A DNA stretch of 61,120 nt, filler included, from Platydemus manokwari (lineage: Eukaryota), in assembly GCA_037951405.1 (NCBI GenBank). It is 6 parts of 6 records of this genome, joined end to end, with 100 filler letters (N's around TTAATTAATTAA, not from the genome) between each part and the next. Parts side by side here need not be neighbours in the genome. Positions count along the whole stretch, not along the records: positions 39,820 to 49,002 come from JBBMOY011286761.1; 5 more parts are not named here. One strand, written 5' to 3'. Below are positions 1 through 61,120 of this stretch, piece by piece (position 1 is the first letter of the stretch; every line of letters begins with the position of its first letter). The translations under genes were made by a program, and so were the position numbers. The notes beneath the pieces are model-generated. The model was not told the origin of the DNA and ran no database searches. It worked only from the letters and a program-made list of their open reading frames with translations.

Positions 1-51
<51 letters not shown>

Positions 52-73
52 GTAATAATAATAATAATAATAA
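1..73. repeat. (AAT)n microsatellite
   Basis: About 24 near-perfect AAT units at the window start. Confidence 0.95.
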
Positions 74-589
74 TTTACATAGATATATATAAAGCAATAA
101 ATATCAGAAAATATTCGAATACGATATATCAAAGTTAAAAGTGTATTTTCCACCGACATCCACACATCCAGACTGTTATGCTTGAAATAAAAGCCTATTC
201 GAATAAATTTAGAATGATATCAAACAGTAACGATTGAGTCAGTTATGGGTTATGAAATATTTCTCCGTGCTTGACACACCTCAATATTTTTAGAACTTTA
301 GATTTTTAATTAAAACAAGACTTTATGTTTTGAAAATTCTATTTCACATTCAAAAGATTTAATTTCCTTTCTTATTTTGTCATGCATTCCAAATTACTGA
401 GCTATAAATATTTTTCCATTCAAATGAAAGAAGACAAATTGTAAAAATTTATTAAAATGTTTCAAAATTCAGAAATATATTTCGTACGATTTCTTTTATA
501 ATTTTGTCTTAGAAAATGTTATTTCTCGTTATTGATTAAATTTGAAAAAATGGAAAAAAATTCATTTGTTTCTACTGAGAATCGTGGAA

Positions 590-850
590 TCTATTTTCGC
601 CAAAATCAAAATATCGGCATTACTACAGGGAGAATTAAACAGGATTTGTTGTGATCCTTTTCAAATGTTGAATATAAGCTCAAAATTCCAGACTAAGAGT
701 ATTCATTGAAAAAGACAAGAAAGAAATGAAGATCCCTTAATATATTGAATAACTCTCATTATAGTTGATGCTGATCTGACTCATCAAACACTATGATTAG
801 CACAGGACAAAAATGGGGCAGAATGGCGAAAAGCTAACAATGTTAAAATT
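590..850 (+). mobile_element. Possible RTE-like LINE 3' remnant
   Basis: Degenerate translations ALLQGELNR and L*LAQDKNGAEWRK resemble the C-terminal LQG...AQDR..WR motifs of RTE-clade ORF2. Heavily decayed. Confidence 0.3.
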
Positions 851-2129
851 TCTTTGGTGGGCAAACATGAACGATCTAATGAAGATTATGAAAAATGAGA
901 CAATATAATCTAGTCGGATGCATAATGAATTCCACCGGGAATGCTTAATAAGACTATTTATAGCTTTTTGCGTCTATCAAACATTTGAAACTTGTACGTT
1001 AATTTTGCTTTTTAGTAATATTTCATTTATTCAATTAATGTCTCTCGTCGCTTAAAATGTGCTTACCATTGCAACCTATAAATGCAATCTACTCCAACTC
1101 ATCTTTCTATTCAATTTTAATGGATACTACCCTTGTACTGATTTTGGGGTGTATACAAATATTAAAGTTATTTATTTTCTGTGTTTATCTTAAGTTTAAT
1201 ATTTTTCTAATAATATAATTTTCGAATCGAAATGAAATTTATCTTAATTATTTAAGAGTTATGTACGGTTGAAGATGAAATAACCCAATATGAATCCAAG
1301 TAAGAAATGAAAAATTGTAAATGACAAAAAACGAAGACACGATAAAAAATCTTGATATTCGTCACGAAATTAAATTCATAATAAATAAAATCATGATATA
1401 AAAGAAACCCTGTTTATTTTCTCTTGTGAATAAAATTCCATTGTGAAAATGTTTAGAAATAATCTGTGTGAAGAAATGAAGAGGAATAAAAACCTAATGT
1501 AGAAACATATTAAATTCAAACTCTTCATTAATAAGTAATTCTTCATGAATTTAAAATAATAAAATGTATAAAATCTAAAAAGTTCCATTGAACAAATTAG
1601 ACCGTTCATTTTTTTATAAGTGCACATTTATTTAAAATTTTATTTTGTTGTATAAATAAAATTTATTTGAAACAAATTTTAGTGTTGATATTACAACCAA
1701 ATGGGCCTAAGATTTCAATTCGTTTAAATAATCAAACATTCTCATATCCTTACTTTTGGTTGTGAAGGTACAATAATTAATAAAATTAAATACATTGCCC
1801 AGTTCCACTTTCCTAGGTCTCCAAACTATAGTTAAAGTGATCGAGGCGAAAGAACTAAAATATAATGTAAAATGTTACCTGATGTTCATCAGAGCCCCAA
1901 AGACTGAAAAGACACCGCATTGCCAAATAATGATAATAGCAAGGCATATAAAAGTAAATTAATAAAATACATATCACTATTTATTGGAATCTAGCAGCGA
2001 CACAAATAACAACTATAAAGACTAGTTGCTAGAAAATCATATGAAATTCACACAAATAATAGCTAGTGACGTCCAACCTCTTTTAAAGGTTGGTCATATG
2101 TGTTCACTTGATGTCTCAAGGTTATACTT

Positions 2130-2474
2130 TTCATTCAGACATCAGTTTGCAATTAACTTTTCTACTATCTCTCATGCAATTGGCTTATGTCAGCCTTGGT
2201 TGCTTGTAATGAACATACGCCAATTAATTATCGAGTTCTGAATATGGATTAATATATAAGAAGCATCTGACTATCTATGGGCATGCACACTTGTCGAATC
2301 TGTGAGTATCGAACTTTTTGAGAGTCTTTTATAGGTATCTTCGAAACTTTTGCCTGTTTTTATGACATACCTAGCACTACTAACATAGCATCTCGCTGCT
2401 GTTTTCAAGCAAGTACAAGTAATTATATATATATCAGAAGGATTTTCAGGGAGAACATAATTTAATTGAATCAT
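2130..2474 (-). mobile_element. Penelope-like element remnant (GIY-YIG endonuclease-like)
   Basis: ORF 2271..2474 LPENPSDIYIITCTCLKTAARCYVSSARYVIKT resembles the PLE pattern IY-x-I-x-C-x-C...YVG-x-T-x-R. Degenerate. Confidence 0.4.
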
Positions 2475-4399
2475 TTTAATTTATGATCAAAATACTTATG
2501 ATAAAACATTTTAACATTGATTGCGATGGAAAAACCTCAAGCATAATATGAAGGCGAATAATTTTTCATTTTAATAAAAAGAACCAATCAATATATTCGA
2601 TATATAAGACAAATTGAAAAAATAATAAATATATTTTACACGTGTTTAGATTTTTTTCCTTTATTTAATGAAAATCTTTATGATTTTATCAATTTTTAAT
2701 ATTTTATAAATATACAATAATATTGATTTATCAAGGTTAATGAGTCTCGTGAAAGTGTTGCGTAATAAAATCTTATTAGAGAACAAATATACTAACTACA
2801 GCATACATCGTAAAAAATCAATAAATAAATTATTATCTATAAAATTTGTAAACAAATTATTTGTTCTTTTTTATTTTATTAATTTTACAATTCGATCAAA
2901 CATTTTTGTTAAATTTTCATTTAAAGCTTCACTACATCCTAAGATTTTGTTATCTAGGATTTAGTGTTAAAAATTCATAAAAAGTAAATATTCCAAAAAT
3001 TCCTTTCGACAATAAATTGCCTTAGCAAAGTGAAATGGTTTTCTTTCATTTTTTGAAAATAATCGAAAAATAAGTTTTGGAAAGCACATTATTTTCAAAA
3101 CAACAAATGGTATCAATTGCAATCAGTATTGATTTACCTGACATTTTTACTTGAAGATATTTTCCAGGTCAGATAATTCAGAAATTACTGAAAATTTGTA
3201 GATCGTAAATGATAAATGTTGTAGAATTTTTATCAACTCAATCACGTGTAGAACAATAATTTGGCAAATATCGAACCGTTAACCATAACATAAATTAACA
3301 AAATCAAAAACAAAATAATAAATTCATCAATAATCAAAGCAACTTGATTCCGATATTTTAACAAACATGATATTTCCCAATATTAATCAAAATTCTAAAT
3401 TTGTATTTCTAAAATAAAAAAGCAGATTTGAATCCAAGGTGATTGACAAACCTTTCCACCCAATAATTTCATAATCAAATATTTTTAAAATAAAATATAA
3501 ATATTTTTACTGTTTCTGTGTGGCTACAAACACAAATTACCATAATTCCTGCTTGTATCTTGACTCGACATTCTGTCATTTTAATAAAACTTGTAACTCG
3601 ATTTATCATAAAATTATCGAAATCTATCGCTGGATAGAGGAATCTTTTCCAAGCTTTATAGATGGATTCATATCATGAAACATTTTAATAACAACTTGTA
3701 ATAAAAATTACTTCATCCAGTCAACAATAAATTATTGTGAAAATATTCTCAACAAATCATCCCGATGTATTTGATCTTCAAAACAAAACGTTCAAAACAT
3801 TTATCGATCGATTTGAAATGAGATAAATGTGATTTAAACAACAATTACAGAAATAGAACACCTTAAATCGGTCCTAAACAATGACAAGTATTTTTTGTAG
3901 TACAGAGAGAGATTGACAATTTAAACAAGATTAATTTAAAATAAATAAAATTGAAAAATCGATACAACATAGTTGAAAAGTTAATTAACTGACACTTCTT
4001 AATGTTATTGATTTTATTTCCCATAAAAAATACATGAATGATATGTTAGAAATTATATGAAATTTTAGCGCATGGACAAATGAGTATACAATTATAAATT
4101 ATTATTAAATCAATAATATGATGGTAATAAATATTATTTTTTCTCCCTTCCCAAATATAATATCAATATGCCGAATTGTCCAGTTATAAACCATTGATTA
4201 TTGCAATAAATTATTAAAATATTTTTCATTGAATTTGTACGACAAAGTCAAGCTACAATCCCCTAAAGACCACAAATCTCTTTTCAACACCCAATCGATT
4301 ATATATATGTATATGATTTGCTCGACTAAATAGCAGAAATATATGCTTATAAACGTTTTGGAGATCATGCAAAAATCAATAGAATAAACATTGCGAAAA

Positions 4400-4680
4400 G
4401 AATTCATTCAATGTGAAATACTGACCCGGTTATTGCCTTATGATCATCAAATAGCAATTGAGATCCAATCAAATCTCACTTATAATCGATAACATATTGT
4501 CGTGGATCAATATATAATCGAATCAATACCGAAATCAGTGAGATGTCATCAAATCATCGCTAAGGAAATACAAAAGGTCAACCAAATGAAATCTCTCCGT
4601 CCATTTCGATTTTTCATTGGCTATTGGAAATTCCACAAAAAATTGATAACGAGCACAAATCATCACATCATTCGAACTGA
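4400..4680 (+). mobile_element. Ty3/gypsy pol remnant
   Basis: Stop-interrupted frame LLPYDHQIAIEI...KEIQKVNQMKSLRPFRFFIGYWKFHK resembles the pre-RT LP..DH.I motif and the post-RT K.LR.FLG..GYYRKFI motif. Confidence 0.35.
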
Positions 4681-4798
4681 AACTGAGCGAGGTGAATTGG
4701 TAGAATATTTCTCAAACGATAAAGATTATTGATTTTAGAATTAAAAAATAAAGAATCAATCAATAAAAACGGAAAGGCAAATCATTAAATCATTAAAA

Positions 4799-7700
4799 TT
4801 AATCACGAAAAAAAATCAAAGGGGTTGTAGAGAAAATGGGACGAATTTCTTTGAATTTGGGACGCAATCGTCGACAAAACCAATAGAGAACAATACCACA
4901 ACAACTAACAATACAAATGAGATACAGCCAATAGATCCGTTGAATAACGAGTTCTGGTTCTTGAAGAACGATTCGAGGAATACGAGGATGTCTGTGAAAG
5001 AATTATAATATTAAGGAAATCAGTTTCAAAACATAATGACCTATTATCGAGATTTACAGATTGGTGAGGGGAAAAGATGTTGAATTCGATAGCGAAGGAA
5101 GAATTGAATTCCTTTTTCTTGAGTAAAGGTTGTGGTCGGTATGATGATCTAGGAGAAATGAGGAAAGCATTTAATAAAATATATATACGTGTAATCAAAT
5201 ATACTCATCGGGCACAGAAGTGTTATCAAGAACCATGTTGAATGAAGATTGTCGGACACAAATGGGTTTCTCGCGATAATCAAGTTTGTCTTTTTGCTGG
5301 AATTTTATAACGGAAGAAAATTTGTGCAATCGACTCTCTAAGGAAATAATTTAAATTCAAATCGAATATTGCTGTTTTGGAACCTTTAAATCTGTTTGGT
5401 TTGTTTTTATTTCCAATGAGGTTGGATGATACTATGGATACGTGTGATAACAAAGGTTCTTTGATGTTGCCTGTTCGAGTGAATTGTAATAAACTATCCC
5501 ACAGCCATAAGCAATCTAATATTAGGTGTCATCTTTCCTTGAATCCATTCATATCAAATCACCTTTATCTCTAAAAGTCATATCAAAACAATTCGAGTCA
5601 CCATAAATTGCAATTCGACCATGGTTGCCTGAGTTATTTTTCGGACCACCATAAAGTCCCAATATGGGAGCATTTTTAATATTGGTTGAAACTCCTTTTA
5701 ATAGCTCGGCACCCACGTCTTTCAATGGCGAGGAATACAAAACTCGAGAAATGTGCGATTTACTACTAGGGAATGCTGATATTTTCGTTCCGGACAGATA
5801 TTGAACTACGCGAATAATTGTCAAGTACTCTGAGAGTTGTTTGAAATCACTTACCTATCTTGTTTCCTATTTTCAATGATCCTTCGAGAACTTGATCACT
5901 GTATATAAAAAATGAGATCAAATACTACTGATAAATTTGTAAGTATCACGATGAGATATAAATAACATAAAAGTGGTAGAATCGGTAAGATTATTTCAAT
6001 CCAATCCTGATATCATTACAAATTAATTTGAAATTAAATGGTCTTTCAACAAGCATGTACAATTCTGTTTATTAGTTGACTCCGACATTAACTCCGACTG
6101 CGCAAAAGTTAATCCCATAAAATTAAATGAATGACAACTTAATTCGAAGATTTAATGTCTCTGGTGACTTGTGCTAAATGCTTTGACAGAGTTCTCAAGA
6201 TCTTCGAGCAATATCTTTATTTCAAGTAAGCGTTTAATCATTCGATAATTACTCACCAATTCGGTACTTTTATCTAGAACTATTCATTTATGAGAGGGTA
6301 TTATTTTTAGAATCCAATCCATCCAATTGAGTTCTAGCTATTTGAGTTGCTTATGAGAGTTACCCAATGAGAACACTTGTGTAATCACTAATCCAACCAT
6401 CATAATAATTTATGACACTGATTACCAAAAATAGGTATTGATTTAATACAGATATGTATTATCGATTATCAATATCAATTTACAAATAACATTCCCGGTG
6501 GAATAAATCAATAAAATCGAAAAAATATAATATTGATTTAATAATGTTTGGCAAAATGAGGCCATCCCCCAAGAAGAAAGAAGTGGAAAAACTACACAAT
6601 TAAATGCTTGAAATAACCCTATGAAAATGGCATACACAATCGAGTAAATCAATTTCACAGCAACCAATAATCGATCTATCAATTGACGATTTCTGATTGG
6701 ATGTACCAATGGGAAATAGGCACCACCAAATCATCAATCAAAATCCTTGGATTTAAATCCAGCACATTGGTACCAAATGGAAATCTTATCACAACATTAT
6801 CAGATTAACCCAAAACACATCGGTTTTGCCACATATTCAAACACCTCTCAACGAAATATGCCAGAATTTTTGTTCGATAATTTATTGATTGAGCACCTGA
6901 TTGTGTTTCGATTAATGTGATTTATCGCCTTCAAACATATCATTAAGAGTTTTATTCGATTGCACAATTGTGATTCATTATATTTTTGATCAATATTAAT
7001 ATCAATACATCTCAATAATAATCAATTATTGAATAAATAACGAAATATTGATCAATCCCAAAAATGAGAACAAACCTGAATTCCATATTGAATGGGGCAA
7101 GCAATTCATTCAATGCTGGAATATTAGCACCACCGGTATCAGGAGTCCACCATTGTCTAGAACCAAAATCATATAATAAATAAAATATCATGGTATTGAT
7201 TTCCAATGATTCCACCTCGTGTTCTCATCAAAAAACCTCAAGTGACGCATAACATTCTCATTATACCATTCTCCAATCACTATCAGAGATAGACCAAGCC
7301 TCGAAACATCGTCGAAAAGTTTATCGCGTTCATGGATGAAAAATTCGTCTTCTGGATCCATAATAATCAATGTTCCTGAATGAGCAGTCCCTGTTTAATA
7401 TGAGAGCACAAATGGGGAAAAATAAACCATAATTTGATGCATTAAAGCATCCAAAATGACTGCCGAGAATCTCTATGAAATATCCTCGAGAACGAAGATG
7501 ATCAAAGGTATCCCGGAAATTAGTGTGGATATGATCTCCTGTCCTGGAAAAATCAAGTGATAATCAGTGATTTATAGCAGTCGACACCCACTAACCAATC
7601 TAATGGTTCTTGTCGACGAATATTATCCCGAGGAATGTAACCAGGAGGATAGCGCAGATTATGAAATTGATCCCACAATATTCGCATTCTAATATAAAAC

Positions 7701-7813
7701 ACGAGTATAAAAGAACAAATCATTTCTAACGAGTACCTCCGTAGTGGTGTGGGAATCACCTTCACTTTCAATGGAATTTTCAGAGTGGTGACCAATGGTT
7801 TATCTGACCCAAT
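4799..7813 (-). CDS. MBTPS1: Site-1 protease (membrane-bound transcription factor peptidase S1P/SKI-1), C-terminal half; the 5' subtilase domain is not on this contig
   Basis: Phase-consistent GT-AG exons: 7813-7737, 7688-7596, 7543-7428, 7375-7216, 7156-7076, 5898-5855, 5805-5563, 5515-5384, 5337-5205, 5148-5041, 4991-4799 (TAA). Diagnostic S1P peptides: [87 protein letters not shown]. The last exon encodes a TM helix ([21 protein letters not shown]) and a basic tail. The three most 3' exons are less conserved. Confidence 0.93.
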
Positions 7814-8869
7814 CTAATATGATTAATAATAATAACAATATAATAATCATATTTGATCAATAACCTGAATGTAACACATGTTAAATTCGATATATTAAAA
7901 TATATCGAGTTATTCTCTAACAATGTAAATGAGGCCTTGATTTCAGAACTTATCCAATAATAATATTTAAAAGAAACATCAGAAAAATTAATTATATAGA
8001 GTATTTACTGAGCACAATGAGATGGAGATATGCTTTAAGGTACTAGTGGATGAGCATATGGAGTTGAGATTGAAACATAATCCATTACATCTCTTCATTT
8101 ATCGGAATACTTTTATTATAATAATCTGTGCTCATGACCACTATATCTCATAAAAAGTAATTTTGATTTTAGAATGTTACTTTCCACTAGAGATAAAATG
8201 AATTTCACTTTTTAAATTTAAATTTCATTGGGAAACCGATCCAAATCTTGTGGATAAATAATACCTGAAACATGTTAAACGATTTTTCACCGATGGTTCT
8301 TTTCTATCCCATTTTTCAAATAAAATCAATAATAAAAATTTGATCTATTAATCTCTAATTAACACTTATCGATTAATATTTTTGTTTTAATTATAAAATG
8401 TTAAATTAAAGATGTGATTAAACGGTTACTTTCATAAAGTACAGTGTTAAGAGGGTTGGTGTATTCTCGAGTCGGGTCAGATTAGATGCTAAATGGACTG
8501 TAGATGTTCCTAGATAAACTGATAATGAACTGTTATTACTTTAATGTAAGATTGGGGGTGAATATTGGGAAAAATTGTAAACATAATCTTACATTTAATC
8601 ATACCAGCTGATTCCATATTTTTAGCAAAAGTTTACTGCAAAATATTCCAGTAAAAATAATCACGAAAAATTGTGTTAATCTATTGATAATTTTTATTCC
8701 ACCATCTCCCCATTTAATCTCAAGAAATTAAACATATTGATTATGATCATGTTTCCATCGTAATGAGTAAGTCTTTTATTGATTTCGTATATTCGATTAA
8801 TTACTTAATTGATTTGAATTAAATTACTAATTATTTATTAAATATATTGTTATCATTTATGAGTTGAAT

Positions 8870-9066
8870 ATTCGCAACTATCTATTGATTTTTATCAATA
8901 ATATATTGATTATTCCTAATAATATATAGATTATTACCAACTTTATATTGATTATTACTAACTTTATATTGATTATTACCAACTAAATATTGATTATTTC
9001 CAACTATATATTGATTTTTCCCAGCAATATATAGATTATTACATATTTTATACTGATTATTACCAG
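8870..9066. repeat. ~21-bp minisatellite (ATATTGATTATTACCAACTTT-like), ~9 degenerate copies
   Basis: Periodic ATTGATTATT.CC.A motif visible next to the contig end. Confidence 0.85.
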
Positions 9067-9141
9067 TAACGTGATTAAATAAATAAACACATGGTGTTTG
9101 TTTAAATAATTGATTGGCGGTTGATTGCAGTTTTTCAAATA

Positions 9142-9241
9142 NNNNNNNNNNNNNNNNNNNNNNNNNNNNNNNNNNNNNNNNNNNNTTAATTAATTAANNN
9201 NNNNNNNNNNNNNNNNNNNNNNNNNNNNNNNNNNNNNNNNN
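9142..9241. other. Artificial contig spacer 44N-TTAATTAATTAA-44N
   Basis: The 12-mer has stops in all six frames; the same 100-bp layout occurs five times. Confidence 0.97.
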
Positions 9242-10049
9242 GTTTGAGAACAAAAGTTCTAAGATTTTTTTTATGTATAGAAATGATCTTTTGTTTGAGA
9301 ACAAAAGTTCTAAGATTTTTATTGAATTTTACTAACCTTGCTTAATCATATAGTCGCATCTTAAATGTATGGTTTAATTTCAAGTATTTGAATAGTTTAT
9401 TTATTGATGAAGAACTGAGTAGTTCTTGTATATACACTAATTAAGTGAAATATTGAAAATTCCTTTAACGCTATTAGATTAGGAATTATAATTTATATAT
9501 AAATGAAAACGATTAACCATTCTGTAATTGAAAATCTTTTAGAGATCAATTAATATAATAAGAAAACTGTCCAAACAGAAACGAGAAGACACGAATCCAA
9601 GAAAAAAGATCCTCAGATAATACCAGAGATAGTTAAGGAATTTAAAAGACGAAGAGAGACTCATATTACTAGGGATAGGAAGAAAAGAGGTGAAGAGTTA
9701 ATTTGATAGCTTGAGGTCTACGAATGAGGTTCAAATGGCAATAATAATATCCTGGCAAACTTTTATAACTTTATTATCTGACTTTTATTGTGAATATCTG
9801 GCTTTCATTAATTGAATATCTTTAGTGAATTTGCAAATATCCGAATGTACATGAATCATTAGATTAGTAAATCAATTAGATTAATAAAATTATACATTAA
9901 ACAAAATAAAGATTTCATATGAATTAAGACAATTCAAGAAAGAATAAGATTAAAATTAATTAATACATTCAAATATCAATAAATCATTTAATAAAATTTG
10001 TAATATCAGAGAAAATTTAAAGATTTATAAGGTTAAAGAACTTTTAAAA

Positions 10050-10850
10050 TCATAACTCATACAGTTCAAGGTATGGAAAATAATAAAAATTTGTGAGTGA
10101 TGGAAAGACATTAGGCATAAAGTATCAAATTTCAGCAGCTGTATAGACTGATGGATTTCATCACAAATGACTTTCACATAAATCGGTATGGAGCATCTTT
10201 ATTTTAATTAGAACGAATAATAAGGATTAATCAATCTTTGGATGAAAAGTTAATCGAAGAAATATAATACATTTCAGAAAAAGATAAATCACAGTTAAAA
10301 ATATTCTATCGATAAATTTGATATTTTAAACAATTAATCAATAAGTTAAACGCCAAAATTATAGTACCCTTTTGGATTCCTATTAAATACATTTTAAACT
10401 CTATCTTTAAACTGATTAATCAAATTAAGAGTGTTCTTGAGCTCACGTTATTGATAAAACTAAATTTAGAAATCTTTCTGAAGTGTCCTATTATTGAGAC
10501 TCATGTAAAGGTTGCTGAAATATAAGTTTATGATCGATTCGAACAGATTATACTTTGAATTTTATTAAAATAGTTTTAACCAACAACGAAATGGTTTCAA
10601 ATAGAGTAGTCTTGAAAATTCATAAATTGAAATAAGTGTTGAATATGCTTACAAAATAAGCTTATATTAATTAACAAAATAATTCTTGTTAATTCTTTTG
10701 ATTTGTTGGAATGCAATAAGAAAAGAAATTTACATAGATATTTCTATACCCGAGGCATTTATTGATTAGCACTTCCAAGACTTATTGAGCCATTAATAGC
10801 AAAAGAATATATAAATCCCACTCTCGTCTAATGTATTGATGAAACAGTTT
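10050..10850 (+). mobile_element. Possible Penelope-like remnant
   Basis: Scattered degenerate motifs (KIIKIC..., TDGF, LIEPLIAKEYINPTLV similar to the IKEALLI...P.LN end of PLE GIY-YIG). Confidence 0.25.
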
Positions 10851-13800
10851 ATTGATCAAATAAAGTGATTAAGGCCAAATGTAACAGGAATATGATGATA
10901 TCATTAGTTAATGTCAAACAGTGAATGAATAAGAGATACTCCAGTATTAAATCAGAGTTCAAAAGGCGTTTTTATCAATTCTCAATTTCTAATTAAAGAT
11001 AGAATTCAAAAGCACTTTGAAGAATATCCTAATAATGAAAATGGTGAGTCCTCAAATATATATATGTCCATGAGATTATTTACTTATGATGTGTTTCGAG
11101 CTTATTGGTTTTTATTTTGTTTATCAGTCTCGGAATTTAATTATTTCTTACTTTCTGTAGATTAATGTTGTCTTATCAGTCTCTCGTGGCTCTAATAAGC
11201 TTTATTTGTTTTCTTTCTACACCTCGCGAAAGCATCGTATGATGACAATATGTACGCTAACTCTTATCTATTTATATCCTAAACCTATCAGTCTCAATTC
11301 ATTTAATAACCTTTTCCAATATAATTTATTATTAATACTTTAAAGCATTAAATAGGCAGTTTAATACATCAAATGTTTATTACCATAACAATTATTACAA
11401 TGACAATATAAAAATTACGAATAAAAATTAATTTTTAATTGCTAAATACATTTAGACACTTAAAGGGCTTTCCTTAACCAATCCCGGATGAAGAACGGTA
11501 AACTTATTCATACTCGTGGAGCAAAACCAATTATCTGAAGAGGGTTTTTTGAGACAAAACTCTATAAAATGAAAATACACGATAAGCGCTGTAATATTAA
11601 TCAATATTTTAACAGAACAATCAAACTCGCGTTGATTTGAGATAATGGCTTCAGTAAATGTATATGTCGAACAAATGAATGAACGTCGAATAAGCAATCA
11701 TAGTTGTTTCCAGTAATTATTTGGAGGAATAGTTATGATTCTTTATCCTCTATTTATACTTCCCTTAATCGAGCTTATAATGTCTCAATAAATTTTATTT
11801 CATTGCATTAAAAATTTATTCCTCAGGGATTTGGTTCTATTTTATCGGATTATTTGTTTTTTCTAATTAACATCGTATAAAAACTATTCTGAAAAGATTT
11901 TGACTTAGTAATAATAATTATTAATAAATCCCTATGATAGTTAATATTATATTATTACCTAATATATATTAGCCCGTTTATCAACTAATTCTAATAATTA
12001 TTTTATAATTATAATTTTCTTTTTATTAATAATTCATCCAGAAATTTATCAAGGCAAAAATATTTAATAAAAATTACTTAAAAATGATTGTTAGCTTTTT
12101 CACAATCATCCATTTAGTAAAAACTAAAATGTTACTTTTATGCATTCGTAAAATAATGTCAGTTTATCGATACAATTCGAATAAACTGAAAAATGTTACG
12201 ATGGTTTATTGATACAATTTCAATTAAACCATAAGAAGCTACGCTATACATTGATAAATAATTGATACATAAATGTCAGAGTTATTGTTAAAGTTTTTAT
12301 CTGAACATCATTACTTCATGATGAATTCTCCACAACCCAAAAACTGCTGGGGGGCAAGATAAGCATGACCTCATGCTTGCTTTTCTTAGAATTTGGTTGA
12401 GAGGATTGTTCAGACATTTCGGAAGATTTTCTCTAGTGAGGTCTTCTTTTGATACAACTTACTCCCCATTGATGCCCTGGTTTGCACTCCTCAGTTTTTG
12501 GATTAAGAGTTGAATTCTATACGATTTCTTTTCTTCTCTCATTTTCGATAAGCTATTCAGCATTGGTTCACAGCTGTTTATAATCAAACTGCTCGGTAAT
12601 CATCTATTCATTTTCCTGCAGCTCAGCATCTAGCCATTATTGTTCAAGAAAAATGTGGTCAACATTCGTTAGCTCATAATCCTCTTGTTGTGATGTTTTC
12701 GCACTTGCTTTCTCTGCACTGAAATGGGAATTGTTATGGTTAATTACCTACTCTTTTCCCACATTTTGACATGATCTCGATTGTTGGAATTCTTTCATAT
12801 GATTTTTCCAAAACTTGCCTCTTTTCCGACTGAGATATTGTTCTTGAGTTGATTCTAGCCCCCATACTCCTTTTATGGTTCAAATAACTGTTCTTTCTGT
12901 GGAAAACCCCCTTTCTACTTACTCAAATATACTTACTGCTTAACTCAACATTCTATTTTCTTCATTGGATTTTTTGGTTTGATATCTCCTTTCCTTATCA
13001 TTCTCAATAGAATTAATCAAATTCTTGTTTATGACTTTTTATATCTCAATTGCTCTAGACTTAGGCATATTTTTTCCGATTATTCCCTCATAGACATTTT
13101 TGATATTTTGGGACATATGTTGTTTTCTCTCATAATTTTATTTACTGTTTGGCCCCTTTGATATATCGGATAACCATTACTTCCTCCACGAAAATAGCAG
13201 GGCTTTTTAGTTTTCTTTTTAGATCATATCCCACAATAATCTTTCTGTAAGTAAGTTTAATTACCTGGCTTATCTCCTATGAGTCCACTGCTCCTCGAAG
13301 AGAATATTCTTCCAAGTTATTTTTACTGGCTCAATAATGCTTAATCCCCATTCTGGGACAACATTTCTGCTCTACGATGATTTCGCCTCCTTAATTTCTT
13401 AAACTTATCCACACTGGGTAGTCCTTGTTATTGTCATCTAGCGCTAATTTAATATCAAGGAATTAAACAAAAGACTGTTCCTCAAATCGAATTATATCTT
13501 TGGGTTTGCGGATAAGTGCCATGCAATTTTTTTAGCTTCCCAGAGAGAATTTTGACTGGGTTGTTGGTGATACAGGGATTTGGTTTACGAAATTCTACCG
13601 GATCGGATTGAATGGGTTCTATAAATTCCATCATGATGGTGTATGGAATATTCTTTGATCAAATTATGGTCTTCTCAAATTCAATTTGGGGATTCAACTG
13701 TTTCTGAAGTTATAAGTATATAAATGCTGAAGAGATAGCTTCTAATTCGATTCTTTTGGAATGGAATTCGGCAGTTATTTCTGATTAGCATTATGGATAA

Positions 13801-14468
13801 TAATTGCAGAGAGTTTGAGTGGCAAATTGAAGATTATACGTTTGTACTGAAACTTCCCTGCTCCTAGGAACGCAAAATCACTATTGATCTTTTCAATTGT
13901 GAAGCGTTTTTAAGATAATTGGGAAGGTTATTCAAGGAATCAAAGAGTCTTAGTCCGATCCCAAAAAGTACTTTTTTAATTTCTGAAAGGATATTACCAT
14001 AGAATTTCCTTGAGAAATACTTGATAAGAGTGGTACTTGGTTCCAAATCTTTAAAATAATAGTTAATTTTATAAAGGGAAAAATCAATTACTTGTAACTG
14101 TCGATTTGCTGCTCAAATTTTTGTTAAATAGAAATGAATATTAAGTGGCTAGTAGCCATTTTTATATGTTTTGCTCGTTTCAATTTGATTGGTCAATTTC
14201 TTGTGGGTTAATATAGTTTTCAATATAGTTTTTACTAGGATTATATTAAGTTTAAAATGAAATAAATTTCAGAAAAAATTAAATTTATTGAAAACATAAT
14301 AAATTTTTATTAACGATTACAATTAATCAAGAGCAACCTAGTGAGTACGCATAATTGTAATAGATTAACAGGAACAATAGAATTTTCTGTGAATTTTTTT
14401 ATTTTAACGTTAATTATAATAGCAGGTATAAATGACTTTATATTATGATGCCAAAAAATTGACACTCA

Positions 14469-14645
14469 GACTACAATGGACACAAACTATTGCAGTTCTA
14501 GATAGGTAAAGAATCAGAATTAATTATCAATAATAATTATCTGGATTATCAAGCACTATAGTGTCCCAGTTATATATTTCAGAGGAAGAGACTAATAACA
14601 TTGATGAAGAATGTTTTCAAATATTCAAAGGAGAATAATTATTTT
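14469..14645. repeat. Dispersed repeat, copy A (homologous to 16909-17103)
   Basis: Shared CAATGGACACAAAC.ATTGCAG.TCTAGATAGG.AAAGAATCAGAATTAATT...CTATAGTGTCCCAGTTATATATTT.AGAGGAAGAGA...TTTCAAATATTCAAAGG. Confidence 0.9.
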
Positions 14646-15059
14646 ATAAGTAAATTAAAACTATGTATGCTATTCTACTTTGCTTGAATCATCAATTATT
14701 ATCGAAGCTCAGTTTCAAATTCGATAAGATAGTTTTACTAGAAGCAAGTTCGAATCTTGACCTCTAGTGTCAGAGTTCTGGGAAAATTGACATTTTTAAT
14801 TGACTATTTTGGATGCTTTTGATTTGATGTGTGAAAGTAGCTAATTTTTTATTTTTATTTGTTTAATCCATTGTAGAAAATATTAATTTCAATGTGTAAT
14901 TCATTTTCTTTTAAAAATATAAGTATAAAACACAAATCGAAATAATCAATAATAGAAATTAAAAGTGAATTAATATTATTGGTCAATAATAATAATAATA
15001 ATCAGTTTAAGGAATAATAATAGTTATTATTTTAAGGATTTTAATATTCCTATTGAATT

Positions 15060-15470
15060 GTGAAAAGTCGTCACAATTAAAGCGGAAATTAAGCTCCCAT
15101 ATTTCATTCAAATCTAATATTTCCCCATTATTCAACAAATCATATATACGGCAGTTAAACACCATATGCCTTCGACTTTAATTGGAAATCACTAGTTTAG
15201 TGCGCTACGTATCAATCACCGAAAAGATAATGTTTGCCTCCAAAATCACCCAATTTCTCCGAAGCCTTGCCATCCAGTATATGCCCTATAGAAATATAGG
15301 AAGAGTATCTAAATATACTAATTGCCGAGGAATTCAAAGTCACTTAAGATTCATTCGTGTAAAATCAATATCAATTTATATACAGTATATTCTCCTTATT
15401 TATCGAGCTGAGCTCGGAAAAAACTCTTGTAAACGCACATACGAAGGGTTTTGTTGGTCCTCGATCTACT
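15060..15470 (-). mobile_element. Ty3/gypsy integrase remnant
   Basis: Degenerate IPRQL..L...GHI (zinc-binding region) followed by DFGGKHYL/SVID (catalytic-core start). Confidence 0.35.
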
Positions 15471-16908
15471 ATCGTTGAATTACACATTGAATTAATCCCA
15501 TAGTTTAAGTGTATAAAAGCATTTAGTTAAAATCATTGTATAACAGTAGTAATTTATATTCATTGTTAATAATTGCATTTAATTGTCGTATAAAAGTAGT
15601 AATTTATATAACTTGCTGTATAACATAGTAATTTATAATTTGTTGTAATTATAATCCATAATAAATAATTGTAGCATAAACATTTAGTTGGTTTTTAATC
15701 TGGCAGTTGGCATAGGATATTATAATTTCATTATACATAAATTTCAGTGTTATAAACCACCGATTTTTGGGAATGGTTTTGTCAATAAAGTTAATAAGCG
15801 AGATTTAAAAGAGTTCGAGATAGTGATAAAGGCAAGAGATAATAATAAAATAATCAAATCGCCGATCCGCTTATCTTCATACAAGTCGAGATCATCGAGG
15901 TGAAGTAACATAAGAATACATAGGTCAAATAATTACCTGAGGGTCAAGATGAACTTAGAGCACTGATAAAGACGTAGATTTCGATCAAGTGAAAAGAATA
16001 ATAATTAAAGAAACAAAGAGTGATCCCAAGAAGTTGCACTAGCCTAGTAGCAATAACACTTAACAATATATTGCTTGTTAGAATTTTTGGATTTTATCCG
16101 AAGTTATTGGTAATTTTAATCAAAATCCAGGATTTTGGACTACGTGATTTATTACTGGCTAATTTGTTTTCCATAACAGTAAAAAATGGAAGCTATTCGT
16201 TAAAACCTCTTTAGTCTTTTTATGTCTATATGACCTATGGATAGTCATTATAGAATTGTTAATGACAGATACGAAATCTTCGAAAAGATGATTATTATTT
16301 TATTATTATTTTTAACTCTGATCATTCAGGTCTTTCAATGACAACACAGAACTAACAACAATCACGGGTGCGAACCAAATATAATCAATAATAACTAAGG
16401 AAAAAGTCAATATTACAACAAACATTATTATATTGCAAAAAAATATTGGTACCTCTAAAAAAAGGAAGTCGATTAATAACAACTTTACAATTAAATATTG
16501 AAAACTTCCTGGCGAAGGAAGAACTGAATGATTATAAATTAAAGTAATAAAATCGAAAGTATGGCTCAAAATTTGAAACAATCACAAAGAACAAGATTTA
16601 ATCATCCAGACTAAATTTCTTGAGATGCCACCTAATCAAAAAAAGTCCAAAACAAATCAATAAGCAAACCAAAATTTATATCATGAATAAATTAAATCAT
16701 TGAAAAAGATCAAAATAACGGATTTTATTTCGATGGATTTCCAGTCATGAATTTCAAGTATCAGCTGGAACACAGGTAAGCTACCATACACGAACAGATA
16801 ATGATTGTTCCAATAATTTCTTCGATTGGTTTTGTTTTCACCTGAACTATTCACCCCAAATTGAAACACGTTTGTTCCGTTCACATGACGCCAAAACATT
16901 AGCATTCG

Positions 16909-17103
16909 GACTCCAATGGACACAAACGATTGCAGATCTAGATAGGCAAAGAATCAGAATTAATTTTATCACATCCTGCTCTTCAGTAATAATTATCTGG
17001 ACTATCAATCTCTATAGTGTCCCAGTTATATATTTTAGAGGAAGAGATTAATAATATTGATGAATAATGGTTTCAAATATTCAAAGGGGAAATAATTATT
17101 TTT
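16909..17103. repeat. Dispersed repeat, copy B (homologous to 14469-14645)
   Basis: Direct-orientation alignment to copy A with a short insertion. Confidence 0.9.
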
Positions 17104-17769
17104 AAAGAGAAAACATTATAAAATCAATAGTAGAAAATCTTTAATTATTCATACAAATAAATCTCTAGATAAAGGCTTAACCCAACATATTTGTTAATCT
17201 CAAATAAAAAAATATCATAATTAAAACATAAGGCTCTTCGAATTGTAAAATAATCTTGCTGAGCTCTTTCGCGGTTTAAAAAAAGTCAATATCTTTAGAA
17301 TCTATGAAATCATAAATGAAATATATTATGCCTCTGTGTAACTTGTAAGATTTATAAGAATCTATTGATTGAATAATTGACAATTCCTATTAAATTATCC
17401 ATTAATAGAGACCAATTTTATTGACTTTTCCACTCTATCTATCAGACAAGTTATTGAACCTACCGTTATTCACTAACTGATGGATTCGATCACATAATAT
17501 CTATTCTCCGACATTTATTATCTCTTACTATGAGAATTTGTAATTGAATTCAAATTCCATATTATCAAATCCATCATATAACGCAAGCATTTTTTCATGA
17601 GGAAAACAGATGGAAATATATAAGAAGCTATTATTGATTAATTTTCGATGAAAAATATTATTTACCACATTTCGGTCGAAATCGAGTTAACAATAATAAT
17701 AAACTTATATATTATTATATTTCATATTATATTCAATCATCAAGGGTCTTTCACAGATTAATTTAATCG

Positions 17770-18030
17770 TTTTGTTGGCCTTTAAATCAGTCACGAATTA
17801 TATGTTTGAAGACGACTAATTATGAAAGAAATATCTATGCTGGGAAATGCTTTCCGCTTCAAATAGGCTATTAATAAATTTGAAAAGTTCAACGAATTCT
17901 CTAGATGCTGGTTTGGACCAGTTATCCGAGAACCACAGAACTATTACAGATTAATAAAAATTTATGTTTTTCGCAACAGAATGATATCGTGGTAAACATT
18001 ATAATGATGCTAGAAGCTATTGTGTACAAA
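17770..18030 (+). mobile_element. Possible RTE-like LINE remnant
   Basis: RCWFGPVIREP resembles the RTE LRWFGHV.R motif. Confidence 0.3.
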
Positions 18031-19124
18031 GATGCAAGAACGAACACACGAGTTCACAGATATTCCTGATTAGAATACAAGTGATACAAATGATTCAAAC
18101 CCATCCAATGGTCACTGAACGACTTACCAATAAGACAATTTCAACATCAATATGTTATGATTTTTTATGATTTTGAAAATGTGCCGTTATAAAATTTTAT
18201 TTTTATAAATAATAAACCAGTTCAAATCAATATTGATATACAGGATCTTTGGTAATTGTGTGATAAAAACAGAGAAAAATACATTGTTTTGTATAGTGTG
18301 ATTAATTGCATTAGAAAATACGGTACTCAAATCGAACATTAACCCAAAAATGTCATTATTTATCTCAATTTATTTTTTCAAATCTAAACAACATTAACAA
18401 TCACATTAAAGAAGACAAACTAAATAAATACTGATCATATATTGAAAACAATGACTTCAAATATACATATGTGTATGAAGCCGACAGTTATCTTATAAAA
18501 ATTAATTGATTTGATTTTCAATCTAAATTCTGCCAATATTGAATTGAGAAGCATGAAATTAAAAATATCAAGGCGAAATAATAATTATACTACTCTGATA
18601 ATTCATAAATAACAGACTAATTAATTAGACAATCAATGATTATTGATTTTTTTTAAAATACATTTTGGTACTTATTAATATAAAAATTATGATTGACAAT
18701 TTTATTGCAAAAATAATGGAAATTTACATTTGATTAATATTTTGAATATTTGTAATGAACACAATCGGAATTTAACCTACGTAAGTTCAGGAGAAATAAA
18801 TATATGAGTTGACGTTGAGGTCACGAAATTATGAATTCATATTAGTCACTGTAGCCACACACATCATTTATTTATTATTTTGCAATTTATTTTTATGATT
18901 TTGTGTCCAATGAAAATGGTTAATTTTTCAGAAATAAATAATACTCGAAATATTTTTTGCCTAATTAATGTTATCGAGTTATATGGTTATAACATAAATA
19001 ATTATAATTGTGAGGAAAATTAAAATTTACATAAATTTAAAAGGAACAAATGTAATTAATTTTAAAAATGGATTATTTAAAAATTTAATAGGACATAATT
19101 TTTGAATAATTTAAATAAATAAAT

Positions 19125-19224
19125 NNNNNNNNNNNNNNNNNNNNNNNNNNNNNNNNNNNNNNNNNNNNTTAATTAATTAANNNNNNNNNNNNNNNNNNNN
19201 NNNNNNNNNNNNNNNNNNNNNNNN
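19125..19224. other. Artificial contig spacer
   Basis: 44N-TTAATTAATTAA-44N. Confidence 0.97.
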
Positions 19225-19329
19225 TGGTTTTTGATTGTTAGAGTTCAATTTTGGTTATAAATCTAAAATTGAATTTTATGTAAAAATTTCATTAAAATAT
19301 TGTTACAAATAAATTTTAATATAAAAAAC

Positions 19330-20040
19330 TCACGAAAAATCATTACTTTAAAATTGGGTCAAAGGACCCTTTTTCTTAACTTAAGCCAATATTTCAAACA
19401 ATAAATTAGTGCAAAGTTAAATTTTTCAGCCATATAAACATCTTTTTTAAATTCGTTTAAACGCATCAAAATAAGAAATTGTTTCACCAACATCACATTT
19501 ATAAAAAATTCAACTAAAATCTAATAATAAAATTACACCTTGTCTAAAAGTAGAATAATAACAAACGTTACTATAAATAACAATTTTATATAAAAATAGT
19601 GCTAACAACAAAATAATTGAAGGTTGCAAACTGTATTTTCGTTACCACGTACTGATCAATACGATACAAGAGCCTCGACAAACATCTCAAAATTACAAAC
19701 AAAAACTTGGCTTCCAACTGGCAGCTGGACATTTTGATATCGGTATTTATACTTGAGATTTGTGTGCAATTTTTGTATCACATTTTGATTTGATCTTTAA
19801 TCTCTTAAGTCTCTATTGGACTTGTTGGTTTTTGTGTACACTGGATTGGTCAATACTTATGTGGATACGTCCCTTTTTCGAATTATCATTTTCCTTATAA
19901 GTTAGGCGTGATTGGTTGATTAACCATGCCTGTATGGTTATGTATGCATGTAAATGCTCAAAGTGGTAAAATAAGGGTTACAGTGTGTAAAATCTTTTTT
20001 TTGCAAGATTTCGTTTCTACTCAACAATAGTTATTAATTC
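19330..20040 (-). mobile_element. Repeat family copy 1, probable Penelope-like 3' end (homologous to 49170-50330)
   Basis: Colinear shared blocks with the 49-50 kb copy: AAAGGACCC.TTTTCTTAACTTAA, CGTACTGATCA, TGTATCACATTTTGATTTGATCTTT. Weak GIY-YIG-like translation on the minus strand. Confidence 0.5.
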
Positions 20041-23000
20041 ATCTGAAACACATAAAGTAATAATATAAGATACTAAGCCTGGAATGTTACTATAAATGAA
20101 GGCATGGCTCATGAAATACCTACTCATAGAATAAATTGAAATAGGATTTTTTTGCTTTTTTTTTTAACTTTTCCTATCCATTCTTTAATTCACTCCACTG
20201 TTTCCAAGTTTTGTGGGCCTTTTTCTTCCGACCGCTTTCGGCTTCTGTCAAGCCGTTTTTCTAATAAATGTTTTATATATCGAAAATTCTGTTACGGCAT
20301 TCCGCTTCCATTTTTAGTATGGCTTTACTGTCGTCTGTATTTGTTCGACTTCTTCGGTTTAGATGTCAGAATAAAGCACTAATTTGCCCATTTCCATTTC
20401 TTCATTATTATTGGAGGGAGTTTGGGATTTTTTTAGTTATATAAAAACTTCTATCTTAAATATTTACTATCAAATGTAAATAAATTTTATCTGCAACATT
20501 TCAGTTCTCATTATCTCTAAAAGTATTTTTTTTATTGATTTTAATATGAAGAGCGCTCACAGATGACTTCCAATAAAACCGGTGATAAAATGAAACTTGG
20601 ATTATTTTCTTAAATGTACTTGGCTGAGAAATATCGTCTTCCTCTTGTAGTGTTTCTCTAAATGACTGGTCGCTGCTACTCTTTGTCTGGCCTTATATAC
20701 TGCCATTGAGCCAAGAGACATATTCTTCCGGATTAATCATTTATTCATAGGCAATTTTGAAAATAATAAGAAATTGTTTTTTCTTTCCCTAGCAGGATCC
20801 GTTATTTTTTATTCTTTTTTTATTTTATCAGGGGTGAATTTCTGTTTTGCCTAGGATTAATTCACTAGGATTATAGATCTGCTAAAGAATGATTTTAATG
20901 GAGTCATAAATGTCTTGAGAGTATTTTCACAAGAACCGTGATAATGGTTATTGCTAAAGGCAGTGAGATGTAAAGTCTCCGAACCCACAAGGGAGACTAA
21001 TTTTAATGTATTTACGTTGATTAATTTAGAGGCTTTAGTTGGATAGGTTCCAAGCTAAAGTTGACTAGAGGTATGGTATGGTAAATTACTAGTTAAAAAT
21101 TATTAACTTTAATTTCGAAATTCAATTTCCTGGAATAAAATCAATAAAGAAAATACCTGGGACGATGTGTTAAGAACAATTATTGATATCTTTATATAAT
21201 CGACTTAATTCTCTTTCTTTCTTTTCTGTCTAATTAATTCCTTTATATTAAATTGCACGTATGAATTAGTTTCTTAGATTCTTATACTTAGTGCATTATT
21301 GACTTGTCGAGTTGGCAAAAGTGTAAACCTTAATTGAACGAGGGATTTCTTATGAGTAAATAACGAGAACTTTTTTGTACAATTTTTATGTCGTTTTATA
21401 TTTATTCTTTTTTGCTTTCTTTTTCGCCATTATTGTTTTTTATTTTATTTTAGCTTTTTTATTTGTTCTTAATTCTTAACTATTTTATATGTGATTATTT
21501 ATTATTCATATTTATACTTTTTTTCCTTCTATTTATAATTTAATTAACATTTAAATTATATTTTCAGATATTAATGATTGGTATGAGTTATTTATAAAAA
21601 AATTAATTTGTTATTATGTGATTTGGCTTGGTACTCAAAAATATTAATAATATTTAAAAAGTTGATCAAGATTTAAAATATAATAGAAAAGTACTATATG
21701 GCAATTAGGCAATACAAATCAATAAATTATGATAAATTATAAAAATTTATCACAAAATTTTAAAATAGTCAAGACAATTAATTTACTAGAGTTTCTTATA
21801 GTTCTTTTAATTAAAAAATTCATGTTCCTTTCTAACTACCAGGAAACACTCTTATAAAAAGAAAGAGATGGGAGATAATAGGATAAACTGTCCTGGATAA
21901 ATTTAATCAGAATTGATGACAATGGAAATACCAGAGCATATATATAAATAATAAATTTTACTTGATTGTATAATTCTTCTTCGTAATATGCATTATCTCG
22001 TTTAATGTTACCTAGAAATAATAGTTTAAAATTCAGAATAAATAAATTCGACTCGGAAAATGTGCTGTAAAATTTTCACACGTTTTTGCAATTAATTTAC
22101 TGATTGCCGTTAAATTTTTCATCCTTTCTGAAATTGCAGGAATTAACATTTTTAACCTTGTTTCCATTTCTAATAACACCTTGCTTTTTTTAGTAGTAAT
22201 TGTTACCATTTTTGTCTTTATGTTTATTTTAGGTAATAAGTATTATTATAGATATATTTCTTTGTGAAAAATGTACCATTTTTGTTCATTGGAATTATAT
22301 CTGCGTTTTTTAATCAATATTATGTTGTATCATTGATTATTTATCAGTGATATTTATATTTTAGATTAAGTACAGTGACCTCCAAAATTGTAATGAATTA
22401 ATGTGCACATGGCCATTGTGTTACTGTAAGTTGTAATACAAATGGGTAACTTATACCTCTTAGTCAGTGACGAAATATAAATATTTTCTAGGACTTCTAG
22501 TCTACATCTGCTATCTAGTGACTGACTTGGCCATAAATCTTTTAGTTTACTGATTTAGCTATGTGAGAACAATGGTAGGAAACAAAAGTAAGAAAAGTAA
22601 AGTGTTCGAAGGATATAATGTTTCTTCCTGAGTAAAGATCAACCGACAATTTTGTTGATAGGAGTTCATTGCTATTCTATGAGTTAGATCGTAGTTTTTT
22701 CTGAGAAAAGTTTCCCGATCTACCATAAGAAAATAGTTCTCGAATGATATCTGAAAAAACATTGAATAATTTTTTAAGCCAGGCTTTATAAAAATCAACA
22801 TTGAATTCTAATACAAATGTACAAATATACTAATCAATTAAAATACGCATTCACAATTCACACACCAATCTTAACTGATTTTCTGTTGTCATTTATGATT
22901 TAATATTATGTATAATATTAACGATTTTTAAGTATTTGAATTTTTTGATCATAAAAGCGGACAATGGTGTTTAATAATTAAAAATTGATATACCAGATGA

Positions 23001-23346
23001 TAAAAGAATCGTAGATTCAATAACTTAATTAATAAAGATGCATTAATATCACGTTACATTCAATAATTGGTTAAGGTTACATAACAAAAATTTCTAGTTA
23101 AAAGTAAAAATTCTGGAGACATTTGACTTTACAATTTTTAACAAATTAAAATTTTAATAATAATAATTATTATTATTAATTTTTTACTGTTTTTCAAATT
23201 TTTATCTCGCATTTTAGTTCGTTATTTGAAAACTTATTAATTTGATTAATTTTAACCCACAAAATAAATAAAGATTTCATGATTGAGTTTAATTTTTCCA
23301 ACTTGTAGCGAAGGTTTTGTTTAAATAATATGTACACACTTCAAAA

Positions 23347-26300
23347 ATGTTTAGGCGTAAAAAAAATGATTCTAAAGCAAATCGCAATAATATATACGAA
23401 AGATATTTAAGTGAAATTGAATTAGAAAAGGGTTTGGAAGACAGATTTATTAAAGTGAGGTTTAATTTGTGATTAATAGGATTAAACGTGTTTAGGGATC
23501 TTTAAGACTTAATCCAAGAAATTATAAAGAGGGATATGTTACTCACAAAGTAAACTTATTTGAATGTTAGTTAAATAAATATTCCTGAATTTAGAAATCT
23601 GATATTTTTATTTTCGATAAAGAAATTAACAGAGCTCTATTTGATGATATTGTTGCAATTGAGCTTCATAACAAATACGATTGGAAAGTAGGTTGCAGTA
23701 CATAATTAATCTTTCTTATTTAGATTTCAGGTATTAAATGAAGCTTTAGAATTAGTTAATTTAGAAGGAGATTTTGATAATAGTTCCTATATTTCTATTT
23801 CGGATTTGTTGAATAATTTTCCCAATTTTTTTGAAGAGGTTCACATGAATTTATCATAAAATCTTATTTTTTTTAACAACTTTAGAAATTGCAATGGAGT
23901 GTTAAAAATGAGGATTTGGAAAACAATGATGATTTCCAATCACAATGTGATAATTGGTGGAAATATTTCCAACGCACCGGGAAGGTTGTGGGAATTTTAC
24001 GCAAGATGAACAACAGGCATTGTGTTGGGACTTTGTCGTTACCTGAAAGTGTTGACAATGTGAAATCGTTAAAATTTATAAAATTCAGTCCAATCGACAA
24101 TCGTTTTCCACGGCTCGCTATACCAGTCGATACTTGTCCAACCGGTGATATTTCAATAATAATTGTTGGGTTTTGGTAATTATTTCATTGATTTTTAGAT
24201 TTTCTCAAGAGACCATTCGATTATAAAGATTCGCGATTTATTGCAAAGGTCGGTGAATGGAAAGAAACCGATGTCCACCCACAAGGGTAACAATAGTCGA
24301 TTTTATAATTTCCGCTTTTAATTAATTTATTAATTTAATTATCTTAATTAAATTTGTATTATTAATTATTTAAATAGTGAAATAAGCCAATGCCTTAAAG
24401 ATATGAGCGTAATTGAGCAGGAAACCCTGAAGATTCTCGTCGAGGCTGGTTTTACTGATGAGGAATTCGATGAACAAGTGATGAATTCCATTCCGAAATT
24501 TGTTTTGACCGATGATGATATCAAATATCGGCGAGATATTCGCGGCGAATGCGTTATTTCTATTGATCCGAAAACTGCTCGCGATCTAGATGATGCATTG
24601 CATATCAAACGATTGTCGGAATCATCATCAGATGGAAAGACTCTATGGGAGGTGAATTTGATTGTTAAATTGCAATGATAATGAACTGAGAAATATGTCG
24701 ACGACAGGTTGGTATTCATATCGCTGACGTCACGTATTACGTCACGCCCGACTCACCAATCGATCAAGAAGCCGCTAAACGAACGACAACGGTTTATATG
24801 GTCCATAAAGCTATACCGATGCTGCCTCGGGAATTGTGTGAGAATCTATGTAGCTTGAATCCAGGAACGGATAAATTATCGTATTCGGTTATTTATAAAA
24901 TGACAGATGAATGTGAAATTGTGGACACATGGATTGGCCGAACAATCATTCGAACAGCTTGTAAATTGAGTTATGAAGTAGCCCAGGTAATGTGTTTGGT
25001 TAAAAAATGACAATTTGAGACGATTTGGTATATTTCTAGACGGTTTTAGACAATCCACACAAACCCATCTGGAATGAGACTGATTTTGGAACGATTTATT
25101 CGCCATTTACCGCTTCTGATGTGGCGTCATCGATCTTGGAATTGAATCATGTAAGATGATCTATTTTAATATTTATTGAGATAATAATTATTATTTATAT
25201 TTTCCCATTGATAATCGATATAAATTGCCATTGAGATGGTCCAATATTTGGAGGGGCATTCTAGGTTGAATTCCATAAATAAACAAAATCAAAAATAATT
25301 TGATAATTTTTCATTTGTGACGTTTTTGCTTTGACAGATCAAAGTCCATTTTTGCATAAATTTATCCACTAGTGATATTTTAACAATTACAAATCTGTTT
25401 TGGCTTTTCATTTTGAAGAAAATTGCAACTAATATATTTGAAATGAATAAAGATTTTGTAAATAGAAAATTTATCGATTGATGAAAATTATTATTTTTCA
25501 AAGTAGCTCGAGTGCTATTTGAGAGCTTCAAGTCGATGCGGGCTATGCAATATATTATACAGATATTTATTCATAATCATTGCTTTTCCAGATACTCATA
25601 CATTGAAATATGGGATGTACATGGTTCTTTCCTTCGATCGTTCCATAAATCACAGTTGGCTAGTTCAATCATACAATCATTTCTGTCTCCACCATCTCCT
25701 ATTTTTAAATCTGTCTATCTTGCTCTCTCCCTCCATTGCAGATAGCTCGCATTTATATTCGACTTTATACAAGCAAAAGCTATTTTATTTATCATTTTCT
25801 TATTTATCCATAATTTCTTTAAGACTGTGTTTGCCATTAGATGTTTGTATTAGATAAAAGCATTATGGTTTATTATTTAACTATTATTGTTCGACTGGCC
25901 TGGATTATGATTTATTTTTTAATGATAATAATTTGATTATATATAATTTGAATATATAATATATTAATATAGCCAAAAACTAAACAAAGTTGTCAATGTG
26001 TTGAAAATCGATAGTGATAATGATAACATTAATACATAACCTATTTTTCTAAAGCTCATTCTTATTTCAAAGAATTGGAAAAGTTATTTCGTTAATTTTG
26101 AAAGTGGATTAAAGTAGTGGTTAACAGCATTATTTAAATAAAAATAATGTTTATCGTCCTGATTGGGTAGATAAATTACACATGACCAGAAGACAAAATA
26201 TTCTATTATTATGTAGCTATTGATCAATATTTATAAATTTATTAAAGCGCCAATCCTTAAATATGTCGAAATTGAAATAAATCACTTGCAAAATAAATGA

Positions 26301-28287
26301 GTCTTATGTTATTTTCAATATATGACTCATTGTTATCTATAAATTATACTTATAAATGAGAGATTTGTGTGATAAGCGAATAACTGTCATATAATGCCGC
26401 AAATCAATGGCACGTAATTAAAAAATTTATCAACTCATGAGGATATATTATCGAAAGTACAATTGTCTATTTTTATTTAGTATTATTTTAATATTATTTT
26501 TTCGTTTCTCGTAAAATTTTTACTTTTTTTGTTTACCTAAAATAAAAATACAATATAGATAAAAATGACACACAAACATGAAAGATATATTTATATTCTA
26601 TGAAATCTATTTTCCCAAATCGAATTTACTCTTTCCAGTTATTGATTTCTAAAAATTATTACAGAGAAATGAAGATATTCTGGTTGGAATACTTTTCTGC
26701 TTAAATAGTGGATAAACAATAAATAGGATAAAGCATTTTTAATATTTTTTCAGAGTTTCAAAGTAAAAACTTATTTATGCTTTCCACGGGGAAACGGAAT
26801 TTTACAATAAATTACTTTTCTCTTTCACTTATAAACAAATTGAATACATAAAAATATTCATTTGTAAAAATATGGCTTAATCTGTTAATCACAAACTATG
26901 TAGGATTTGTTTTAATGAAGCGAGATGTATTTTCCTTGATTAGTTATTTGCCGTTTTCACAGGAATCGATCATCAGAAATTATCATAATTGTTTTTTATA
27001 ATTTTTAGACGTGTTACTAACAAATACAAAATTCGAAATCTTACAACGAGTTACGTTGCTAAAAGAATATTTTTTTTATTTATTTCTTTATTCGTTCCCA
27101 GAATTAATCATCTTATCAATGATCTCATGTAGTGAAGCTCTAATAATACTTCTTCAAGTTAAGGTTTAAAAAATTCTCATGAATTTGATCCCAAGAATTA
27201 ATCATCTTATCAATGATTCCATGTAGTGAAGCCTTAACAGTACTTCTTCACGTTAAGCTTTAGAAAATTCCCATGTTAGCATACGACTCTGTGCAACTTA
27301 TCTAATTACGATGTACTAGTATGAAATAAAGAATGTTTTATAATTATAAATTGTAGTGTGTATAATTTATTTATAATAACGAAACTTTGTAGTTATTTAA
27401 ATTTACTATTTCATAGCTCGCAGTTCAAATGAGATCCAACAGATTTGAACGAGGTGCTCTCGCCATAAATCAGCCTAAACTAGGATTTATTCTAAATAAT
27501 GATCACAACTGTCCATTGGGATTCAATATTTATAAACTAGGAGGTAGCAATCATTTGATTGAAGAGTGGATGTTGCGTGCCAATGAGAGCGTAGCGGAAT
27601 TTTTGCATACACATTTGCCCAAAACAGCTTTTCTTAGAAATCACCCACCACCGGTGCCTCAAAGCATTAACGCATTAAATAAACAGTTGGCTCAAATAGG
27701 CTGGAAACATTTATCTGTCGATAACGGATCGACACTAACATTTCAAGTAATATATATCTATTTATATTGTGAATCATGACGGGATATGATTGGGAATACA
27801 CGCATATTCAGGAATTATTGCAATATTTTCCATCCGATGATACTGGTTATGCAATCATGATGAATATCTGTAGCAAAACAATGCAATTAGCACAATATTT
27901 CTGTCACAATGGCGATGCTGATAGTTTTGATGGATGTCATCATTTTGCATTGAATGTTCCACTCTATACTCATTTTACATCACCAATCCGACGTTATCCA
28001 GACATGATTGTTCATCGCCAACTGACTAGCATTTTAATGGAAATGGAACGCAAAAATAATAAAGGTCCCTCATCAATATTGGGCTTGAGTGTTTATTGAG
28101 ATGTTTTCTTTGTCATTTAGGTGATGATTTAGATGGTAAGCTTGACTGGATGGGTTCGACTGCTCAATCAAGTAATTGTTCGGTACACAATTTGGATAGG
28201 ATCGCTGAATATTGCAACAAGAAGAGGAAAGATGCCAAATCGGCTGATGATAATAGCATCAATTTATTCTATTCTCTATTCGTTGAG
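23347..28287 (+). CDS. DIS3L2: DIS3-like exonuclease 2 (RNase II/R family); final S1-domain exon(s) missing at the contig end
   Basis: Phase-consistent exons: 23347-23454, 23496-23549, 23595-23687, 23731-23838, 23886-24144, 24199-24286, 24378-24651, 24708-24986, 25040-25150, 27417-27746, 27812-28064, 28121-28287. No PIN domain. Motifs: [23 protein letters not shown], catalytic [61 protein letters not shown]. Confidence 0.93.
27097..27275. repeat. 93-bp tandem duplication (2 copies) in the long DIS3L2 intron
   Basis: AGAATTAATCATCTTATCAATGAT..CATGTAGTGAAGC...TACTTCTTCA.GTTAAG occurs in units starting at 27097 and 27190. Confidence 0.9.
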
Positions 28288-28465
28288 GTAGAATATTATA
28301 AAAATATTAATATTGATTAATATATTATTAATAATGTGCATAATACTAATTTATAATATTCACAATAATAATCAATATATCTTTAAACTAAAGATGAAGC
28401 TTTATTTCTTATCAAATATCTGTATGGATAAAAATGATTCTGTAAAACATAATCTTTATATTATC

Positions 28466-28565
28466 NNNNNNNNNNNNNNNNNNNNNNNNNNNNNNNNNNN
28501 NNNNNNNNNTTAATTAATTAANNNNNNNNNNNNNNNNNNNNNNNNNNNNNNNNNNNNNNNNNNNN
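28466..28565. other. Artificial contig spacer
   Basis: 44N-TTAATTAATTAA-44N. Confidence 0.97.
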
Positions 28566-28662
28566 TAAAAATTATAATAATTATAAAAATTATAATAATT
28601 ATAAAAATTATAATAATTATAAAAATTATAATAATTATAAAAATTATAAAAAATATAAAAAT
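28566..28662. repeat. 18-bp minisatellite (TAAAAATTATAATAATTA)n
   Basis: Four perfect copies plus a degenerate tail at the contig start. Confidence 0.9.
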
Positions 28663-31600
28663 GATAGAATTAATTTTTATTATTGGAAATCGCGACTATT
28701 TTATAAAGATTGCCTTGAAAAGGAACTGAAAAGTCACGACACCAAATTGTCTATTTAAAAATAATAATTTAAACAAATGAATATCTTTTAATATTAATTT
28801 AAATTTTCAAATCCTCATTAACGGATAATGCTTTTGAATGAATTTATTCTTTGAATTTCTTTCTGGTCATTTCTGATATTTTTCACTTTGGCAGTCTTTA
28901 ATTAATTGTTTTTTCCCGATATTTATCCATCTTAACATTGTTTTCTTAAGCCACTCAATTGTTTTATCGAAGATGCTCAGCATTTTATTATAGGGAAATT
29001 AAATTCAAAAATCTCACCCCAAGTACTTTTTAATTATCAATCCAACTTGATAAATATTATTTTATCCGAGTAATGTTGCTACTGGTGATATTATTACGAA
29101 TGACGATGATGGATCTGCTGATATAGATTTTAAAAATGCAATATTTTATCATGGCAGTAAATTGTGATAAATTGGCATACAGATATGTGAAGTGACCTTA
29201 GATTAAAATACACCATTTGAGAGATTTTTAAAATGATGGATTTCAGATCCTATCTGATATTGATGTTGCGCACCTAGTTCGATCTCTCTGCTCATTAATC
29301 ATTAACCATATGCATAAAGAAAAGGCAACCAAACCTTAATAATTTTTACAATGACAAAGATAGAATGGAAGCAGAATCAAAATAAAATAAACAGATTTCA
29401 CCGGTATATATTCACAAACACACCAATAAGAACTTATTAAAACAAATATGACTGAATCAATTCACTATTCTGTTTTGTTTAAATTATTACAAAATCAATA
29501 ATTATGAAAAATAAACTTGAAAATTAAATTTAATTTATAAATTCTCCTAGATTCCAAACTTATTTTTCTTATTATTCACTTTGTTTTTCCGAAACAAAAC
29601 GGTTTCCATTTCAATTTCGATGAATTATTAACTTCTTGTTTAAATCGTTGGAAAAATTAATCAAATTTTTAATGCAATATAAGTCGTTATTTGCGTTATT
29701 TTTGTTAACAAAAAAGAATATGTCTTTGATTTTCCTTTCCAAATTGAAGGAAGAGAAAATAGTTTGATTTGATGGATTTTACATTTCCTACATTTATTTC
29801 TGGATATGTTTTATTGACAGACATTTAATCAATCTATTTTCTTTTATTTTTATGGCCGGTTCAATAAATATAAACACAAACCATATCGTACTCCGACATA
29901 CTCCATGAGATTTTCTGTCGTTTTATATTTTATTTAGTATCGATTGTACTTATCTGTTTAAATAATTAGATTGTCTCCTCACCAAAAAACTGTTGAGCGA
30001 TTCTCAAAGTTTCTATAAGTATGTTTTTAATTAGCTTGCCTAACATAGAGAAGACAATTCACTGACGCATCTCTCATTTCGAAGAAGGCAATTAATAGTT
30101 TTTTATAAGAGTTGTTCTTGATTTTCTATGATAAAAACAAATATAGTATTACATTCTTTGATAAAAAATTTGATATTAACACTTGCAGGGAGAATTTTTT
30201 GCTATTCTAGTATTGTAAAAATGACGAATAGATTTTCGACTCTTTATAAGGAAATTTGTGCGTGGCTAATGTAATATAGTTATCGGTTCATTGAGCCACA
30301 GTGAAACTAAATAATAAATAATTGTAATGATTATATTTATTATTATTTATCTGAAATAAACATGTTAAGTTTGATACTAGTGTAACTTATTGGGCTCTAT
30401 ATTTGAGCTGACATGTATGGTTGCTTTTAATTGATAAGGTTAAATACCACAAACGATAAAAGCTTTTTAATACAATATTTTAATTTAATATACTTTACTT
30501 GTTCTTTGAATAGCAGTTCATCACCTTCTTCAGGATTGAAACTACATGGAGTGTGTAACTATACTATAAATCATAACCTTTCTTTGAATTACAGCACATT
30601 TATGAATACATTCAGAATAGATGCAGAAGATTATTAAAGCTTTTTTACCTCGCATCTATTCTGTTCTCATTTCCAAATTGAGACTCAGGGAATCCAATGA
30701 AATTTTTTCCTACTTTTCATTCGGACATAATCCTTCCCGATGATGTACGCCTAAATCAATGGGGATTCGAACTTGGTGTATTGTCCTTATGTATTGATTA
30801 AAACAATATTTATACTTTTGTTTCAATGTTAATGTCCACAATATATTTCTATACAGTTCATTTTTTAAAAACATTATGTACAGTTTTATATTAAATTATC
30901 ATAGATAAATGGCATTTAAAGAAACAATCTTTTTCATTATTACTTTTTCATTTCTGATAATCGTATTAAGAATCTTGACTTCAAACCAATATAATAAATA
31001 GACTGCAGGACCCAGTAAAATCTCGCAGATATTATATATCTCTAAAGAATCAATTTAGATAGGTTTCGTAGATTTATAGATTCGTAAAGAACCTTCAATG
31101 ATTCATGAGATCACTGTTGAACTGGAACCCACGGTTCACTCTAGTCAGTATAACTCAAATTTATCTTTGAACCGCGATTTTTCCGTATCATAAATTCCTT
31201 CCGAATATTTAAAGTGCGACATTTAAACGATGTTCGTTTTTTATTTAAGATTCGGTTTTTCTTACACCAACAACTTACTAGTAAATGATGCAAGAGAACT
31301 TTTAAACAGAACTTCATTAAGAAGTGCTTTCTGAAATCAATTATTCACACAATTTTTGGAATCCACGTCGTCTTTCTTATTCGTAATTAAAACCGATAAT
31401 TCATTTTATTGGTTGGATTTTTCGATATAACTTCATAAACCATTGACAATGAGAAATGGTAAACATTTGCCGTAGAGATAATTGCTACCATTAATACATA
31501 AAAATGATTCTATAAGTAGAGATTGATTAAGAACTCGATTATAGAAAATAATTAGATTGCTACAAGAAATTTCCGAATAAATGTTAACAATAATTATCTC

Positions 31601-33036
31601 TTTAGCGATTGAGGGGCGTAATAAATGAACTTTTATTTTTAATTAATCGATATTTCTGTGTTGATTATAGATGCGTGAGGTCAGGTATTTTATTGGAGAA
31701 TTATTTCTACTAATAGAAGCCAATATGCAGGCGTTCTTCATCTTTAGTTGAGTTATTCCGTTACTCATAACATACTTCTATAAAAATAAGTTCATGAAAT
31801 GTTTCCGGGCTTCTTACCATCAAGCACAATCCTCCCATAAGGTGGATATTGTTGAATATGAAGCAGGATTTTCATTTCATACTGAAGAGCTTAATCAGAA
31901 AATTAGATTCCACAAAGACTCATTGAACTCTATCACATAAGATTGTCGAGATGTTAAGCATTTTTACAATAAATTTATAAAATATGATTTTATTAAGTTT
32001 TTATTTTCACCACTATTTATTTAAACAAAAAATCCCATAATATTTTTATTTAATTCTATGAAGCTTAAATATGTCATTTTCCTATCTAAAATACCTTCAT
32101 TCACGCAATGCAGTGAGGTAGAATTGAAAACCAATTTCATTGTTTGGAGCGAAATACGAATATTTGTGGTCAATGCTTCGGCCATATAATTTTTATGACA
32201 CCTATTTGATAATATAATTTGAGAAGTGAATTGTTTTCTATCAAAATTTTATTATAAAAGGTCAAATCAATAAATTCAATGGCTTATTGGAAACTCACTC
32301 ATTCTCTTATTAATCGGGAACAATTCCATTTTGGGAAATTTTCCACAGATGAATATATAATATTATTTTCCTAAAACTTAATTAAAAACGAAAATGACAA
32401 TCTCTACTTAAAATTTTCGATAAGTAAATATTTGTGTTATGCTAACAAAATCTGATGTGAAAATCCTAAATTGTTTACATGAGATTTATGATTTTCTGAA
32501 ACAACCCGATAATTTTCCGTAAATCTGTATTCAATAGAATAGAATATTTATTAAAGGAGAATAAAATGATGAATAATCGTTATTTTTTCCTTTATTTTAT
32601 TTTGTTTGGTGTAGTTGGATTGTAGATATAATAGCTTGAAATCCCAATGTTTACTGAGATTAATCAATAATTTGGTTTTTTCTAGTTCATCTGAAGTGGT
32701 TTGAATTATTCTGATTTCAATGGAAATGTTTTCTGTTAATATACAGAGGTTTATCTTGGATTTAATTGGCTAAAATAATCTTATAATTCAAATAATTGTA
32801 ATAATTTTTAATGACTTAACCAAACAGATGTACCATCGAAAATGAAATAATCTCTGAAATATAAGATTCATTGCTTGGAATTACACCAAAATTCCTTGCT
32901 TGTTCCAAAAACATCACATATTGAATAAACATGCGTTGACATCTCAAATACAAATATTATTTTCAACGTCAAAATATCCTTGGTTTACCAAATAATTCTT
33001 AAAAATAAATAATAAAAAGAAAAAACTATTATAATT

Positions 33037-34051
33037 TTGGGTTGGTGCATAAATTTGTGCGGTTTTATTAGATGCAAAGAAAACACACTAACTTCTTGTT
33101 TTAACTGATTTGAGTTATATTATCTATTGAGCTGAATTATCTAGTTAAATTATTTTAGACTAACTTTCACTTTCATTACCCTCATTCAAATGGAGTGTCA
33201 GGTAGATAAAAATGAACATTTCGGCCATCTACTCATTTTGCATTTTTATCAACATTTAAACGCTGCAGAAGCCACCAAAATTATCGAACAGCACAAAAGT
33301 GTTTTTCGAAATTTAACAGTGGTCAGATCCACCAAGGGACTTTAATGAAAACTGTTTGAACCAATTGATTCATGATGACCTACGTCAATAGACATGAGCA
33401 CTTGGACAAGACATGCATTGTGATTACACCACTATTTCTCGACATCCCAAGAAAATGGGAGAAGTTCAATAGTTTGGAATCATAGGCAACTCACCTTGCT
33501 AAAGAAAGTTACAAAAATCAAAGTGTTTCGATTTCTGCCTGTTTGTAAATTTGTAACAAAAAAAGCTTAAGTGAGTCCTCAAAAGTAACCACAACCACGT
33601 GCGATTGGTGGGACCAAGTTGGTGTTATTCATTACCAAATCTTGTCAAAAAACCAAACAATAAATGCCGAAATTTATTACTTCGTGTCACCCATCCTCCA
33701 TATTCGCCTAACTTAACCCTAACAGATTTTAATCTTTTCCGCTCCACGTCGAACCATTTTTCTGGTCTCACATTTGAAAGCGAAGAAGCAATAACAACAC
33801 TAATTAAAGAATTTTTTGACCAAAAATCATGAAGCTTCTTCAAAGGTGGTATTGATAAACTGCCAGTACGGTGGAAGGAAGTGATTGATTGTGTCGGAGA
33901 ATATCTCACCGATTGAGACTGAGATGTTTGTTGTTCCATTGATTTCATAAATTCATTTTGTTATCTGGAATTTATTGCATAGTTTTTATTCTTGATCAGT
34001 ATGCATTTTTCATAATTGTAAAAAACCGCACCAACTTATGCACTAACCCAA
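33037..34051 (+). mobile_element. Mariner DNA transposon, internally deleted and decayed (~1.0 kb)
   Basis: ~30-bp TIRs TTGGGTTGGTGCATAAATTTGTGCGGTTTT (33037) and AAAACCGCACCAACTTATGCACTAACCCAA (to 34051) followed by TA. Transposase start MECQVDKNEHFGHLL at 33190; C-terminal HPPYSPNLTLTDFNLFRS...GIDKLPVRWKEVIDCVGEY. Frameshifts and stops present. Confidence 0.92.
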
Positions 34052-35132
34052 TACTTAAAAAAGTGCAAGTAGGTTAGATTTAAATGAATTATTATTCGGA
34101 CTAGACCTGTTGGTATATCTTGAAATTAATTTTGATAAACTACATTACATATTTTTATCAATCTAACCATTGAGATCTTACCATTTATGTAAGTGGTTAT
34201 AAAAATTTCGAAAATACGTTAAAATTGTTTTGTCATATTAAACGAATATTGATAAAAACGAAATAAATTATTCGTGGTTTAGAATTGAAGGTGAATTGAT
34301 ATTCAAATCTTGTGAAATTAATAGATATCAACTGTGTTATTCTCAATTCATTCAATTGTGTTACAAGAATATTAATGGAATACTCTTTAATTACATAATT
34401 GTTCCAACGTTCTTAAAATAACCAGGAAATTAATCCGGATTTTCTATTGGAGCCTTTCCAATAAACATTAAAAATAAAATCTCAAAACAATGAGTTCATA
34501 ATAAAACAATTTTTCAGATCTGTACGAAAATTTTATTGATTCGAAAATATTCCCACAACGGAAAAAAAATTTATCAATAAATCGACATTCTTCGAAAGCT
34601 GTTAAAAATATCTGGGAAATGAAAAAAAAATATTCTTAACTAGTATAATTAAATATCTTCTTTTAAAATTCGGATTCTCCATCATGCACAACTGAGCTAT
34701 CATCGATGGAAATGACTTTCATTTTCGCCGAATTAAGTTTTGCTTTTTTTTTGAATTTGTTTTTCGACATAAAATTCTATCAAATACATATCTGTAGAGA
34801 TAAATAATGAGAAGAAATTTTGTTTTCGCTATCTTATATTTAAAAGAAATTTATTGTTTCTACTTAAACGTTTCGATCTTTTAATATAATTATACAAGAA
34901 TAATTATTTTTAATCACATGCCTACTTATCAGAGATTAATTGAGTGAATTAAAAGGGTAATTTTGCTGTAGGCACTGAAAACTTGGCGGAGATTCCATTA
35001 ATATGTTGGTATTAGTAGTTCAGAAAAACGTTACCGTTCCAGTAACAATTACCGACCATGGGCCATTTATTGGATAATATATTTGATAATGAACATCAAC
35101 CGAATTTCCTTCCGAGTTTTATATGTAGCGCA

Positions 35133-35172
35133 AGTGTGTGTGTGGGTGTTTGTGTGTGTGTGTTTGAGAGAG
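35133..35172. repeat. (GT)n/(GA)n microsatellite
   Basis: GTGTGT...GAGAGA directly visible. Confidence 0.8.
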
Positions 35173-36232
35173 AAGTGTAGGTTTGTAATTTTGATGATCC
35201 TGAATATCACGGTAATTGAAGTGCTCACAAATGATACTCATTAAAAAATATTCATAATATTATTAATATCTATTATTATTGGTTTGTAGGTGCTCAATGC
35301 GAAACATAAATGCTGTGTTTTAGTAAAACATTTCAACAATTAATTATATTTAATTTCTAACAATATAACTTGCAGAAAAATTACTTTTCCACCGATTAAA
35401 TAAATTGGTTTGGGAAAATGTGTTTTATTTTTACGATGATCATTTTTCTTTGCTAGATTGAGATGCAATTAAAAAAATTAAAATTCACTGAGAAAAACTA
35501 TAAACAATGATATTGATCGATAATGACAAATATTTCTGGAATTTCCAGAAAACAATCTACTGCCATTAGGTGAATTGAAAAAAAAGAGCAAATTTTCTTC
35601 TCAACAAAAACAAAAACATCTGTCGGATTAAAAGACAAACAAATATTTCTCGAGATAAAAACACAATTGAGAATCCAAATGTAAATTTGAATTTTAGGAA
35701 AATGATATTTTTTGTGGGATTTTTTTTGGGTGGAAATTGGGATTTTTCTTTGATAAAATATCGAAAATCGCTTTTCAATGACGTTTGTTTCGCTCTTGAA
35801 ATTTGCTTTCAATCATAGAACTCGATATTTGATTTTTCTTCCCGAAAGAATTCAATTGCAATTTTATCTTTTATCTAGAATAGTATCGATTGGAAACAAT
35901 ATCACCTTCTGTTAATTTTTTCAGAGGAAACACGTTTAAAAATCGATAGGAATATTTTTTGAAAGAAATGGAAATTCATTCTGCATCGAAACTTGACAAA
36001 AAAATTGATGTACTTCAATCTGAAAATTGTTTAGAAATGCCTTTATTTAGCTTTGCAAAGGAAATTTATTCATTTAGAGAAATTTTCAACTGATGCGTTC
36101 TTTCATAACAAATTTTTGAGCTATGATTAAAAAAATTTCGTAAATAATAGTTGTCGTGATTATTAAATTGATTTATTAATATTTTAGCTGAGCACCAATA
36201 TTGATAGATATTTCAGATTCTATTCTTTAAAC

Positions 36233-38393
36233 CAGTGGTTCCTAATCACTGTGCCGCGTCACCTTAGAGTGCCGCGAAGTAAGAAATTAGTAAGCGTTGT
36301 TATGGTTAATCATCTTAATAACTCGTTTACCATATCAACAGACTCTTTGTAGATATTTCTTGTTTAATATTTAGATGTTGTAATTTAAGGTTTTAGTGGT
36401 ACAAATAAAAAACATGAGAAAATATGATCGAACCTCTCTTAGATTTATTTTCTTCAATTTTAGATTTAATTCACCTGTAAATATGAAGAAGTTTTCAAAA
36501 TAAAATGCGACGGTGACAAGAATGATTCTATAAATTATTTTAAAAAACCAAAGGATCATCTGTTGTATAGTGATGATTACTTGAAATTTGGGTTTTACTG
36601 GACTGGAGATACATAGATTCTTTCTCCATTGTGTGCTATGTGTGGCCAAACGCTGTCTGATGAAGCAACGGTTCCAAATAAGATGAAAAAGCATCTTATT
36701 ACAAATCATCCTAATTTTCAATCTAATAGTGTCGATTATTTCCAACGGTTGCTAGAATCAAATGCAAGTCGAAGTCAACTATTTGAGGAAACATTAACTC
36801 TGTCCGAAAAAGCTCAATTGGCTTCTTATGAGGTGGCAGAAATTATCCCTCTCAAATCGAAATCTCATGTTCTTGCGGAATCAATGATCTTTCTAGCATT
36901 CAAAAGGACGGTGAATATTGTCCTTGGCGACAAGGCCAAACAAGAAATTAACGAATCCCTCTTTCAACCAATATGATTCAGAGAAGGATTCTTGACTTAT
37001 CTGATAATAGCGAGGAAAATCTTTTATCCAAATTTCAAAATAATCACTTTGCTCTCTAAATAGATGAATTCACTGACATCAGTAACTATGCTCAGTTAAT
37101 TGCATTTATACCTGTCATCGATGTGGATGCCATAATTAATCAATTTCTATGTTGCAAACAGTCACCCACAACTACAAAACCTCAAGATATTTTTGATACA
37201 ATCAAAATATGACTCAAAAAATATGGCTTATCCTGATATTTATTTGCGGGAATATGTACCGATGGAGCATCATCAAATGGTTGGTTCTGTTGAAGATTTT
37301 GTATTTTTATTGGAAAAACAGAATCCATACTTCGTGCGAACTTATTGTTTTTACTATGAGAAGTATCAGTTTCAAAGATAACACAAAATGAACTAGAGGA
37401 GGTGTTGAATCAAGTGATCGAAATGTTAAATTTTATCAAAACTCGGCTGTTGAAGTCCAGAATTCTTGAGTTGCTATGGTGGGACAAGAATTCTCATGAT
37501 GTTCGTGATGCATACAGACATAAGATGGATATCAAAAGGAAAGGTGCTATCTCGCGTAATTGAACTTCAGAAAGATGTTTTTTGAAAATGAAAAGCGTGA
37601 TAATATATTTCGAAATTTCCTTTAAAATGAATTTTGGGTGTCCAAAGTAGAGTGCCTGAATGAGATATTTGGGAATCTCAATATGGAAGCCGGAAATACA
37701 AATATTCTTACAATAACAGATAAATTAGTTACTTTTATGAAAGAAATCGCAAAATGAATGAAAAGAATGAAAGCAAATGATTCGTCCATGATTTCATCAG
37801 TTCGCAAAGCCTGTGTTACCGAGATGATTCTCATTACTAATGAGCATTTGACAATTTGGAAAACAAAATTGAAGAATATTTCCCCTCAATCAGAATTAAT
37901 TTGGATTCACAATCCTTTCCTAGATTTATCGATCATTAATCTTTCCACCATTGACTTATGTGAAGAAGAAGTACTAGCAAGTATTTCCAGTGATCGGGGA
38001 CTCAAATCGAAATGCGCACACTTGCCATTAGACTGCTTTTGGATATCTGTTATAGTTTTAGTAAAAAGTCATCAAACTTCATTCCTAAACAACATTAACA
38101 ATAAAACAAACGTGAAAGACTTAAAAACATTGAAGAAGATTTGAAAGTATGCCTTTGTTACATTCGCTCACAAATTGCACCAGTGGTAAAGAAGAACCAG
38201 GCACAACTGTCCCATTGACATTCACCATTATTATTCTATACCCGGTATTGAATACAGGATATAATATTCTTTGTTTTATATTATTTCATTGCAAAAAAAA
38301 GTGGAAAATATTTATTTTTTGTGATAGGTGTGCCGTGAAAATTTAAAGAGCTCAATAATGTGCCACAATGTAAACAAAGACTCGGAACGATTG
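36233..38393 (+). mobile_element. hAT (Buster/Charlie, ZBED5-like) transposon, decayed near-full-length copy
   Basis: Left end CAGTGGTTCCTAA with subterminal GTGCCGCG repeats; degenerate right end CTCGGAACGATTG. Transposase motifs across frameshifts: BED finger PLCAMCGQTLS...KMKKHLITNHP, AL*IDEFTDISNYAQL, CTDGA, HTDIRWISKGKVLSRV, WIHNPF, LDCFW. Flanking 8-mers CTTTAAAC/ATTCAAAT match only partly. Confidence 0.88.
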
Positions 38394-39719
38394 ATTCAAA
38401 TCGAAAGAATATTTTGGTAAACAATTTTTTTGGTAAACAATTTTTTTCTCAAAATCACCATGGTAATGAATAAGTTTTATTTAAAACAATAATCTTATAT
38501 AAAAATGTGTACAGAGATTCAATCCATACAACTCCACAATATAATAAATTGCTGAAATAAATAAAAATGAGAGTAAAAAACCATGTTATAATAAATTAAA
38601 AATAAATTATAATTATCTTCAATATTAGTATAAAATATTTTGAAATCTTTTTATGCCGTGTCTTGTACTTTTATAAATGAGATCGATTTGAAAAATTAAG
38701 AAAATAGCTAATGAGAGATTATTCATCAATATTTCCAATAATCCATGGACGCCAAACAAAATCACAAATTTCCTTGCATTGACCAAGTATTTATGAACAC
38801 AAAGGTTTTATTAATGGCATACTAGAAATCAAGAGAAAATTATCGATTTTAAATATTATTTTATTGATATTTTGAATTTTAAATTATTTATAAATATTTT
38901 TTAACGATTATTGAAGTTGAATTATTTTTATTCATCACCAATAACCTGATAATTGTCCGAAAATCAATAAAATTCCCCATCGATCGATAAATCGATTGAT
39001 GAATGAGTTGAGTTGTTGAAATGTTTCAAATTTGATTTATAATTTTCAAAAAATATAAAATATTTAAAATACTTTCAATAAATTGTCGGTTCTACCTGAT
39101 GTAGAGCAGGATTTATTGATTTGACTCAAAAACACCAATAAGATAACCACTGAGATTTATTGATGATCACATTGTACAAGATTACCGTTCAAAGTTAATT
39201 CATAAGGGTCGAGTCCTTAACCAAATGCGTCAATAAAATCGGATCATGTCTTGATAAAAAGTTCAAAATATCGGCCAAGTATCTACTCATGACCTTACTA
39301 CTGAGCGCATGAATAGTATTACGCGCGCCCTCCTTAATTTTACTGATATATGTTCTACTTTACCGATATTCCGATGTATTATTCACGAATAGCCTGTCTA
39401 ATATTGTCAATCCTTTATATATCATTTTGCTCTCAACGCTGTGCAGCAAATTTTCTGCCATTTATAAAATGCCAAATCAATAAATATCAATAATTTCCTA
39501 ATTTGGATATTTATTTGCTAATAATGATTTTGACTTAAATTTAAAAAAACTAAATTGTTTTAATTAATTTAATTTATTTTTAATTTAATTTAATTTATTT
39601 TTAATATTGATGAGTCTATATTTTAACATTATTTTAAAATACTCATAAATTAAACGAATGAATGATGAGAATAAATTGAAAGATAAAGAAATAAATTTAT
39701 TTTACTAAAAATAAATAAT

Positions 39720-39819
39720 NNNNNNNNNNNNNNNNNNNNNNNNNNNNNNNNNNNNNNNNNNNNTTAATTAATTAANNNNNNNNNNNNNNNNNNNNNNNNN
39801 NNNNNNNNNNNNNNNNNNN
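39720..39819. other. Artificial contig spacer
   Basis: 44N-TTAATTAATTAA-44N. Confidence 0.97.
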
Positions 39820-39822
39820 TCA

Positions 39823-39823
<1 letters not shown>

Positions 39824-39872
<49 letters not shown>
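39824..39872. repeat. 49-nt poly(A) on + (poly(T) on the sense strand of the adjacent retrotransposon)
   Basis: Directly visible; abuts the element's 3' UTR. Confidence 0.95.
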
Positions 39873-39874
<2 letters not shown>

Positions 39875-40046
39875 AATATTTATTTACAAAACATTTAAAT
39901 TTTGCTACAACTTGTACAAAGTCCAAGACCTTCACCACTAATGTGGCAGGGCTTCATATCACAGCTTTGCTTATCTTCCTTCTCCTCAACCTCCAATCTC
40001 ATCCTCATGCGGCAGTCTTGTCATTCAGTTTCTCCAATTTACTTCA

Positions 40047-41024
40047 TTAGCACAATCTGTCAAACACATCTTCATCATCGGAGAAGTCGGTCTCCTCACA
40101 AGATATGTTTGCAGATTTTGTCTTCTTGTTTGAATTTGAATTTGTATTTGCGTTGGGTAATAGAGTGTTTTTACCTTGATGAAATTCCCATTGCATACTG
40201 GCTGACTGGATGTTCGATTGAATACATCTATAAGTCATTTCTTTAATAATATCACATTTAAATCCTAATTTTTTCAATATAGTGTTATTAGTTGGGCCCC
40301 AAGCACCAAACACACCCACTATGAAGGTGTACAGTTCAACAGTCCAATCATGATATCGTTTTTTAATTTCGTTTTTTAATGGTTTATATTTTTCTAAATT
40401 AACAAAGTCAGCATTATCTATTAATCTTGGTTCGTCCATGGGACATTTCACATCAATCAAAGTTATTGTGCTAGTGCGATCGTTCACCACTTGTAAATCG
40501 ACCCTCTGTTTCGAGCCTGTAAATTGACAACTCTTTTCCACATGGACGACACAATCAGTATATTGGTTAATGTAAGACGAAATGATATCCATTATTTTCC
40601 CATGCCTAAATAAGAGGAAACTGTTTGACGCCTTGCACATAGTAAATACATGTGTCTGTGTTTCAGTATCAAACAGACACTTCCGACATTGTTGACCTCT
40701 CATATATTTCTTGTTTAAAGTTGGGAGAGTGTCTGATCTTGCCTTGTTGATGAATAAAAACTCAGCAATGGTCAGACCTCCACCAAATACAATCTTATTC
40801 CATTGAGGGCTGATTGCGGGCATTAGCTCGGTATATCTACCGCTTCTTATTTGTTTTTTCCATTTAATTTGGTAGCTTCTAACAAAACACTGTCTTAATA
40901 ATTTTGGTAGTTCTTTTATTTTCTTGTGACTAACTAATGCCTCCCTCAGCACCTCACCTTCATCTGTAATAACATTTTGAGACACTCTTACACCAATTTC
41001 ACCATCGATGATCTTGAATTGTAT
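40047..41024 (-). pseudogene. Retrotransposon C-terminal region: linker, CCHC zinc knuckle and RLE endonuclease
   Basis: Open frame IQFKIIDGEIGVRVSQNV...CRKCLFDTETQTHVFTMC...RHGKI...QRVDL...IDVKCP...KY...GVFGAW. Confidence 0.9.
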
Positions 41025-41026
41025 AT

Positions 41027-42100
41027 ATCATCTGCATAGGCAAGGGCGGTGATCTTGTGTTCTTTTAGCATAATACCGCAGCTGCTCTCTTCTTCAATTT
41101 GTACTAAAATTGGGTTTATTGCTATATTGAAGAGCAACATTGATATTGGGCACCCTTGCCTAACCCCTCTTGTTATTGGGATTTCATTGGTGATTATTCT
41201 GTTGCACATGAAGGACGTTTTGCAGTTTTTGTAAAGGGCTTCTATGATCTTGATTGCCGAGGCGGCCAAACCCATTCTATTCAGAATAATGAATAATACT
41301 TCTATGTTGATTGACGGAAATGCCTCTTCAATATCTAGAAAACAGACATGCAATTTACTCTTTCTCTTGTCATGATATTTCTCAATTGCCGCTCTTAGAA
41401 GGAAGTTATGCTCACCACATCCGTCTGTCGGGCCTAGGCTTTTCTGAAGCGGATGTAGCAACTGGTTTTCAAATATCCACCTATTGAGTTGGTTGCAAAG
41501 GATACTGGTGTAAACTTTATAGGCACAGTCTAATAAGGCGATTGGTCTCCATGACCCAACCTCAGCATAATGACCTTGCTTCATCGGTTTAGGGATCATT
41601 ATGGTGTTGTATTGGAGCCAATCTTCTGGTATTTTCTTCGTGCTTATACATTCTTGATATATTGATGTTATAATTTCCGTATCTGGGTCAGCGTATAACA
41701 TGTTTTTGTAGCTGACTTTGTTCCTGCCCGGTGCACTAGGGTCCTTCTTTCTAAGAGTGGCTATTGTTGTTTCACACTCTATCTGGCAGAAATCAAAGGT
41801 TGGACCTGTCTTGATGTATGATGTTATTGTGCAAGCCCTAGTGCACGGTGTAGTGCAATTACCTGTACATTCTTCCAGTTTGAAGGATTCGTTTTGTTTG
41901 TTGGTATAGTGGGACTCGAAATCTTCTCTAGCCGGGCAGCAATCGGCGTCGTTTGACTTGGTTGCAATTTCGAATGCTGGGGCTGGCGATATCTTGTATA
42001 ATTGTCTAAGACAAATATCCGTCTTTCCTCTGTTATTACTCAAATCGTTCGATCCCAAGTACAGGTTTGTTGCTTCTTTTATCTCACACAGTCCTTTAAC
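41027..42100 (-). pseudogene. Reverse transcriptase domains 0-5, truncated at YADD
   Basis: Part of ORF 40988..42784. The sequence jumps to the post-thumb linker immediately after YADD. Confidence 0.9.
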
Positions 42101-42299
42101 ATGATTTACAAATTTCTTATATTTTGTGTTCAGATCTTCTTCCTTGATATTCGATGTTAATTCGGAGGCGAGAATCCTTCTTGTTTCGATAGTGGATTTG
42201 TTCTTGGTGATGGTAATGGGCAACGTCAGCATCCCTCTTGAGCTTATTCCTTTTTCCCCCTTGATTATTGCAGCCTTCGCACGGTTCTTGATCCTTTGT

Positions 42300-43350
42300 G
42301 CATTAATCAAGAGGAGGCTTTTCTTTGTGCAGATGTTGCTCATGTACCCGAAGACGATAGGGCCACTATCTCCAAATATGGTTTGTTTCATTCTTTTTGG
42401 ATTGTGGTTACCTTTAAGTAGTTTCTTCCTCCACAATAATATGCATGTGTTCCTATTTGTGTGTTTTAGTAGACTCTTGTGTTCCTCCGAAACCTCATCC
42501 GATCCCGGGTCCAGTAATAAGATCTCCTCCTCTTGTGTGTTGACTATAATTAATATCCATCTTTTGCATTTCATGAGAATTCGGAACATTATAATTTGTC
42601 TATTTTTAAAGAATTTAAAACTTAGATTGTCTGTTATTTCCTCAATTTCGTCTCTTGCAATTGCTGTGGCCAGGTAAGGGTCAAGCACCAGGTATTTCCT
42701 AGCCTTGAAATCAAGTTGAGAGAGTATTCTCATATGTTTCTCAGAAAAGTAAATATAGTCTTCCTTACTAACCATCTCTCCCAAACCGTGACCGCCACCA
42801 ACTAACGAAATATTTCTCTTGTCATTGCCGATATGCCTTACTGTGTCTCTTATTTCGCTAATGTTAATGTCTGTGCATGGTTTGTTATTGGATAAGTTAC
42901 TTGCGTAACCGCAGACTAATGGACCGCAATCGTTTCCATCAGTCTGCAGTTGTCTGTTTGTATGTCTTGGCTTTTTCCTGTAAATGTCTTGTGCCAGTTG
43001 CGTGAGATCCTAATGAAATATAGCAGTAAGTCTACCTTGAATTTGATCTTTATTTTAAATGAGCTCTCGTCTCCAAGGGGGTCAAGAATTTCCGCACCCC
43101 CTGTCTTCTCACCAACTACTAATACCCAATGCATATTGTAGATGTTGACCGGTGCAAGAAACATGGATGAACGTTTAAATTCAAACATGTCCACACCAAT
43201 CTCCGGGAGGCCTACACGCTGGGTAGTAATAATTTCTACAATGTGTGTTCCAAGGTAGAAGTGTCTTTTGGTTCTTGATAAATTGTGTCTTATGTAATGG
43301 TCAATCTGGTCTCCGGTAAACCAGAAAGTGTAATCTGGTGCTGGGGACAA
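42300..43350 (-). pseudogene. Two tandem Ulp1/C48-like cysteine protease domains
   Basis: Domain 1: WFTGDQID...PVNIYNMHWVLVV...ILDPL...(frameshift)...QTDGNDCGPLVCGY. Domain 2: YFSEKHM...KRWILIIV...LLDPG...QTIFGDSGPIVFGY. Confidence 0.8.
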
Positions 43351-43389
43351 TGTGATCTTGATACCGGAGGTGTCCTCAGCACTACCCCA

Positions 43390-44601
43390 TCAACATTGTC
43401 TGTTGAATCGGGGGATTAAATTCTCATTAAGATCTGGTTTCGGTGGGCCTTGATTAGTTTTGCGGCCTGGTATGTAACTAAAGCTTTTATTTAATGGAGA
43501 TGAGCTGATTGGTGGTGTAAAGAGATCAAGTGAGGTTCCGTCGGGATTCTTTTTGTATTGGTCCATGCTTTCTTCGTCTTCGCTAGATGTTATGTATCCT
43601 ACTTTGTTGTTATTCATGTTTTTAATTGTAATGATGTTTTCATGTAGTAGCTCTTTTAGGCCAACTAATTCATTCTCGAGTCTGTCGATTCTGTCGTTTG
43701 TTGCAGGTACGACTAGAGCTGGTTTTTCCTGCGCTCCAGTGTTTGTTGATTTATCGAGGTCCACTTCTTTTTCTGAGATTGACTTAGATTTTGTTTTTCT
43801 TGATTTGCTTGGTGATTCTTTTTTATTATCATTAGCCGTATTTGTTGTTTTCAATGTAACTTGAGTGTTTATTGCGTGTGATTGAGTCTCTTGTGATCTG
43901 TTTTCCATGGTTTGGGTTGGATAAACGGTTTCAATAGTTTTTTGTGTGTTAATTTTGTGGCTTGTGTTATCGATTATTTCATCTTCTTTGCTGTCGTTTT
44001 TGCCTGTAATAGTTCTTGTTGTGTTGTCAGTGTTGTCTTTGATTATTTGTTCTTGTTTTTTCTTTTGCATCTGTTCTTGTCTTTTCATTGCTTTTCTTCT
44101 TTTTGCCATTGTTTGTGCTGAGGCTCTAGGCCCAATTACGCTGATAATGGCCTGTTTTAGATTTCTTATATTTGGCCTTGTGTATTCGCAGTTATTACAA
44201 TCTATCTTTATTGTAATTACATTATCCTTTATTTCAAGCTCCAGAGATTTATTTGGTATTTTATTCTCGTTTTGCTTATTTCTTGGATCCGTTTTATTGG
44301 GAGATCTGCCTCGATTGCCGAAATTATTTAATCTTGTTCTACTCTGATTTCTTAGGTTGTTAGCGTATCTTGGATTGTTACCTCTTGTGTTGCTAATGTT
44401 TCTTCTATTGTATGCATAACTTGTGTTGCTTGTATTTCTTCTATTGTTGTATTGATAATTGCCGCTGTCAGATCTATGTTTTCTTGTTTGACTTTCGTTG
44501 TATCGGGCATTCGGGATCCATTTGACTTTATCTGCGTAATTATTACTTGTATCTTGATATCTAAACTTGTCATTCATATTTTCATAAAATTCTTCTGGCA
44601 T
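43390..44601 (-). CDS. Retrotransposon N-terminal region (403 aa; N/R-rich then K/T/S-rich, with a short coiled-coil-like segment)
   Basis: Uninterrupted ATG-initiated ORF in the same frame as the downstream Ulp1 domain, separated from it by one TGA. Confidence 0.7.
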   Translation of the reverse strand: MPEEFYENMNDKFRYQDTSNNYADKVKWIPNARYNESQTRKHRSDSGNYQYNNRRNTSNTSYAYNRRNISNTRGNNPRYANNLRNQSRTRLNNFGNRGRSPNKTDPRNKQNENKIPNKSLELEIKDNVITIKIDCNNCEYTRPNIRNLKQAIISVIGPRASAQTMAKRRKAMKRQEQMQKKKQEQIIKDNTDNTTRTITGKNDSKEDEIIDNTSHKINTQKTIETVYPTQTMENRSQETQSHAINTQVTLKTTNTANDNKKESPSKSRKTKSKSISEKEVDLDKSTNTGAQEKPALVVPATNDRIDRLENELVGLKELLHENIITIKNMNNNKVGYITSSEDEESMDQYKKNPDGTSLDLFTPPISSSPLNKSFSYIPGRKTNQGPPKPDLNENLIPRFNRQC

Positions 44602-45411
44602 ATTTCTTCAAAAGTAAAATTTAATCGTTAGCGTTAATCTTGAAATATATATATCAATAATAATAATAATTCTTATTTATTAATTATAAATTGACTTTAA
44701 CGACACTTAAGGGCATATTTGGGTCCACAGTTACTGATGATAGCTTCTATTGATTAAACTGAACTCAACAACTATTTATTTATTTATTTAATAACTAAAA
44801 TTGGTACCTTAATGAAAAATTGAATTATTATATATTATAATTGAATTATAATATAAGAGATTCTTTCCATAATCTCCTAGCACCATTTTTCCAGTTAAGA
44901 ATTAACGTAAAACAACTGTTTGTTGTGATTGGTTGAGTATTGAAGACTACACTTTTGGAATATAATTACTGAAAAATCTAAAGGTTCGTAAATTGGTATT
45001 ATTATTATTATTTTACGATTGAGTTATAATCACTAAATCAAATTTAAATTATTAGTTATAATCATGAAGATAAATGCGTGTAATTATTTATTGAAAATAT
45101 AACGAAATACAAATCATTAAAAATAATTGAAATGAACAAAAGGATGTTTTCTCAATATCCAATGCGCAACTAAAATGGGTGACTGAGAATCCGAAAGTCG
45201 ACGGAAAAGAAGGTTGTAGAAAAATTTTAGACACCGACAAAATTTGTTAATCAAATTATATACGATATCAATTTTTGATCATATAAAATTTTTTAAGCTT
45301 AATAATTAAAATAACTTTACTCCTCTCAGTGTAGGTCAAATATTTAATTGTTCACAATAATTTAAATTTCCGATTGGTCGTGGTGCTAATCAATATCTTT
45401 GTGTAATCACA

Positions 45412-45943
45412 ACTCTTACACCAATTTCACCATCGATGATCTTGAATTGTATATTTGTATACAACTTATTTTGGGCGTGTTTGATTGCTTCACGTACCTT
45501 GCCCCACCATGTCAAACTTCTGTCTGTGCCTTTTATATGAGAGTTCAACCATTCTAACGAATCTTGTATGTTGCTCGACTTATTTGGTTGATTTCTTTTT
45601 AGTGATTCCTGGGAAATGTCTTTGATCATGTTGTGCTTGCTGGTCAATAGTGCAAGCCCATGCACTATTGATTGTATTGTGTATTCTGCTGATATACTCC
45701 GGAGTCCACAACCACCTTTTGATCTTGTCGCATATAAAAAGTTTGATGAGCAGAACTTTGGTACTCCGAGTATTTTCTTTAAGATCTTTCTCATCTGAAT
45801 GTCCATTTCATCCAATTTTGTGTATGTAACAAAGTAATTCCGGACAAAGAAGATTACTTTGCTGTGGATAAAAGTGTTGTATGCATCTATTTTCTGCCAT
45901 GGGAGTAGGATGCATTCTTGTAATTTTTCTGTGATGATCTTGA
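45412..45943 (-). mobile_element. Detached RT-thumb fragment of the same retrotransposon family
   Basis: KIITEKLQECILLPWQKIDAYNTFI...LYATRSKGGCGL...IQFKIIDGEIGVR. The last 43 bp (45412-45454) are identical to 40984-41026. Confidence 0.9.
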
Positions 45944-45944
45944 G

Positions 45945-46025
45945 TTATATATAATATAATATAACAAAATATAATATAACAAAATATGAAATATAACAAA
46001 ATATAATATATATAATATAACAAAA
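45945..46025. repeat. (ATAAT)/(ATAACAAAAT) low-complexity repeat
   Basis: Directly visible; abuts the 5' end of the RT fragment. Confidence 0.8.
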
Positions 46026-47779
46026 CATCGTCTCATATCAAAATTCTTAAATCAATTTTAATTTTATTATTATAACCCAAAGGGCTTTAAAAAGTGAGTT
46101 ATACTCTAGTAAATGTTCCGTTCCACGAAAATCTTTAGTAAAAGGCGAAAGATTTAATCGTTCGTATCATTCTTGAAACGGAACAAGAGTTACATGCTTA
46201 GACTTTTATATTACCTTTTTGTCATAGATCACATTTTAAATATAGATTATTGTGTCATTTACATACAATTAAATTCAGTCATTAGTAATAAATAGATTTG
46301 TGATTATATAATCAATTAACGATTTAATTCATTAGAAACAATGAATAAATACAATTTTATACAAAAATTATCAGGATTTCATCCTTCGAAAATAAACTAA
46401 AAACAAACTACTTATAAGTAGTATCGAAATTATATATATTATTTCTTTAGATAAATTACCAGTAAATATATTTTTCATGTTTAATTTTTGTTGAAAGACA
46501 TTAACTCATTTATGGCGATATTGACATTCATCACAACCCCTACGATGTCTAAAATGTGAATATCTAAAATACATTAATAGTTGTATAATTTATTTAACAA
46601 ACCAAAATGCCAGAAATGATTTCAATACTCAACAGATTAAAAATAATTTGGATTAATACTAAAGAAAAATTATAACAAGAATATTTTAAAATTAACTAAT
46701 TATTTGAATAATATTTAAAAACATGCACATTATAATATCGATATAGTAAATAACAAAGTCCCCAAAAAATATAGTCAGAACAAATAAAGTACATCTTTGA
46801 TGAATGCAATTTTTTGGTAAATACTTCTGGTAAAGTAACCAAATCAATTATGAAAACTAATCTAAAAATACAAGTATAAACTTAACAATAAATCAAATGA
46901 GTAAACGAGAATTGCGTAAAATCCATTTTATTTATTTAAAAATCATAATATCACTAATTCACTTTAGAGTAATTAATCTAAATAATATTCATCATTGAAG
47001 GCTGAAGTTTCTCATATGATTATAATTCATCAAGAATGCTTGTTTTGATGATTTATACAGTTAAATTAAACTTGTAATCCATTTGAATCCCATCATGAAA
47101 ACGGAAACATAGTTAAGACTAAAATAAAATCTCGAAAATCTTTTGCAATTTTCAATTTGAGATAATAATTGAATATTTAAACAAGCTCCGTCATGATAAT
47201 TAAATCAATTTTATCGAAGAATCTCATTTAGATAAGAGCAACAATAAAGTTAAAACACAACATTTTATTAATAGCATTATATAAAATGTAATAATAAGAA
47301 AAGTGGTTAAATTTAAGGTAATTCGTAACTTAAAAGTTAATTTTAAAAATTTATTCACAAATCTTTTCTTGTGATAGTTGACGAATAAAAAAACTGGAAT
47401 ATTAATACCTTGTTATCCACTTATTCACAGTAATAAATAAATTTTTTAATCATCAAATAAGTTTTTCTTAATGTGAATATTGTAAACGGATGCTATATGA
47501 AAAAACGCACAATGAAAGTGAACTGAAAAGTCACGAAACCGACTAATATCTTGATTGCAATTGTTCAAACGAATATGATTTTAAATCTTTGATATTTCTA
47601 TTGATTATGAGTCCTAACAAATACAAAAATTCATTTTAAAAGAACTTTTTTACAGGTTTTCACTACTTTAGCAATTACTATGTTTCAGATCTTTTCTTTA
47701 CATCCATTTTAGTTATTCGTCATCGTAATCATCCTTTTTTGGTTTTTTGATTGATTGGAATTCTATGCTGTCATGTGAT

Positions 47780-47900
47780 CTTTCTAGAAATCACTATATA
47801 TTCTTTCGAATAATAAGGGCCCTCATATTTCCTTTCGAGTATTGTCTTAGCCTCTTCCGTTGTCAATGAACTATCACTATGTGTCTCTCCATTTGTTTTC
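47780..47900 (-). mobile_element. Possible gypsy integrase GPY/F remnant
   Basis: Minus-strand KTILERKYEGPYY. Confidence 0.3.
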
Positions 47901-49002
47901 ACACATTTCTTTGTAATTAGGTACTGTCATACCAATATAAAAAGTGGACTTACTTCTGTTATAAAACAAAAAAATATCTAGGAATTGATGAACTTCTCTA
48001 GATATCTATTAAAAGTCAATGTACAAACCCAGACAATAGAGACTCAAAAGACTACTCAAATACTGACCAAAAATGAAAGAGAGAAATTTATCAAAGATAG
48101 ATTATGGAAAAAAATGAATTAACAAGGCAGTGACCACGATGAGTACAGAGTGAATAATATATATTGTAAAATAAATTTGCTCAAATTTAATACACGTAAT
48201 TTACTCTACGGTACTTGATGAGTCAGATATTGATAAAATTATCTAACCATATACCTACTCTCACAGCTTAAGAGATTCGTGATAATTATCGCGAAAACAA
48301 GGAATAATCTATTTCCGTGGGTTGTGATAAGACTAGACTTGTATTTCCAAGATTGTGTACGGAATCGATCAGTTTTTGGTAAACTGACAGAACCTTATTT
48401 AAGTTTTTGTGTTGTACATTACTGCATTAAATATAACATAAGCATAAATTACTGTTTTTTGGAGTCAGATAAATAAGTTAACGAGTAATGTTGCGTGACA
48501 TACCCGGTAAATCCAATAATTATTTGAACAAATTACTATATAAAATCGAATTATAAAATCTTTTAATTTTTCTTTCTTTTTTTAAATCTTTCATTTTTTC
48601 AAAAATCACCAACCTTATTTTAAAAAAACTCACAATGACGAAAATTCAATAACGATAATTTTGCTGGGGTTCTGGTTCAACTAGTTGATTAAAAACAATT
48701 GATTTACATTGAAAAATGTGTACATGATAGTGCGTATCGAATGTGTATTTATAATAATCATTATTTATATACGTAAAATAATATTTTTAATAAAATCCCT
48801 AATTGAAAACCCGTCGAAATCTTCTAGAAAAATAAATTAATTTATAAAATATCAATATGTAATGAGATATAAATAATTAATAAATATAATAAAAATTATA
48901 TAATAAATTGTCATCTGTCTCTGCGCATGAAAATTCTGTGGCAGAATAAAATATATCGCTCGATTAAATTTAATCGAGAGATATTTTCTCTGCTTAATAA
49001 AT

Positions 49003-49102
49003 NNNNNNNNNNNNNNNNNNNNNNNNNNNNNNNNNNNNNNNNNNNNTTAATTAATTAANNNNNNNNNNNNNNNNNNNNNNNNNNNNNNNNNNNNNNNNNN
49101 NN
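49003..49102. other. Artificial contig spacer
   Basis: 44N-TTAATTAATTAA-44N. Confidence 0.97.
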
Positions 49103-49169
49103 AATGAGATATTAACTAAATTATACGAATAAATCAAACATAGCAGTTATATATAAAATTATCTTATCC

Positions 49170-50330
49170 AAAAAAAATTCATTATTACGAAAAAAGGTTA
49201 AAGGACCCCTTTTCTTAACTTAAACCAAATATCGATTTAATTACTAATATGATATAATATTGAGAGATATTTGTACTTAAAAATCCATATTATTTATTAA
49301 AACAAGCTGATTTTATATAATCCTTGACATTTATTTATGGATTCCGCTAATATGTTTAGATATTCAAATATTCTGTTTCGCTTGTCTAAATATTTATTCT
49401 AATTTGTGATTCTTTTCATTTGTCAATTGGAATTATTGCATTGATGGTCTTTTTATTAAAGATTGTGAGTTTATAAATTTATAACTGTGAATATCCTCAT
49501 CTATGTGAACGATATTCGTCCAGGACTAATAAAAACTTATACTAAAATCTATATTAAAATCACGACATGTTATAAATAAATCACTTGTTATAAATAGCAC
49601 ACTTCTTTTTTTGACATTGATTGTTGATTAGAGGTGTTGGAATACTTCTGAACAATTAATTAATCGTTGATCCCAAAAACTTGAAGGTTATAAACTTTAT
49701 TTCCGAACTGCGTACTGATCAGTAGGACTTATAAAATACTTAAGTACTTCCAAGCGTACTTCGTTGCATCGATATTTATGTCTGTGTGTGATTCTTGTAT
49801 CATGCTTGTATCACATTTTGATTTGATCTTTGTGATCCATGTAATGACAAAGGACATAGATGATGATGATATCTCAAATATAATCCTAACAATGGTATAC
49901 TACAGAATTCTGGTAAATGTGACTCACCGTTCTATATTGTTGACTAGAGTAAGCATCATCACATAATAGAATCGACAAATCAATTGCACATTGACTATAA
50001 GGTTATTAATCTCTAAGTGCGTGTACATATAAATATATTAAATTTATAATTTTTGTGTATCGAATTTTTCGCAAATCAAAATTTAATACAAATGTCCTGA
50101 ATTTGTAAAGTGTATTTCAATTATCGATAATAGAAAAATTAATATATTACTATGAAGAGTGAGCATAACGTGTGTTGGGCTGTAATCGATGTTTGTAGAT
50201 GTTTCACTTCGGCTATTTTACTCTTCCATCCACCATATGAGCTGATGATGGTGGGAATCTTTACATTTCCATTATGTTCACTATCTGAATGTGGTAATAG
50301 TCGGTTTAAGGTTTCCAAACACATGTATAT
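49170..50330 (-). mobile_element. Repeat family copy 2, probable Penelope-like 3' end
   Basis: Colinear blocks shared with 19330-20040. Minus-strand ISSYGGWKS...TLYKF...YIYMYTHLEI weakly resembles the PLE LPY.G..S / VVYKF.C / YIG.T.R.L region. Confidence 0.45.
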
Positions 50331-53300
50331 GTTGTACTCTATTCAGACAGCAAAAGAACAGATAGTGTACCAGAAAATGATAAATCACCCATGCCTGTTA
50401 ACCCATATAAGCAATGGAACAAGAAAATCGCCGAGACAGAGTCAGCAAGTCACAAAAACACGTCCTAGAAATACGGGTTCGCAAATACAAAAGGTGACAG
50501 TTGGAAAAAACTCAACACTTGACAACGGTAGCCCAGTTTGAAAAAAGGTTTTGATAAGTTAAAGTAAACAAATGGACTGTCGATCTCAAACTTAAAATTT
50601 CAATCTAATACAATTTCTGGTTTTTAGAACATTCATTTAGCATTGACATCGATAATATTCTTGTATGGTTTGGGGAATACTTATCTCTGAATATTACGAT
50701 TTTTATTCTGACATTTTTGATTTTGATAGCGATTTTGTAAATTGTATAAATTTGATTTTGTAAAAATATAGTCTAAATGATTATAATATATATGAAAGTT
50801 AAATTGTTATTCAAGAGATTCCAAAAACGAAAAAGTAGAATAAGAAAAATCAAAGAAAGATATATTAATAAAGTTATATAAATTTATATTTTCTGATGTC
50901 AAAAATTTATCATTTTTTTATTTTCAAATGTCAAAAAATTTCATTGAAATGACGGTATAAAGTTCCAAAAAGGATAATTTTTCCCAATAGCCAATGGGTA
51001 CAGAGTTCCCAACAACGATCATATAAGTTGAAGTGAAGTGACCACAAAACACTAAATAAAATTTTGAATTCTAATGTTTCAGCTGCGAAATACTCGAATT
51101 CCATATATTTGAATCTAACTTGAGAGTAGAAAGAAGCTTGAAGTAGTGATCAATAATAAATATTGAACTTATGCAATTGATTACAATCAATAATATTTCT
51201 TCGATAAAAACATTGTTGATAATTAACTTAATTGTAACCCGTCAAAAGATCGAAGCCTTTCGGAAAAAAATATCAAATTTAAAAATCCATTCTTCTAAAA
51301 TCATTAAGGTGATACTTAAGTTCTGGCACTCTCAGCAAGATAACTGCACTCATTTTTGATAAATTCTTTGTTTGAGTTAACCAGTGTGTAAAAAATTGTG
51401 ACTTTTTTTCTTCAATAAAAGTTTTAAAAGAGTAATTGCGATGTTGTGATTTAATAATTCCTTTATAAAATAAAAATACTTATCGATTACCATACGTCAT
51501 ATAAGCAACATGAGAATATAAAGTAGTTGGAAAGCTAGAGGTATTAAACAAAATATAGTGGAGAAATAAAATAATTATAATAGCACATGAAATAATGGAA
51601 ATAAATAAAAGTCCAGCGAATAACATTTATTAAATTTTCATTAAAACTAAGTTTAATAAATCTATCATTGTAAAAGTTCTACCTTGAATCCTAATCAACT
51701 TGGATCTAATAAAAACTAAAATCTTAAAACCAACGATCGATCTTATAGAAATGGTTACGATGCCTTTGGACCTAACCACCAATCAAATCTGTTCAGGATT
51801 CTTAAGGTCACTGTTTCCAACCTGTTTATTTGTCTAAATTGTCAACTATGGTTATTTAAATTTTAATGCTATTTATTTAATTGTAATCGTTGTAAAAATA
51901 ATATCTTTTTTAAATCAACTCATTTATTTTATTTATAATATAGCCTCATATCTAGTTTATAATATACATGCACGTTTTGAAGTCACGTGTATAATTAAAA
52001 ACTATTATTGAAAATAAATCAGAGCTCTACTGATAAATTTGATGCCCAATTAATTCTCATATATTTTTCAAACCTAACTGTATAAAACCAATAAAACTGT
52101 ATTATTTGTCAGGAATTGCAATAAAAATTTTATCAATTAAGTATGTTCACTTATTTAGTTGGAAGTTTGCTATTTAGTTCCATAATTTCATGTATATATC
52201 ACTTTCATTCATCATCTTTTTAGGATATCTTAATGTATTTATAAATCAATCGAGACTGACACGAATAAGACAATAGAAGTCGCAGTATTGGGAATTAAAT
52301 CAGTAAAATAATTGACCATGTCGTTTCGGTTGTCTCGTATAGGTTTATGAAAATCATCGATCAATTAAGGTTAAATTACTACATGGAGGTCGTAAAGAAC
52401 TCAACAGGCTGATATATGTCGTAAACAGTGAGGTTCACTTTAATTTTGATAGAAAAATGATGATAATAGAAACCAACAACCCCAAAAAAGTGACAATGGA
52501 GTGACAGTTTAAAAAATGCTCGGGCAGTTTGATTGAATAAACAATTTCTTAAACGTCATAGATTTCACCATCATGGCTGATTCTAATAATAATCTTTACT
52601 GTACATCATGTGAACATATTACATCCACACAAGTATTGCTTATTTGCTGTAATGAATAAAATATAAAGTGTTTATCTATTAATAAGTTAGATGTTAGTAT
52701 TAATATTGAAAACACTCATGCTGTTAAGTTTTTGTAAAGTTGTAATCATCATTTATAGAAACTTAAAATGTGAATTTCTCTTAATACATTTTAGTTGATT
52801 GTGTGAACTATTTCTTGTAAATAGAATGTAAGTATAAAGCAAATATTTTTAGAGAGAATGATATTTGGTAATAAAATGAACTAACATTGTACAAATTTTT
52901 ATTTGTTAAAGATATAGAAAACATAACAGAGCTATAATTTAAGCTTTGTGACAAGTTGATAGTTCATTTACATAGATATTAGATATTAATGGCATAATTG
53001 TAGAAGTAAACCTTTTTGTACTTAGATATTTTAATCCATTTTAAACTCCAAACTTCATTGAAAAGTCGAGATTTTTAAGGATCACATTCATCCTAACATA
53101 TGAAAGTAAAGCACTAAGAACTGCGCAAAAATATTAGGAGTTACAACCATAGATAATGAAATTCTAAAATTAATCTAGTTACACTCTTATGTCCAAGTAT
53201 GCAAATAAGTTTTCGTTTCCGCAAATATTATTTTTATATAACATGAATGGGTCTACATATATAAAATTAATTTCCTCAGAAAAAAAACTTTTTGCAGTCA

Positions 53301-53670
53301 CCACAGAATTTTTACATAGGGATATAAATAATAAAATAAACTGGAAATAGTAAAAGTTAAAATATTTTTTAGAATTAAAATTGTATTATCATTATTTATG
53401 ATGTACAAATACTATGTTAATAATATCTTCAATTATTAATTATAAAAAATAGCATTATAAAGTAAATTTTGCATTTATAAATTAAAAATTGTAAATTCCT
53501 GTTTAATAATCTTAAAATTTTAGTAAATTTTTTTAAAATCTCTCAAATTTAAATGAATTAAAATTTCAATAATAAAATTAATGTATAAATTTGTTCCATT
53601 AATTGTTTATATTATCCTATTTATTCAAATTTTAACTTTTGGTTATTTTTTGAAGTTTTATAATTTTTAA

Positions 53671-56281
53671 ATGAATAATTTATTTTTAACTTCCAACTCA
53701 AATAAATCCAATTCTCTCATTAACAGAAATCAAGATATTCTAGAACTTAAAAAATGTTTAACTGTTGAAATACTAAATTGTCATTACAGAGGATTATTAA
53801 AGTCAACTGAATGGCTTACTGATATTCTTAACAGTAAAAATTTAAGTATGTGTGAAAATACTATTATGGATTTCACAAAATCAGTTTCTCCTTATTACAT
53901 TAAATACATTACGAGTAAAACATTATTTGACAATAACGAATATCTTAGATGTTCTCATCACCTCAAGGATTTTCTAAATAAACATGATATTTTGGATTTC
54001 TTATTTTTTTATTCGAGATTTAAAGCCAGTTTGAAGTATTTGTATGAAAGTGAAAGTGATTGGATGAATAATGAATCGCAACAGTACACTGATAGTTTAA
54101 TTTCTCTTAAAGAAGATGTAGAAGAGTTTTTAGATACTAAAAACCATGATGCTTATATGCTTTATTTGTATGGAATAATATTGAAAAAACTACAACTGAA
54201 AAATGAAGCAAAGTCTGCACTTGTTAAAGCCTTGAATAAAAATCAGACTCTGTGGCCAGCGTGGTTTGAATTAAGTGAAATTGCCACAAACGATGACGTT
54301 AATCTTCCTAATAATTGGATGCGACATTTTTTCGAAGTCAAATCTCTGAAACTTAAGAACAATAAAGAAGAATGTGATAAAGCCATAAATAATTTGATGA
54401 AGAACGGCTTTGATAATGTAGACGATTTAAAGATAGATTTGGCTATTGTAAATGAAGAAATTAACAATAGTACTTATTCACTAGAATTATTTAATGAAGT
54501 AAGTCACGTTATGGTTTGGTATTTTAGCTATTAACTATCTTACAATGTAATTCTCTATTTAGAAATCTTGATAAATATTTGAAACATTTTTCTTTCATTC
54601 AGATTTATAAAAAAGATCCTTATCGAATGGACTATTTTTGCACATTCAGTAATATATTATTCGTTCAAGAAAATCACAAAATGTTAGCGGAACTAACACA
54701 GAATTGTGTGAAAAATGATAGATATCGTTATGAAACAAGTTGTGTGATTGGAAATTTTTACAGTTTACGAAATCAACACGAAAAAGCCGTAATTAATTTC
54801 CACAGGGCTTTGAAAATGAATCCCAATGATTCCAATACTTGGTTACTGACAGGTTAGTAATGAAAATTGGTAACTTAATATGTAGTATATTTATAAGCAT
54901 TACATTGAAAATAATTATTATATAATTATTTTAAATATGTCATAATTATTGTATATAATGATAATGTATAATGATAATAATTATATGTTGTTTAATGTTA
55001 TTTTGTAATGACAATCAATGTTTATAATTATTTTATATCATGATGATAATTATATATGGTTATAATTTCATTTTGTGATGTTAATCAATGTTTATAATAA
55101 TTATATATAATGATAATATATAATTATTTATTGATTAAATGTTATTTTGTGATGGCAATCAAAGTTTATAATCATTATACATGATGATAATAATAATATA
55201 TTGTCATAATGTAATTTTGTGATGATTATCAATGTTTATAATAAATTATATATAATCATTATATAATGTTAATAATTATATATTGTTATAAAGTAATTTT
55301 GTGATGATGTATTATGTTATAGCTCATGAATATTTCGAATTGGAAAACTATAGAGCAGCAGTCAATTGTTATTGTAAAGCAATCACATATAATCCAAACA
55401 GTCATCGAGCACGATATGGATTAGGGCAACTGTATGAAATGTTAAAAATCTATAAATTTGCGCTTATTTGTTACGAGTAATGATTGACAATATAAATCTA
55501 ATGAGCTAAACTAATGATTCTGTCAATAGGAAAGCATATGAGTTGATGCCGAATGATTCACGTATATTAGTAGCTCTTGGAACGGTTTATGAAGAATTAG
55601 ATCGCAATGAGGAAGCAAAAACATGTTTTTATCGAGCACATGCCATTGGTGATGTAGAACATTGTGCTCTGATAAAATTGGGGAAAATATTTGAAAAGAA
55701 AAAAGATATGTCACAAGCTGCTGGAATATTTAGTTTGTTTATTGAAGAAGTACAGGATGGAGGGGTGAGTTGATCAGTATTGATAAAGGATTGACTTGAT
55801 GATCTGTATGTTTTATCTTGATTCAGTTCAGTGCTTTACAGAATCTCAGTTATGCATACATGTTTCTAGCCAATTATTATTGGAAATATACACGCAATTT
55901 CGAGAAAGCACGCAGTTTTGCCATGAAATGTTGTGAGATTCCCGATACGAAAATGGTTGGAGAAGATTTGTTGAGAAAAATAGCTATCAGTAGTAAAGGT
56001 GATATCACAGGTTTGTTAATAATATTATTATGTGATGAGAAATAATATTGATAATGATATTTATAGATCGAGGTTGGAGTGAATACAATTTGGTGAGATT
56101 ATTTTCTGTCGCTGCCACCCCCACCCACTTTCATATTAATTGACCATATTATAATTAATCTATTTAGGAGAGTGATAATATCAATAAATTACCATCAGAT
56201 GAAAATATATCCAATAATGCCATGAATCTCAGTACCGGTGATGATGGCAGGGACATGAATGATCAAGAAATGATGGAATAA
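53671..56281 (+). CDS. CDC23: Cell division cycle protein 23 / APC8 (APC/C TPR subunit), apparently complete
   Basis: Phase-consistent exons: 53671-54498, 54603-54852, 55323-55476, 55530-55764, 55827-56010, 56067-56092, 56168-56281 (TAA). Motifs: RGLLKSTEWL, EYLRCSH, YMLYLYGIIL, WPAWFEL, DPYRMD, YRYETSCVIGNFYSLRNQHEKA, HEYFEL, YGLGQLYE, PNDSRILVALG, AIGDVE. The last two small exons are less certain. Confidence 0.93.
54960..55312. repeat. ~70-80 bp degenerate minisatellite (~5 copies) in CDC23 intron 2
   Basis: ATTTTGT(G/A)ATG..(A/T)ATCAA(T/A)GTTTATAAT recurs near 55000, 55070, 55144 and 55214, with a partial copy at 55296. Confidence 0.85.
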
Positions 56282-56349
56282 TTATAATAATAAATAAAAT
56301 TTATTGTTGTTTATATTTAATATTATACAATTTACAAGAGACATAATAA

Positions 56350-59300
56350 TCATTTGGTATTTTGTGTATAAGTGGAACTGGCAAATACGAGAGCTTCTCT
56401 CAATCGAGATTTTCTGAAAACATTTTTCAAATATTTATTTTTATCCAATCATATTTGCTATTACCTGATCGTTTTGAAAATTGGTTGTTGATTGGATTGC
56501 TTCAATTGTAAACATGTTTTATTTTCGGATTTATGTTCTTTATTGTCAATGAGTGATTGCATCAAATCATTGTAACTACATTAATACAATTATAAAGATA
56601 ATTTTTAAAAACTTACCATTTTTTATTGATGATCTCCATGTCATTTATAGCTTTGGAAAAATTTGTCAACTGATTTTCGACCTGTCGTATCGATACTCCT
56701 ATATTTATAAATTAAATAATAGTCATTATTTTGAAATTCCATATACTGTTAAATAACATGGATCGTGAGGGTCAGGATTGAGATTTACTGCCCATAAACA
56801 TGACTGATTCGATAATTAAAGATTAACAATCATTTAAGTTCATTATCAACAATCATTGAATTATTATGAATGACTTATTTTTGTATTTTATTTGCTGTTT
56901 TTACGTGTTACTTTTGTAAAACTTAATATTCAGTTACACCCGTTTAAAAAGTATTTGATTAAAATACTGCAATACACATAATTTATGACCCGATCGTTTT
57001 AAACGGATGGTTAACTTCGACTATCGTAGGTAATGGCAATTCAACTTGGTGATAATATATTTATCATTGTACGTCATGGTCTTTAAAAAGCGTACCATTG
57101 TAAGACTTAAAATAAAGGAAACTCGAATAACTTGATTTTTAAAAGTATGTCTATTAAAATCCATTAATAATCCAATTCGATAATTACAAGTGAACAACAC
57201 TATTAGATTTCTATTAAAATTACGTACTTACACTACACATTAATATTTACGCGTGTACTGCGAGGTAATGAAAAATAGGACTTAATCATACGACTTAAAT
57301 TGTAAAATTTATCTGAATTATAAAAGTAAAAAAAGACTTTTGAAAGTACTTCGACATTCATCTTAATCTGAGTTATCCTGGCCCGACTAAAGCAAGCGTT
57401 GGCTGTAGTATTTTAATGTAATATATAAGAAATACATGAAGAAATGAGAATATCAATCAATGGAAATATAGACAAGTGTAAACGGCCAATGAAAAACAGA
57501 GACGAATAATTAATATGGACAGAAAAGAAAGGACAGTCCAGCTATTAAAACCTACTTCTCTGAAAAATATTAAGCACAAATATTAAGCAAAAAGTTCAAT
57601 ATACAAATTTGGAAATAAAATTACACACAGCTTTCGCACGAGATTTAATGAACATTTTTGATAAACACTACAGTCATTCGAAGTAATTTGAACAATAATT
57701 TCCACCCAGACGATTGCTTCAGTAAAATGTTTAAAAGATACACTATTTCCTATTTTAAATTGGATCTCAGTCAAGTTCCAGTTCGTTTCACTCAATTTCC
57801 ATTATGGTTTATATAACGTATTCACCGGAGAAGTTTTCATTTCGAACTAAGCTATTCCATTCAAGCATCAATTTATCAGCATTCGTATATTTCACCACTG
57901 TATTCTCATGAATTTCACAAGTAATTTAAATTCTGTGGTTATTTTAGTAGAAATAGTTCTTCGACTGGTATGCTACATTGACGGTAGTGTTGGATCTATA
58001 GAATATATGACACTTTTGACAATCTTTTTGGATACACTTCATTATTATGCTGATTTGTTTCATTTACTTTATATCTGTTTGAATTAAATTAATAATGTAT
58101 AGTAATTTATCAGGATCATTTATCAGTCAACTTTCTTATCTTTGAAGTGATGTGAGGAATAGCATGGTAATCATACAGCACATTATACAGCCACTTATAT
58201 ATATATATATAATTTTAAATTAAATCGCCTTCATTGTAATATTATATTCTTCACGAATTTATTTAAATCTCGATTATTTTATCGGCATATATCAATTGAA
58301 GTTTTCCTCTCTGGTATCGAAAGAAACTGAAAAGAATCATGTGGTATAAATAGGTACTCATTATATTTAAAAATAGCACTGGAAACTAAATTTTAAATCT
58401 GATAAATGAACTCTATTAAATAAGTGATTTTTTCGAACATAAATGTTTTGTTAACTAGAGTCGAAACTTGACCGATTTTACTATGTTACTTGAATAAATG
58501 ACCAATCCAAATCATTGGATTCCATCCACATCATAACTAAAATCAATATTATAAGTTTGATAATATTTTGATTTTTCAAATGGAAATATAATCATTTCGA
58601 TTTTGTAATTTTATTTCCTCGAAAAATCGATCCATCTTAAAATACTTAATCGATTTTCGTTTCATATTTCACGTAGATATATTTCTTTGCCAAATATTTA
58701 ATAAAATAAAAATAGAAGAGTATTTCAACAGAAATAAATATAAAATTATCAATAAACCTGCAGCAGCGGTTAATGGACGCATCGGCAAAGGATGATTATT
58801 AGTATTCTGATAATTTGGTTTTGTTAGACAAACCTAGAAAATCCATTAGTGAAATATGAAAATAATCCATTTAACACACACATTATCCAGCATTTTCAAA
58901 TTGGGAATGAACTTGAGAATAATTGGCGAATTATATCGCTCATTCGTTTCTTCATTGATAATGGGAAAATCATTCTCCAGTATGGATAATTCAAATAGAG
59001 TATCAAAATGTGATATATTATCCTAATGATGCGATAACATTATTTAGAGAAATCTTACAAATTCGGATTATCTTACAAGAAAAGTTGTTATATCGTGTAA
59101 ACCATTTTTATTCATGTTCAACACTTCCAAATTGGGAAATATCGTTGGCATCAATTTTGTGTGATTCAAAGGTATCTGATTATTCGCAATATTTAAAGAT
59201 TCTAAACGACTATTCGAACCAATATTGTTTAACTTATATATTTGTCTTTATTCTTACTTTAATACTCCAAGATTGTTTAATTCTGTTATTTTATTATTAG

Positions 59301-59515
59301 AAACATCTAAATTCGTTAACGATTTATTATCCTTGAGTCCATTAATGTTTGTGATTAAATTATTATTTAGACGAATTTCCAAGAGCTTAATAATAACATT
59401 ATATTAAAAACCAATAAATATAATTTACCTTTTTACAACGAGAAAGATCTGGAATAGTTTCAATTACATTATTCGATGCATAAAATTCTTCTAAATTTGC
59501 TAGGCAAGTAATGAA
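56350..59515 (-). CDS. SDS22-like leucine-rich-repeat protein with LRRcap and C-terminal extension; 5' exons not identified (probably beyond the window)
   Basis: Eight phase-consistent GT-AG exons, none in the ORF track: 59515-59429 FITCLANLEEFYASNNVIETIPDLSRCKK; 59385-59258 LLEIRLNNNLITNINGLKDNKSLTNLDVSNNKITELNNLGVL; 59209-59077 RLESLNIANNQI...FPNLEVLNMNKNGL; 59022-58882 ...RYNSPIILKFIPNLKMLDN; 58833-58758 ...PMRPLTAAA; 56698-56617; 56575-56465; 56413-56350 KSRLREALVFASSTYTQNTK*. Confidence 0.85.
57620..58010 (-). mobile_element. Possible gypsy remnant in the long LRR-gene intron
   Basis: IQFKIGNSVSFKHF...W resembles the integrase C-terminal F..GD.V..RNF...W pattern. Decayed. Confidence 0.25.
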
Positions 59516-59858
59516 CTGAAAATATTTTGAAAATTATTTTACAAAATAGAAAATTTTCTTTCTATAGACGGTCTTAAAATTGAAAAACACACATGATTTA
59601 TAGCTGTAATTAATAATTCATAGGAGAAGATGCCTTCAATAGGGAAAATTGAAATTGATTAATTACCAAAGCTTTTTAAAATTATTATGTAATGATTTGA
59701 AAACCAAAATCCAGTTCGTTTTCATAAAAACCAATAACTAGATTTTCTCATTTTAAGAAGCGACGCTTATCCCAATAAACATGGTATTTTATATGGTATG
59801 AGGATTTACTGATCAAAGCATTAATAATGTGATATACCAGTAAACTGATTCTCTAAAT

Positions 59859-60583
59859 CAGTGGTCCTCACACTTTTTGTGTTGTGACCCACTTTACGAG
59901 TCCAATTTTTTTCGCGATCCCTAGGGACTAAAATAGAAATAATAAAGTAAATTTTTTAATAAAATTTTTTCAACAACAAGAAATTAAAATATATTTCATA
60001 ATAACAACGATTTTGCATATTCTGGCATAAAACATCAAATCTTGGCTCTACTTCGGTGATGGTTGGTCTCAATACTAATTCCATATCTTTAAAATTCGAT
60101 CGATATTTTGTCTTAATATAAATCAGTGTCAAAAATGATTTTTCGCAAAAATAAGTAATGGCAAAAGGAAGAAGAGAAAGTATGGTTAGTTTTGATAATA
60201 GTGGATATTCTGTTTTTACACTAGCTCAAAAGGAGCTTAATTTTTTTTTGAAAAATTTATTTTTAAGCTCAAATCACGGGAGAGTTCTGAAAACTCTTAT
60301 TGAGGTTTGGGTGAGAGATGATTCATTTTTTTTAATAATTAGAACATATTCTTGTTGAGACTGTTTTTTCCATTAAGAAAAACATTACTATTTTGTCGGC
60401 TAATAATATCAATTAAGTAAAAGAATAATTGTATTAAAAAATTTTTGAAATTATACTTCTCATATTTAAAGAATATTTTCTTATGATTAATTATTTACTA
60501 TAACGTTGAAATTTCTAGCGACCCCAAAAAATTTTTTCGTGATCCACTGGTGGGTCGCATCCACCCTCATTTGAAGAACACTG
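59859..60583 (-). mobile_element. Non-autonomous Buster-type hAT (725 bp) retaining the transposase C-terminal dimerization region
   Basis: Ends CAGTGGTCCTCACA and TTTGAAGAACACTG; 8-bp TSD CTCTAAAT/CTCTAGAT with central TA; subterminal GACCC motifs. Minus-strand EYPLLSKLTILSLLPFAITYFCEKSFLTLIYIKTKYRS. Confidence 0.92.
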
Positions 60584-61120
60584 CTCTAGATAATTCACTA
60601 AATCTTTACCATTTATGTATTAAAAGCAAAAATAATAAATTGATAAATTTAATTTGTTATTCAGAAATTTTTCATTTATGAGTGCATAACCCCGAGAGAT
60701 TTTTTAAAATAATATTTATAAAATAAAATAAGGTAACAATTTTGTGCAATTCAAAGAACAAATGGGTGAATAATTATCATTCTTTTAAATTATCAATCAC
60801 AGAAACAAGTAATCAATCGGTAAACCATTTCCGTAGTTCTTAATACCCACCACTGTTAGAGAGGACTTCGAATCAACTATCGATCACCATTGGATTTGAA
60901 TCCAGGTTTATCTCAAAAAACTTCATTATCAATTAACTCTAAACTATAGATACGAACTACATTATGATTTTGATTTATTTCATACCATATCTCCAAGGAC
61001 TGTTGAACATATAGTTTATAACTTTTTAATTTATTTTTTTGCTTTGATATAAATATGAAAAAACTATTAGATATACTGAATATTTAAACCAGTTAAATTT
61101 TATGTAAATAATAAGTATTA

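What the first reader, a model, noticed from the sequence alone, without database searches (positions are those of the whole stretch)
42300..43350. Retrotransposon with a tandem active plus catalytically dead Ulp1 (SUMO-protease-like) pair
Seen: two consecutive C48-like units precede the RT. Unit 1 has the full triad: His in NMHW (codon 43129-43131), Asp in ILDPL, and Gln/Cys in QTDGNDCG (Cys 42926-42928), recoverable across one frameshift near 43010. Unit 2 keeps the W, LDP, Q and D-x-GP-x-x-x-GY scaffold but has His->Arg (KRW, 42560-42562) and Cys->Ser (GDSGP, 42365-42367). The Arg codon is AGA, three substitutions from CAY, in an otherwise little-decayed copy, so the inactivation probably predates this insertion. 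Established: single Ulp1 domains occur in NeSL-clade elements, and SUMO is used in transposon silencing. Inference: a protease/pseudo-protease pair in which the dead unit binds SUMO/UBL substrates or scaffolds polyprotein processing, possibly countering host silencing.
Basis: partly seen in the sequence, partly recalled or inferred. Interest (0 to 1): 0.75.

Follow-up and report, generated by a model that had tools for sequence, protein, structure and literature searches.

The report
Retrotransposon with live and dead Ulp1 domains
A broken copy of an R2-type retrotransposon carries an intact-looking Ulp1/SUMO-protease domain followed by a second copy that has lost its catalytic cysteine. The same live-plus-dead pair is kept in about twenty distant relatives, so the dead domain is an old, selected part of the element and not decay.

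Summary

**Element.** It lies on the minus strand: ORF1, Ulp1 unit 1 (His, Asp, Gln, Cys), an LVGGG linker, unit 2 (Arg for His, Ser for Cys), reverse transcriptase, then a CCHC plus restriction-like endonuclease.

**Unit 2 is a true C48 domain.**
- The unit 1 and unit 2 profiles align at 99.5% probability, E 1.4e-22.
- The AlphaFold model (pLDDT 82.6) matches yeast Ulp1 at Z 18.9, 2.5 Å over 168 residues.

**The inactivation is ancient.**
- About 20 metagenomic relatives, 20-36% identical, keep the tandem.
- Unit 1 always has His and Cys. No unit 2 has Cys: 14 Ser, 1 Thr, 1 Gly. Its His site varies.
- A tree splits unit 1 from unit 2 at 100/99 support.
- In one close clade unit 2 is as conserved as unit 1, without gaps.

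**New here.** A conserved hydrophobic-x-Gly-Gly motif sits between the units and is a candidate self-cleavage site.

**Function (inferred).** Unit 1 cleaves. Unit 2 acts as a natural Cys-to-Ser substrate trap or binding module.

**Correction.** This copy is not "little decayed": it has a frameshift, a stop and a rearranged reverse transcriptase. No paper I could search describes the tandem.

The parts
43393..44601 (-). ORF1, 403 aa, rich in Asn, Lys and Arg, with no family match
   Evidence: ORF list. Pfam found nothing significant.
43390..43392 (-). TGA stop of ORF1, in the same frame as unit 1. There is no ATG between it and unit 1.
   Evidence: Three-frame translation and codon check.
42827..43332 (-). 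Ulp1/C48 unit 1 with the full catalytic set: His 43131-43129, Asp 43083-43081, Gln 42946-42944, Cys 42928-42926. It is split by one frameshift.
   Evidence: The Pfam Peptidase_C48 match is weak in the window (E 0.037) but strong in relatives (E 1e-13 to 1e-22). The family profile matches SENP1, SENP2 and Ulp1 at E 1e-10.
42947..43009 (-). Interval that holds the frameshift inside unit 1
   Evidence: The frames overlap here. The tblastn segments to P0005 change frame across a 116-nt gap.
42791..42805 (-). Linker motif Leu-Val-Gly-Gly-Gly between the two units, a candidate cleavage site
   Evidence: Coordinates. A hydrophobic-x-Gly-Gly is conserved at this place in most relatives, and in most of them it is the only GG in the first ~450 residues.
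42245..42763 (-). Ulp1/C48 unit 2, a pseudoprotease: Arg 42562-42560 at the His site, Trp kept, Asp 42511-42509 kept, Ser 42367-42365 at the Cys site
   Evidence: AlphaFold2 pLDDT 82.6, pTM 0.76. Foldseek top hit is Ulp1 2hl8, E 1.3e-7. VIA-align gives Z 18.9, rmsd 2.5 Å over 168 residues to Ulp1. hhalign against unit 1 gives 99.5%.
41027..42244 (-). Basic spacer and reverse transcriptase up to the YADD motif (LAYADD at 41044-41027)
   Evidence: Pfam RVT_1 E 2.4e-24. tblastn to P0006 residues 65-700. Motif coordinates.
40984..41026 (.). 43-nt perfect direct repeat, copy 2. The coding sequence jumps here from YADD to the end of the thumb region, in another frame, and hits TAA at 40990-40988.
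   Evidence: the repeat finder family D6. tblastn break at 41024. Contigs of other copies run on unlike at 41024/41026.
40047..40985 (-). C-terminal CCHC zinc knuckle (40688-40635) and restriction-like endonuclease (RVDL at 40505, DVKCP at 40460-40440)
   Evidence: ORF. Motifs. tblastn to P0006 residues 952-1264. The family profile matches the R2 endonuclease domain.
45408..45929 (-). Displaced thumb fragment (equivalent to P0006 residues 790-966). It ends in copy 1 of the 43-nt repeat (45412-45454).
   Evidence: tblastn, the repeat finder D6, ORF 45815-45390.

Best explanation
This is a damaged copy of a non-LTR retrotransposon of the R2 type, with a restriction-like endonuclease. Its family carries two Ulp1/C48 domains at the N-terminus, made by one ancient duplication. 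SHOWN: unit 1 keeps His-Asp-Gln-Cys in every member. Unit 2 keeps the C48 fold, the Trp next to the His site, the Asp and the 'SGP' turn, but never has the nucleophile Cys, and its His site drifts (Lys, Arg, Tyr, Ser, Thr, Gln, rarely His). The pair has been co-inherited across lineages that are now only 20-36% identical, and unit 2 is under purifying selection. INFERRED: (1) unit 1 is the working protease. It cuts the element's own protein at the conserved hydrophobic-x-Gly-Gly motif in the disordered linker between the units, as clan CE viral proteases cut GG|X sites in polyproteins, and it may also remove ubiquitin-like modifiers. (2) Unit 2 then sits at the N-terminus of the reverse transcriptase-endonuclease protein as a non-catalytic binding module. 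It would be a natural 'substrate trap', like the laboratory Ulp1 C580S and SENP1 C603S mutants. It would hold a Gly-Gly tail, either of a ubiquitin-like modifier on host or element proteins or of the cleaved unit 1 product. My confidence is about 0.95 in the shown part and about 0.4 in the inferred mechanism.
For: Codons and motifs are confirmed. Unit 2 is homologous to unit 1 (hhalign 99.5%, E 1.4e-22). The C48 fold of unit 2 is supported by pLDDT 82.6, Foldseek hits to Ulp1, SENP and NEDP1 at E 1e-7 to 1e-6, and Z 18.9 to Ulp1 residues 444-621. In relatives both units score on Pfam Peptidase_C48; in P0001 the best stretch is unit 2. A search of 1.84 billion representative proteins found 17 relatives, and most of the longer ones span the unit 1 C-terminus plus unit 2. 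The word search added P0027-P0029. At the Cys site, unit 1 has Cys in all 16 rows that cover it; unit 2 has Ser 14, Thr 1, Gly 1 and Cys 0. The tree splits unit 1 from unit 2 at 100/99, and the two halves share three sub-clades: P0005/27/28, P0011/29 and P0019+(P0011,P0029). In the clade P0005/P0027/P0028, unit 2 is 55-61% identical, the same as unit 1, with no gaps in 170 residues; reverse transcriptase is 77-78%. The GG motif is conserved in a linker with pLDDT below 50. A related element with one active C48 (L001) has neither the GG motif nor unit 2. Ulp1 C580S binds SUMO1 at 12.8 nM and traps substrates (PMC3216068). Solved complexes of the Cys-to-Ser mutants SENP1 C603S and SENP2 C548S with SUMO are among the fold matches.
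Against: No experiment exists and no RNA evidence for expression was found. Unit 2 is the least conserved folded part across the whole family (mean 20% identity, against 28% for unit 1 and 41% for reverse transcriptase). A Gly-rich linker may be only a flexible hinge, and four lineages (P0001, P0007, P0011, P0029) lack a clean GG. The tandem model gives no confident packing between the domains (pTM 0.41). The complex test of unit 1 with its tail against unit 2 gave no verdict. Typical SENPs need the ubiquitin-like fold in front of GG, and the linker has none. Whether unit 2 keeps the residues that contact SUMO, ubiquitin or NEDD8 was not mapped.
Confidence: 0.6

Rival explanations
1. Unit 2 is a regulatory or scaffolding partner of unit 1. 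It would be a pseudoenzyme that positions or activates the live protease, or dimerises with it, rather than a reader of ubiquitin-like proteins.
For: The two units are always adjacent and co-inherited, with three sub-clades in common between the two halves of the tree. They are equally conserved in the close clade. Active-plus-dead paralogue pairs are a known design, for example MPN+/MPN- deubiquitinase pairs (my own knowledge).
Against: There is no confident interface between the domains in the tandem model (pTM 0.41, linker pLDDT below 50). The complex test gave no verdict. A candidate cleavage site between the units would separate them.
Confidence: 0.18
2. Unit 2 has become a nucleic-acid-binding or target-binding domain. 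It would take the place of the N-terminal zinc-finger and Myb modules that R2 elements use to find their site, and its protease ancestry would be irrelevant.
For: No zinc-finger or Myb domain was found N-terminal to reverse transcriptase in any member. A basic helical stretch follows unit 2 directly. The R2 structures match the family profile only from position 443 on.
Against: The residues best kept in unit 2 (Trp, Asp and the Ser-Gly turn) are those of the old active-site cleft, not a new basic surface.
Confidence: 0.12
3. Unit 2 is still an enzyme, a serine hydrolase that uses the conserved Ser with His (as in P0006, P0010, P0019) or with Lys as general base.
For: Ser is nearly invariant at the nucleophile site, and the residue at the His site is basic (Lys, Arg or His) in most lineages.
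Against: The His site is Tyr, Ser, Thr or Gln in five proteins, and it changes Tyr/Ser/Thr within one close clade. The oxyanion Gln is not kept. Cys-to-Ser mutants of C48 enzymes are inactive traps (PMC3216068).
Confidence: 0.07
4. Unit 2 is decay of this one copy, or a chance resemblance, with no function.
For: The copy is damaged elsewhere. Pfam alone scores unit 2 of the window below threshold (E 0.041).
Against: The same substitutions occur in about 20 independent open reading frames from other sources. The fold match is Z 18.9 and the profile-profile E is 1.4e-22.
Confidence: 0.02

Closest known systems
[quoted passage not shown]
   Same: A C48-type protease sits N-terminal to reverse transcriptase, with a C-terminal zinc knuckle and restriction-like endonuclease. 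They belong to the R2-type group.
   Different: Only one protease domain is reported there. Here a second, catalytically dead copy and a GG linker lie between the protease and reverse transcriptase. I could not test the reverse transcriptase phylogeny against NeSL or Utopia references. No spliced-leader or U2 target was seen.
Ulp1 C580S, SENP1 C603S and SENP2 C548S laboratory substrate-trap mutants (PMC3216068; PDB 2g4d, 5aek)
   Same: Same fold and the same Cys-to-Ser change at the nucleophile. These mutants bind SUMO tightly without cleaving it.
   Different: Unit 2 is a natural domain that has also lost His and the oxyanion Gln. Its ligand is unknown.
Clan CE polyprotein proteases of large DNA viruses (adenain, ASFV pS273R, poxvirus I7L). 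They cut at Gly-Gly|X or Ala-Gly|X by my own knowledge, and they appear as lower fold matches.
   Same: A C48-like fold is used to cut the element's own proteins at a GG motif that has no ubiquitin-like fold in front. The hydrophobic-x-G-G pattern resembles adenain's consensus.
   Different: Cleavage is not shown here, and those viruses carry no dead duplicate next to the protease.
Tandem papain-like proteases with one dead copy in arterivirus nsp1 (PCP-alpha dead, PCP-beta live in equine arteritis virus; my own knowledge)
   Same: A duplicated cysteine protease at the N-terminus of a replicase polyprotein, with one copy inactivated yet retained.
   Different: A different protease clan, an RNA virus, and the order of live and dead copies differs.
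R2 retrotransposon proteins with solved structures (9nl2, 9nl3, 9dou, 8gh6)
   Same: Reverse transcriptase, thumb, CCHC and restriction-like endonuclease align with the family profile at E 2e-95 to 8e-58.
   Different: R2 has N-terminal zinc-finger and Myb DNA-binding domains and no protease.

Membership tests
Peptidase C48 (Ulp1/SENP), clan CE: unit 1 | Catalytic His-Asp-Cys triad with oxyanion Gln in the order H..D..Q..C | tested here: met
   NMHW, ILDPL and QTDGNDCGP are present, and these residues are kept in every relative row that covers them.
Peptidase C48 (Ulp1/SENP), clan CE: unit 1 | Significant match to the family model | tested here: met
   The window copy is split by a frameshift, so it scores only E 0.037. 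Relatives score E 1e-13 to 1e-22. The family profile matches SENP1, SENP2 and Ulp1 at E 1e-10.
Peptidase C48 (Ulp1/SENP), clan CE: unit 2 | C48 fold | tested here: met
   Z 18.9, rmsd 2.5 Å over 168 residues to Ulp1. Foldseek probability 1.00. hhalign to unit 1 gives 99.5%.
Peptidase C48 (Ulp1/SENP), clan CE: unit 2 | Catalytic Cys and His | tested here: not met
   Ser replaces Cys and Arg replaces His in the window. No relative has Cys in unit 2. Unit 2 is a C48-derived pseudoprotease, not a protease member.
Non-LTR retrotransposons with restriction-like endonuclease (R2 group) | Reverse transcriptase followed by a CCHC motif and a PD-(D/E)xK endonuclease at the C-terminus | tested here: met
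   RVT_1 E 2.4e-24. CCHC at 40688-40635 and RVDL/DVKCP at 40505-40440. The profile matches the R2 reverse transcriptase and endonuclease domains at E 2e-95.
NeSL clade | Reverse transcriptase groups with NeSL-1 in a phylogeny | not testable with these tools
   No Repbase or NeSL reference sequences could be fetched. The 2000 NeSL-1 paper is not held.
NeSL clade | Insertion into spliced-leader genes | tested here: not met
   Rfam finds only a U5 snRNA gene in the piece. This is one rearranged copy, so target preference stays open.
Utopia | Insertion into U2 snRNA genes | tested here: not met
   No U2 match in the piece.

The most novel reading that the evidence does not exclude
A retrotransposon family has turned a duplicated SUMO/ubiquitin-like protease into a two-part device. 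The live copy frees the reverse transcriptase protein by cutting a built-in Leu-x-Gly-Gly site. The dead Cys-to-Ser copy, now at the new N-terminus, works as a high-affinity reader of ubiquitin-like modifications. It would tether the integration machinery to modified chromatin or shield it from SUMO-dependent silencing. This would be the first transposon-encoded ubiquitin-like 'reader' derived from a protease.
Probability: 0.2. Interest if true: 0.8.

Novelty: new variant of a known kind. Interest (0 to 1): 0.6.

Why it matters
Single Ulp1-like proteases in NeSL and Utopia elements have been known since 2000, but their role has never been tested. This family adds two fixed landmarks that make the question testable: a conserved Gly-Gly motif right after the live protease, and a conserved dead copy carrying the very substitution that makes Ulp1 a nanomolar SUMO trap.

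If the dead unit binds a ubiquitin-like protein, it would link a retrotransposon's own protein directly to the SUMO/ubiquitin systems that hosts use to silence transposons. It would also be a natural, compact binder of such modifiers. Even on the cautious reading, it is a clear case of a pseudoenzyme kept by selection inside a selfish element.

Tried and rejected
- **Word search with unit 2**: nothing found. The length limits of 329-1046 aa exclude both full-length elements and short fragments.
- **Protein Atlas look-up of the 598-aa ORF**: no usable hit.
- **Single-sequence search of unit 2 against solved structures**: only a chance hit at E 0.75. The relation to Ulp1 shows only by profile and fold.
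- **Complex prediction** of P0004 unit 1 with its GG tail against unit 2: no verdict, so it counts neither for nor against.
- **Scan of metagenome contigs with A4**: 80 loci, but only distant reverse transcriptases. Just one (L001) has a C48 domain, a single active one. None of the 20 best loci has an Rfam RNA gene.
- **Read laying at 80% likeness**: shows other copies, mostly of the reverse transcriptase part. It lists too few variants in 42300-43350 to compare copies or to estimate dN/dS.
- **Rejected readings:** copy-specific decay, chance resemblance and an assembly artefact as explanations of unit 2.
- **Organism:** it is given only as a code. I did not try to name it.

Full report
**What is in the piece.** Only 39820-49002 is genome. 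The element lies on the minus strand. Reading 5' to 3':
- ORF1, 44601-43393, 403 aa, with no family match.
- A TGA at 43392-43390.
- In the same frame, Ulp1 unit 1.
- A frameshift between 43009 and about 42947.
- One frame open from 43009 to 40991. It holds the end of unit 1, the linker LVGGG (42805-42791), unit 2 (42763-42245), a basic spacer and reverse transcriptase (Pfam RVT_1 E 2.4e-24) as far as LAYADD (41044-41027).
- A last ORF (40985-40047) with a CCHC knuckle and a PD-(D/E)xK restriction-like endonuclease.

A profile of the family matches solved R2 proteins over reverse transcriptase and endonuclease at E 2e-95. The element is therefore an R2-type non-LTR retrotransposon.

**The observation.** Within the window the two units are detectably alike and in register. 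The C-terminal parts give blastp E 4e-7, and the cores align HW over RW and LDP over LDP.

**Relatives.** The word search found nothing for unit 2. The full HMMER search of 1.84 billion representatives, with the unit 1 C-terminus plus unit 2 as query, found 17 proteins. Most of the longer ones align across both parts, so they share the tandem. A profile word search added P0027, P0028 and P0029.
- All come from metagenome assemblies (JGI, ENA, Logan). None carries an organism name, and the only descriptive name is an automatic Pfam-style label on P0019.
- Pfam scores both units as Peptidase_C48 in P0004, P0005, P0019 and P0001. In P0001 the best stretch is unit 2.

**Catalytic sites across the family.**
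- Unit 1 has His-Trp, Asp, Gln and Cys in essentially every row that covers those columns.
- In unit 2 the Cys site is Ser in 14 proteins, Thr in one, Gly in one and never Cys.
- The His site in unit 2 is Lys, Arg, Tyr, Ser, Thr or Gln, and is His only in P0006 and P0010/P0019.
- The neighbouring Trp and the Asp are mostly kept.
- In the nine-sequence alignment A5, which includes one fragment, the only invariant columns anywhere are the unit 1 His, an Arg, the second Gly of the linker, the unit 2 Trp and the unit 2 Ser.

**Unit 2 is a real C48 domain.**
- Profiles of the two units align with hhalign probability 99.5%, E 1.4e-22 over 160 columns. DCGP lies over xSGP and HW over (K/R)W.
- The AlphaFold2 model of the window's unit 2 has pLDDT 82.6 and pTM 0.76.
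- Its best Foldseek matches are Ulp1, SENP1, 2, 3 and 5, and NEDP1 (E 1e-7 to 1e-6).
- The second-look aligner gives Z 18.9, rmsd 2.5 Å over 168 residues against Ulp1 residues 444-621, the whole catalytic domain.
- The model of the P0004 tandem shows the same helix-strand pattern twice, joined by a disordered linker (pLDDT below 50 at 197-219). The relative position of the domains is not confident (pTM 0.41).

**Age and selection.**
- A maximum-likelihood tree of 11 unit 1 and 15 unit 2 sequences splits the two kinds at 100/99 support.
- Three sub-clades recur in both halves: P0005/27/28, P0011/29 and P0019+(P0011,P0029).
- The single protease of a related one-protease element (L001) sits with unit 1. 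One duplication therefore predates the family.
- Across the whole family unit 2 is the least conserved folded part: mean 20% identity, against 28% for unit 1 and 41% for reverse transcriptase.
- In the close clade P0005/P0027/P0028, unit 2 is 55-61% identical, exactly as unit 1, with no gap in 170 residues. That is not neutral decay.
- The His site changes Tyr, Ser, Thr within that clade while Ser-Gly-Pro stays. This fits a non-catalytic role that still needs the old cleft.

**The Gly-Gly linker.**
- Between the last helix of unit 1 and the first helix of unit 2, most members have (L/I/V/M)-x-G-G, often followed by a third Gly. In most members it is the only GG in the first ~450 residues.
- The one-protease relative L001 has neither the motif nor unit 2.
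- C48 and other clan CE proteases cut after Gly-Gly. A hydrophobic residue four places before the cut is typical of ubiquitin, NEDD8 and ISG15 tails and of adenain sites, rather than of SUMO's Gln-Thr-Gly-Gly (my own knowledge).
- I therefore propose self-cleavage here, but a plain flexible hinge is not excluded.

**Proposed role of unit 2.** The natural Cys-to-Ser change is the one that makes yeast Ulp1 a substrate trap. That mutant binds SUMO1 at 12.8 nM and relocates to SUMO-modified septins (PMC3216068). SENP1 C603S and SENP2 C548S complexes with SUMO are among the fold matches. This supports, but does not show, a binding role. A complex prediction of unit 1 with its tail against unit 2 gave no verdict.

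**State of this copy.** tblastn with P0006 maps as follows:
- residues 65-700 map to 42955-41024;
- residues 790-966 map to 45929-45408, upstream of ORF1;
- residues 952-1264 map to 41024-40077.

A perfect 43-nt direct repeat (40984-41026 and 45412-45454) flanks the 4385-nt block that holds ORF1, both units and reverse transcriptase up to YADD. Contigs of other copies in the one sequencing run that holds this stretch diverge at 41024/41026. The locus is therefore rearranged. Either a 5'-truncated copy is interrupted by this block, or recombination occurred through the repeat. With the frameshift and the TAA at 40990-40988, the copy cannot make the full protein.

**Literature.** Seven full-text searches found only the report that NeSL families and Utopia-1_TSP have an N-terminal Ulp1-like protease, drawn as one domain (PMC4640811). 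I found no description of a tandem or of a dead copy. Subscription papers and Repbase entries were not searchable, so prior notice there cannot be excluded.

**Verdict.** The function is inferred, and the architecture is a new variant of a known kind.

Noticed in passing
window 46075-46192 (minus strand): A complete U5 spliceosomal snRNA gene (Rfam RF00020, 70.6 bits, model positions 1-117) lies about 150 nt upstream of the displaced thumb fragment of the element.
   Followed up: partly
window 44616-44645: The 30 nt just before the ORF1 start codon are 80% identical to U5 snRNA positions 15-44 (46149-46178). This is the best U5-like stretch in the piece, local score 30 against 24 for the next best window away from the leader and a median of 15. 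It is not significant by Rfam. It might hint at U5-associated insertion or a template switch onto U5 RNA.
   Followed up: partly
window 40984-41026 and 45412-45454: A perfect 43-nt direct repeat flanks a 4385-nt block. The RT thumb is displaced upstream of ORF1 and the RT is cut right after YADD. How this arose is not known: nested insertion, recombination through the repeat, or a template jump.
   Followed up: partly
window 41007-41027, 44633-44653, 45435-45455, 45933-45953: A 21-nt motif (GATGATCTTGAATTGTATATA on the plus strand) recurs four times at 81-100% identity, each time at or next to a junction of element parts (family D3). This may reflect microhomology at the joins.
   Followed up: no
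window 43390-43392: The ORF1 stop (TGA) is in the same frame as unit 1, and no ATG lies between them. Relatives start with Met 15-55 residues before the conserved WF(T/S)D..I motif. It could be a nonsense mutation, readthrough or a lost start codon.
   Followed up: no
window 39824-39872: A run of 49 A on the plus strand gives poly(T) on the element's sense strand, about 175 nt after its last stop codon. That is the wrong strand for the element's own tail.
   Followed up: no
P0015, residues about 400-530: This 1540-aa relative has a long insert inside unit 2 that looks like a third, further degraded C48-like piece with a Trp and an NPT motif.
   Followed up: no
L001:765-4220 (Ga0073919_1000541): A related RLE element (29% identity over RT-RLE) has a single active C48 domain (His, Asp, Cys). 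It has no GG linker and no second unit, so it is a natural comparison for the tandem family.
   Followed up: partly
window 44351-44447: Three imperfect direct repeats of about 28-36 nt lie inside ORF1 and encode a repeated Asn/Arg-rich peptide (family D5).
   Followed up: no
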